The notes beneath the pieces were generated by a model that was not told where the DNA came from, did no database searches, and saw nothing but the letters and a program-made list of their open reading frames with translations. A program made the translations under genes and the position numbers. From Rhizodiscina lignyota (Eukaryota), in assembly GCA_010015805.1 (NCBI GenBank), contig ML978124.1:1922001-1986000 (forward strand): 64,000 nucleotides of DNA, in the 5' to 3' direction. This document shows, piece by piece, positions 1 to 64,000 of the stretch (position 1 is its first letter; each line of letters starts with the position of its first letter).

Positions 1-222
1 GAAGTGGACGGGACCAAGCTTAAGGAATCGAAGCCCCTTCAGCTCGTCACTGGAGGAGCTGGAAATGCTCAAGGACCTCTTGAGCACCTCATCGACCTGA
101 GCTGCGTTGGGAGTTGCGGGAACGGCGGCTGTTCTCGCAGGGGAGCCAACGGGAGAGGTGGGGTAGGAGCTCGACTGAATTGGAGCAAGTTGGAGGAACG
201 GGTTCGTGATAGAGGCAGGCAT
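1..222 (-). CDS. Small Ser/Pro-rich hypothetical protein, 5' part (runs off the window edge)
   Basis: ATG at 222 in AAAATG context; open frame to base 1: MPASITNPFLQLAP...KRSLSISSSSSDELKGLRFLKLGPVHF. Not in the supplied ORF track. Confidence 0.55.
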   Translation of the reverse strand, partial: MPASITNPFLQLAPIQSSSYPTSPVGSPARTAAVPATPNAAQVDEVLKRSLSISSSSSDELKGLRFLKLGPVHF

Positions 223-3200
223 TTTGAGCTAGGTATTCGAATTTCTGATTGCTTTTTGAAGAGGATTTACTGGAGAAGTCGAGGAGGGCGATGGTGGGGT
301 ATTTGTAGTCAGGAAATTGTTGAGGCAATGGCGGTCGGGCGGCGTGTGGAGATGACGAACTCCGACGAAAGAGAAGTAGAAATGAGCGACCGCGTGATTG
401 TTCTACCTTGTCTGGACTTAGGCGAACAGTGAGACAGTTGAGGACGCCAATGTAGCGTGCGATAGCGCGTGTTGCCTTGGCTGTTTGCAATTCGCTCGAG
501 CCCTGACGTGCTTTGGTCCTATCGCCGCTGCAGAGGGCGGTGGCGGTGAGTCGTTAAGCCGAAAAGTGGGCTTCTTGGCTTATCTCGTGACGAGGGCTCG
601 GTACCGAAAGCAAAGCGCGGTTGAAGGCAAAAGAATGAGGAAGAGAGAATACTTATAAGGAGGAGTATCAAACAGTGAGGTGACCTATAAGGGATGACGT
701 GCGTCTATGGTTTGGCGTGAACCGACTTCAAGACTATCTGAGGCCAGCCAGCCAATAGCATGCGCCCGTTTGCCCTTGGGCCGGGCCACACGAGGTAAAG
801 TCGGAAGCATTAGCACGAAAACGGTCGAACTATAACACTGCTTAAAAGGACATGCCAGGTGTAGCCGCGTGTAGATCGAGTCTGGGGTAACGTCTTCCGA
901 CTGTCCACGCTCTTAAGATTTGCTCGATAATGACTTTGGATCTATTGGACGATCCCAATGAATGGTGGAGCAGACAAAGGCAATAGGGAAATCGCAGCAA
1001 ACACGTTTACTGACAATAAGTGACAGTGGTACACTTGAAGAGATGATCCGCAGATGCACATACCTGGAGCCGAGATGTACAACCCAATGCGATACTCTCA
1101 AACAACAATGTGGCCAGATCCCCGCGACGCTGACGAGCAACAAGCCATTTTTACCCCGCGATTGCACGATCCGTCAGCTTGACGGGACCCGAGGTCGGGT
1201 CTAATCAGCCACGAGTGTAAGAGAGTTCAAGTGGGTGGGTTGGTTGGCCGTCCTTTTATCGGATACTGCTCAACTGTGCTGGCTCCGGGTTGTTTTCGAG
1301 GCTCTCTGCAGGGCTGAAAACTGGTTGCCGAGGCTAAGCGGGAACATGCATACAGGTCATTATAGTGTCGGCCGTGCTCAAGGTCGGTGCAGGCTGGAGG
1401 AAGATTAAGGCGGGCTCCTGGCAGGTTTGAACGCGTGGTTGGAGCTCGGCGGAGCAGAAGAATGCTCCTTAATCTTGGTGCAATCATCCAATCAATCCGG
1501 TGTAGTTTGCGTCAGAAGGAACATAGTGCTTTGGGTGCATGCAGCGATGAGTGGCTTGCGAAAACAGTCCGGCTGGGCCTTTTAGCGAGCGTACGTGTAT
1601 TGGAATCATTCAACTCTCCATGTCGAATCTGATAGGACGTAGATATTGGCTGCATTGGAGCTTCGTTTGGTGGGGAAACTCTCCGACAGGGACAAGCGGG
1701 AAGATCTGCTATGCCCAAGACAGTAGCGCGCTCTTCACCCAGCGAGTCAGTCACTTAGGCTCTGAGCGTGAGCCACGGAATCCTGACGTATCCAGCCCTT
1801 CAGCCCAACTGTCGCCGCATTTGCCTATTTTTGTGATTTGACTTTCATTGCCGTTTCACATCCACGTGTGAGCTTCCGCGACGCCGCTATTCGCAATCCG
1901 TTTACGCTGGGTATCAAGTCGCTGTGAGACACTGGGGTGGCTAGCAATTGAGCAAGGTTGGGCATAATACTCCGCCGCAAGTCAAATCGTACGATGCGCC
2001 TTTCGCTCATGTCTGACGACGTCAGGGACCCCTACAAAGCACGCGAGGCACAGCTGGATGATACCGATCATATTCCAGGTCTGACGGATCATCGGTCGAA
2101 GCGCTCTTGTGTTGAACGTAGAACGTTTCCCTCATGCAAGCCACCACGCGATGGCGATCATTTTATTCCTGTTCCGTCTAGTCCCACATTTTTGAGACTG
2201 GTCCGGCTGCCACGCGAGAAGACGCGAGGGCCCCAGCGCCCTTTCAGGGATATCCTGCTGCACTCTTAACAATGTGGGTTCATCTCCGGAGGAATGCCCC
2301 GTATTGCTGGGGTTTGGTGGACAAAGGTGCTGGAGCTGCGAGTGCAAAGGTGCTGGAGCTGATGAACCGCAAGATAGCATGATGTGCTCACGAAGCGCAG
2401 ACGCGTATCCTATGGTGTGACTGCGAGGTGCGCTCGCAGAGTGTTCACGATGCGAAGGCCACGGCGCTTTTCGATCGAATTGCAGCTGCACCCGAAACCA
2501 GCGCGCATCTGTTCATGTGTCATGTAAGGGACAAACTCAGAGCAGCTGCACCCGAGCGTCTGTCCTGCTGCTGCCCGCTTGTTTCGTCGCGAATTCGCAA
2601 CTATTTGCGCTTATGCTGTCTGGCGCTTCGAGTGACCGTTGGAAGCTTACCTAGCCGCATGGCTTTCAAGCCGAGAGTCGCTCCTTGACGGGATGGCTTG
2701 ATATGGCTTACGATGGGCTAGCCGGGGCATTTTGCGCAAAAGCGGGCCTTCCACGACTGCACGTTGGCGGACCGGACTTGCAAGTTGCATGGCGTTTCGT
2801 CGAGAGACATTTTTCTGACTCGGAAGCATGGCTCAGAGATGAGAGAGATGAGCGAGCGGCAGTCGTTGATGCCCGTTTGAATGGAAGTGCGAGCGATATC
2901 ACGTTCCGCCCGGCCTGCTATGCGACACATGCCAGCGACGGTGTGTATGCAAAGGCTCCAACGGAGAGCTTCCGTGCCTTCCTGCAGGGTCGCAGTGGGA
3001 GGATGCCGTCCTATCGACGCGGTACTCAGTTGCTTCCGCGAGGTACGACGTCGTCAAGCTTCAACGGGCTATTCAAGCTCGGGAGGCTGATGTGGCCACG
3101 GCCGGGAACGGCAAACTACACCTTGATGGGCTGCTTTGTCTTGGAGGCTATTTTGACCGCGATCTTACGCGGCAATCTCAGAAATGCGTGTGCGCTTTGC

Positions 3201-4162
3201 TTTGGCGTAGCGTGCTGAGCGGCCTGTTCCACGCAGTCTGATTGGAAGCTGGGAACAAAGGGAACGCCATCCTCCATGCGGCGCCCAGTTAGCACAGAGC
3301 TGCGTTTGTTGTCAAGTGAGGGAGGTGTTTGCTGCCACCACACTGCCGACGGGAGCTGGTCCGGTACTGTGAAGGACACAGATTGCATTGGTACCTGCTT
3401 GATGGTCAATAGTGAGGCGGATACTCGCTCTGCGGCGTATAACTTTGTACTGCTGCAGCGCCGCAAAGCCCTACCAACCGGCAGCCGGGAAAAAGACGTA
3501 CGGCGATTGTTACAAGGCGAGCCAGCAAGAGGCAAAGCAAGAGGCAAGCCCTGGGACCCTCGCCCGCCGCCGTCCCCTGACCCCGGCGTCGAAGACCTTG
3601 CTTGCTTTCCGCGTCCAGTGGCCTGAGTGCATGTCGCTCCACCATTACAAGTGCGCCAATATTCTCTTTCTATCACCGATCATGTCCGCCAGCTTCAAAT
3701 GCCCACATCCCCGCCCAGCGTCCCTGCTAGCTTGTAGGCCCTTCCCCGTGCCCTAGCAAAGAGCAAACAAACTTTATACACTCCTCCCTCCGCTCACGCT
3801 TCGTCTCTCCTTCCCTCCCCTACATCGCCTGCTCTCCGGAGTGCACTCTGGAAACCCTGGCTCGACTCAGGCTGGACACAAAGGGCCGTGTGTGCACTAT
3901 TTACTACTGACCTCCCACCCTGTGGCCGACCGGAAAAAGAAATAAGAATTCTTGCCCAACTCCCTTCATTACCATCCATTGACGCCGCTGCAAGACCTGG
4001 CTGGCATTCGGTGCTGCACACGCGCTCCACTCGGCATCAACAATCTCGAAACCATTCCTGACGGGACCCTGAGCTCCGCGAAGGAATTTGGCTCTCGGGC
4101 ATTTGATCAGCTTGCCGCGGCCCCTCAGCGTGTGGCTGCCCAACACCGACACACTGCCAATA

Positions 4163-4321
4163 ATGTGTACTCGAGTGGTACATACGTACAGCTGCGGCCA
4201 TTACCATGACGACTTTGCGCCATGCGCTCAATCACGATCCGTGGGACGGGTGTGCGATTCGAGCAACACGAAGACGAGGCAGGTCAAGCACGAGGAGAAA
4301 TGCGACAGTTGTGACGGGTAA
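4163..4321 (+). CDS. 52-aa Cys/His-rich microprotein (MC-x6-SCGH...C...C...CxxC), putative metal binding
   Basis: MCTRVVHTYSCGHYHDDFAPC...VC...EKCDSCDG; ATAATG start context; upstream pyrimidine-rich tract at ~3780-3830; canonical intron just after the stop. Confidence 0.6.
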   Translation: MCTRVVHTYSCGHYHDDFAPCAQSRSVGRVCDSSNTKTRQVKHEEKCDSCDG

Positions 4322-7215
4322 CGCACGCAGCAGGTGAGTTGCTGCCGCCCACTTTCCTCTTTGTGCAGGACACGATGCTCCGTCTGTGGGGGCGGGAGGT
4401 ACTTCGGTACCTGCCTGCGAGCGCAGCGGAGAGTTCCCATTGCAGAGTGCATCGTCTGACTTTCTCCTCCCATTTTGCCAGGTCTCGGCTTGCACCGGCT
4501 GCACGCCGACTTCCGCGACAGCATCACGACGCGCATGGCGAACAACGACCCACCCGCAAACAATTCAGCCAAATCACCGCCCACCTCGCCTCCCCTCCGA
4601 ATGCCACACTCTGCTCCCGCGCGCCGTCCACTCGACGATCTGCAACGATCGGCCGGGGAATTTAGAATTTCTGCAGCTTCAAGGCATTCGCAACATCTCC
4701 CTATCTATCAATGGCAGCATTTTCCGGCGCATCTTTCGGGGTTCGGTCGTACGGGCACGCAAAAGTTTGGCGTTGACGGAGACTGGGAATCTACCACGCG
4801 GGACTCGTTTCAATTTGAGCGCGCCTTATCGTCCTCATGTCTTTGCATTCTGTCTTGGTAACGCGCGGCCGCGCTCTGGCTCTGGCGTCTGCTCTGTGTC
4901 TGACACGTTTTTCATTGCAAGCAAGATCGATGCACAATACCCACCCTGTATTCTTGTACCATCTTACACCTGCCGAGTCTATGTTTTTCACTCGCGCCTT
5001 TTCAGCGGCCAGCGGATGACGAGGGCCGAGTGGAGATTGTCGTGGCTATAATCTGGAAGAATATCATACGCGGTTTTAACATTTTGCATGTGGCTGCCAG
5101 GCTGCGGGTCACACTGCAGCGTGAAGCGTCAGGGATTCGCCATTAATGCGTGCAGGCAAGCCGCGGGCCACGCTCGCCGGTTTGCTGAGCCGCGAGGCAA
5201 TATGCGATGTATCAGTATGCTTGCAATTGACACTGAGACATTTCAACTGGAACCTTGAATATCTTCCTCAATGTGTGCGAGATGCGGACAGGGGGTCGAC
5301 AGGCTCGCCGCCGCCTTATGAGCTGTGTGCAGTGTGTGGACGTTGGAACGTTTCACAGAAGCACCGTTAGAAGCAAAAAGCAATTCGTCGATCACAGCCA
5401 GATGCCGCCGCTCCGGATTTCGCCAATCGTGTTCGTTCTTCAACGGTCACTCGCCTATCCGGCCAACTAGCTTGACTCGACATGGGCGGAATCCATCCGG
5501 TGGCATGGTGGCCGACGGAGCGCATCGAACGACGCGCTCTCCCTCGTCCAGCAATCCGATCGCGGTTTAAGTCGCAAGCAGTCAGCTCCGGGAACAGCAA
5601 AACGCGGAACCGCAATCTTCCAACTTTTGGCAGCAGAAACTCCTATGGGCAATCTGAGCCTAGTCTTCGCAGTTCGTTCAGCCTCACCCCGGTCGAGGAT
5701 GTGCATGCATGGAAGCGCGCAGGGTTTCCATTCTGCTCTTTGAGACTTTGGCCAGTCAACCCGCCCCAGTATGGAACATTAAGACGTGCCCCGTGTGCCG
5801 TTCACAAATTGTAATCAGCCATCAAGGTGCCTTCTGCTTTGCTGCCCAATCGGCTCCATCCGTCACGCGCTGCCAAGCCCCAGGATACAAAGCACTGTGG
5901 AAGACGTCGAGGGCTCCTGGCCGGAAATAGTGCAGTTGAATAATGCTTAAGGCTCGTCAATTTTCCCGGACTGGCATTCACGGTCTATCGGGATGGGCGA
6001 AGACGCAATTTCTGCTCAATACGTTGATGATTGTCTTACCGCCTCACTTCGCCTGCGAAAGGATTATGTGCCGCTTCCAGGAGGAGCTCTGCCGCGAGCT
6101 GCGAACGTTTGCAAAGGAAAATGACGAGCTAGCCGTGGGCATAGCGCTTACCTTACCTCACCTGACTTCTCCTCGTACCTGGTTCTGGACGATCGAGCGG
6201 TTTTCTCCATATTCCACAAGATCTAGGGCAGCGCATCGCCCAGCATGCCTTGCCCTCTCATGGACTCTTGTGTGTCCGGTTTCCCGAACCTCGTCATAGC
6301 GTGAGGTTGAAACCGGTGTGACGAGCTGGAGAACGGGCCGGGGAGGGCTCACATTTATCTAAGCGAGGCACATCCACGGGCGGTTGAACTTGACAGTTGC
6401 ACCTATCGCAACTGACCAGCATCCTCTGTAATCGCACGGCGAGCATTGCTCCAGAAGGCGTCCGGCAGTCGAGGTTGTGCAACCCCGACTCGAACGGGTC
6501 AAGCCTCGTGGAGACAACCAGGCCATGAAACTGATCCCGGTTTAACAGGGACAGTCTCGGGCCACGTTCTGATGAGCAGCCGGGTGTTCGAACACGGCCA
6601 TCCACCAAGACAACTGCGCAGGCAATTGGCAGGCAGTTGGCAGGGCTATCCTAAAGACGGCCATGTTCGAAGCAAAGCCTGTTCTCAATGTGGCAGCATT
6701 GGTCATGCACAGACCAGGCATTTCCGCGAACAGGTGATCGCCACACTCGAGAGGGAGACATTCCCGCTGCACCCTCAGGCTCTCAGCTGGTGAAGTATAT
6801 TGATTCGCTTATGCACTATAGCTCCCGCACGTATATGCTCGGCAAGCATTGACGTCGGCTTCTCTTCCCCTACATAAGTATGCCAGAGCGGAGGTGGAGA
6901 CGGGCTGCCGGACGAACGGTTCCGGAGTTTAACCGCCACACAGCGGTTCATGCCGACCTTTAACTTTTTGCACTGTGCGGTCATCCTTCGGGAGGCCCGT
7001 TCGAAACTCCATGTTCACAATTCACCCTTCCGGCACATTCAAGGACGCAAATCATCGGCCCGTCAAGTGTGTAAGGGGGACTCCCCGGCATTCCACGCTT
7101 GGAGCACCCCGCATCCTGAAATCTTGATCAGGTCATGTTTTCTCATTGTAGTCGGGCTGCCTAAGCACCACCCTGCACTTTCTGCTGCCGTCTGCACGCT
7201 TTCATTCTCTGATCC

Positions 7216-8682
7216 ATGTCCATCGACATTGACTGGAATGCCGTAACCGGTGGAAGCGATGGCTTGGCCCTAGCTGAAGCTATCCGCACCTTTATTCACG
7301 ACAAGTTCCAGGAAGTACCTCTACCGCGCTTCATCCGCGCGGTGAAAGTCCATGGGTTTGAGTTCGGTAGTGTAGCCCCGAAAGTCGAGATTAAGGATAT
7401 CTGTGACCCACTGGACGATTTCTATGAGGACGATGGTATCGACGACGATGACGACGACGACGAGCAGGGCAGTGTTGGGAGCAAGAGTGGAACGGTGCAT
7501 AGCAAGAGCTTGGGCGGAGCTGCAAGAGGAACGGAAGATCCTAGACCAAGGCTATCAGCTCGAAGTTTAGCGAATGTCGATGGTGCCGTCGAACCGCATT
7601 TTTCACAAAGCGAGCTTAGTGAAGGCGCCGCACGTGAAGGACGGGGGATGGCGGGAGGAGCCCAGAATCAGAGACAAAGCCATCCACTGCCTCCCCATAT
7701 CGACACGCGAATACCAGGTTTGCGGACGACGTCTACTCCGGGAGACCATCTTGGCAGCCCTAGCGGCCTGCGATCCTCGACTCCAACCCCAGGCATTCCT
7801 GGTGGCACGTCAAGTTTAAGTTACTTTCACTTGCCTCTCGGCGCTGGACTTTCTGGGACAACCACTCCTCTCGCAGCTGTCGCTGGCCGGCGCTTCCACA
7901 GTGGCTGGCCAGAAGACGGCAATGCAGCTGTCTTCCACTCGCCAGCGGAATCCGATTCCACTCTGCCGGCAGCACCATCCATCAGTTCGATGACCCCACC
8001 ATCCACTGCAGATCCATGCTCACGCCCGACTTCGCAGCACTATGAAGAAGGCTCTGCAATGCCCACGTCTCATGCTAGCGTGAGCTCGATTGCAGAAGGC
8101 CAACAAACAGCCGAAGATTTTGATGGGCTTCCCTCCCAACAAGAGCATCTACCTCGCTTCCGAGAGCGAAGCCCACAGGATGTTCAGGTAGTGACACATG
8201 TCAAATATGCCGGCGATGTAAAGATGTCTCTTACGGCGGAGATATTACTCGACTATCCGACGGAAAACTTCGTCGGTATCCCACTCAAGCTTAACATTAC
8301 CGGACTCTCGTTTGATGGGGTAGCAATCTTCGCCTACATTCGTCGCCGGGCACACTTTTGCTTTCTTTCACCTGAAGATGCTCATACTTTGGTTGGAGCG
8401 GCAGGAGATGACGATCCGGAACGTACCCGGAGCGACAATCCCGAGCTTGATCTTCAATCCAGCCCAAATGGTGTGGCTGATCAACGTGCAACACAGCAGA
8501 GCCGGAATCCCATTGGTGGGCTGTTGGAGCACATCCGTGTGGAAAGCGAGATTGGTGATAGGGCCAATGGGAAGCAAGTTCTGAAGAATGTGGGAAAGGT
8601 CGAGAAGTTTGTTCTCGATCAAGTTCGTCGGATTTTCGAGGACGAGTTTGTCTATCCGAGCTTCTGGACCTTCCTAGTATGA
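7216..8682 (+). CDS. MDM12: Mitochondrial distribution and morphology protein 12 (ERMES SMP-domain subunit)
   Basis: Intronless 488 aa; N-term MSIDIDW...FIHDKFQ.VPLPRFI; C-term ESEIG...GKQVLKNVGKVEKFVLDQVRRIFEDEFVYPSFWTFLV. Confidence 0.95.
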   Translation: MSIDIDWNAVTGGSDGLALAEAIRTFIHDKFQEVPLPRFIRAVKVHGFEFGSVAPKVEIKDICDPLDDFYEDDGIDDDDDDDEQGSVGSKSGTVHSKSLGGAARGTEDPRPRLSARSLANVDGAVEPHFSQSELSEGAAREGRGMAGGAQNQRQSHPLPPHIDTRIPGLRTTSTPGDHLGSPSGLRSSTPTPGIPGGTSSLSYFHLPLGAGLSGTTTPLAAVAGRRFHSGWPEDGNAAVFHSPAESDSTLPAAPSISSMTPPSTADPCSRPTSQHYEEGSAMPTSHASVSSIAEGQQTAEDFDGLPSQQEHLPRFRERSPQDVQVVTHVKYAGDVKMSLTAEILLDYPTENFVGIPLKLNITGLSFDGVAIFAYIRRRAHFCFLSPEDAHTLVGAAGDDDPERTRSDNPELDLQSSPNGVADQRATQQSRNPIGGLLEHIRVESEIGDRANGKQVLKNVGKVEKFVLDQVRRIFEDEFVYPSFWTFLV

Positions 8683-9666
8683 CCGCACATGGTCGTTTAC
8701 GGAATCTGGAATACTCTACTTTAGCGCTGAGCTCACTCTTAGCCTTGAAGGGAGCAGGAATGCGGGCCGCTCCGCAAGTGGGAACAATCCCAGGGTTAAG
8801 GAACGGGATGGCTTGGTTCTCGGCGATAGTGAGTTTATTGCGTTCGAAAGACTACGTCTGTCTCCCAATGCCAGATGACTCGCTCCCATACGAGACAGGG
8901 GGTTGGACCACGCGATGAACATCCATTCGATAACGATTCGAGTTGTGAAAAGTTCTGATGGCTGCAGTGCACACTATGACATGCTAGCAGTGCAAGGCTA
9001 AGCGATTAAGTAGTCAAGCCCTGGCATACCAAAATGGAGGTCTTTGTTCTCGTGAATGCTCTTTCTCAGCATCAGCGGTATCCCCACGGCAGCTCGATCC
9101 CATCGAGGCAAGCACTCCACTATTCAGCCATCCTCGAGTCAGGAAATCCCACGTATCTGCCGATTGAGAACTAAAGACACTTTCCTCTCAGGGATTATCA
9201 AAGCTATTTAACTGTAAGAGCGGCATTACGGTGACTCCCGTCCAGCCTGAGCACGTACATCGGGAACGGTTCAAGCAGAAGGCAGTACTCTCAATAATTT
9301 GCAACATTATCGATGTACTCTGAGAGTTTGAACTAAGCCTATAAAAATGTCCTGCACCAAGTACACAGGGTTCACACCTTTCAACTTTCCATTGCAACTA
9401 CTGCCGCCAAGGAAGCTTCCGAGCTTTGGGGGAGAATTGTTTGTATCAAGTTCCTATCCTGAATTTATACATATAGTGCTACTTCAGCATTTATCGTGTC
9501 TTGCAGCTCTACCACGGCGGATTTTCTTGCTCTAAGAGCCATCACGCTGGTATGCGCAGTGTCGCCCTGCCGCATATTTCCGATATGCGCCCAAACTTTT
9601 ATACTACAAAGCAATCAGAAACCCAGACGCCTCGCTTGTGAGAAAGCCGTATTCCTCTGCTTGAAT

Positions 9667-10525
9667 TCAACCCCTCATATGCACATCCCCAGACGATCCG
9701 ATGCCAATGTCTTCATCGCCGGCACCCCTTTTCCTCTTTCCGTTGCCAGGTGTAGACGATGTCTCGACAGGCAACTCGCTGCCATCCGGCGCCAGCTCCA
9801 CAATCTCCCAGTACACGCTCTCGCTGCCGTCTGGCGCCTCGTAGCCACCCTTCTGCCGTCTCACACGTCCCAACGCGCTATTCTCGATCATGGATTCGAA
9901 CCACGGCATGCCTCGGTGAATCATGCCGCGCACAGGCCTTACCGGCTCAGGGCCAGTCTCGATGAGCTGCTCCGGATCCGCATCTTCGTCTTCGTCGAGC
10001 TCATCGTCATCCTCAGTCCTCAGCAGACTCCAGCTCTGCAGCCTGCGCACATCCTCGTCGACCAGGCTGCCCAGATTGATCTCGATGTGGCGCGCGTTGT
10101 CGGCCGTCCTCTCGTTCCAGCAGGTAAGCGGGGTGCCGCAGAATCCACAGAAGTGGCGTAGTGTCTGTGGGCCGTCGTCCGGAGAGGAGAAAGTGCGGCG
10201 TATAGAGCGGTGGGTCTCGTCGGGGAAGAAGGCGTAGGTCACAGAATGATACCAATGTAGTGGCACGCGCAAGAAGGGCGTGAATGGGGAAGTGGTGTGA
10301 TGTCCTACAGTTGTGAGCGAAAATTGATGGCGTTGGAAATTACAACGTACTTGTTCTGCTGCTGTTGTCGAGGAGGACTTGGATCTCGTGCACCGATGCA
10401 ATCGGGACTAGAATGATCTAGATATATCATCAGCCCCTAAAGAGGGCGGCATTCATGAATTGAGGCCTTACGAATTCGTTCCTTCCACAGGCGCAACCGC
10501 CACGGAGCATTCGGACGGAACTCAT
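9667..10525 (-). CDS. GFA/CENP-V (Mss4-like) family protein, 2 introns
   Basis: MSSVRMLRGGCACGRNEF start, RHFCGFCGTPL motif, G.PWFESMIE.S.LG; GT-AG introns at ~10417-10471 and ~10305-10350. Confidence 0.8.
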
Positions 10526-11095
10526 CTTAGCTGTTGTTGATCGAATCGAGGCGCACGAGAAGAGCGAAGCACTATGGGCCCGCCAAAGAAGCAGCCGCCG
10601 GATGGTGAAAGCGTTAGCAAGTGGTGGAGAGAAGGTGGGATGTTTCGATGACGAAAAATCAATCAGCATGGTTGACTTGTGTGGGTATTCGCACGGGCCA
10701 TCGGCTCTCGTGCGAGCTTAAATTTGACATGCATCTTCGTCTTCTCGCCCTAATTCTTCAACTTCTTTCAGGTATCCACGAATTGCTCCCTTCGCTAAGG
10801 CTCTATTGTATTAAGGCCTACATGTACTTTCTTTCGATCGGCAGCAAATCTCAACAGTGCTGTCTAATGGGAAGAGACACATCTCGTGTCGGCATTTCAT
10901 CATACTTCGAGCATAATAGCTATGCGAAATGAATCTTCTGGCAGTCACCAAACTAATCTTAAAGACAGCTTATTTTAGACGGCATCGGATCTCAATAGGC
11001 CAGAAATGCTCCAGGATTTTAGACCATACTAGGGAAGTGTACGATATGGGTGAACTGTATTGTATTGAACCTGTTCAATTGTATTTCCCTAGTCA

Positions 11096-12709
11096 TCATA
11101 CTTCGATAATATTCTTCTCATCAACGTGGAACCTTTGCAAGACATCCTTGCGTGCCGCTTCAAAATCAATCTTTTCTATTCTGCCAAGGATTTCCCTCTG
11201 ACTCCGCAGAATAGAATCCGCTATTTCCCTCCATCTCAATTCCTTTTCCCCCGTCTGTCCCCGAGCAGCCTCGTCAGCCGTAACCGGCAGTAGCTTCCCA
11301 TCTCTCTTCCTGATCACTCCATCTACGATGACAATCTCCACGTCTCGAATACTAGAGCTCAGCACAATCGCCGCGACAGGATCGTTCTCACAGCAGACCA
11401 TGCCAGGAGTAGCCGCATCGAAAACCACCACGTCCGCCTTCTTTCCAACCGCCAGACTGCCGATCTGGTCTCCCATTTTGCACGCCCTTGCCCCCATAAT
11501 CGTCCCCAGATTGAAGGCTTGCTCGACCGTCTTGTGTGTTCTTCTTGGTGCCTTCCCCTCATCATAGAGCTTCTGGTTGAACTCCGACCGGGCATTCTGC
11601 AAGGCCAGGCGCATCTCACCAGGGATGTATGCCGAGTTGTTGGTATGGAGATCGACGCCCAAGGAGCACTGCGGCGCCATTTCTTTGAGTGTATCGTCGA
11701 AGCACGCCACTCGTCCTAGGGCCATCTGCATCTCAGTGCTTGGAGTACTGCTAATGTGTACTCCAGCCTTGCGCACCAGAGATGCATCCTTCGGCGTTCC
11801 GCCAGTCGCATGAGAGATCAAAAATCTCGAGTCCAGTAGACCGAAGTTGTCTATTTGCTCAACCAGCGAGCTTCCTGGTGACTGTGGACCCCGACAGTAG
11901 TGTGTTGTTACCAACTTCACTCCCGCATCCCTTGCACGCTGGAAGAGATCGGTTATCATCTCCTTCGGTAGGAACCAACCATCAAATGCGAGCCCTAGCT
12001 GGACTCGGCCATTGGGCCCAAAAGGCGCGCGAGATCCAAGCCCGGCGAGCTGCTCGAACATCCATGGCTCAAGAAAATTTCCGTTGAGCTGCAGTGGCTC
12101 CCAGCATGAGACACGCATGGTTATGCAATAGCAGAATATGCTGCGGATTCCTGCAGTGACGGTCGCGGAAATGGCGTTCTCCGCTGGAATTTAGTCTGCG
12201 TTAGCCTGGTAGGTTTTTGATAACCATGGAGGATGATCACATACCATGCTCCGGCGAGTATGTCATGTGAGGACTGCGCTGATTGGTTAGAGTTTGAAGA
12301 CTTGATTGGGTAATGATGATCATGGATATGTAGCTCACTGGTCAACAACCGTAGTCGTTCCGGCATCGACAGCCTCCATGCACCCTCCCAGTTGTCCCCA
12401 GAATACGTCCGATGCAGTGAAGTTAGACCCTTGCATCATGCCTTTCAACATATAGTCGACCAAGACCTCGTCTCCAAACTTCGCCCTTAGCTGCGTCTGC
12501 CATAGGTGATGGTGGGTATCCACAAAGCCTGGCGATATGATCTTATCTGTGCAATCGATTACCTCCGCCCCTTGTGGTGCTGAGATATTTGGTTCAATTC
12601 TGGTGATTGTCCCGCCCTCGACCAGAATATCGGTTTTGGTCGCATGGACATGGTCTTCATTGTCATGCAACAGGGCAATGCCGTTCCGCAGCAAAATTGC
12701 CGAACTCAT
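11096..12709 (-). CDS. Metal-dependent amidohydrolase (SsnA/MTA-SAH deaminase-like), 2 introns
   Basis: PGFVDTHHHLWQ metal-binding motif, AGTTTVVDH, SLGVD, GSLAVGKKADVVVFD. Confidence 0.9.
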
Positions 12710-13230
12710 TCTTGCTTATCTCGATGTCGTAAAGCGACGAACGTACGGCGAAATATTAGATTGTACTAAGTCGAGGAATACGAAAGTTTGAAATGTTCAC
12801 TCTCACGATGAACCAGCTGTTTTAAGCTTAATTCCCAGCCCTATTGGGTCAAGAACTTTGATTCCTCGCACTTTATGACGACCTTAAGTCCGTCCGAATA
12901 GTATTTCATCCAGCACTCGTTTACCGTATTCTACGCCGAGGTCCTTAAGCCAAGTGCACCCATCGGAAGTACGAACAAATAAGTCCGACTCAGCTCAATG
13001 GAGACATATTGAACTTTAAGTCTCCTCCAGGTCCGCCGCAGTCCATTAAAGCAGCGGCAGCAACGTGCCTGATAGTCTCAATGTCATTTCTCGTACGAAT
13101 GATGTGTATTGGAGAAGAGATGGATTTGCTCGTTTTAGCCCTGCCAAACTCTATCTATATTACAGCCCGACTCTGGAAGTCATACAGATGGCTTGGGGCT
13201 TGATTTACATGGTGTCGCATTCCCGTACTT

Positions 13231-14425
13231 TTAGAACTTATATACCTGATCCTTCTCATAGCCAAGCTGCTTCAGAAACCCATCCAATTCTCCTTGGTCA
13301 GCTGGGCTCTTCTTCATTCCGCTGATCGCCTTGTACATTCCTGGCGGCCCGCAAACGAAGACCTTGACCTTATCACCCTCTTTCGGTTCCGGCAACACAG
13401 TCTTCAAAAGTTCTTGTGTAACGAAACCCTTTCCTTGTCTCCAGCCTTCTGGCGGGTTATCAAGGACGTAGAAAGCGCGGAAGCGTTGGGGATACGTGTT
13501 TTCGAGCTCCTCTAACTCGCGCTTCAACAGGATGTCTTTCTCGGAGATGTTGCCAAAGACCAAGGTGACTTTCGTCTTGTCTTCGGGATTATTGAAGATT
13601 GCACGGCAAAGCTGATACATGGGTGTTATTCCTGTACCACCAGCGATCAGGGCGATGTGCTCGTGCTTATTTGTCGACCAAGGATACTTTGGGATGGGTC
13701 CTTTGAATTCGAGACTCTGGCCAGGACTCAAGCTGTGGAGGTGCTCGGACATCGGTCCCTTTTCATAGCGCTTGATGATGAAGTCGATGTGACCCTGGGC
13801 GTCTACATATAGGGATCAGTATTAAACCATATTAAGCTTCGATATACATACCTTCATCGCTTACTGGAGTGTACGGTCTGATTACTGGCTTCTCCATCTC
13901 CGGGCCCTTGAACTTCGTCAACAAGGCAGCTGCCGCCTATCAGTCTGACATTGTGCACCAAGCGGGGTTTCTATAAGCTCACAAGCAATGTGCAGGCCGC
14001 TCACAGCATTGTCATCGTCGAGGTGGAATCGGAACTTCTTCGTATTGTGATTGATCTCCTCCACCGAGTCGAGCACCAAGCTCACGAAGCCTTGGTCGCC
14101 ACCTTTGAACGTCTTCGGTGCATCCGCCTTGTTCGCAATGCTAGTAGCCTTGTCCTTCGCAGAATCGACTGCTTCCTTCGCTTTCGGGCTACCAGAGAGG
14201 TAGTAGTACGCGCCTACACCTGCAGCTGCGGCGAGACCGCCGTATATTATCGTGTTGTTAGAAGACGGCTTCGGAGGTTCAGTGGCATAGCGGCGGACGT
14301 GCTATTCGCGATATATTGGTTAGCATTGGAGCTTGCAAAGCAATTGTGGAGCAACGGGAGATTCGGGAGCTGTTGTTTACCTGGCTGAGTTGCCTTGCAG
14401 GCCGAAAGATTGATCTGGAGAACAT
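13231..14425 (-). CDS. MCR1: Mitochondrial NADH-cytochrome b5 reductase 2, 3 introns
   Basis: Presequence-like [40 protein letters not shown]-term QVYKF; canonical introns. Confidence 0.93.
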
Positions 14426-15034
14426 TTTGGTCGAAGGAAATGATATCGAGAGCTCGTACCAGTCCAATAGCGAGAGTTCAAAGTTACAGGACGGTCAATT
14501 ATGGTCGAGGGGAGCTTTGAAATCCACGCGGAAAAGCACAATTGCACAATTGGATGACGTCGGCAGCTGTTGTTATAATGTCCGATGCAGTGCCCACCAA
14601 TGATGCTTATGTCAGCACAGCTCTTATATAGGTAGTTTTGCTAAATCTCTTTGGCCGATGTTGACGTTATAAATTTATACCTAGAGCGCCAGTAATCAAG
14701 TCAATATCTTGTGCCTTTAATTTCAGTTATACTTTTAAGCATTGTATATCATAATCGTGTTGCGTTACAGTTCTTAAAATTATAAATTGATTCCCTTGTG
14801 CCAGTGCCCAATTTAGCGAACTTCATCTCGGAGTTTTGTTCGAGTGAGAGCTCAGTTGCTCTTTCAATTATAGGGCGGAAGCTTGTTGTTAAAGTGCAGT
14901 GAAACTATTTCTACTCTATTGAGCGTCTTGATAGATCGTAGCAGGTTAAATCTCAAGGAGGGTGAGAACAATGATAGTTCAGTATCAGTGGCCTTCGTGA
15001 ACGGACATAGATCGTATCCATGAACACTGTTCCT

Positions 15035-16123
15035 CTACAGTATCTCCCCTCGTAGCTTCATCAAGTATTCCTTAGCAATCGGATTCCCATCCCCACCGGC
15101 CGCGAAACTATATTCTCCGATCCATATCTTCTTCAGCGACTTGCAAACTTCAAACACCACGCCGGCGATGTTCTCACCGACCTGTCTCTTCAGCTCCTCC
15201 TGTTGCCGCCTAACCTCTTCTCCACCAGGGCCCGCATAATTGAGGTTGGACCAATTCGACCGAAACGCCATGCTCAACTCCCTGGCACTCGCCAGAGCCA
15301 GCTCCTGCAGCTGCTCAAACTTGGAAATAAGGAGTAGATACTCCTCCGGCTCGCTCTCATACGACTCCCCAGGCATCCCCAACCGTCGAAGCAACGGCAT
15401 GTGCTCGTACACATGGCAAAGTTGCGCTGCTGACCACTTCTGGCTCATCTCGAAAGCGGTCAACTTCGCCGCGCGCCCTGCAGCCTCAACCAGTGCGGTC
15501 GCGTGCCCGCGTCTAACGCTCTCTTCTGCTGTTTCCTCGTCCTTGGCACGCGGAGAATACAGGAAGTAGTGCTGATTCGACGCGATACTCTCTACGTTCG
15601 GGCAGTACGGAACTACGAACTCGCAGTATGCGCCTGCCACGAGAGTCTTTACCAGATTGAAAGAGATACCGGCAGTAGCGAACGCACTGTCGAATATTGC
15701 TGTGTGGTATTCCGGCAGTATAATGGCGAGATGCTGCAGCTTTGGCATGTAGCTGAGCACGGAGACGAGTCGGCCTGGCAGGTCGTCCGTGGGGATGCCA
15801 GAGTCGTTGTGGCGGTAGAGATCGAATTTAAAGGAGCGGGTGTGATGGAGCAATTCTGGACACGACTGCAGGACTTTGAGGGCCCGTAATATGTTCGCTA
15901 TGTTGCCATCCAGGGAGAGCCGGCGGAATATCTTGGGGGCTAGCAGGTGTCTGAGACGACGGTTAACCATAGAAAGGCTCTTGAGCGGGTATGGTGCTTG
16001 GTTGGCAAGTGGCGTGGGTTCATCCCCAATTGCCGTACATATCTCATGCAAGATGTCATCGTTCAATTCGTTGAATGAAATCTGATTATTATGGTCTCTT
16101 GAGAAACTGGGTGTGGCGTTCAT
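15035..16123 (-). CDS. F-box-like hypothetical protein
   Basis: Long ORF with N-terminal FNELNDDILHEIC...LKSLSMVNRRLRHLLAPKIFR (F-box-like) followed by leucine-rich segments; start at 16123 or 16174. Confidence 0.7.
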   Translation of the reverse strand: MNATPSFSRDHNNQISFNELNDDILHEICTAIGDEPTPLANQAPYPLKSLSMVNRRLRHLLAPKIFRRLSLDGNIANILRALKVLQSCPELLHHTRSFKFDLYRHNDSGIPTDDLPGRLVSVLSYMPKLQHLAIILPEYHTAIFDSAFATAGISFNLVKTLVAGAYCEFVVPYCPNVESIASNQHYFLYSPRAKDEETAEESVRRGHATALVEAAGRAAKLTAFEMSQKWSAAQLCHVYEHMPLLRRLGMPGESYESEPEEYLLLISKFEQLQELALASARELSMAFRSNWSNLNYAGPGGEEVRRQQEELKRQVGENIAGVVFEVCKSLKKIWIGEYSFAAGGDGNPIAKEYLMKLRGEIL

Positions 16124-17320
16124 TGTGATAATGAAAAAGTGGGAGGAAGGAATGGCACAAGCATCCAGACACAACGAAATAGATAGTAAGAAGCGACATG
16201 ATGAGATGCAAGCTCGGTATAAATACAGTGTGCTGGCTTGTCAAGTGGATGTTTTCAAATTGGAGGACGTTGCTGCCTGTGGAGTCATGTCGTACGAAAT
16301 GAGTCTTTAACAGTTGTCCTTTTCACCTTAATCTGCGCTCCGCCGCCTGCAACTGAATATAACACTTTGCCCGTTCTCATGAAAAGTGTGACAGCAAAAA
16401 GTCAAATTAACCCTAATAAAAAACTCGACTACATAAAATTCTTAAAATTTCGCAAGTGGGTGGAAGAAACCGGTCCTCCACGTAAGGTAGGCATCGGCTC
16501 CGGCTTCGAGGGTATGTATATGTGCAGCGTGGCTCCACGTTCGAGGTCAGATATGTTGAACAAAGTTGAGCAGCTCAAAAAACGATCCTCTAAGCTTTCG
16601 TTCGTAGCTGATTTAAGAAGATGAAACGGCACCGTCACGAAAAGTGACTGCGAGAATATTCGGAGCGTTGCGAAAAGCTTCACTGTGACACGCTTCGAGG
16701 GTCTTCTACGGCAGTTCCTTGTCCGTACATATCATTGATCTAATGAGCGCTAGGAGCAAATGCTGTACATATAAGCCTAGAAGTTATATGAAACTGTTTT
16801 GGGACGACTTGACGTGGACTGGCATGTCAAGTTCGATTCAGGGGTGCGGAGTGCGGATATTGCGAACTTGAGAAAACACATCCACGGCGCAGAGAATGTA
16901 ATTATCTATAAGATCAATCCTGTTACAATGTGACAATTGCTACTTTGCAGGTGAAAAGCAAAGTAAGAACACTTGTGAGATGATTGCAGAACTACGGGAC
17001 AGATGCATACGTATCTGAGCTAGTCAATTACATAGTGTAGCCTCGCGGCGTACCTGCCCTCAGCTTACTGTCTTGACAGAGTCCTTCTCCCGGATGCAAA
17101 TACGAAAGACACGGATACCAAAAGGATTCCGCATCCCATTATTACAATCCTAGCCCAAATAGCTATAAGCATTTTCCAGCTACCCAGATGTATTGGGCGA
17201 GATCCACGGGTGAGATTCCATTCGATGCCCCTTCTTGCGGATGCAGCTGGAATCGAAGGTTTCAGCATCATCGGATAGCCTGCTGGCCATATCCCACCAT
17301 GAAAGGTCACAGTTCCACGC

Positions 17321-18958
17321 TTACAACGTGTATTCCTCAAACTCCCTCGTTCTCTGTTGAATGATCTCATGCAGCCGCTCAGCAGGACTGTAGTTCTTGT
17401 ATATCTCCTTAAACTTCTCCGCAGTCTCTTTGTAATTCGGATTGTTCAATATCTTATCGACAGATTCCCGTATCTGGTCTTTGTCCGCCTGGAGCACGTT
17501 ATGGTAAATGCCGACCTTCCTGACTTCCATGATGACTCCTGTTTGTGGCTTGTCCTGCTCAAGACCAGTGGAGACCATGGGCACGCCATGACGAAGAGCA
17601 TGTTGGATAGTTCCGTAGCCAGCGCTTGTAACGAGGACATCGACCTTGGCCTGATCAGTAGATGGATCAAGAGAGGTCAGGCTGGGACAACTTCTTGACC
17701 CTCGAGGACGGGCGTCAACTTACATGAGGCAACAGTAAATCCATCGGTATAGTCCTAGCGTATCGAGCATTTGACGCGATTCGGTCTTTGACCACCTCGG
17801 GGTCGTTGCTGACAAACATGGCTGCTATGAAGAGGTCCTCTCTATCCTTGAGGCCTTCCAGAGCAGGCATCATCAGGAAATCAACGATATAGTCCAGACT
17901 GCTTGTCGAGACAGCGATGATCTTTTTGCCGTCGGCCTTCGCTTGAAGCATCTCCTCCCACCACTCAGGAAGCGTGCGGTCGACGAAGCCCGGCTTCTCC
18001 GGAACGCCAATGAACTCTACACCGGGACGAATATCGGGTCTGTCGAGCTCGAACTGAGGCACAGTAAGAGGGCAGTAGAGATCGGGAAGGTCATTGATGA
18101 TATCGGGAAAGACCGACGGCTCTATGGTAGCCCCAAGATCTTTAAAATTCTGCCGTATCGCCTTGGTCACTGCGTTAAGCACGGGATGTGCTTTGTACCA
18201 TTTCTGCCACTCAGGCCAGTGAATCTCAGGAGCATTTGGGCCCGTCTCTGGAAGTCTGCCATCACGATAAGGATACGTGTAATTGGAGAAGCCTGGGATA
18301 GGGATGATGCCGATGGCAATGTCAGTGTGCGGCCGAAGCCCTGGGCCACCTCTCTGAACTGGCCCCAAGGCGAAGATTGAGGCATCATGGATGAATATCG
18401 TTCGCGCATCATTGAGCCGTCGAAGTGTTCGCTGTAAGGTCCGATGGTAGTCGCTGTTAGCATCTGCGAACATATAGCTGTACGCTTCAATTTCTTTCTC
18501 GTCTGAATTAGGCATCTCAAGCCACCTTGCTCAAGTGGAGTAAGTCAGCCGACTGCGGATTCCAATTTGTACAATGGAGCATCTCACCTCTGCATCCTCT
18601 CGGGAGGACATATGAACATTCCACAAGTATTGTCGATCTCTTCGTATGTCGCTCCCGTCACTCTGATTTTGTCCTCAAAATCGGGTGTGCCTAAGAATGT
18701 GACTGAATAGCCCTTCTTGACCAACCCTTCCGCGATTAGAGATAGCTTCTCCAAGTGCGACCAATGCGGCAGAGACGCCAGGATTATGGGCGGATATGTA
18801 GACGTCTTGTTGGTCCCACCGTTCATGAAACTTGTCACTTGTTGCGCGGTCGTCTCCAGGCCCTCGAGCACCGCCTGCTGGCCAGTGCCCAACACCACGG
18901 AAGAGAACAAGAGCGAAAGAAGAAAACTGAGCAGTACCATTTTGGCAGGGCCTCTCAT
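17321..18958 (-). CDS. GT1 family UDP-glycosyltransferase, 2 introns, N-terminal hydrophobic leader
   Basis: N-terminal SHLEKL..IAEGLVKKGYSVTF; LPEWW; UDP-sugar-binding signature IPMDLLLPH-DVLVTSAGYGTIQHALRHGVPMVSTGLEQDK. Confidence 0.88.
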
Positions 18959-19901
18959 GACAGATGCTGCGATATTAACACAGGAAAAGAGATACGACTG
19001 CTGCTGCGAACCATGATGAGCGTTTATATCACCCCTTGTGTTGCGGACATGCCAGAGATATCAGCGGTCTGGACCCGTTTGCATCAATCTACTGCTTACT
19101 GTTACTCTCTATTTCAGGGAGTATCATCGTGTCAGAGTAGTTGTGTCAGTACAATAGGGATAAAGGAGACGTTCAGCACGGGGTCCATTTTACCCCCGCT
19201 CATCTGTTCGCCTGTGGATCGGCAAAGGTAAAGGAACTACATTTCGCTGATAGAATGGGTATCCCTCCCGATATTACTTCAGAAGAGCGTAAGAACTTGT
19301 AACCGAAAAGGTCTTTCCATGGTCGTTGGTTACGATTCAGCCTTCGGAAGGTATGATAACTAAGAAGGATCGAAGAGCGAGCTTGGATTTCACTGTATAA
19401 CGTAAGCCGCTAAATAACGCTTTTGCTGAGTGGTTGAAAAAAATTATAACTCAGCTTTCTCAAGTTGGGTTAGTTTCTGCATTATCATGACAATGATTGG
19501 GCGCAACGAGTTCCGGCATTTGGTTCGCATGATTTCAGATGGCTATCCACACTCGGACGGGGGAGAAGAGGACTACTTGGTCGCTGACTCGCGGAGTTTC
19601 CCTCATGAAGAAAAGGCGCTGCCGACAATTTGGTGAATTCCAAACTGCATCAGCCTTGCGAGAATATCGACGGGAGCTAACCTCAGCTTCAGTGCCTTGT
19701 GGTTGTGGGCCTTGTGGCTAACCTTCCGCATGTGCAGCGGGAAGGCATCCTTATTGCTTACTGTTTGGGGTAGTGGCGCTTCAACCCACGTTGCATGGAC
19801 ACAATCCTTGGTGTGTCAGCAACGGAAAAAGGCGCAGCCCGTGAGACACTGAAAGTTTGCTGGAGAACTCTGGAAATACTTCGCAAGGTGGCGGAAATGG
19901 A

Positions 19902-22729
19902 TTATCCTAAGCCTTCCCTACGCTCCTCGCCTTCCCCATTGTCTTCTCCAAGGAGACCTCTCTCCTCTGGCATATCCTGGCTTCTCAAAACACCTCGTGC
20001 ACCTTCATCTTCTCCTTGTGGGTTGTCTTCGGCACCTTCGAGTACGGTCCAGACATCCTTCTTGGTCAAGAGACCCTTCAAACTCCCTCGATCTACGAAG
20101 ATCACATACCGGAGGCCGAGGCGTTGGAACATATTTACAGTGAGTTGCAGGCTTGCGCGGAAGTTCAGAGTGATTGGCGTGTGATCCATCCACGGACGCA
20201 AATCCAGGGTTGTTGTTGGATCAGCCAGTGGCTGATGCAAGAAATAAGCCTCAGTCTCTGGTGATAGATTTCGAGGAGTAGAGAGCGCAGAGTCCAGCGC
20301 ATATGCAAGCTCAGTACGCGAGATATATCCAAGGAGAACAGCATCGCGTGGATTGTCGATGACAGGAAAGCCGCGAAATGAGTGGCTTTTAAGCATGTCT
20401 TGGAGCGATCGGATGGCATGACCGGTGGCGGTAATTACCATCAAGTCTTCAATGCGAGTCATAACCTGCGCAGCAGGTACGTCTGGTACTTTGCTGCCAT
20501 CGTCATCCTTATTCGAGAGGAACGGGTAGCCGTTGAAACGTATCCAGGCTTCGTAGATACCCCTTTTCGTGATGCCGTCACCGATCCACTTGCTCAGCAT
20601 TACAGCGATCATAATCGGCAAGACATATGTCAAAGCTCCTGTTAGTTCGAACATAATGACAACGATCGATACCGTGATTCGGGTTGCGCCGGCTAATGCA
20701 GAAGCTGCACCGATGATCGCGTACGTCCCAGGGGTGATACAGGTCTTGTCGGGTTCACAGTAGATGAAGGGAAAGGCGTTAGGATATGCGTTTTGCCAGG
20801 ACTCGATTACGAGGCCAACGGCTCGACCGTAGAGTGCACCTATAGCCATGGAAGGAAGGATAATGCCAGCCGGCACCATCAGGCCAAAGGTGATGCTTGC
20901 CAGGAGGAAGCCCAAGAGTGCTGCCACGATGAGAAGAGCTATGACACCAGTATTCGCTTTTCCAGATTTACAAAGCCCTAGAAGGTCGTCCGGGATATCG
21001 ACGCATTCTGCAAATAATAGGTGGACGAGTTCGGAAGCCTGTGCTCGCATGAACGTGATTGGGAAGTTAATCAAAGCCGTCAATGTTGCTACTGCAATGA
21101 CCTCAAGAACAGGTCCTTTGAAAAGGGTCGAAGATCGTCGCCATTCGGCAACTTTCATGTTCAGCTTGACGAACAGGCCACCGTAAATGCCGCCGATGAT
21201 TCCCAGAAGCGCAAAAGGCACAAGCTCGAAATTGTGCCACCCGGAGTGGTAAGTGACTTCGTACAACACTATCTTTCCACTCCGGAAGGGATCAATGGCT
21301 TGGAGAGTAACTGCTGCAACCATAGCGCAGACGAAACTTTGCCACATGGTCTTGTCCGGAAAATAATAAGAGAGTTGTTCCAAGCTGAAGAGGACTCCGC
21401 CAATCGGTGAAGCAAAAGCGACTGATATCCCGGCCGCTGCTGCCGCAGATAAAGCCTCTCGCTTTCGTGCTTCATTATTATTCAGGTTGTCGAAGAGCTT
21501 GAGAAAAAGGTTCGCGCAACAACATGCGACATGCACCAAGGGTCCTTCTTTTCCTAGCCACAGGCCAGATGCAACGGCAACGCACTTATAACGTTAGTGT
21601 GCACCTCCTGGAAAAGACAGAGCCACTTACTAGTCCGAGAGATTTCGTGATAAGTGTCCATGCGCCCATGAAATGCCGAATAACAAATCCGCCCAAGACC
21701 GTTTTGATTTCCGGTATACCACTTTGCTTGGCAAAGCTTGAGTAATTCTTGACTAAAATACTAGCACACGCCGCAAAGAGAACCTGAGTCAGTCAGCATC
21801 GTGTCATCTTTGTTTCCGAGCCTAGCTTTGAACGTACTGAAAAAATAACGAACAAAATGTAGTTGATGATGTAGGCACCGGCTTGCGATCGTATGCCCAA
21901 CGCCATGCTCCAGAGTTGCCAATCTTTGCATTGGGCCAACTCTTCATACCCAAAGCAGCAGAAGCTGCGGCTGAGATAGAACTTGCCTCCCGTCCTGACG
22001 TTACTGCAATATCCGGTTTTCAGATCCGCCAACCAGTCGCTCGATATATCGATGAAGGCTGCAACCACGCCGCTAGCAATACCAGCGAGAATGAGGACGA
22101 TCCATATCTGACTCGCATCGTGTATCTGTCGTATGTACCCCATTATGCCCGCTGTGTTGGAATAAAGCACTCGGAGCCGTTGCCTTTCCTTCGCATATTC
22201 GTATATCCAGTCAATCGCTGTAAGATTATCGTAGCCCACACGACGACCTGGCCCTTCCACATACCAGTCCAAACCTCCACCATCTTTGATCTCTTGAGGT
22301 TGTAAGCCTGTAGGGTCGCCGGGTCCATCGAGGTAAGGTAGTATCGCTTCTGTCGAGTCGCTCGCACCTGGATTCAGCCGAAGTTGGCCAAGTCTAGAGT
22401 TTGCTATTGTGGCTGGCGATTGGTTTCGACTGTTGTTGGATAAGGGAGAAGAAAGGAACTTTGGAAGTGAGAAGCCTTGTCGTGCTTTCTGCTTGCGCTT
22501 GAACGATATCCTGAGAGCTCTGTAAGTTTCAGTGAATTCTTATAGAAGGTAGAAAACAATACCGATTAGGAATGTCTTCGTCTAGCGGATCTGCGGCTAA
22601 GACGCCGTCGTCGTCGCGCGTATTTTGCTCATCTTCGTCGTCCTCCACAGTGGTTTGCGGCGGCGTGCTGCGACTGGATGACGCTTCCCCTCGTTCGTTC
22701 TCCCATGGATTCAGTGTCGGGTCCGCCAT
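19902..22729 (-). CDS. CLC family chloride channel/transporter with C-terminal CBS pair, 3 introns
   Basis: SGIPE, GKEGP, PIGGVLFSLE, PAGIILPS, GIYE motifs; CBS-like C-terminus; start MADPTLNPWE at 22729. Confidence 0.95.
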
Positions 22730-23205
22730 TTCTAAGGAACTAGCGATCACTAAAAGGAGGCATCTCCTACAACCACTGGCATTTTAGAAGTTTCGTTGCT
22801 ATGAATGTAAGACGTTGTATCTTAAAGCGCTCACCAATGATATCTAGGCAGCCGAAAGCGCTTCGGCAAATTCCGTACTTGTATGCTGAGGTGGCATGGG
22901 GTCTTCGAATCTGGAAGACATGGACCACTGGGCACAAAAATGACAAGAGATTCATTTTGATGCCGAAGTAATGTTTATTGGCACTGGTACCTGCTGCTTT
23001 GACCCATCTCAAGAGAAGTACTCGGGTGCAATATTCACAGCACATGAATCGATCAAACTTCATCTACCGCAGCGCCAGTTCTCCAAAGCCTCCAGAAAAC
23101 CAATATGGACGACAATCTGCACACCATAAAAGTTGGCCGCTGCGTGATTTTCATGCCAATATGACCACATTGAATAAGTTCATAAACGCCACCCTATACT
23201 TCCAA

Positions 23206-26200
23206 TCAGTCCTTCACCTTAGCTTGCCGCCTCGCAGTCCCAATGTGCGTATTATTGACCTGTAGGTTGTGTTAGTCCTTGGTCAAACGAGATAGTGACA
23301 CGATTTCCTAGCTCACCTTCTTCGCAAATTTCAGACTGCTCAGCGTGTCTTGCAGATGTGCCTGGAGTGGGCTGACCATGACGAACATGAGTGTCTTCGA
23401 GTTGCCTGATAAGCTGAACTGCAGCAGGTACGAAAGCTTGGAATTCCGGTACGGCACATGGCCGCCTTCTTTGCCTTGTCCAAGAGCAGCAATTACATCA
23501 CCAAGGCAGCTCAGGCTCTTGTTGATCGACTGGGTCTCCTTGAGGCGTTGGCCCTCCGCTCCCGAAAGCGCGAGGCGCTCGGAACCGGCTAGGTCCACAA
23601 GATTGAGCACACCTAATACATCAGTGAATATACCATCAAAACGCACAGTTCCACGTTTCTTACCTTCTGATCTTTCTCCCGTTACTGCATTCACGCCTAC
23701 AAGATTGAGTATGAATACGCAATGGCTCCGGCTTGAGCGTTCATTGGCTTTGGTAGCCGCAACACTTCTGTTCTTCTGTGCACGTTGCATGAGGGACTCC
23801 ATCGTTTCTGGCGTATCCAACGGTACTTCTGTGATGTCTGTAATTGTGGTTTTGCATCTCTGCATGTCGTGGCGGATCTCATGCTTTTTCTTGTCGAGCT
23901 CTTCCGCTTTGCCGAGGAGGTCATTGATCGTCTCGTTATAAATCTCGACAAATTGCCCTTTCATCGTGTAACTCCAGCCCTTCTCTTCGAGCGCTTGTGC
24001 GCTGGTGTAGATTTGCTCAACAGCGCGAGGGATCATACCGTCCGACGACGACATGGTGAAGGTCTTCCCAGCGCCTGTCTGACCATAACAGAAGATGCAG
24101 ACGTTGTAGCCATCCAACGCACTTTGGACTAGCTGGCTGATCTCTTCAAAAACTTCCGCGTTCTGCGATGATGGGCCAAAAGAGCGATCGAAGTTGAAAG
24201 CATGGTTCGTCGTGCTGACCTTCCCAAGTGAACTGACTTGCTCCGGTCCTTGGACAGTGATCTCTTTCTTATCCGCTTCGGCATCCGGGAAGATGATATT
24301 CGCTTTTTGATCTAGCTCTCCTTCCAGAGTCGGCCGAACGCGGCAGAAGACTCGAATGTTACCCTTCAGCTCTTGGACTTCGTTGCGCAGCTTCCGCAGC
24401 ACGGACTCTTCATCACGTAACTTTTCTTTTGCAATACGCTCCTGTTCGATAGCTTCTTGCATTCGCTTGTGAAGGTCCGCAAATGATTGTGACTGCTGTT
24501 GGTTGTCGGACTCGAGAAAGTCAATCTTCGCTTTCATGGCGGCCATGGAAGACCCTAAAGTCGTGCAATTCGCCGCAGCGTCTGAAAGCTTGTCTCGTAA
24601 TCCGCTGGCCATGATCTTCTCGCGGTCCAATTCTACGTGGGCTTGTTCCAGCTGCATTCGCAAAGTGTCAGCCTCTCGATCGCGCTGGCCGATATCAATC
24701 GCGACTTTCTGCAACTGGGTGTCTCGCTGGATTGTCAATTCCTGGACTTCCCGCACTCTTTGAACCCTCTCCTCTTCTATCGAAGCGTTTAGTTGTCGTT
24801 GCAGGCTCGACAATTCTTCGGAATGCGTGCGAAGAAGGCGATCGATCTCTTCTTGTCCATTCCGCCGTAATTGATCCTCGAGATCTTGTGCTTGCCTCCT
24901 CAGCTTCTCCACCTCTCTTCCATGGGCGCTCTCCAAGTCCGCGACTGCATGGCGATGTTGTCGGTGAATTTCTTCGACTTCGATAGAATGGCCTCGTCTG
25001 GCTTCATCCATTGTAATGCTGAAAGTCGCCAGTTTTACCTTGCAGTCCTCGAGCTCTCTCCTCAAACTTTCGTTTATTTCGGACAAGTGATCTCTCAGCG
25101 CCTCAAGTTCAGTAACTGCATTTAATCGTTAGAATAGAGAGTACTTCGCGCCCACCGTTAATAAGACATCCGGATTTGCGTGTGATCCACTTGCTACTAC
25201 GCCATTATCGGCGCAAAGCGACACGTTTGCCTCTGCAGTGTGATTGTGATGTGATTGAAATAGACTCACTTCTCGCCTTCATCATCTCTTGGACTTCTTT
25301 GTGGTGGGACTTCTCAAAGTTTGAGCCCTCCATTTGCGTCTTCATTTCGGTATACAACAACTCCATACTCTCGAGTCGTGCGTTGACGTCGAACGCTGTA
25401 GATTCGCTGTTAGCCTCCCATGCTATCGGGGCTGTGATATTTGACGATTTATTAAGAAATTGTTCTTTCTGTGGTGAACCAGGCCGACTGCGCGACCCTT
25501 TAGTTGGGGATTGAGGTTGTGACAAAGGAAATGTTGAGTTTGCTGGATGTTGACTCTGACTCGACTGAAAAGAAGATGTAGGCGTCTTTGTAAGACGTGG
25601 GAGTTTGGACGGGGTTTGGTTGAACTCGTTGTCAGACTTGCGTTCAACCATCTTCCGTCTTGGATCCCTGGCATCGAGACTCATTGTCTGAAATGCCGTA
25701 CATAGTGATGGGTTACGTAAAGAATTTGTCGGGTCCGGTGTAGTATGAGAAGTTGCAGTGGAAGATGAAGACGAGATATCCCGGTGTCTCTGCGTTGCGC
25801 CAACGGCAGATTTAGGCCTCTCCGCCTTGTCGCGGAGATGTTGCCCAAATCTTTTGTCGCGCTGCTTCTTGGAGTGCAGAGTGTCGGTAGTTCTCGGTGT
25901 TGGAATGAAAATTGGCATACCATCGCCATTTACCTCCTCTCTGGCCATCATCTCTTTTTCGTGAAAGTAGTTTGCCATTGAACTCTGAGGCCTCGTTGTT
26001 GTGCCCGCATGGTATGACCCTGCCCTCGAGTGACCCATCACACTGTTTGGTCTCGAACCTGTCCCATATGACATAGGTCGCCTCGAAGGTCCCACGCTGC
26101 TTGTGTTCGAAGAATTCGATACCGTTCGCGCCGATGATGAAGGAGCGCGCGAATGGCTAGATATTGATGAGGAGTTTGAGATGTTTCGTGATCCTGGCTC

Positions 26201-26621
26201 GACTTTCACTTGGCCATTCGAAGGGACAGGTCTAATGCTTGGTGGCGCTGCGTGGTTTCGCCCGTGTGGCTGGCCGGCTCTGTCTTTCAGGGTGACGCGC
26301 TTTGCACTAGGCTCGGGAACTATTACAAGTGAGCTCTGTATGCGCTTTCTAAGGACTCTCGATTGACCTACGGTTGGAGACTTTGTGTTTTAAGCCCGTG
26401 GTTTGCGGTGGGGGCATGGCCGAAGTCGAGCCCATTCTCATATTGTTTTCTGAAGCGGACATCTCGCCCAGCCCTTTTCCAGAGAACAACGGGGGAATTC
26501 TGCTCGGTGGTTGAAGCTTCGACATCTTGGGAGACTATTTGCAGCTGTTAGTATCCACCGTTGCTATGGACTTTGGGAGTATAGCGCATTACCCGACTCT
26601 CGTCGACTCGCAGTCCGACAT
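23206..26621 (-). CDS. KAR3: Kinesin-14 (C-terminal motor; Kar3/KlpA), multiple introns; start uncertain (26621 or ~26526)
   Basis: Coiled coil then ELKGNIRVFCRVRP, CIFCYGQTGAGKT, NERSSRSH, LVDLAGSER, HVPYRNSKL; last exon VNNTHIGTARRQAKVKD*. Confidence 0.93.
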
Positions 26622-26956
26622 CGAAGTTCTCTGTGAGGTCGGAGGTTACAGAAGCGGTGTGGCCGTTTGTCAATTGATTATTTGCATCAAATTCCATTTG
26701 AATGTGAAATGATTAACGAGCGTCGAGCGAATGTTGCGCGTACACTCAAGATCCTGGGTCGAGATGTTGTTGGTAAACAGACGCTAGACAGTGGTATGGC
26801 TAATATTCGGATAACCCAGGATCGGCATCAGCCACACGGCGGAAAGAGGCTGATCCCTGCATTCTCGTCAACGAATGATAGATATATGAGAATCGCACTT
26901 TTAAATTGATTCTAAGCCATTAAAATTGAATATTTTCAGGTCTGGAGGCTCTAAAT

Positions 26957-27747
26957 ATGGCAACAGCAGATGCAAAAGTTGTCTCAACAGAGCCATTGGT
27001 CAGTGGATTATATCAAATCGCGGCCGTCGTGCTGATAACCATCAACAGGAGATCAAAGATGCGAAATGGACGACGCTCGTTCTGTAAATCCAACGTACTG
27101 CTACCATGCCCCAGTTCATATAGACTAACACCTTACATAGGATCAATTACACGGATCCACTTGGCCGCAAGCGAACTTGGGAGGCCGCTCAACGTCCTAC
27201 AAGACCAGCAAACAGCGCCGTTGATGGCGTAGGCATTGTAGCGATCCTAGAAAAGCCAGATGGACCAGAAATCCTCCTGCAGAAGCAGTTCCGACCGCCC
27301 GTGAACAAGATCTGTATCGAGGTGCCCGCAGGGCTTGTTGATGAGGGCGAGAGTGCTGAGCAATCTGCGGTTCGAGAGCTTAAGGAAGAGACCGGTTATG
27401 TTGGCGAGGTACTGAGTGAAGGATTCGGCATCTCGCCTGTTATGTTCAATGGTATATTTGGTTCTCTTGATCACTACTTCTAGGGGGCGCGCTGACCAAA
27501 GTTAGATCCCGGATTCTGCAATACGAATCTCAACATGGTGCACGTATCCGTCGATATGTCCAAGCCGGAGAACCAAAATCCTCAGGCAGAGTTGGAGGAG
27601 AACGAGTTCATCGAGTGCTTCTCCGTCCCACTGAAGGACCTGTACTCCGAATGTCGCCGGTTGGAGAAGGAAGGGTGTGCGATCGACGCCCGTGTAGGGA
27701 CATTAGCGGAGGGAATCGAGCTTGCAAGAAGATGGAAGGTGTTATGA
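26957..27747 (+). CDS. YSA1: Nudix hydrolase, ADP-ribose pyrophosphatase type, 3 introns
   Basis: LQKQFRPP, Nudix box PAGLVDEGESAEQSAVRELKEETG, DPGFCN, IDARV. Confidence 0.88.
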
Positions 27748-27907
27748 TCTTTAAGATGTTTCTAGCTTGCGCTGTCTCTCTACAAGGGGGCTTTAGACCA
27801 ACTGGACCGGTAACTCCATGCGATGCAACAGTCTGAAATATATAGGTAGATGAATCGCCCAAGATAAACTCCCAAAAGTAGATCGAAATGAACCAGCTCT
27901 TTCCCAC

Positions 27908-29961
27908 CTAAAAAGCGCTCGTATCCATGTGCCCATTTGCGCCGTTGCCATTCGGTCCATTCAATGACTCCGCTTGTTGCTTCGTGATTTCATCCAGGCA
28001 GTTCGCGCTTGCCGCGAGGAAGCCCAAGTAGGGTCTGCTGGGATCTAGTACGCGGCTCAGGTACTCTGGATGGAACTGTACGCCCACAAACCAAGGGTGG
28101 TCCTTCAGCTCGATGATCTCCATCCTCACACCTTGATCATCTTTGCCAATGAAAGTGAGGCCAGCAGATTCGAGTTGTTCGACATACTCGGGGTTCACTT
28201 CGTACCGGTGGCGATGTCTCTCCAAGATTTCGCCGTTTTTGTCTTTGTAGAGCTTTCGAAGCTTGCTCCACTCGCTGTCTGGCTGGAAGAGAGTTGGTCG
28301 GAGTCCAAGTCGCATGGTTCCGCCCATCACTTCTTTGTTAATCTCCGGCATGTAAACAATGACATTGCTGGCACCAGTGGTCCCCGCGAATTCTTCGGAT
28401 GTGGCATTCGTTATTCCGCAAACGCTACGCGCATAGTCAATTACGGCGACCTGCATTCCCAAGCATATGCCCAAGTAAGGCCGGCCATTCTCGCGTGCCC
28501 ACTTCGCAGCGACCACCATGCCCTCTATGCCTCGGTTGCCGAAACCCCCTGGAACAAGTACGCCATCCGCAGTGCACATATCGTGCCATGCCTTGTGATA
28601 CTTGGCGGTGTCTTTACTGGAACTCTTGGATTCAAGATGTTCCGAGTCGACCCAGACGATCTTAAGTTTCCGTTTGCACTTCATGGCGCAGTGTTCGAGA
28701 GATTTGATGACACTAAGGTACGAATCGTGAAGGTCGATGTATTTCCCGACAAGTGCGATAGTGACCGTCTCAAGGTATCCATGATGCCCAGCCAAGGTGA
28801 GCGTCTTCCATTGGTTCCAGATGTCATGACCCTTCTTAACAAGCAGCTGTGAAAAAGTGCAGTTGTCGAGTCGGAGACTACTTCGCAGTAAAGGAATGAA
28901 GCCTTGTTCTTCGAGGAGGATCGGAACCTGATAGATGGAAGGCATGTCACGGACAGCGACGACCTGCTCGTCTTCAACCTGACAAAAGCGCGCAATCTTC
29001 TCGACAGTCCCTTTATCAAGGGGACGCTCGCAACGGCATGCAATCTACTTTTCGTCAACCATACGCGTATACAACGCACTATAAGTGTCATACCAAGTCC
29101 GGAATGAGACCTGCACTGCGGACAGCCTTGATAGTTTGCTGTGTGGGCTTCGTCTTCTGCTCCCCGTTGATGACAGGGATGTATGAGACATGGATGTTCA
29201 TGAAGTTGTTCCTCCCAGCTCTTCTTCGCAGCTGGGTCATGGCCTCCACGAACGGCATGCTCTCAATATCACCTATCGTTCCACCGAGCTCTATAATGCA
29301 CACGTCTGGCTCCTCATTGGTATCATCCACTGGAATTTTTGCGACCCTTTCGATCCACTCTTGAATCGCATCCGTGATGTGCGGGACGACTTGTACAGTC
29401 TTTCCCAGGTATGAACCCTTTCGCTCCTCATCGATGACATGTTTGTATATCTTTCCGGTCGTGATATTATTCTCTCGAGTGAGTGTGATGTTTAGGTATC
29501 GCTCGTAATTTCCAAGGTCGAGGTCAACCTCACCGCCGTCGTCCAGGACAAAGACCTCCCCATGCCTGCAAAGTTGTTAGTAATATGTTTGTCAAGAGTC
29601 GCTGAGAACACATACTCCATGGGGCTCATGGTGCCTGCATCGACATTGAGATACGGGTCGATTTTGATCGACGAGACGTATAGCTATTGTTAGCTAGTTG
29701 TATCCACATCTGAGCGCCACAAAGACGCGTCAATTTGGGACACATATCTTCAATCCAATTGTCTTGAGCAGTAGTCCGGTGGAAGAGGCTACGACGCGTC
29801 AGTAGGCATTCGTTTGTCGCGTTCGACGCGACGGTGGTAAATTTTCTCCATACCAATAATGCCTTTTCCAACCCCGCTAATCACACCTGCAGAGCATCAA
29901 CATGAGTTTGAATGTGATTATCTGATTCACACTGACCGCCAGATACCAGTACATATTTCAT
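27908..29961 (-). CDS. URA7: CTP synthase, 5 introns (one AT-AC)
   Basis: [62 protein letters not shown]; glutaminase triad intact. Confidence 0.97.
29678..29747 (-). other. Non-canonical AT-AC intron (U2-type signals) in CTP synthase
   Basis: Minus strand: ...GGA TTG AAG | ATATGT...GCTAAC AATAGCTATAC | GTC TCG TCG ATC AAA ATC GAC CCG; removal gives [16 protein letters not shown]. Confidence 0.82.
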
Positions 29962-30776
29962 TTTGGCGATTGCGCGTGTATGTGTTGCCTTCCCTCGACA
30001 GGAGAGGGGGAAGAGAGAAATAGAGAGTGCGCAAATCCGCTGCGTGCATATGTAAACTCGACCAAGCGGTGGGGCACCCTTGTCGAGTCAGACACTGCCA
30101 ATCGGGGTACCTTGCTGATGTTGAACGAGACCGAGACAACGAGAGACGTAGCTGCGGAACGACTTGATATTTATATATAACCGCTTTCGTGTTTATGCTG
30201 GTGTTAAAGTAAGTATCATTTAAGTGTTATATATTGCCTGAAGCTGCCAAGCAGTGAATGGCTTTATTCATAACTTTCAAGGCCCTGGAGTGCTACAATA
30301 GTGTGTAGCCTCCGCAATCAATACAATTCACCAAAAAGTTGGCACCATGTTATTATTATATACACCCCAAAGTACATACAATAGCGCTTCAGAGACAGCC
30401 TCTTTGTCTTGATGTGCAAGAGCTGCTTGCCCCAAACGCGTTACAGCTTGCACAGTGGGCAACCACTTTGTCACAATCGAGGCCACCAGAAACGATTAGA
30501 ACATTCATTTGCAAAACTCTATTGCTGCTAAGAGCGGCATATCAGATATTAATGCAGTCCTACAATGTCGCCTCGTGCGTGGTCGTGTTCTCCACATAGT
30601 CGTAACCAGCATCATAGCTTCCAATCCTGCCTCTTCGAAGACCAGCTCCCGGAGCGACAGAATGGGGTCTGCATAATGGATAAATATGCAAATGCGTAAT
30701 TTCCATCAACATAGAGGGTATCTTCGACAATACCAAACCCGACCATGCCCTATCACAACCAATGATGTATTTCCTG

Positions 30777-32281
30777 TTATGAACCCGAATCCTTACGCCG
30801 TCTTTGCCTTGGCCGCTCCTCTTCTCTCGCTTCAGCCCCTTGCTCTTCGCCTGCCTCACTGATGCTTTGCCTCTTTCTCGCAAGCGCTTTCTCGTTTCCC
30901 TTCTTGACCTGAATGTTGCAACCTTGCAGTTTGAGCGCTCTTGTCAATGCACTGCTCGGCCGCATACCAGGGAAATCTTTGGCGGTATACACGGTGAAGA
31001 CGTCGCTAACCACATCCGTGAGGATGGGAGAGAAGCCACCGACGTGCATATTCGCCGGATCCAGGCGCATCAACACGAATCGAAGCCGATATCTGCCATG
31101 CGTCCTGCACGACAGGTCTGGGAAGCAGAAGAAGCAGCCTTCCACGTCGTGCTCATCTTTTGCCACTGAAGGTGAGGCTACCAGTTGGCCCATTAAGCGT
31201 CGTGTTCGCCGGCGATCTGGCTGTTCTAGCGCCGTCTCCTCGGTGAGACCATCTGCGCTCCACAGTGTGCAGTGAACGACGTTGAGTGAGTAGCGAAGCT
31301 CATCAATGTCTGACGTGCCTGTCGTTGGATCTCGTACAAGAAGCTGTATGATAGGAGGGGGATCTATTACACGCCGATCTCGCTCACCAAAGCCGCACGC
31401 TCGCGCGGCTATGGGTTGCTGCCGTACCCTCAACTCATACTGCAATGGTCTGCGCATTTGGTTAGACTCTCAAAGCGTTTCAATTGAGGTCATATCACTC
31501 ACGATCTCTCTAATACCGGCACAGGATGAGGGACTGGGCCTGATAATGTTGGTGGAGGGACCTGAACAGGAGCCGGCGCCTGGAGAGGAGCTGGAGCATT
31601 CTCACCATGCGAAGTTGGGCCATATACCGAACTAATAGATCCACGGTGAGCAGTGGGATGACTTCGATACGACGTGCCGCTCGGAGCGTATGTGGGGGTG
31701 TAGCTTGGTGATGGAATTGGTCCCTGCTGCTGTTGTCGGTACGCAGAATCTCCCGGCGAAAGATAAGATGGCTCCAGCACACGACCTGGATGCCGCGGTT
31801 CCTCAATTACATAGCGATCTGATCCAGGCGGTCTTGCGGCTGGAGGGGGTCCAAGGAACGATCTCGGTGGCGTGCGCCTTTGCTCATGAATGGGGGAGAA
31901 TTCTGGTTCCGACTTTGGCGGCGTACTTGGTTGCGGAGAGAGTAAATTTGCCAATGGCGCTGCGGATTCCGATGGCGGACGAGTCTGTGAATGCCTAGCA
32001 GCTGCCGGAGGTGGAGGCACTGGCCCTGTGGTCTGCGCCGGAGCCGAATGGATTGCTGCCAACTGAGGCAAAGTCGGATGGTTCCCTTGCTGATATTCAG
32101 CTCGACCAGGTGGTGGGGGAATTGTTAATGGCGGAAGTTGAAAGGCATGAGGAATGCGACGAGGTGAGAAGTCCGGAAATGGCGGTGGGAGAATTGGAGC
32201 GCTCTGAATCTCGGCCATAGTTGCAGAAGATGCTGGAGGACCTTGAGAATACGAAGGCGAGGGGAACGAATGGCTTGACAT
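30777..32281 (-). CDS. velC: Velvet-domain transcription factor, VelC type, 1 intron
   Basis: Pro-rich N-terminus then C-terminal velvet domain YELRVRQQPIAARACGFGERDRRVIDPPPI...FPDLSCRT.G.YRLRF...FTVYTAKDFPGM. Confidence 0.88.
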
Positions 32282-35200
32282 GCGTAAAACATTACCGACC
32301 CAGTTGCCTACGCCGGACCAAACACCATTTGGGAAACAATGTTCTATCGGGACGAACGGGAGTTCACCAAGTCGCAGAGAATTGGCCGTGGGCTGCAACT
32401 TGGTGAGGCCGTTAGTAATGGAGGCCTGCGGCGGATAGTATGGTGTGGCAAGATCACGCTGCTTATACGCAGAAGAGGTATGAGCAGAAGCCCTGGTATG
32501 GACTACTTTGTATATGGATCGACAGGCGTTGGATCGTCATGCCGTGAGCAATGCTCCAGCACCCGCTACCCACCTGCACCGCCGCCGGCACTTGGACAGT
32601 TCCCAGGATTTAGGATAGCACTCCCTGAACATGTGTGACAGGCAACCGAGGCTTGGTTGACTCAAATTCGCCGAACGGGGAGCTGGACAGGGCGTTTGCG
32701 ACTAGACAGGGCAATATCGAAGCGTTGATCCCAGGGCCTAGTGGCAAGGCTGGTCCGGCGCGAAAGAGAGCGCTTTGGCGCTCTGGAGTGAGGACAATTG
32801 CTCTCAAGGACGCATCAGAGTGTCGATGCTGCAGATGTGAGAATCAAGGGCAGCAGGGAAGGGCCTCGCGCTGGGTATTTAATTCTTTGGGGAAAATAAA
32901 ATGGAACACGCCCAACGAGCTGGACCAACGAACGTGCGCACCAAGACATCCAGTGCGTCGCTACGAGAATCGGGAAGAGAAATGTCTCGAGTGTGGCTCT
33001 GTGTAGCACGCTGCTTGCGAGAATGCGGTTAGGTTGACTTGCTGGACTAGACGTATTCTCGTCTCACAAACGTTCTTTGTCCCCCTTCGTTCGCCTGCGC
33101 ACAAGGACAGCATTAGCCACAACCAATCTGATAGGAAGCTTTTGCCGTGAGCGACCGAGCTGTGGCAGCAGTCCGCTGGCCGGACCCACGCTGATCCAGA
33201 GGTTGGGTCTGGCGGGCCACTGTCCGTTCGGCAGCTCAGGCTCTGGCACTGGCACTGCTGTTGCGCGCCAGTCCGACGAGCTCGCAGAAGGGAGCGGCCT
33301 AGTAAGGAGGAGGGAAAAGCGGAGCTCACTGAGCTGTCATGGCACCCGACAGCAGGCAAACCGGCGCGCTCGACGCGCTCAAGACGGTAAGAAGCCGTGC
33401 CTAAATGGTTAATAGCAGGCCGGAGAGCCTCTGGACGGCGCGCTGGCCGAGTAAGCCCCATCGCAACATGGCAAAGTTGCATGATATCCGCACGCCTGGG
33501 AGATGGTCAAGCCTCTTTTGGCCTTTGCAGGGTCATGGTGTGACATCTGCAACTGTTGTGCGGTGCGCAGCCAGGCATCTTCGATCTTCGACCGCGGCCG
33601 CCCCTGTCGCGACGTTCGACGTTCGAACCTGGAAGTGATCGCAATCGTGGGCGCCGCCAGCAAATCACCGCAATCAGCAGCCTTTAGACATTGTTTCGTG
33701 TAAACAGTGCCGCCCGCCGCGCTTCTAGAAGGCCGCCTCCGGATTGCCATGCATGCAGCGAAGCGCCCGAGACGTGTCGGCATCGAGCAGCATTGCACCT
33801 CGCGCCGCTACTGCTCACGATCCGCTGTCGTGCAAGAGGTGTTCGCTGGACCGCAATCACAGAAGGGACAAAACCTTGGAAGCCACGTGCAAGGGCAGAC
33901 GACATCATCTTAGCGCAAACGGTCGTCGGCCGTTTTGGTCGAGCTGAGTGGGTTGTTCTGCGCCTCTGCTTCCCTTAGCGGCGGCGTGCGCGCTGGGGAG
34001 GCCTTGTTCGGACCTCATCTCTCCCCCACTCAGTTCCACCTCCCACCTCCCTCTGAAACCCCAGCTCGAGCGCACCGGCGCTGCCAATCCTGCGTCGAGG
34101 ATGACAAAAGAATGGAGTCCCCTGAGGCTCGAACGCGTGCCGCAGAAATGAGTTTTGCTCTTCGGCGCTGGCGAGAGCGTGTCTGGATGCTTGATTTGAT
34201 ATGCTTCAGACGGTACTCATGACAAGGTCACCGCTGCAATGCGCACATCGGCATTGACTGGAGAGTATAGACATCCCGGAGGTGTGTAGGCACGGCTCGA
34301 CTTTTCGGTCATCTTCGATCCTGCTCCTACTCGCCTTCACATTGGCTGCCGGATCAGCCCGTTTCACGTCCGAAAGAAGCAGTGTGGCCAACCTTCTCGT
34401 CCCCAGACTCGGGAACGCTTCCGGACAAGTATACTTATCGGGAAGAGCATGAAGAGCGCTTGATCGTTGACGCCTTGGCACACCTCGCTGACGATTTCGC
34501 CTTTCGCAGGGGTTGTAGGCTAGCCCAGCACTCTTCGTACCGTCTGACCAAAAGCTCTCATCAACCGCTCGGCGCTACGAATATTGCCCTGCCAATTCTC
34601 CGGACGCCCGATTAACGGTGCACAGGTGGAGAGGGCTGGGGTCGTCCCGATCAGGACGCCCTCCTTTTCATGATACCTCTCTGGGAAGGCTTCTCGCTAA
34701 GCAAAGGCCGTTTTGAGGCTCTTGCATCGTGGGATGCTGAACGGACAACCCTACAAGGTTCCACTCTGCGAATCTGAGATGCCCCAGGCAGATTTTAATG
34801 ACAAACATCTTGGAAACATGGCTGGAAGTCGCTAAGCCCGACGACGATCATTACCACAACCCGGACTTCAAGGTATCCCACTTCTCGCGGTCTGACCAAG
34901 TGAGAAGCCTCCCCTCGCCCGGAACTGACAAAACAGTTGCGCCACAGCTACGACACGACAAATTGTTCAGCTGCGCGGCCTCTTTAATCAAGATGGGTCA
35001 TCCTTTTATGTATGCTGTGCAATCTCGATAAACGCTGGCTAATTAATATTAGGCTATGCTTTCGTGGACGCTCTTACTTGCATTGGAGAGTGAAACTGGT
35101 TTGTACTACCTCTATTCGAGCCTCATCGGTGTCAGCTATTCTGTCACGTTCGAGATTGTCTCATAAATGAGTGGCAAGGACAGGACAATGAGAGTTCCCA

Positions 35201-38200
35201 GTTTGCGAACTCAATCAGACGGTTTTCGAACCAATCATTGCCATCGCCGTTTATGCACAGCAAGGGCTATTGCGCGGAGCACGTTCATATGTGGAGCAAG
35301 CCCTCACCGGGCTGGAACTCGGCACCAGGGATTGTGTCGACATGGATTATTATGCTAGTCAACTCTCCAGATTGGGCCCACAAAGGCGGCAATAACGGCC
35401 TTGTTCCCGCGTTTAGAAGCCGGGCCAATACATCACACACACCATGATCTTAGGTGGTGGTTGTTATTACCTCGAACTCGACCTTCCTAAAGGATGAGGA
35501 TGCTCAATAGAAGCTTAGATTTGACCGTACAGCATCGCAATTACAATGGGCCCAGAATCGACATCACCCTCGATCCTGGATTCCTGACTCTTGAGAGCAA
35601 CAACTGCGATTTGACTCTCAGCCTTGCACTTGTTGATCGTTTGCAGTCAGTCAGGACGGCTACCACGGCTACCGCACCCAGATTGGACTCAGTTCGCTCA
35701 TAATCCAATCCACTGGAATATATGGGTCGTTTCATACCAGAGGCGAAGCTTGTTATGAACCTTGCTTCATCCCTCATCGCTCACCGCAACTCTAAAGTCA
35801 CCCCAATTGCTAACATTTTGCGGCTGCTGGAGGTGAAGCTGCATGTCTTGCTGTATCCATCATCGCTCGTCGCTTACGGCTAGCCGCTACAGTCCGACAG
35901 CTTACACTGACCTTGCCCTTACTGGGGTTGACGTTGGCCGTGCAAGCCTCTGTAACAAAATGCCCAATTCAAGAAGTCACAAGATGTAGTGGCTCTCCAT
36001 ACCATCGGCACGCCAATCCCATTTTGGACGCATACCTTACCTCTAAGCGCCTTCAAAATCTGGTGTTTCATTTTACATGATCAAGCCAGTCACGAATGTA
36101 TGTGCTGTCGGAGATCGGGATCAAAAAAACAAAATTCGAATCGCCTTTCCTCACGCCTTCACTTTCATGCAAGATCTACCGGTAGGCGGAGGGACTTGAC
36201 AATTCTCCGGCAGTTTCTCCTCTTGAAACACTTCAACGGTTGAACTGTTTTACACCTCACCCAAATATTGCGCCTTGAAGCACGCTCTAATAAGCATCAC
36301 TGCCTCTTTATTGATCTTGTAGTGTTCTCTCGGATAGCAGGAGCATCCGAGACCGACACGGGCTGATTAATTCTAAGAGATTTGCTCCCTCCACAGCCTC
36401 ACTTAAGCATGCTGAAGCCTGAACGTGGAGAGTGAGCTTCCCTCTCGAGGCTCGCTCTGACTCGTTCCGGTGGGCGCTGACCGAACTTCCTGAGTCTTGA
36501 CAACTGAAGTTTCTCATTGACTTGGATCGGCCTGCACTGGCGATCATTGGGTATTGGATACCAGTCTCCTGGACCGTCCTCGATCAGGAGTCGGACTTGC
36601 AGGTGGAGTTAATACTTCCGCTGAGGGTTTCTCCGCTTTCCCAATGTCTTCACCCATCTTCACAAGTTCCACTCCTTTCTGCAAATGCATCGATTGGGCT
36701 TTCCCCACCGATTCTTCGAGACGCGGTGACTGATAGCCATCAAGCCGACAGACGACCGATCTGTATCCTTGCAATCTGCTTCGGCAAGTTGGTCATGAGA
36801 TCCCGCGTGCAGGGGTGGCGGATCTAGGTCTCAATTATCAACGACGACCTTGTACATAGGTGAGTAGTTATAATGCCAAGATGGTGTGGCTAACTCGCCA
36901 ATCGTGCATCCGTGGAGGGGAACGGAATATGCCCCTCAGATGCATACCTGAGTTTTCCGTTTCACAAAACTTGACGTACGGCCATATATGTTGAAGCTGA
37001 TTAAGAGTCGCCAGTGTACTCAGAGTTGAAATCTCCTTCATTGAGAGCCTAGCACAGTCAATCGATCTGCGCGTTGTGTGCTCGGCTTACTTACACAGTC
37101 TTGACATTATAATTGCTGCCCTCCACACAAGCAAGGTTACCATGTCAGGGACGGTGCGAACCGCACAGAGTAACTCCTCTTGCTCTACCTACATTATGCT
37201 CTCATCATGTAGGAAGCTGCGTCTGCCTGAGGCACGATTGGTTAGTGGAGAAGCGCATTTCGCGCAGTACGTACCTCGCGCAGCGCGCTCCGCATGACGT
37301 ATCGCCTAATTGCAACATGTCCCGATAAAACCGACGGCAAAGCGATGCAAATGCGGAGTCGACTTCGAAGAAACATCAATCGGGCCACAGCTGCAGAGAC
37401 AGGCAGCTGGATGCTGTTGCCTGGGTCACCTGCCGTCTCTTCACCGCATCTTTAGACTTTACCTCTGAATCCTCTGGCGGACTCTTTGGGTGGTTGATTT
37501 GGTCTGGGTGGACTGATGCTCAACAACAGGCCCAGGTTGAGACACAAGCCCTACCTCGCCCAGCGACATGCACTGATTACCTCGTCGGGTGTGTGCTACG
37601 CTGCTCTGCCAGGGTTACATTGACGCAGCAATTGCTTTATCAGAGCGCTTTTCACGCGTTGTGTCAATTTCGACGGCAAAGTCGCAACTCGACCTTGGTG
37701 GTCGGTGATGCTATAGAGCACATTGTAAGTGAGACTCCGACCGGATCATGCCTGTTGTGACAGTTAGGCAGTAAGGTACCAAATCCTGCATTGCGGACAT
37801 GACTCGCCAGTAGATTACTATTCCGGCCGGGCCGTAAGCAGAGGGACACAGGATCCGTTACCCACCGTGTCCCGTGCTCCTTCAACATGCCATGATAGCA
37901 GATCTTCGTGCAAGTGAGCACTACGTACAGCGCAGCCCGGCCACTTCGCAAGTGCTGAGCGGCTTCGCTCGCTGCCGCACCAATACATTTGGGCACGCAC
38001 GGGAGCAGATTTAAGCTTAAGACTGGAAGAAGGGTGCTAATCTGACATGTCATGACTTCCGTCTGCGGGAGCACAGGACCGACCTCGGGGGTGCAAATTG
38101 CATGCGGGATGCTCCCGCTCGTCCTGGTGTCTGATCCTTCATGCTTGCCGACGCTCACGATCCCGAGAGTCGCTGGTATACTGTCGCGCCTGGCCGTTGC

Positions 38201-39653
38201 AGCCATCCCCGCCTTCTCGTCACACCCGCGTCTGGCGAGAGAGCGTTCTTCCTTGCATCTTTGCGTCTTCATTCCAAGACGTCGTCGGGATCGCGGGGAG
38301 CGTCCAGTCGCGCAAATCGTCGAGCTGCTATGCCTTCAAGCAGAGCAGAAGCGACCTCCGTCCCGCCTCCGCCCGCAAGCAACTCGGACGGCTTCGAAGG
38401 GTAAGTGTACTTGCATCCGGCCGACACTATAGGCAGTGCTTTGCGGAAGGCTCCTTGCCCTGCTTAGACCCAAAGTAGTCGGTACCAACCCACTCATGCC
38501 CACACCACCAAGTTGCAAACTGCGTCGTCGGACCTGATCGCTGTTTCGAGATGCATTGCCTCATCCAAGCATGTCAAAACGCCGACCTCATGCGGCAAAA
38601 CGGCGAGGCCTGCCAGTGCGCAGGGCCGAGAGGACGTTGCAAACGCCACGCCAACGCCTGGCTCGCTGTGGAGCTTCAGTGGTAACCTTGTAGCACAAGG
38701 GCAGGAACAGCTCATCAACATGCGGCTTCACGACAGTGACGGAGTGACGCAGACACGCGAACGGCAGCAGCGTCATCCCTTCAGCAGTGACGCCTTCATG
38801 CTCCACGAACCCTTTCTTGCCGCGCCGACTGCTGCTTCGCTACAATGCTGCGGTTACTTTGCGCCGCACTCGGGCCACTCCATGCCCTGTTGTCTTTGCG
38901 TGCTGCCCCTGACGTGCAGGCCAGACAACCGCCGAGTGTTGTAGCGAACTCATCGACATGCCATGCACTCGCAGCGCGATGCCTTCTCCAGAAGAGAAGA
39001 AGCAATACACCACGCAATCAGCATGCTCGCTTGCGCCGTTTGCATCGGCGCCCGCTGGCCTCGCGCCCATGGTTGTTTGGTTGGCGGCGCGACTCAGCTC
39101 GGCCAATTCTGCTCCCTTTTAATCCTGGACCAAACTTTCAAAAGTACGATGCATCAGCTGAAGTCCGGCACAGGACGGACGTATATCTCGCAAACTTCCC
39201 CCTTCTCATCTCGTGTCTCTACCTCTCGTCTCTCACTCCGCTCTCACCATAACGCACTTTCCTCTTCCAATTTCGCAGTTGGTCCGAATGTTTCACATCT
39301 ATATAACATTCTCTGCGTGGCGCTTCGTAAGCTTACCTCGAGCACCTCTCGTAACGTCCGCCATTTGCAAAAAGAATCAGCGCTAGAGAGTCCGCGTTAG
39401 CGCCCAGCAGCGGATATCTAAACGCCAAAGGGTCCCTCGTTTCCAATCAGACGGGAGCCGTTCGGGGATTTCGGCGCGCATATATCAACGCTTTCGCATC
39501 GACGAGTCGTGCCTCTGGGGCCTTCCCATATCCGGCTTACCCGCATATTGGATGTGTCTATTGGAGGGCTTTAGTCTAAACAGCCGACTTATATTTTGAC
39601 AGCGATTCCCGCAGCCTGCGAAAATCTCGACTTTGGGTGAAGCCAGCCAAACA

Positions 39654-40361
39654 ATGCCTCCCGACAGGTCGTCGTTCGCGGCGCTGAACACTTCGCCGGA
39701 GAATGTCCCCGAGTACATGGACTCGTTCACGCTCTCGGCACCCCCGAATACGGATCTCTGGCGCAAACCTCCCACTCGAGATACTTCCACGGCGCCGATC
39801 CTCTACACGTCCTTGCGAAATCCATTTGTGTCCGCCGAGGTGACCGTTTCTGCCGATTGGGAGTTAGAGTGGGACCAAGCAGGGCTGGTGATCTTCGCGG
39901 GGGATCCTCCAGTTGGTCTGCAATCTGCAGATCCGGCACCGTTGGACGGACGGCCTCCCGCCTATGCCCCTCCACGTCCAGCGTCGAAATGGGTCAAAGT
40001 AGGATTGGAGTTCTGCAACCTCACATGTCACGCCTCGTCCGTCTGCGCAACAATGGAAGGAGCCGACTACTCTCTCACGACACTGCCGCCGCATCATGCT
40101 CATCGATCCGACTTGCGCCTCAAGATTGAGAGGATAGGCACGTCTCTCTGGGTGTGGTACGAAGATGCATTGGTGGGATGGAAGAAGATCAGGGATGTGA
40201 CATGGTTTTTCTACAATGTCGAGGACAAGGCCGTACGAGTTGGTGTTTACGCGTCAAGACCGGCAAACTTTCCCACGACCACTTTCCACAGCCTACATGG
40301 TGGGGGACGAAGAGCACACAGGGATCTGTGTGTGCAATTTGACGACCTGGAGATCTTCTGA
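39654..40361 (+). CDS. DUF1349 (Ree1-like, concanavalin A-like fold) protein
   Basis: APPNTDLWRKP, WDQAGL, KWVKVGLEF, RVGVYASRP, FDDLEIF; ACAATG start. Confidence 0.85.
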   Translation: MPPDRSSFAALNTSPENVPEYMDSFTLSAPPNTDLWRKPPTRDTSTAPILYTSLRNPFVSAEVTVSADWELEWDQAGLVIFAGDPPVGLQSADPAPLDGRPPAYAPPRPASKWVKVGLEFCNLTCHASSVCATMEGADYSLTTLPPHHAHRSDLRLKIERIGTSLWVWYEDALVGWKKIRDVTWFFYNVEDKAVRVGVYASRPANFPTTTFHSLHGGGRRAHRDLCVQFDDLEIF

Positions 40362-41985
40362 TGTGCGGTGGCGTTTGGACACCGGAAGGGCGTTCGGGAT
40401 GGGTTCTAATGGCATGATTCTCATCCTTTTTCGTAAGGCATGTTCTTCATCAGATATCCCTTTTGCGATGATTCACGGGAACATATCAAAATGTTCTGCA
40501 CTTCTGCATCCGAGCAACAGCAGCAGGCGCCTGTTTGGTCGATAGTACCGAAAAGCTGAACGCCCAATACATGCATTTCAAATTCTCGACGTCCCTCCTC
40601 TTACCCCCAAGACCAGTCTCTTCTTCGGCCTCATGTCTGCTCTCGTTCCCATCAATTCCTCCATCTTACTCAAGCCCCCCCTCCCCCTCACCCCGGCCGT
40701 ATTCGCCCGGCCTCGCATCATTGCATGAGTTCCATCTCGCGATTATGAAGTCGCACCCCTAGGCGGGCAATCCTACAACAACGCGTCAGCACATGTCTCG
40801 CGTCGAGGCGACCCGACCTGTCATGGGGCTCGATGAGACTAGTCAGAAGACAATGGCAAAGCAGGAAACCGATTAAAAGCAAGACCCGAATAATCCAAAT
40901 CATCACATAAGCCGCAAAAGCTAGCAGGAGCTGGATGGCCCGTCGCCTGCCGGAGCAGCCATCCCCACTGTCGAGCCGATCCCGTAGCTTTAAGAGTATT
41001 ACCGGCTTATTCTCAACGAGAGGCTACTCAGGCTAGGGAGCCGACGAGGAGTGGAGGTTGCGTAGCGTGGAAGCCACATGCAGATGCTGCAGCGCTGCGC
41101 GTGAGATTCGCGCGGCCCCCGTTCCCACCCTCATCCGCCCGCCCTATAGGATTGTGCATGAGCGAGCCTGGGTGCCTGCCGAAAGTGCCGACGGCAAATC
41201 AGGATGGCGATCGGGGTTCGATGAGAAAGGTACGGCCATTAGATGATTGAACGGGTTGAAACAGCCTCTTGTCTTACCTGAAGAGCCGGCTGCAAGCCAC
41301 CGCAATGCTGGAAGCAGCTCTGTGCAGCTTCATTCTCGCAGTAGCACGACTGCATTTCCGGCGCGTCGGGTTAGCACTGCTCGAACTCTGTCGGTGAAAT
41401 TATTTGGTGTTTTTCGCCCCAATCAGCAGAGAGGGGATCCAGAGCATTTTCTGTTTCTGGAGGAGCAGGGGAGGGTGATTTAAAAGTTATAGTGGATTTA
41501 GCTCACGTCTGGCCATACTTCAGCGCAGAATTGGTGACAATACTTTGCGCCGCACTGTGCGTTAGTCGAAGTTTCGGCCGCAGGAGACGACGTAGTTGAT
41601 GCAGCTACGACGCAGGCCATAAGCAGGGCAGCGAGTAGACTTGTTGAGCGCATGGCTTGCTGCTTGAAGGATAGTTTAGGCGGAGCGGACTCGTGGCGTG
41701 ATTATGCAGCAGTGAGGCGAAAAGCTCAAAGATCTGAACTCGGAGATTTATATACTCAACGGCTACTATCCACGTCTGGCAATTTCTGGGCAGTGCTCTT
41801 GTCAGTGTTAGACAATTGCATAAATGGCAAAATGCAGGTACACAGGGGAGCAACAAGCCTTTTCACCTCGCACTGATGGACTAAACTTAGCAAAGTGGCA
41901 CTGGGCCGTTCCGAACGGCCAATAAATTCGCCACACCGGTGCTACCAAGGCAACTGCTCCCATCCAATGCTAGCGTGATGCCATA

Positions 41986-42222
41986 ATGCCATGGACGTAT
42001 TCGAGCTTGGCGTCAGAGCGGAATGAAAATCAGATATATGATGATGACTATGTACCACCACCGGCGAACGCACCGATGAATGGGCCGAACCCGGTTGCAA
42101 GGTCTCGAACAGGACAGGGTGCATATGGGCTAACGCATACTGATGGTGACAAAAAAGTTGACGGCAGCCTTCAAGATGGGTACGGAACACTCATGGTGTA
42201 TAGCTTGATTAATAAAATGTAA
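41986..42222 (+). CDS. Possible small hypothetical protein (78 aa)
   Basis: ATAATG start context and protein-like composition (MPWTYSSLASERNENQIYDDDYVPPP...); no recognisable motif. Confidence 0.3.
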   Translation: MPWTYSSLASERNENQIYDDDYVPPPANAPMNGPNPVARSRTGQGAYGLTHTDGDKKVDGSLQDGYGTLMVYSLINKM

Positions 42223-42856
42223 AGTCGTTCCACGGGATGCTCGTATTATAGACGCTCCGGAGAATGCAAAACTAAGCTTTCCGAAACAGTCGCGCGTGCT
42301 TGGAAGTGCAATTGCTGCTCGCCTTTCGGAGTTGCAGTTGCTCAGGCGGCCGACTATTTTGTCAGCCCGAGCATGTTATCATAAATCACCATCGCAGTGT
42401 TCCGTTCCTGTCGACGCTTTATGGAATTTCCCCGCGAAAAAGGGTTGCTGATCAACCACGTTCGGCCTTGCTTAAATTGAAAATCGTAATCAGTAAGAAG
42501 GGGCATTGACTTCGGGCCGATCAACGGCCAAGATCTGCTTCGCTGCAGGATCTCTACTTCGTATACGATAATACGGAACGAGGAAAAGATCGTCAGAATC
42601 GCCTTACTTCGTACTTGGTAGCTAATGAAGAGGCCCGACTCGGCATTGTGGACCCAATGAAGACCAAAAGTTCAAATTTGAATTTGAGTTTGAAAACACT
42701 CTCGGAACGCTAACAAGCGCCGCCAGTTACGCCCAGTTTATGCTCGATCCTGCTGTAGTCATCAAAACAGTTCGTAACCAATATCAGCAGCTCTCGTAAG
42801 TCGTATCATTCTCTCTTTTCAGCCCGAGAGAAACTATCCGCCCCCCTTTCTGACGG

Positions 42857-43988
42857 TTACACGCTTATCGTAAAGTCGTGTTCGATGCCCGGCGTTACAC
42901 TCGCGATGAACTTGAGGAACACGACGAGATACTGGTCCACTCTGATGGCGACCTCGTCTTCGCCTGCCTCGTGATGCACCTCCTCCCACTCATCTCCACC
43001 ACCAGCGGAGCTGGCCGGCTTGTCCTCGCCGAGCTTCAGCGCGTCGGTCTTATCAATCAGACCTTCCATTCCGCTGTCCACATTCTCGAGCTTTTCTTTC
43101 CCTTCGCGGACGCGCTGCATGCGCAGCTTCAGCGCCGCATCAGCACGGTCGAGCAGGACTTTCATGACCGAAGCATGTCGGCAAGGGTGGACACTCGCCA
43201 TCTTGACGCCAGCATCCAAGAATGGGAAGTCCTCGAGCGTCACGGTCTTGTCCTTGTAGTCACCGACGATGTCTTCGAACATCAGGTGCGGCGGGATCGG
43301 CTCGGAGGTTGAGCCACGGTAGCCTGCCAGATAGAGGCGCGGGGTGCGGTAGTACGGCGTGTAAGATATGTAGAGCGTATAGTGTCGCAGCGGTCTATGT
43401 GAGGGGACTGTTAACGACGTAACGGTCGACACGCAGCACAGGAGGCACTTACCCATTCTCTCCCTCCTCGCCTTGGTGATCCCTTATGATTGCCTCCTCG
43501 TCATCCTCTTCGTCCTCCATATCGGGTATCTCATCCTCGGCTTCTTCCTCGGCGGCGCCCATTTCTCCCATCTCATCCACGGTCCTGACGTCTCTAGCCC
43601 TAGCCTCCTGGCTTGCCGCCATATTGCCGGTCCTCAACCAGCCATCGTCATCTTCCTCTCTCCCTCCCGAGACACCTGCTTCAAAGCCATCTCTTACAAT
43701 AGTCTCGTCTTGCCCAGCCTCGCCTGCGAAGTTCGCATCCAACCTCCTGCGACATGGGACGCCGCGCGTAACGAGGAACTGCTTGCCAGCAGGTAGATAT
43801 GATGCCCGCTTGGAAGGACTCGATGCGTCTGCCCATGACCATGAAGGAAACTTGTACACAAGAAAGTCGCCGGCGAGAACGAACTCCTCGGGGGTTATTT
43901 GGCCGGTATTGCGGAAAGTCGAGGTGTGAGAGACGCGCGCGAGGTATTTGTCCCGTAGGACGTCCATCGTTGAGTGTAGGATATTCAT
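42857..43988 (-). CDS. ATG3: Autophagy E2-like conjugating enzyme, 1 intron
   Basis: [40 protein letters not shown], catalytic [11 protein letters not shown]-like [15 protein letters not shown]. Confidence 0.96.
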
Positions 43989-44507
43989 TTTGCAGGAGTG
44001 GTTTGGTTTGTGAATAGTTTGCGCAAAGGTTTTGGCGTACTCGTTTGTTGTAAAGTTACAAAGAGACGCTTGTTGCCTTGAGAGAGTAAAGTAGATGGAC
44101 GTGTAGCGTGGGTGGGGCAACCTATGACAGCACCACGGCTGCGGCGGTGTTGATCAGCCAATGATGCATCACATGCTCGGCCTTTGTCCCTGCTGATCTC
44201 AAACCCACCAACGAGATGCACATTTTATTTATTTTACAGCATTCGAGATCAAATGATTATTGTCATTCGTCTTTGAGCCACTTTGAAGCCCAGCAGATAT
44301 ACGCAGCTCTAATTCATAAATGTTCGTTTGTAGTCCGCCTACTGGCTGGGTGTACAGGCGTTGATATCCTTAACGAAGTAATTCGTGCTAGCCTCCCAGT
44401 CAAACGTCCGAATAACATTCTGCCCATAGTCCACGAATAAATCTTAACTGGTTCCTCCCTAATGCGTTGTCCCTTGCTGTTTCATCAAGACATGGCTTCT
44501 AGCGGGT

Positions 44508-44834
44508 TCAAAATGATATGACTCCGATGTCAACATTCTCCAGACAGCTCTCCTTCTTCCAGAAGTGCGCTCTCAGTATGACATCTCCGTTGGTCCTGAA
44601 CCGCGGTATCTGGCTCATGCGAAGCCACACCGTCCTAGTATGCCTGTTGTTGCATACTGCAAGCGCTTCGAGCATCATCTTGTTGTCGATGAATATCTCG
44701 CTCGTTGGGTCTGCTGCCTTGGCCACTGAGAATTGTACTTCTGCCGACTCTGGTATAGAAGATGGGATGGCGAGTGTGACGTTGATGTTGCCGGCTTGCG
44801 TGATGTGCATGCTCGAAGCCATGTCTGCCAACAA
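44508..44834 (-). CDS. Possible hypothetical protein (may have an upstream exon)
   Basis: 108-codon ORF with protein-like composition in an otherwise empty interval; no recognised motif. Confidence 0.35.
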   Translation of the reverse strand: MLADMASSMHITQAGNINVTLAIPSSIPESAEVQFSVAKAADPTSEIFIDNKMMLEALAVCNNRHTRTVWLRMSQIPRFRTNGDVILRAHFWKKESCLENVDIGVISF

Positions 44835-45387
44835 AGATTGACTTCTGAAGCGGAATATTGTATCAAGCTTGATTCAGGGCGAATGGAGAGATATGAGCGC
44901 TCGGTTTGAAATGTAAATCATGATGGAGACATATAATAAAAAGTAGATACTTATACTGCGTATAGAGCGAGGTTAATCTTGCTGCCTGGCAAGTTCATCT
45001 CTCGAGCAAGGGCTGCCTTAGTAAGGAACATAGTCGTCTTGATTAGCTTTTAAAATGGGCAGAGACATCTTCTTAACCTCTGGATAGTCAGAGTAATCGG
45101 AGCTTTGCGTAATAGTCACTTGTGTTGGATTGAATCAGAAAGGAAGAAGAGAGAAGTCCACAAAGAGTTTGGTTCTTTATCGAGAAATGCTGCAGCTCCC
45201 CCCATCGGCTCTCGCATTGGCTAAAAGCCGATTCTGACTACCTGCCGGCGAATCCCTTGACGCGTTGAACTCCACGTGGTGAATATGCTCACTTTGAGCC
45301 TCCGCGACCTGCGAAACCACTGCCTTCCTCCCTAGCGAAATCCCGTTGCTCTCATGGCCATATCAACATCTTCCTCACGCGCAGGAC

Positions 45388-46702
45388 ATGCCCGACGAGG
45401 ACCACCCTGAGCGCCCAAGCGTACTATGGAGAGGCGCATCGACTCTCACGACCACTGTCGTGGGAGCCTTCGCCCGGACTTTTCTCTTCACATTCTGCAA
45501 GCTCGAGATACACGGTCTTGAGGCGTTCATCGATCTGCTGGAGTCGAGATGGGACGTGAATGGAAGGCAGCGGGGATTGATTACTGGTGCGCAATTTTAT
45601 GTCAATTGAAGATGAACATGGTCTGACGTCTTGTTGTTCCAGTTTCGAATCACCTCAGCGTGTACGTACGTAGACAAATCGAACATACAATCAATTGCGG
45701 CTCCTGATACTCCACAGCCTCGATGACCCCTTGATATGGGGACCTTTACCGTTTAAATTTTTTAGAAGCCCAGACAATCTTCGATGGAGCATGGGTAGTT
45801 ACGACATATGCTTTAATCAGACCAAGTGAGCGGCAAAACATTGGATAGATCTATACAGAGCTAAACCTTACAACAGAATCGAGTCTGCATTCTTCACCTT
45901 CGGTCAACTCCTTCCCACTCACCGCTCCCGCCATTCGCCCTTCGGCGGTCTCTTCCAACCCACGGTAACCCAAGCGATACGTTTACTCAGCGAAGGACCA
46001 TTCCCAAAGCCCTACAACTACCATGCCACACCAGAAAGCCCAGTGCCTCGAAAGTCATTCAGCAAACCCGATCTCGCAGACCCATTCTCTTCCGGAAACC
46101 TCACATACACCACGAATGGCTACGACGTCTTTCCCGCACCATCCGCCTATCTAAATAGGAGGCACGCCTGGGTACACATATTCCCCGAAGGCAAAGTCCA
46201 CCAGATGCCAGATCTGAACATGAGATATTTCAAATGGGGAATAGCTCGTCTGATCCTGGAGAGCGAGCCCTGTCCTGACGTCGTCCCTCTATGGTTCGAA
46301 GGTATGGAACAGGTTATGGACGAAGAGAGAGGCTCTCCCAGATTTCTACCAAGGATTGGGAAGAGAGTGAGCATCACTTATGGCGACGCACTAGACGTAG
46401 ACAAGGTCTTTGGTGATCTCCGCGAGAGGTGGAAAAGATTGTACAATAAGGAGATCAAGCGGTTGGGAGAGTCCCGGAAGCTGGACATGGGCGTTCTTAA
46501 TGATGAGTTGAAATACGGAAAGGAGGCTGTGGATTTGCGTACGGAATGTACGATGAGAGTCCGAAAGGAGGTGCTGAAGCTGAGAATAGCGAGAGGCCGC
46601 TCGGACGAAGACCCAAAATGGAGCTTGGTGGAGACGTATGCTCTAGAAGGCAAGAAGGAGGAAGGAAAGATGGATGATGGAAGCATTGTCAAAGACATGT
46701 AA
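45388..46702 (+). CDS. TAZ1: Tafazzin, cardiolipin transacylase, 3 introns
   Basis: RGLITVSNHLSVLDDPLIWG (HX4D), WVHIFPEGKVHQ, YFKWGIARLILE. Confidence 0.93.
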
Positions 46703-46955
46703 ACATAGCAAACCAAGTAGAATTACAGTGGGTCCAGGATAGAGAATATCAATAGATGCCAATTCCTAAAGTCCTGTTTACGATGCTGAAATGTAGTCGG
46801 TATTGACTTAAAAGGATGTGATGAAGTATCCACGACAACTTTAACTTATTTGTAACAGAGTTTCTTTATACTTACAAGCGCCCTATTGGTGCTACCGCCA
46901 GTTCCAGAGATGCAATGCCGTACGCTAGATATCAACGCCGCAGATATAATTACAG

Positions 46956-47789
46956 TCATCTCCTCCACATCCCACCATGCCAACCTTTTCTTCTACTCTC
47001 CGAATCTGGGTTTGGCTCCTCTGACTCCTCCTGCTCCAACCTCGCTCTTCGCTTCTTCTCTGCCTTCTTCCTCCGCTCTTCTGGGTCCGTATATTGCCTC
47101 CATGCATTTTTTGGAGTAAATCCTGTCTTCTGGTCCGGATAAACCTTTCTCTTCTGCGGTTCTTCCCTTTCTTCGTCCGCCTCCCCAAGACCTAGGTCTG
47201 TGAATTCGTCAATAAGATTTTCCAATTGTTGGTCTCCGTCTTTTCGGTATCGTGTCACTTTGGAGATGTTCTGTGCGGTGAGGTCGGTCATTGGCAGCTC
47301 TTCATCACGCTGGCGCATAATCGCGAGCGCAGTCGTCGCAAACCGTGTGTCCTTAGGACCATCAACGAGTTCGAGGATTGCAGAAGGGGCTTGGTCTTCT
47401 TTGAGTGGTTCGATACGGAGCACGCGCGTGTAGCCGCCCGGTCGTTCCTGATATCGCTCCCGCAATTCGCCAAAAAGTTTTGGAACAAGTAGATGGGGTC
47501 GCTGTAGATATAAAAATTATCAGCAACGCATCTAGATATGAATGGCTGACGGTGGAGAAGCTCATCTACTTACGTAGAAGATTTGATGCGCCCTCCGCCG
47601 CGATGCTTCTGAGTTCTTCTTTCCCAATGTCACAAGCTTCTCAGCTAAGCGTTGAGCTTCTTTCGCCTTCGGCCATGTCGTCGATATTGACTCATGCTCG
47701 AACAATGAATCAACCAGGTTACGGAGGAGTGCTTGTCGATGTGAGGATTTGCGACTGAGAGTCCGATATTTCATGTGACCACCCGCCAT
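46956..47789 (-). CDS. MRPL8: Mitochondrial ribosomal protein bL17m, 1 intron
   Basis: [49 protein letters not shown]. Confidence 0.93.
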
Positions 47790-48162
47790 TGGGAATGAAG
47801 TTGGCCCTGGGACTGGCCGGCAGAAAAAATAAACAGTTCCAAAGCTCTACGAATTCCGTTCGTCTCAATTCGTGGATGTGTCCAGGCCGAACAATTGCAT
47901 GGCTGCGCATCAAACTTTTGAGATGAAGTTCAGACGAAAGGCCGAATTTCTGCCGTCCTCCGAGCTCCGACTTCAAGCAGCAGCTCGCCCCGAAAATGTC
48001 CATTCAGACCAGCTTCCGGACCTTTTATCTCTTGACGATGCCCTCAGCAGTCCGATAACCAGGACTATCCTGGTGTTAACACATTCGAATTCGTGAGGCG
48101 ACGTCGATTCTAGCTCAATTGATCAGTCCGGAAGCAGCTTCGCGAGCACGAGCGATTCCACC

Positions 48163-48574
48163 ATGGGCTTCACCACAGGCTTCGTATGTCCCTTGAAGGC
48201 TGGAAGACTACGTGCTAGGCTAATCGTGTGGCCAGCTCGGTGGCATAACCGTCACATCTGCCATACTCTACCTTGGAACAGCATACCACCGGCAAACCCG
48301 CCTTGAACAAGCGATGCTTCTACGACAATCATCTCTCATATTTCAAAGCGTATATGAGCCACAGCCGCCTCCGCCTCCACAAACAGCAAGGGAAGCAAGG
48401 ACGAGCATAGCAGAGACTGCCAAGGACAGATGGAATGCCGAGCTGGAGGGCCTGGCGCGGAAAATGTACAATATAAACTGGGATGAGGTGAGGGATAAAT
48501 GGGAGGACAGGATATCGGTGGTTTGGAGCAAGGCATTTCAGAAAGCAAGGGAAGAAGCGGAGAAGAAGACCTGA
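48163..48574 (+). CDS. MIC12: MICOS complex subunit Mic12-like, 1 intron
   Basis: MGFTTGF|LGGITVTSAILYL N-terminal TM; ETAKDRWNAELE; INWDEVR. Confidence 0.8.
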
Positions 48575-49001
48575 ATTTTAGCCTTTCGAGTCTGTCTTTG
48601 AAACTCCATCAGATTCGAGTCCGTCAGCTTGCGCCAATCATGGCCTACACTATACCCACAACCTTTGTTTAGGATCCCTGCAATGTGAAATTATCAGACA
48701 CTATGTACTTTATGAACAAATAAATGCAGAACTTACTCTAGAAAATTCTTTGATTATTGTGCAGTGATCCGCCTTTGGTAGAGCATTTTGACAACCCATG
48801 CTGTTTAGTGCGATCTCATTGGCCCCGGTTTCCACTTCGCCATTTTCGCAACCCTCGAGCCTCAATCGAAATTCATCTTCTTTGCGCAAACTCCCGAAAC
48901 CACGACTTACACGAACCCTCGAGTTTTCATCTCGACCGCTGCCCCTTTTAGAAGGTTGCAAGCTGCTGCAAGAGCTAGCGAGCCTTAGGGACGACACCAA
49001 G

Positions 49002-50088
49002 ATGGATATTCGATTATTACGGTCGTCGGACATACCGCACGTGCAGCAGGCGAATATCACAAACTTACCGGAAAACTACTTCTGCAAATACTATCTATAT
49101 CACGCCCTGTCCTGGCCCCAGCTATCTTATGTTGCAGTTGATGTGAGTCAGTATTTTGCTCTTCCCTGTTGCACTCTCTCTCACGTTGGGTCTCTTCAAG
49201 TGCACTGGAGGAAGAGTTTCGAATTGAATTGGAAACAAGAGCAAGGCAGTCATCCGAGATGTTGCATTTCTCTTCGAGCTGAGCTATGTGCGGTTGTAAG
49301 ATCGAATGACAATGGCATGGAAAGCTATCCAACCGACGATCTCCACCATTATAGACCGAATAGTCATCTTTATGGTTGAATTTACTGCAGCTTTCATCAC
49401 GATTTAGGTTCAAGCTAACACACACGCTCCCAGGTATCCCGCCCACCAAAGAGTCCGTATGACCCGCCTAAGATTGTAGGCTACGTACTGGCAAAGATGG
49501 AAGAAGAGCCTACGGATGGAGTACAGCACGGTCACATCACCAGCCTCAGTGTCATGCGAACACATCGGAGACTCGGCCTAGCAGAAAAGCTGATGAAGCA
49601 AAGTCGTATGTCTCTAATAATCTACTCTGCCCTATATTGTACTAATACCCTGTTCAGAACGTGCTATGGCGGAGACCTATGGGGCACACTATGTCTCCCT
49701 TCATGTTCGTGTGTCTAACCATGCTGCCTTGCATCTCTATCGCGACACTCTAGGCTTTACAAACGACAAGGTCGAAGCCAAGTACTACGCAGATGGAGAG
49801 GATGCTTACAGTATGAAAATGGACCTATCGAAATATAGGCTCCAGTTAGAAGATAGTGAGGAAGATGATGATGCTATGGACGTTGATGAGGTGAGCATAG
49901 AAACTATCACCGGTTACATAATGATCAATGTTCTGACAATTGCACAGGGTGACGAGGTCGGCAGTGCTGGAAAGAAAGGAGACGGCGAGCCGAAGAAGGA
50001 CGGCAAGAAGAAGCGCAAGGTCAAGGTTGGAAGAGGCTTAGGTGTTGGCGACTTGGTCGAACGAAATGAAAGCAAACCAGCATCTTAA
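49002..50088 (+). CDS. ARD1: NatA N-terminal acetyltransferase catalytic subunit, 3 introns
   Basis: [71 protein letters not shown]. Confidence 0.96.
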
Positions 50089-50344
50089 TGTCTCACTAAA
50101 GGCACGAAATCATCATTATGGGATTCATTATGCTCTAGACACCGAGGTGGTATGAAAATAGTGCATTGCGATGGGACGGTTGGATTTGGCCTGAGGATAT
50201 GCGATAAGCCACATTTCGCAGCCTTTTCTAATTGATTCTGTAATACTTTGCTCTGGGGCGAAACTACGCTTTCAATACCTTTTCGGCTATCTATTCGTGC
50301 CTTTAATGTTGGATTCCGATGTCCGGAGACCAGACCATTCCAAG

Positions 50345-50350
50345 CCGAGG
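50345..50350 (+). promoter_or_regulatory. Candidate FarA/FarB (Ctf1) site CCGAGG upstream of ETF-beta
   Basis: Core motif ~125 bp upstream of ATG, second copy at 50142-50147; 6-mers also occur by chance. Confidence 0.4.
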
Positions 50351-50473
50351 CAGGCCGAGCTTTGAGCCTGCCAACCTCCGATGTTCACTCCGCAAGCGTC
50401 ACCATCACGAGCTCCATCCGCACGACCTGCACTTTTTCTTCTTTGCACTCAATCGCGACAGACATAGGCCACA

Positions 50474-51353
50474 ATGTCTTCCAAACTACGAATATTAGTC
50501 CCCATCAAGCGGGTGATTGACTATGCCGTAAGTCTGCAGCTCCAGGGCCCCTCAGGAAAGCCTTATCGGCTATATGGGGCTTTCACGATGCTCTCGAATT
50601 CTTTTTAGGACACAATGCTAATGATATTCCTAGATCAAACCGCGTGTCAACAAGACCAACACGGCCGTCGAGACGGCGGGCGTAAAGCACAGCATGAACC
50701 CCTTCGACGAGCTGTCCATCGAAGAAGCTGTGCGCCTGCGTGAGCGCAAGAAGGTCCCCGTCGACGACATCCTCGCCTTCTCCGCCGGTCCTGCCAAAGC
50801 CGCTGACGTCCTGCGCACCGCAATGGCCATGGGCGCCGACCGCGCTATACATGTTCAGACGGACGAGAAGGCGGGCGACATGGAGCCGCTTGGCGTAGCG
50901 AAGTTGCTGCGCAAGGTTGTGGATGCGGAGAAGAGCAATCTGGTGATACTGGGGAAGCAGAGTATCGATGATGACGCCGGGCAGACGGGCCAGATGCTTG
51001 CTGGTTTGCTGGGGTGGCCTCAAGCTACACAGGCGTCGAAGGTGGAGATTGAAGGGGATACCGCTACTGTCACAAGAGAAGTAGATGGTGGTGTGGAGAC
51101 ATTGAAGGCGAAACTGCCCATGGTGGTCACAACAGATTTGCGGTTGAATGAGCCGCGGTATGCAAGTCTGCCGAATATCATGAAGGCAAAGAAGAAGCCA
51201 TTGGAGAAGAAGAGTCTGGAGGACTATGGTGTGGATGTTGGGCGGAGATTAACCACAGTGAAGGTAGAGGAGCCGCCGCCGAGGAAGGGCGGACAGAAAG
51301 TGGAAGATGTAGATGGTATGATAAGTAAGCTTAAGGAGTTGGGCGCGATATGA
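50474..51353 (+). CDS. CIR1: Electron transfer flavoprotein beta subunit, 1 intron
   Basis: [61 protein letters not shown]. Confidence 0.95.
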
Positions 51354-53193
51354 GAGAATCTTCTACAAGGAAATGGATTGAGTTACAGCCTTGGCTTGGA
51401 CATCCCAGGCTGGCAGTAACTAGAGGAACATATGTGCATATTGTTTTGTATCTTGTATGCCGAGTCTACATAAAACGTCTTGCCAGCGGTGGTTCCTTAT
51501 TCATCCTAACGCTCAAGCTGGGCGATTGTCTCGGAGTACAAACATCAAAAGTTCAAACCAACCTTTCGAATTGAACGGAGGTCCGTACATGCGTCTCCGG
51601 GCAGGATATCAACATGTTCAATGTTAACGCTAGGACGGAAGAAAACGCGTAGGGTACCTAGTACAATTCCCATAAGGCCGATACTTTGCTCCACCAGACA
51701 GTCTGAGAATCGATCACACAAATATTATTTTATTCACATCTCTCCGTCGAGCAAGATTGGATACAATCTTCGTGGATTAATCTTCCTTAGATTGTTTTCA
51801 GCGTAGCGGCAATTATTACGGCAGTATTTATTGGCTTCTTGCAGCTGAGGGTGGCTAGAAAGAATGCCTGAGCTTTGTCGGCCATGGAGCTACGAGGCTT
51901 TACTTCGTCGGCAGCTTCGGCTCTGGTTCTGCGGCTGGAAACGACATAGGTCTTAGGAAGTCTTCGTGGAGATGGGGGACATTCAGAGGGTAGAACTAGC
52001 TCCGTTGGCTACCGGCGATCACCAGCTCTCGCAGACCGAAGCGGCCGTCGAGATGGAATAGAAATTTGCACTTCAATAATATCCAACTATCGATATGGAG
52101 AGTGTTTGTTGAAAGATGCCGGTGTGGCTTAACGCTAGGTTATGATAGGGGTGGTGCGGATACCGTACGAGACAGCAACCCCTGAATGTCAGGAGTGTGA
52201 TGGACCACACTCTTTCCTTTTTCTATAATCATTCGTGCTCCGGACAACTCACGAAACAAAATCGAAGGACACTCATCGCGCTGAATCAACGAGCGGATTC
52301 GCTTCCTAAAGACCTTCACATCGAAGTGATCATGGCCGGAGACCTCGCGCAACCTCCCACGGCATCGCAATTGAATGCTCTAGCCGAGGCCTCAAAAGTA
52401 CGTATTAATCTCTATACTCCTTCTGTTGGCTATATACTAAGCTGGTGCCAGCCCGAATCAATCATGTCACGCCCGCGCCCTATGACGCGCCGCTTCTACC
52501 TCGACCGATCTGACCTTGAGAACTTATGCGGCGCTAAAGGTCTAGATCGACTACGCTCGAAAATACCCCAGACAATCATTGAGATGCAGAGAACAGCGGG
52601 AGCAGTAGGACAGTAGGAATTGGAAGAAGAGGCTTTCTTCAAATTAATAATAATACGGAACAATGTACTGCTAGGTTTAACGAGCTCAATGCGTAGAATT
52701 AAACCCCTCAAAATCGCGTCACAAATGGTAAAGGATGTCATGAAGCTGGAGGTTGGCCAAAGACCTTGAGCTTCATTATCATCGGAGGTTTGTTGCGATG
52801 CTACTTTAATTCGACAGACGAATAAGTCTGCACCGTGCGGAATAACGTAAGAGTGGTGATATCGCCCCAGCTCGGTGGGAGAGCTATACTCACACTTAAG
52901 GTAAGTGTAAGTAGGCTGCAATAGAAGTGACAGCGGGGTTGAAGAGGATTCCGCTCATCGCAAACGCGACATTCGACGTTGTCCTAATACCACCCTAAGT
53001 CTTGGCATGGTTTTGCCGAAGACGCCGACATCCAAAATCCAAATACACTTAATTTCCCAATTTACGACGTGCACTTATCTCCACGGACCACGGCTGAGCC
53101 GTCAGCCTTAAGCTCTCCGCTATATCCAGCAATAGCAAAGTACAGATGTTGCGGCTCTCTACTAATCATTGTTAATCGTCAAGAAAAATCCTA

Positions 53194-53199
53194 CCTCGG
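53194..53199 (+). promoter_or_regulatory. Candidate FarA/FarB (Ctf1) site CCTCGG upstream of SPS19
   Basis: Core motif ~300 bp upstream of a peroxisomal beta-oxidation gene. Confidence 0.4.
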
Positions 53200-53493
53200 C
53201 CCGCGAGAAGCTTTCCTGAGCGCCCTGGGGTCGAAGCTCGGAGCAGAGCTTCAAACGTCTTACCCGCAGACCGCAACACCGCAGGAGCTTGCGGCCGTAG
53301 ACAATAACTACATAGCGGAGGGACGGTAAGGTGCTGACTTCCTTCATTTATCACTTTCGTCCTCATCTTTCTCTGAAGCCAGCCTTTGTTGGCTGAATAA
53401 GTTCTGCGTCGATTTTGACCCGCACTCACCAGACGAATACGCACGCTTCTACAGCTTAAATATCACCACCTGTCTAGCTGAAACTCCTGCGCG

Positions 53494-54553
53494 ATGCCCA
53501 TCCCAAAATCGGAAGTTGTCAGCGATGTCTGGCGAGATGGCATCTTCGCCAACAAAGTCCTCTTCTGCACTGGCGGTGCGGGTTCAATCTGCAGCGCTCA
53601 GGTACGCGCCATGGTCTACCTAGGAGCCAACGCGTGCATCCTGGGCCGCAACGTCGAGAAGACAGAGTCGATGGCAAGGGATATTGCAACAGCGAGGAAA
53701 GGCGCAAAAGTCCTGGGTCTGGGAGCCGTGGATGTGCGAGACGCCAAGGCCATGGAGCAGGCGGCGGAGAGGTGTGTGCAGGAGCTGGGCAGCATAGACT
53801 TTGTGATGTGAGACGCACCATACTTCGAGCACGAGAGAATAATTATGGCTAACGAGTTCACAGTGCCGGAGCAGCTGGAAACTTCCTCGCGCCCATGGAC
53901 CAGCTCTCCGCAAACGCCTTCAAGACCGTCATCGACATCGATGTCATCGGCTCATACAACACCGTTAAAGCCACCATGCCTTACCTCAAGCGCTCCGCCC
54001 ACCAGCACCAGACCAACGGCGGTCCGACACCAACCACTGGTACAGGCGGCCGTATCATCTTCGTCTCAGCAACGATACACTACACCGGCGCTCCTCTACA
54101 AACACACGTGAGCGCTGCGAAGGCTGGCGTTGACGCGCTTGCACACGCAGTGTGCATTGAGCAAGGTCCTTGGGGCGTGACGAGCAATGTCATTGCTCCT
54201 GGACCGATCGGCGGAACGGAAGGTATGGAGAGACTAGCGAAGCACAGTGATGTTGCCAACAGCCAGAAGAGGATACCGGCGGGACGATGGGGTACGGTAA
54301 AAGAGATTGCAGACGCGACGGTGTACTTGTTCAGTGACGCTGGCAATTACGTTAATGGCGAGATTCTCGTTGGTAAGTGGCATCTCATTCATGAAGACCA
54401 TGAACAGATCGTACTAATAGTGATGCAGTTGATGGAGGAGCGTGGCATCGATCCGGAACCAACAATCCTGGCAGTGATTGGGAGTATCCAGACTTCCTGC
54501 TCTCCGGGAGGGGTGTTACGGGAGTGAAAGGGGGCAAGAAATCGAAGTTGTAG
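53494..54553 (+). CDS. SPS19: Peroxisomal 2,4-dienoyl-CoA reductase (SDR), 2 introns, PTS1 SKL
   Basis: TGGAGSIC, GAAGNFLAP, SANAFKTVIDID, AAKAGVD, IAPGPIGGTEGMERL; last exon ends KGGKKSKL*. Confidence 0.93.
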
Positions 54554-57443
54554 GCCAAACAGTTCCCGTCTGTGGATTATTTACATTCCAGATGTTACGG
54601 AAGATTTCCGATACATCCGAGGAGGCTGTTTTGTCCGGTACTGTTCAGGAGAGGTTCATCGTCCTCAGAAGACCTAGGGAGCGGTTCAATGCGTTAGTGG
54701 ACCATCCGCGTTTTGACGCGTCCTCGAGTCAGCGGAGAAGCTCTTCAAATCTTCATGATAGCGTTTCGAGCTCCCTCGACCTTCCTAAATTGCGATCGTC
54801 TAGTCTCCACGATATATATAATCGGATCTGAAACTGTAATCGCATGACATCACTTCTTCAGTTAAGATCGCGATCTTCCGTGAGATGTGGTCTGATGCGC
54901 ACAGAGCCGCTGTCGTCCCCAACGACGTGCGTCTATCGGACTATCCCAATCAAAATAGATTGGTTGGGCAGTAAACAACCCGTGTCTGAGCTGTCGCAAC
55001 ACACTGTTTGCTGTTGTCGCACTTCTAAGAGCATCCAATGATCACGCGCGTCTCGTATACTGCTACATTCCGGCGCCCCGTGATGATATCATATACGAAA
55101 AATAAGAAAGGGGACGTCAGTGCGTAGCGAAAATGTACGCTTCTGGAAGGCCAAGAGTGGACGTTTCATGTTTTGGCAGCCAGCAAACCTGGCGCTTGTT
55201 TTGAACCAAAGGGCAGATCCAAATCTGGGAGGCGAGTGCGACCAGGGAGCCACCCGCTGACAACCGGTAGTGGCACACGGCGCCACGCCCGGCGCGAGTA
55301 AGTGCTTGACTCGGCTTGTCTGCAGATCGCAGGGGAGAAGGATTCTGGCAAATTTTAAAGTGCTTGGTGACGATTGTGGAGAAATCTTGAAAGCGAAACA
55401 GCGGACGCAAGTCCGTTTTGCTCAACGGATTTGCTTCTGAAGCGGTGGCCTGTCGGCAGCTTGATGGTGTCCATGATTTGTATAGAAAGTCTGGGCACGG
55501 CGGTTTGGAAAGCTGCGTCTGCGGGAAGGGGACCCGCAAACTCGGGCCTTGGTGGGTTTTGATGCAAAATTGGGATGGGCGCTTGGTATGACTTGGTATG
55601 ACATTGGTGGAAGAGCAGAGGCTCCATTGCCCCGGATCCGAAGCGCTTCGATGACCAAAAGACTTTCTTTCTCCATGTGTGGTTCTGAGAATCGCGTTTA
55701 GGTATCTTTCCGGACAATTCACGTTGCGATGTGTCTGGATCTTCGTGAGATTGCGCAAGCCTTTCATGTGAGTGGTTGGATATTCGAGGGTTGGCAGGAA
55801 AATGGACCCTTTGATGCACCTCAGCCGGCGGGAGACAAGCATCTGAAAGCTGAAGACAAGCTGCACCAAAGTCTTCATGCTGCTTTTCGCTCGCCGGTTT
55901 TCTCCATCAGGTTTGTTGTACCGCATCTTGCCTCCGCTAACCAAGAATTGCGTGCGTTCGGCAAGCAGGTGCCGTGAAGAGTGGCGGCAATGGCAGAAGA
56001 TGTGGATCTCCGCTGACAACATAGGCAGCTGGACAGTGGAAACAAGTACTTCCAGCTGTGTGCCAGGGTCGTGAATATAGATCTACGTGCAGCGAGCTTG
56101 CCTCTTGTCGGTCTTGTCATGCTTGAAGCTTCGCCACCTCCGCACGTCGTGTTCAACAGCAGCATGCAAGACTAAGACGTGCTTGGCTGTGGTACCGTCA
56201 AGTCGAGTAAGTGTGAGATGGGGCAATAAATTACATCAGCATGAGCTCGAATGATGAGCGAGCGTGTGTGGGATGTCTGTGGACTTGCAGCCGGGATGGA
56301 TACAATTGCGGTGCCATTTTCTCCATGTGTGCGGCATCAGTGGGAATGGTGACTTCGCGAGGTGGCCTCTTTATCCGCCGTCTTCATGGATCCCTGGTAG
56401 AGGTGGTGGTTCCCCACGACAAAGGTGTGGCAGGCCAATGATAAGAGAGCGACGCTTGGAATGACGAATGCGGGAGCGAGCTCGTTTCAAGCAGTGTCCG
56501 CCAAGCACGGCATTCTGGAGGATTCGAGATGGAATTGCGAGCGGCGTGGCATCGGCGAGGGCAGTGGAGAGAGTGGGCCACGAGCCGCGCGCGACGAGTG
56601 AGAGGAGTCGGATGCGAAAGAGAGGCTCTCGCTGCAAACCTGCACAGTCGCTGGCGCACAGGCGATCACGTCTGGATAATGCCTGCAACATGTGCACCGA
56701 TGGGGCATGGCGGGTATTGAATATCGACGTCGGTGCTCGTTTGGGCGATCGACGCTGAGACGCACGTTGCCCACCTGCAGCACTTTTGCTCGCTGCGCTT
56801 CCCGCGTCCACCACCAAAAACGCTCCACTCTCTCCCCATCGTGCTGCCTCTCACCTCACTCCCCACCCACACGCCTACCTCTCCCAATTCGTGCCCTTTC
56901 CTCTCGTTTCTCTGCTCGCTTTCCTCTGCCCTGCCAGCGAGGGAAAAGACTCGGCTGCGGTCCGGTCGACACGCTCGCAACACCCTACCATGCGAAATCC
57001 CTTTTAACGCCCTCTGTTGACCACAGAGCTTCTCCGCACCGCGACCACGCCCCGACCTCTTCATTTCTACGTGCGTCGAGCTTGCATCCAGCCGAGCCGG
57101 GCCTCTACTTTCTGTTGCACAAACTTTTCAACCCCGCAGCTGCCATTGTCCTGCAATTGACTGCTGCTAACAATCGCTGCTCGATCCTTGCCGGCCTCCA
57201 TTCGTTCACCACCGAGAGCCTCCACGAGCTTCACAGCACCACGCTCGACTTCGCAAACTTCCTTTCACGTAATTTACAAACAATCTCGACCCTCTGCCGC
57301 GGAGGCAGCATCCATCGCTTGACAAACGCCCCTCGTTACCAACACTCCGCGGCTCCACCCTCACTCAACAAACTTCTTCGACCCTGAAAATAAAAGCTCA
57401 CGAACGAATGTCACCTACTACAACGACCTTTCCATAACCGACA

Positions 57444-59135
57444 ATGTACCATCCAACAAGAAGATGGAGGGGACTCTCCCCCTTGCGAATTGGGAGCTTG
57501 TGGCCTGCGATCTTGGTCCTCTCCCTATCTCTAGTCACTCCGACTAGTGCCGACAACTTGAAGCAGGCCTACTGCTCCAATCAGAACACCGCCGAAACAG
57601 ATGCTTGTATGTCTTGGAACACTGCCACTGCTTAGAATTCATAGGGCTGACTGTTTTACTATAGCATCGGATACGTGGCAGTCAAATGGCCTCTGCAAAA
57701 CCACCTGCCAAGCCAACTACGCCCTCGCCATTGTCCAAGGTGCCAACTGCTGGTGCAGCAACTTTGTGCCAGCAGCCCAGTCGTCTGTTAGCGAGTGCAA
57801 CAAGAAATGCCAAGGCTACCCCTACGAGAACTGCGGCAATGTGGACACTGGAATGTTCGGCTACATTCTGCTGGACAAGGCAGTATCTGGCACATCTTCG
57901 GCGAGTACGGCAAGCAGCACTTCAACGTCCGCATCATCTCAAGTGAGTATGACCCTTCTGTTCTACCCCAGCCCCGACGTGACGGCATGGAGCGTTCTCT
58001 TCCCCTTTTGAAATTTGGTCATATTCTATTTGTAATTCCCCATGCCTCTTCGTATCTTGCAACGCGTCATGTGCACACACGCTTAGTCGCGTCGGAGTTT
58101 GCTTTCTGAGACTTCCGACCCAATTTTTGTCTGGCGTTCGAGTTTGAAGTTTGACAATTGCTGCGCAGACTGCGGACGCGCAAGACTCCTCCTCTTCTTC
58201 TGCGCAGGCGCAGACCGTCTTCAACTCCGTCTCCGTTACCGTTACGAATGACCATACTCTCACGCTTTCTCCTTCTGTAATTATTCACACCGTCACGGAT
58301 GTACGCTCGTCCTGCCATTTGTTTGTGTCAATTCATCTTACTAACACCGAAGCCGTTAGACGCCGACCTCGACTTCTACGCCCCCAACGACCTCAAGCAC
58401 CTCAACGACATCTTCGACATCCTCGACATCCTCGACTTTTACAACCTCTACGACCCACTCGACTTCATCCACATGGACTCCTACTCCAGTTACCAGTGTC
58501 CAGGTAATCACCATTAGCAATACGCCTGTTACCCAAACCGTGACCAGCATGCCCACAGCGCCACCTAGTGATCAAGCTTCGACTCAACGCGTCCAATCCA
58601 AAGGCGTGTCTGCCGGCATTATTGCTGCCATCGTCATTGCTGTGGTGGCAGGCGTGCTCCTGATTGTTGCTGTTCTGTTCTGCTGCTGGCGAAGGCGCAG
58701 GAATCAACTTCAGGACCAGCAAGCCACTGTTGGAATGGTTGACTCAGGCTCTTCGAACAAACCGACTCGTAACACGAGCACGATGAGCAGGCAAGGCTTG
58801 CTCGAGAAAATCTACCCTTCAGCAGCAGTTGTTCAGAGAAGCCAACAGGGCAGTCAGAGCAACACCCTTCCAAACGACGGCAGCGATGGAATGAGCCCAT
58901 CGAGCGAGAGGCGCCAGTCCAGGCTGATATTTTACGATCAGAGGTTGAATCCGACTGAGCTGATGACCCATGACAACGGCTCGAGGATTAGCAGCAACAC
59001 TCTACCAGACAATCGTGACTTCTCCAGGACGCTAAACGTGAGTAACCCACCTCGTTTTCACCTTATGAGAACGTATTAACGATCAAATAGGTCAGGAATC
59101 CAGATCCGGTCGATCCCCTTGACTGGGAACCTTGA
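57444..59135 (+). CDS. WSC1: WSC-domain cell wall integrity sensor, 4 introns
   Basis: Signal peptide, Cys-rich WSC domain (YCS, QSNGLC, CWCSN, C.GYPYENCG), S/T stalk, TM (GIIAAIVIAVVAGVLLIVAVLF), tail DQRL...DFSRTLNVRNPDP. Confidence 0.88.
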
Positions 59136-60471
59136 GCTTCTCTCGCTTCTTTCCTTCCGTCAACATTGGTGCATGATCTTTTAGCATTGGCGTAACAGGC
59201 GTGCCTCAGGGCGCTGGGTGGGAATACCAAACTTTTTCACGAGCATTGCAATGGACTTTACCCCGAGCGTGGGGAACACTTTCTTGAGTCCCACCCCGTA
59301 CACGGCTGTCACGGAAACACACGACCACGAGTTCCTTTTCTCTTTCTCTCACCAGAATTGCCCCGACGGCCTAGTGTGTATTTGTAGTTTTGCTTCTTTT
59401 GGGCGACGGTTGGGACGGGAACTTTTTTCATGTACATATGTTTTAGTGTCAAGGAAAAGTTGAACTGCAAATAGTTTGGGGGGTTGAGGATGGCAACGGC
59501 CAGCTAAGGTCGATAATAAGCAGTGATAGGCTCCCAATAGGGGATAATTGAAAGTCAAGGGCTTCAAATGACTACCATTATATACCTAGATCCTTTGAAG
59601 TAAATGCGTGTTTGAGTTTGTCAGAATAGTTGAGCCACAGCTACAGTGTATTGAACTACCAAGCTGTACATCCTCTTAGGTCAACACAAGTTGCGCACGT
59701 TGAAGCTGTGTTTCCTCAATAAATACCGTCCGAAGAATGTCAGATCACGAGTCCAGACTCGCTCTTGTTTATGTTAAAGAGCAAGACTTGCTTAAATTTC
59801 ATCCTTTCAAGCTGTATCAGGTTCAACTATTTTGTCACACTCTAGTACGAGAGCTATAGTATGTATTAAAGTCGGCTATGTTTAATAAAGCCGTCTGTAG
59901 CACTTCAGATCAAGCATCCCAAAGCGCTCTCACTGGTGCTGAAGGGCATAGTTCATTTAAACTTGACCATTTCAGACGATATCGGGCACAGCTATTTTGT
60001 CACCTTGACATGCGAGTCATGGTGCGTGAATATCAGATGCACGCACTCTAGCGTATCGCTGCTGAAGGGCGACCCTGTCCCACACCTCTGGACCTCCAAG
60101 CGTCTGACCTCCTTTGTGCACCACAAACAAGGCCACACAACGATTGCAAAGACATACCATAGCCTTGTTTCCGCCGGCGATTGAGCACTTCTGAAGGGAC
60201 AGCACGACGCCACATTACTCGAGAAAACGCCCCGAACCCACCGCCAACGTGAGATCTCGTGCCTCTGCTCGTGCGGCTCCCCGTCTCCACGAAGCTCGTC
60301 CGACCTCCATTGCTCCTTCCACGACGAGCACTACCGCCTTAGCGCCAAGCTCACGATATTCTCGCGAACGACTCTGTGGTCGCTGCAAGTTCCACGTACT
60401 CAAAGGGATACCTGTATCGCAGCAGGACGAGCTGAGGTGGGGGCTGATAACCCACCAGACACTCATACACG

Positions 60472-62026
60472 ATGAGCAAGATGTGGGAGGTGGACCCGGA
60501 GACCAAGAGCAAGCTGCTCGACATCCAGAAGGAGAATGACAACATGAAATGCGTCGATTGCGGCGCGCCGAGTCCGCAATGGGTATGTTTCGCGTCCCTG
60601 TCCTATCTATCTCATACATCTACATACACCCTCCTCCCCCCATACCTAAGCTTTATTCTCCCCCTTAGAACTCTAAGAGCCTAATTGATTTATGTGCCTG
60701 TCTACAGGCCTCCCCGAAGTTCGGCATCTTCATCTGCCTCTCCTGCTCCGGCATCCACCGCGGCCTAGGCGTGCACATCTCCTTCGTGCGCAGCATCACC
60801 ATGGACGCCTTCAAGGCCGCCGAGCTGGCGCGCATGTCCGCCGGCGGCAACGCGCCCTGGCGCCGCTTCTTCGACGCCCACCCCTCCAACAAGGCCGCGG
60901 GCATAACATTCGCCGAGGAGACCATCCAGGGCCGGTACGACTCTGAGGCCGGCGAGGAGTGGAAGGAGCGGCTGGCCGCGAAGGCGGAGGGCCGGGAGTA
61001 CGTGCCGCTGAGCGAGGACGCGAAGGAGAAGAGCAAGGCCGCGAGGGAGAGGGCGAAGGCGGGCGCGGATGCTGCGGCGGTGACGAGTGGGAGCAGGGGA
61101 AGTGGGCCCGGGAGCAGGTCCCAGACGCCGCTGAGCAAGACGCGGGATAATGGCGTCGCGGGCGGCGCGAGGACGAGCTCGCCCGGCCCGGGGAAGTCTG
61201 CGCTCGGCACGGGTGCGATGAACGCTGGCGGCGGGAGGAAGGCGCAGAACGAGGCGTATTTTGCAAAAATGGGTGCTGAGAATGCGGATAGGCCAGACCA
61301 TCTGCCGCCGAACCAGGGTGGGAAGTTTGGCGGGTTTGGGAGTGAGCCGATGCCTGCACAGCGACAGCAGGGAGGCGTGCAGTTGGGAGACTTCCAGCAG
61401 GACCCGGTGGCGGCGCTGACGAAGGGCTTTGGCTGGTTGAGCGCGACGGTGGGGAAGGGCGCGAAGGAAGGGTACGAGGGGTGGGTGAGGCCGGGGATGC
61501 AGAAGGTATGGTTGCTTCCGTCGCTCTGACTTTGCTCTTAGAGCTCCGACCTTGACACTGTGTGCTAATATGTACTGTACAGCTCGCCGAAGCAGACCTC
61601 GCATCGCAAGCCCGCGTCACCGCCCTCCAACTCGGCACGCAACTCCAGACCGGCACGAAGGTAGCATCCGACTCCTTCAGCCGCTTCGTCGAAGGAAACG
61701 GCTCCGACCCTAACAACCCGCGCTCCCCTCCCACCGACAAGCAAGAATTCTGGGACTCGTTCGGCGAGGCCCCGAGGAGCCCGCCAGCAGACAAGCGCGA
61801 ATTCTGGGACTCCTTTAGTGCAGCAGCGCCGGAAAAGACGAAGAAGGAGCCCGAGAAGAAGGATTTCTGGGACGAGTTTGCGGCGGCGGGAGATGTGAGG
61901 CAGGCGACGGCAGGACAAGGGCAAAAGAAGACCGGTGGAAGCATTGGGACGGCGGCGATGAGGAAACCAGCGGGCGGTGCTGGTGGAGGGGGTAAGAAGG
62001 AAGACGATACGTGGGGAGAGTGGTAG
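60472..62026 (+). CDS. GCS1: ADP-ribosylation factor GAP (Gcs1/ArfGAP1), 2 introns
   Basis: [44 protein letters not shown] zinc finger; NEAYF, LPPNQGGKFGGFGS; C-term WGEW. Confidence 0.94.
61718..61825 (+). repeat. Imperfect in-frame tandem duplication (2 x 54 nt) in GCS1 tail
   Basis: PRSPPTDKQEFWDSFGEA / PRSPPADKREFWDSFSAA; shared DNA core gaattctgggactc. Confidence 0.75.
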
Positions 62027-62586
62027 GCTGCTCTCTTGTGCTATTTGGTCTTGTAAGCATTGGGCAGGGCGAAGGCGTCTTGATATTAATAGCACTCGTC
62101 TAAAATGAATTTTCACCGCATTGCTCACATCGGATCCCTGATCAATCGGAGAGGCATGTGATTGAGGTGAATGGTGCAGGTGGATTTCCTATCCCTATCG
62201 TAAAGCCTTTATTCCCTTGGGGAAGCCAACACCGCTAACGCTGAATAATGTCGCTCGTGTGTGTTCCGTTTAACTTAACAACCCTCGCAGCCCCAGACCC
62301 AATCGACGAACCAAAGGAAAGCAGCGTGAAAGAAGATGGGGACAAGAAGCATGGGCAGAGCTTTCAGAAAGGGGCACGCGGCGTACGATAGCACTCCGAG
62401 CTTGAAGTAGGCGCGAGAGCTGCGCAGGAGCAGTGTCTGCACGTCGCTGTTTTCCGAAAGAAAAGGGGGAGTATCAGCATAAGTGTGGAAAAGTGAAATT
62501 TGGGTGTGGCTCGCAGTCTCCGAGAGATATCATGTTGCTTTGCTTGTGTTGCTGCAGATGTGAAGTGGAAGGCGGCAATGTTTCTT

Positions 62587-63524
62587 TTACTTTTGCATCA
62601 TCAACTGCACGAACTCGTTGTCTGCTCTGTAGTTAGCATTTGCACGTCTCAAGCTCCTAGAAGTGCGATCCGTACAGTCAATCCTGCCATCACCATCCTG
62701 GTCCGCCTCCCGGATCATCTCGTCGACCTCATCGTCGGTCAGCTTCTCGCCGATGCTAGTCATGACGTGACGCAGCTCGGCGGCGGAGATGAAGCCGTTG
62801 TTGTCGCGGTCGAAGACCTTGAACGCCTCACGGATCTCTTCTTCAGAGTCGGTGTCCTTCATCTTACGCGCCATCATGGTCAGGAACTCGGGGAAATCGA
62901 TGGTGCCGTTGTTGTCGGCGTCGACCTCGTTAATCATGTCCTGCAGCTCCGACTCGCTTGGGTTCTGGCCGAGCGAGCGCATCACTGTGCCCAGCTCCTT
63001 GGTGGTGATTTGTCCTGCGATTGCAGATGTCAGTTTTTTGGCTCATTCCTGATGGGTCTTGTGAGGTTCCGTGGAGCTGTGTCTCGTGCGCGCGGCTGGG
63101 GATTGATGTTGACCGGTTTGTGGAACGCAAGTTGGCAACATTGTATGAGACCAGGCAGTCGCGAAGGGAATTTGAATGAGATTGGCGAAGCAGAGTTCAC
63201 TCACCATCGCCATCTTTGTCCTGTATTGCAGGCAATTGCGTCAGCAAATGACATGGTAATACCAAGGGAAGTCGGGCGTTAGGCAGCAAGAAAGCTGGCA
63301 GCACATGTGTGATTGAGGTGACTTACAAAGAGGGAAAAGGCCTCCTTAAACTCGGACACTTGCTCTTCGGTGAGAGAATCGGCCTGAGTGGCATAGTCAG
63401 TGCTTCGATGATTTCATTGCTGCTGTATGCATGGTGGGGGAGAAGCGTCGCAGGGCAATTTTCAAGGCGGGGTACAGATCAAGGACCGGTGAGGACTTTG
63501 GAAGTGAGCAGGAGGGTTTACCAT
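62587..63524 (-). CDS. CMD1: Calmodulin, 4 introns (ATG-only first coding exon, 16-nt microexon)
   Basis: [52 protein letters not shown]...; four EF hands; ends VQLMMQK*. Confidence 0.98.
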
Positions 63525-64000
63525 TGCGAAGAAGGTGTCGCGGGGAGTGTGTGAAGTTGTTGGAGGATTTGGCGCGTGTTAGAGGGAGATACGGTGGAGT
63601 TTGTGGGTGTATGTGGTGTGAAGAGGGCGGTAGGGTGTTTTGTGGTCAAGCAACAGCGGGAATGAAGGGGAAGGCAGAGCTGAGACGACCGTACGTCAGG
63701 TGCTAGGCAACAAGTGGCTTAGCGCAGCGAGACAGAGCCGCGGTCACGTTGCAAGGCGAAGCAGCAACCTTGAATGAGATACTCCGTACAGCTGTAGGGA
63801 CGACTGGCAACCGCGCAATCACGAGCTGCTCTTTCACGAGGCGGCGGCGGAGGTGGTGAAGAAAGAGAAAGCACACTCTTGCAGAGAGCGCCTTGCTCTC
63901 TGCCTGCGTCATGTGGCGCGACAGGACCAACCTGTGAGATATTTTCCATGCCTGGGGAAGGCCAGCAATGGGCGCAGCAGCTAACTGCAGGCAGCTTCAT

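What the first reader, a model, noticed from the sequence alone, without database searches (positions are those of the whole stretch)
29678..29747. Obligatory AT-AC intron with U2-type signals in CTP synthase
Seen: between the exons encoding ...LLKTIGLK and [11 protein letters not shown] lies a 70-nt segment that starts ATATGT and ends TAC. A GCTAAC branch site (29689-29694) sits 11 nt from the 3' end. 70 is not a multiple of 3, and retention hits TGA in the sixth codon (ATA TGT GTC CCA AAT TGA). No good GT-AG pair restores the conserved junction; the only in-frame GT option is a poor GTCCCA donor that adds 4 residues. Established: ATATGT and TAC are the fungal U2 signals GTATGT and TAG with both terminal G's changed. 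G1A and G(last)C are known to suppress each other in yeast splicing. U12 signals (ATATCCTT, TCCTTAAC) are absent, and Pezizomycotina are generally held to lack the minor spliceosome. Inference: this is a natural major-spliceosome AT-AC intron in a housekeeping gene. It may splice slowly and act as a throttle on CTP synthase, and gene finders would mis-annotate it. A TAG 6 nt upstream (ending 29684) offers an alternative AT-AG product inserting Leu-Tyr.
Basis: partly seen in the sequence, partly recalled or inferred. Interest (0 to 1): 0.85.

Follow-up and report, generated by a model that had tools for sequence, protein, structure and literature searches.

The report
Ancient AT-AC intron in CTP synthase
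One intron of an essential fungal nucleotide-synthesis gene starts with AT and ends with AC instead of the near-universal GT and AG, the same oddity sits at the same spot in dozens of related fungi, and gene-prediction software often gets this gene wrong because of it.

Summary
On the minus strand, 29747-29678 is a 70-nt segment (ATATGT...GCTAAC...TAC) between the exons coding ...TIGLK and VSSIKIDPY... of CTP synthase. Only AT-AC removal restores the conserved junction.

It is not a one-off. Of 80 orthologous metagenome loci, 65 carry an AT-AC intron at exactly this site (49 distinct sequences with the window). One has GT-AG, 12 have no intron there, and 2 are uninformative. A1, T2, G5, T6 and the terminal AC are invariant, while the interiors are unrelated. 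Every intron has a CTRAY-type branch site, and none has U12 motifs.

Uninterrupted transcript-like contigs of Cenococcum geophilum carry the exact K|V junction, and close genomic relatives carry the AT-AC intron.

The public protein model of the window's own species (Rhizodiscina lignyota) is wrong here: it forces a 189-nt GT-AG intron. Only 50 of the 120 best public homologues have the correct junction.

Best reading: an old U2-type (type II) AT-AC intron shared by several classes of Pezizomycotina, probably locked in because reverting needs two changes. The "splicing throttle" idea has no support. I rate it a new member of a known kind, of moderate interest.

The parts
27908..29961 (-). CTP synthase gene (URA7-like), ATG to stop. 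It has six exons and five introns and encodes a 589-aa product.
   Evidence: gene model. (Pfam CTP_synth_N 3.8e-70, GATase 3e-40). (100% match of exon 5 to Rhizodiscina lignyota CTP synthase).
29748..29788 (-). Exon 3, coding (A)[13 protein letters not shown] and ending in AAG.
   Evidence: The exon ends in AAG in 49 of 49 distinct AT-AC loci.
29678..29747 (-). Intron 3: the AT-AC intron, 70 nt, phase 0.
29742..29747 (-). 5' splice site ATATGT, which is the U2-type GTATGT with G1 changed to A.
   Evidence: Among 49 distinct orthologous introns the 5' ends are ATATGT 23, ATAAGT 20, ATAGGT 4, ATACGT 1 and ATTAGT 1.
29689..29694 (-). Branch-site motif GCTAAC. The branch A is at 29690, 12 nt from the last intron base.
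   Evidence: CTGAC 37, CTAAC 4, CTGAT 3, TTGAC 1 of 45; distance 9-13 nt in 44 of 45. (a motif in 49 of 49).
29678..29680 (-). 3' splice site TAC, which is YAG with the last G changed to C.
   Evidence: CAC 37, TAC 9, AAC 3 of 49; never G at position -3.
29616..29677 (-). Exon 4, coding [20 protein letters not shown](E).
29684..29872 (-). The 189-nt GT-AG 'intron' of the public protein model for this species, which is a mis-annotation. It removes 20 conserved residues, including the GKG motif, and adds Leu-Tyr.
   Evidence: splicing the window this way reproduces P0002 (571 aa) exactly.
29789..29853 (-). Intron 2, an ordinary GT-AG intron of 65 nt (GTATGG...CTGAC...TAG).
29566..29615 (-). Intron 4, an ordinary GT-AG intron of 50 nt (GTATGT...TACTAAC...CAG).
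29887..29936 (-). Intron 1, GT-AG, 50 nt.
29045..29093 (-). Intron 5, GT-AG, 49 nt.

Best explanation
Bases 29747-29678 (minus strand) are a genuine, constitutively removed spliceosomal intron with AT-AC ends, of the U2-dependent 'type II' kind.

Inferred mechanism:
- U1 and then U6 recognise the 5' site through positions +3 to +6 and the exon-final G.
- U2 pairs with the CTRAC branch site about 12 nt from the 3' end.
- In the second step, the usual non-Watson-Crick contact between the first and last intron G's is replaced by a compatible A-C contact. That is why A1 and C(last) always occur together.

The intron is old. It sits at the same codon boundary in Dothideomycetes, Eurotiomycetes, Leotiomycetes and Lecanoromycetes-like loci, and it leaves read-through scars in protein models of Geoglossomycetes and Lichinomycetes.

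Its AT-AC state most likely persists because either single reversion (GT-AC or AT-AG) would cripple splicing of an essential gene, not because the odd ends have a function of their own.

Shown here: the sequence, the conservation, the covariation, the type of signals and the mis-annotation. Inferred: the spliceosome used, the A-C contact and the reason for persistence.
For: (1) The junction. Only AT-AC removal gives ...GLK|VSSIK..., which is the uninterrupted sequence in intron-less homologues and in 50 of 120 public proteins.

(2) Conservation. Of 80 orthologous loci, 65 have AT-AC, 1 has GT-AG, 12 have no intron there, 1 is cut at its first base (its 3' end reads GCAC) and 1 does not cover the site. 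There are 49 distinct AT-AC sequences including the window. A1, T2, G5, T6, A(-2) and C(-1) are each 49 of 49 and A3 is 48 of 49. Interiors have a median identity of 0.29.

(3) Covariation. No locus has AT-AG or GT-AC. The single GT locus (L040) ends in AG.

(4) U2-type signals. There is a CTRAY/TTRAC motif in the last 25 nt in 49 of 49. ATATCC and TCCTTRAY are each found in 0 of 45.

(5) Compensation. T6 is 49 of 49, against 10 of 30 and 30 of 54 in the flanking GT-AG introns of the same genes. The upstream exon ends in AAG in 49 of 49, while intron-less copies use AAG 5 times and AAA 4 times.

(6) AG tolerance. An AG lies within the last 12 nt before the AC in 23 of 49, against 3 of 30 and 13 of 54 in the flanking introns. 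This is expected if a spliceosome holding A1 ignores AG.

(7) RNA-level support in a relative.
- P0140 is an uninterrupted 608-aa ORF seen on 6 Logan contigs.
- Its last 559 residues are the Cenococcum geophilum protein P0137.
- It carries the K|V junction.
- Cenococcum-like genomic loci L004 and L006 have ATAAGT...GCAC there. When spliced as AT-AC, each gives 211 of 212 identical residues.

(8) The public Thermoascus aurantiacus model (P0095) equals the AT-AC-spliced junction of L068.

(9) Literature.
- Minor introns and snRNAs are reported absent from Ascomycota and Dikarya (passages of PMC10639083 and PMC2846911).
- G1A is rescued by G(last)C in yeast and human introns, less efficiently (passage of PMC1557818).
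- The U2-type AT-AC 5' consensus is /ATAAGT (passage of PMC5029451).
Against: No RNA data exist for the window's own species, so excision at these bounds is inferred for it.

That the Logan contigs behind P0140 are RNA is itself inferred from their unbroken ORF.

The whole genome is not held, so the absence of U11, U12, U4atac and U6atac rests on the literature, not on a search of this genome.

The 49 sequences are related by descent, so the counts are not independent events.
Confidence: 0.88

Rival explanations
1. Regulatory throttle. The AT-AC ends are kept by selection because slow second-step splicing, or intron retention with the in-frame TGA, limits or tunes CTP synthase output.
For: The AT-AC state is retained across 49 distinct sequences. 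Engineered AT-AC introns splice less efficiently than GT-AG ones (passage of PMC1557818).
Against: No expression data are available.

All other signals are held at full strength (T6, G5, exon-final G and the branch motif are each 49 of 49), which looks like selection for efficiency.

The intron was lost in 12 loci and converted to GT-AG in one, with at least 6 state changes on the tree. The odd ends are therefore dispensable.

A two-mutation fitness valley explains the persistence without any function.

A transcript-like contig that starts inside an intron is also seen for the canonical intron 4 (P0115), so such contigs say nothing special about intron 3.
Confidence: 0.1
2. U12-type intron removed by a cryptic minor spliceosome.
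For: AT-AC ends and a short distance from branch point to 3' end (9-13 nt) are also typical of U12-type introns.
Against: ATATCC and TCCTTRAY are each found in 0 of 45. The 5' sites are ATAAGT/ATATGT and the branch sites are CTGAC/CTAAC, as in ordinary fungal introns. The flanking GT-AG introns mostly have the same short branch distance, 10-18 nt in intron 2 and 9-14 nt in most of intron 4. The literature reports no minor introns or snRNAs in Ascomycota and Dikarya.
Confidence: 0.02
3. The bounds are wrong. The real mRNA uses a canonical GT-AG pair (as in the public 571-aa model, or GTCCCA...TAG adding ICLY), or the locus is a decaying copy or carries base errors at the termini.
For: The public model P0002 uses a GT-AG intron at 29872-29684. 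In-frame, stop-free GT/GC-AG pairs exist by chance in 37 of 45 distinct loci.
Against: Each such pair changes the conserved peptide, and none is shared between lineages.

The public model deletes 20 conserved residues including the GKG motif.

No series of GT-AG excisions can remove a segment whose first base is A, which follows by logic from the sequence.

The other four introns are canonical and the ORF is intact. A second assembly shows no base difference. The termini are the same in 65 other loci.
Confidence: 0.04

Closest known systems
U2-dependent AT-AC 'type II' introns of animals (SCN4A, SCN5A, TAF2; 24 found in five genomes by Sheth et al. 2006, PMC1557818, passages read)
   Same: AT-AC ends with an otherwise U2-type 5' site. 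The consensus /ATAAGT (quoted in PMC5029451) equals 20 of the 49 sequences here. Both are conserved between orthologues.
   Different: This one is in a lineage reported to have no minor spliceosome at all. It is a short fungal intron of about 50-84 nt with a CTRAC branch site close to the 3' end, and it is shared by several fungal classes. Use of the major spliceosome has not been shown experimentally for it.
Engineered yeast and human introns with G1A plus G(last)C (Parker and Siliciano 1993 as cited in PMC5029451; refs 52-54 of PMC1557818; original papers not read)
   Same: The same pairing rule applies. A at the first position is tolerated only with C at the last. Here 65 loci have AT-AC, one has GT-AG and none is mixed.
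   Different: This is a natural, long-lived example in an essential gene, with compensating strong signals. The engineered ones splice poorly.
U12-type AT-AC introns
   Same: The terminal dinucleotides and a short distance from branch point to 3' end.
   Different: It lacks /ATATCCTT and TCCTTAAC (0 of 45). The host clade is reported to lack the machinery.
AT-AC intron nested in S. cerevisiae RPL30 (PMC5029451, passages read)
   Same: AT-AC splicing in an ascomycete without a minor spliceosome.
   Different: The RPL30 intron is a 1-2% side product with a 5' site unlike any consensus. This intron is obligatory for the protein and matches the U2-type AT-AC consensus.
AT-AC junctions counted in ascomycete RNA-seq surveys (Trichoderma, 69 of 14,305, PMC4324775; Fusarium graminearum, PMC3577648; fungal annotations, PMC7072748) and the xylanase-gene AT-AC II introns hypothesised for filamentous fungi (PMC1557818)
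   Same: The same class of event in the same subphylum.
   Different: The passages read from those reports give counts or gene-family hints. None of the passages or search listings that I saw names CTP synthase or shows conservation across classes.

Membership tests
U2-type (type II) AT-AC intron | The intron begins with AT and ends with AC | tested here: met
   for the window. 65 of 80 orthologous loci.
U2-type (type II) AT-AC intron | The 5' site matches the U2-type consensus except at +1 | tested here: met
   ATATGT in the window. A3 is 48 of 49, G5 49 of 49 and T6 49 of 49. The known consensus /ATAAGT is quoted in PMC5029451.
U2-type (type II) AT-AC intron | A U2-type branch site and no U12 branch site | tested here: met
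   A CTRAY/TTRAC motif in 49 of 49. TCCTTRAY in 0 of 45.
U2-type (type II) AT-AC intron | Excised at exactly these bounds in RNA | tested here: inconclusive
   No RNA run holds the window. There is indirect support from Cenococcum transcript-like contigs (P0140) compared with genomic L004 and L006.
U2-type (type II) AT-AC intron | Splicing depends on U1, U2, U4 and U6 and not on U11, U12, U4atac and U6atac | not testable with these tools
   This needs snRNA depletion or in vitro splicing. The literature reports no minor spliceosome in Dikarya.
U12-type intron | 5' site /ATATCCTT (or /GTATCCTT) | tested here: not met
   0 of 49 start with ATATCC.
U12-type intron | Branch site TCCTTAAC 10-15 nt from the 3' end | tested here: not met
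   0 of 45.
U12-type intron | Minor snRNA genes present in the genome | not testable with these tools
   The genome is not held. The 64-kb window has no Rfam hit, which says little.
CTP synthase (PyrG/URA7) | CTP_synth_N plus a class-I glutamine amidotransferase domain | tested here: met

The most novel reading that the evidence does not exclude
The AT-AC ends may be more than a frozen accident. One reading is that they are a fossil of an ancestral U12-type intron that was taken over by the major spliceosome when Dikarya lost the minor one. The other is that they are kept as a kinetic checkpoint that couples CTP synthase output to spliceosome second-step capacity. Either way, this would be the oldest known natural case of a major spliceosome obliged to use an A-C terminal pair in an essential gene.
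Probability: 0.12. Interest if true: 0.8.

Novelty: new member of a known kind. Interest (0 to 1): 0.55.

Why it matters
First, it is a natural, long-running test of the rule that the first and last intron bases must match: A with C, G with G. The data give 65 AT-AC loci, one GT-AG locus and no mixed locus, in a clade reported to have only the major spliceosome. Visible side effects are strengthened other signals and tolerance of nearby AG. This offers a ready system for studying second-step proofreading in filamentous fungi.

Second, it has a practical cost. An essential, highly conserved enzyme is wrongly modelled in many public fungal proteomes. Only 50 of the 120 best homologues have the right junction, and the model of the window's own species lacks 20 residues including the GKG motif. 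Pipelines that use these proteins for orthology, phylogenomics or completeness scoring inherit the error. Allowing AT-AC at this site would fix it.

Tried and rejected
- RNA evidence for the window: no RNA holder was listed. The single run laid (X1) is contigs of DNA and shows no joints.
- Whole genome: not held. No search for minor snRNAs and no genome-wide census of AT-AC introns was possible.
- Rfam on the window: 0 hits.
- Earlier findings of the scan: nothing relevant.
- Same-species pairs of transcript-like proteins and genomic loci:
  - P0009, P0028, P0078, P0118 and P0120 matched no locus at 95% or more or 90% or more.
  - Only the Cenococcum cluster gave a near match.
- Intron-3 retention: I considered using P0065 and P0011, whose ORFs start in or at the end of intron 3, as evidence of retention. 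I rejected this because P0115 shows the same pattern for the canonical intron 4.
- Nested or recursive GT-AG splicing (a 'stwintron'): rejected on logic. The first removed base is A, so no GT-AG step can start there.
- Shifted bounds: shifting by one base would change the conserved Lys. The flanking bases differ from the terminal ones, so the bounds are unambiguous.
- Literature:
  - Seven searches looked for a prior report linking AT-AC to CTP synthase or to a conserved Pezizomycotina intron. None found one.
  - One search was poorly framed and returned mostly irrelevant papers.
  - Supplementary tables of PMC7072748 and PMC3577648, which list non-canonical introns, were not opened and could name this gene.

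Full report
**What is in the window**

The gene lies on the minus strand. It runs from the ATG at 29961 to the stop at 27908-27910 and has six exons. Exon 5 hits Pfam CTP_synth_N (E 3.8e-70). Exon 6 hits the end of that domain plus a class-I glutamine amidotransferase.

Four introns are ordinary GT-AG introns of 49-65 nt: 29936-29887, 29853-29789, 29615-29566 and 29093-29045. The third intron, 29747-29678, is 70 nt. It starts ATATGT, has GCTAAC at 29694-29689 and ends TAC. Removing it joins AAG (Lys) to GTC (Val) and gives ...[14 protein letters not shown].... If it were retained, the sixth codon would be TGA.

Exon 5 is 100% identical to the CTP synthase of Rhizodiscina lignyota, a dothideomycete.

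**Are the odd bases real?**

Logan's own assembly of run X1 gives one contig of 129,549 nt at depth 152. It covers 27850-30050 with no differing letter and no indel. The run may be the source of the window, so this excludes an assembler slip but not an error shared by all reads. The comparative data below make that point moot.

**The same intron elsewhere**

A scan of metagenome contigs with exon 5 returned 80 loci at 76-90% identity. I located the codons for ...G-L-K and V-S/T-S-I-K in each and read what lies between them. Eight loci that the pattern missed were read by eye. The 80 loci break down as follows:

| State at this site | Loci |
|---|---|
| AT...AC intron at exactly this codon boundary | 65 |
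| GT...AG intron there (L040) | 1 |
| No intron there | 12 |
| Cut one base into the intron, ending GCAC (L060) | 1 |
| Does not reach the site (L061) | 1 |

With the window there are 49 distinct AT-AC sequences of 49-84 nt.
- The 5' ends are ATATGT 23, ATAAGT 20, ATAGGT 4, ATACGT 1 and ATTAGT 1.
- The 3' ends are CAC 37, TAC 9 and AAC 3.
- A1, T2, G5, T6, A(-2) and C(-1) are invariant.
- Interiors of equal-length pairs have a median identity of 0.29, which is close to random.
- No locus combines AT with AG or GT with AC.

In the same loci, intron 2 is GT-AG in 37 of the 44 resolved (7 lack it). Intron 4 is GT-AG in 70 of 80, 9 lack it, and one (L031) looks odd.

**Which spliceosome?**

All 49 have a CTRAY or TTRAC motif in the last 25 nt. 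In the 45 analysed first, the motif was CTGAC 37, CTAAC 4, CTGAT 3 and TTGAC 1. The branch A lay 9-13 nt from the last base in 44 of those 45. None starts ATATCC and none contains TCCTTRAY. The 5' ends equal the fungal U2-type consensus with G1 replaced by A. ATAAGT is the consensus reported for animal U2-type AT-AC introns (passage of PMC5029451).

Passages of PMC10639083 and PMC2846911 state that no convincing minor introns or snRNAs are found in Ascomycota and Dikarya. I could not check this genome myself.

**Signs that the rest of the intron compensates**

| Feature | AT-AC intron 3 | Intron 2 | Intron 4 |
|---|---|---|---|
| T at +6 | 49 of 49 | 10 of 30 | 30 of 54 |
| G at +5 | 49 of 49 | 30 of 30 | 50 of 54 |
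| AG within the last 12 nt before the 3' end | 23 of 49 | 3 of 30 | 13 of 54 |

The upstream Lys codon is AAG in 49 of 49, whereas distinct intron-less copies use AAG 5 times and AAA 4 times. The high AG count is what one expects if a spliceosome holding A at +1 cannot use AG. These counts are of related sequences and are descriptive, not independent trials.

**Canonical alternatives**

In 37 of 45 distinct loci, some GT/GC-AG pair within 30 nt of either boundary keeps the frame open. Each one inserts or deletes conserved residues, and none is shared across lineages. In the window the only one is GTCCCA...CAATAG, which adds ICLY. Nested GT-AG splicing cannot yield AAG|GTC, because the first removed base is A.

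**RNA-level evidence**

None exists for the window's species. There is indirect evidence from a relative.
- The 90% cluster around P0011 holds P0140, an uninterrupted 608-aa ORF seen on six Logan contigs.
- Its last 559 residues are exactly the Cenococcum geophilum protein P0137.
- It reads ...TIGLKVSSIKVDPY... across the junction.
- Genomic loci L004 and L006 have five introns, including ATAAGT...GCAC at this site. Spliced that way, each gives 211 of 212 residues identical to P0140.

An unbroken ORF over five intron positions must come from spliced RNA, but this is my inference and the strains are not identical.

The public Thermoascus aurantiacus model P0095 likewise equals the AT-AC-spliced junction of L068. 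L068 is identical to P0095 over the 505 columns used for the tree.

**Mis-annotation**

Splicing the window at 29872-29684 (GT-AG, 189 nt) reproduces the public R. lignyota protein P0002 (571 aa) exactly. That model drops 20 conserved residues, including the GKG motif, and adds Leu-Tyr from the last six bases of the true intron.

Among the 120 best public homologues:
- 50 have the right junction.
- 21 show read-through scars: GLK followed by Ile or Met in 10, and His, Tyr or Asn before VSSIK in 14, with 3 showing both.
- 49 are truncated or otherwise divergent at the N-terminus.

Scars occur in Dothideomycetes, Eurotiomycetes (Ophidiomyces), Lecanoromycetes (Lasallia), Geoglossomycetes (Glutinoglossum) and Lichinomycetes (Phylliscum).

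**Distribution**

I built a FastTree of 128 rows. These were loci with at least 250 of 505 columns filled, 54 named proteins that I chose at about one per genus, and the window. Loci with too little sequence were left out, among them L027, L028 and L072.

The tree places AT-AC loci in both main halves.
- One half is Dothideomycetes.
- The other holds Leotiomycetes (L048/L049 next to Cadophora), Eurotiomycetes (L068/L069 with Thermoascus) and Lecanoromycetes-like loci.
- Intron-less loci sit next to Morchella and in four other places.
- L040 (GT-AG) is sister to an intron-less group inside Dothideomycetes.

The 72 rows with a known state (60 AT-AC, 11 none, 1 GT-AG) need at least 6 changes. The simplest reading is one origin of the AT-AC state before the leotiomyceta classes split, followed by several clean losses and one conversion. 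I recall, and did not compute, that this split is hundreds of millions of years old.

**How it most likely works, and why it persists**

Recognition is by the normal U1/U6 and U2 contacts. The second step uses an A-C contact in place of G-G. This is the suppression relationship known from yeast and human mutants (passage of PMC1557818).

A single reversion at either end would give a mixed pair in an essential gene, so the state is a trap. The only escapes seen are intron loss and one double change.

The throttle idea is not excluded, but nothing supports it, and the strengthened signals point the other way.

**Novelty**

U2-type AT-AC introns are known in animals. They were hypothesised for fungal xylanase genes, and AT-AC junctions are counted in ascomycete RNA-seq surveys. 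None of my searches found a paper that ties AT-AC to CTP synthase or describes a Pezizomycotina-wide AT-AC intron. Supplementary lists were not opened. I therefore rate it a new member of a known kind, with a useful annotation consequence.

Noticed in passing
window 29724-29733 (-) inside intron 3, and 29793-29801 (-) near the 3' end of intron 2: Both introns contain TGACGCGTC, which holds the palindrome ACGCGT. This resembles, from memory, the MluI cell-cycle box of G1/S genes. A YTRACGC motif starts at intron position 15-17 in 8 distinct AT-AC introns (the window, the L016-L025 group, L042, L027/28). ACGCGT occurs in 7 of 49 AT-AC introns and 3 of 30 intron-2 sequences, but in 0 of 54 intron-4 sequences. 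It could be an intronic promoter-proximal element or a decoy branch site.
   Followed up: partly
window 30777-31469 (-) and 31499-32536 (-): The next gene on the same strand encodes a Velvet-factor domain (Pfam E 1.1e-62). A 345-aa proline-rich ORF with no Pfam hit lies just 5' of it and is probably part of the same gene.
   Followed up: partly
L031:1620-1700: In this locus the canonical intron 4 appears to begin TTAAGT instead of GT. It is either a contig error or another non-canonical site. The exon-4 peptide also reads VSSQK instead of VSSIK.
   Followed up: no
proteins P0066, P0072, P0112 (tree): CTP synthases named as Xylariales/Xylariomycetidae (Sordariomycetes by name) group with Botryosphaeriales inside Dothideomycetes with 99% local support. 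This is an unexpected placement, which could reflect a paralogue, a transfer or a tree artefact.
   Followed up: no
protein P0144: One Cenococcum transcript-like contig encodes CTP synthase fused to a further stretch of about 180 residues of unrelated, charged sequence. This could be read-through, an alternative 3' end or a chimeric assembly.
   Followed up: no
proteins P0136 and P0137: Both NCBI models of Cenococcum geophilum CTP synthase start at the Met inside exon 4, so they lack the first 49 residues that the transcript-like P0140 shows.
   Followed up: yes
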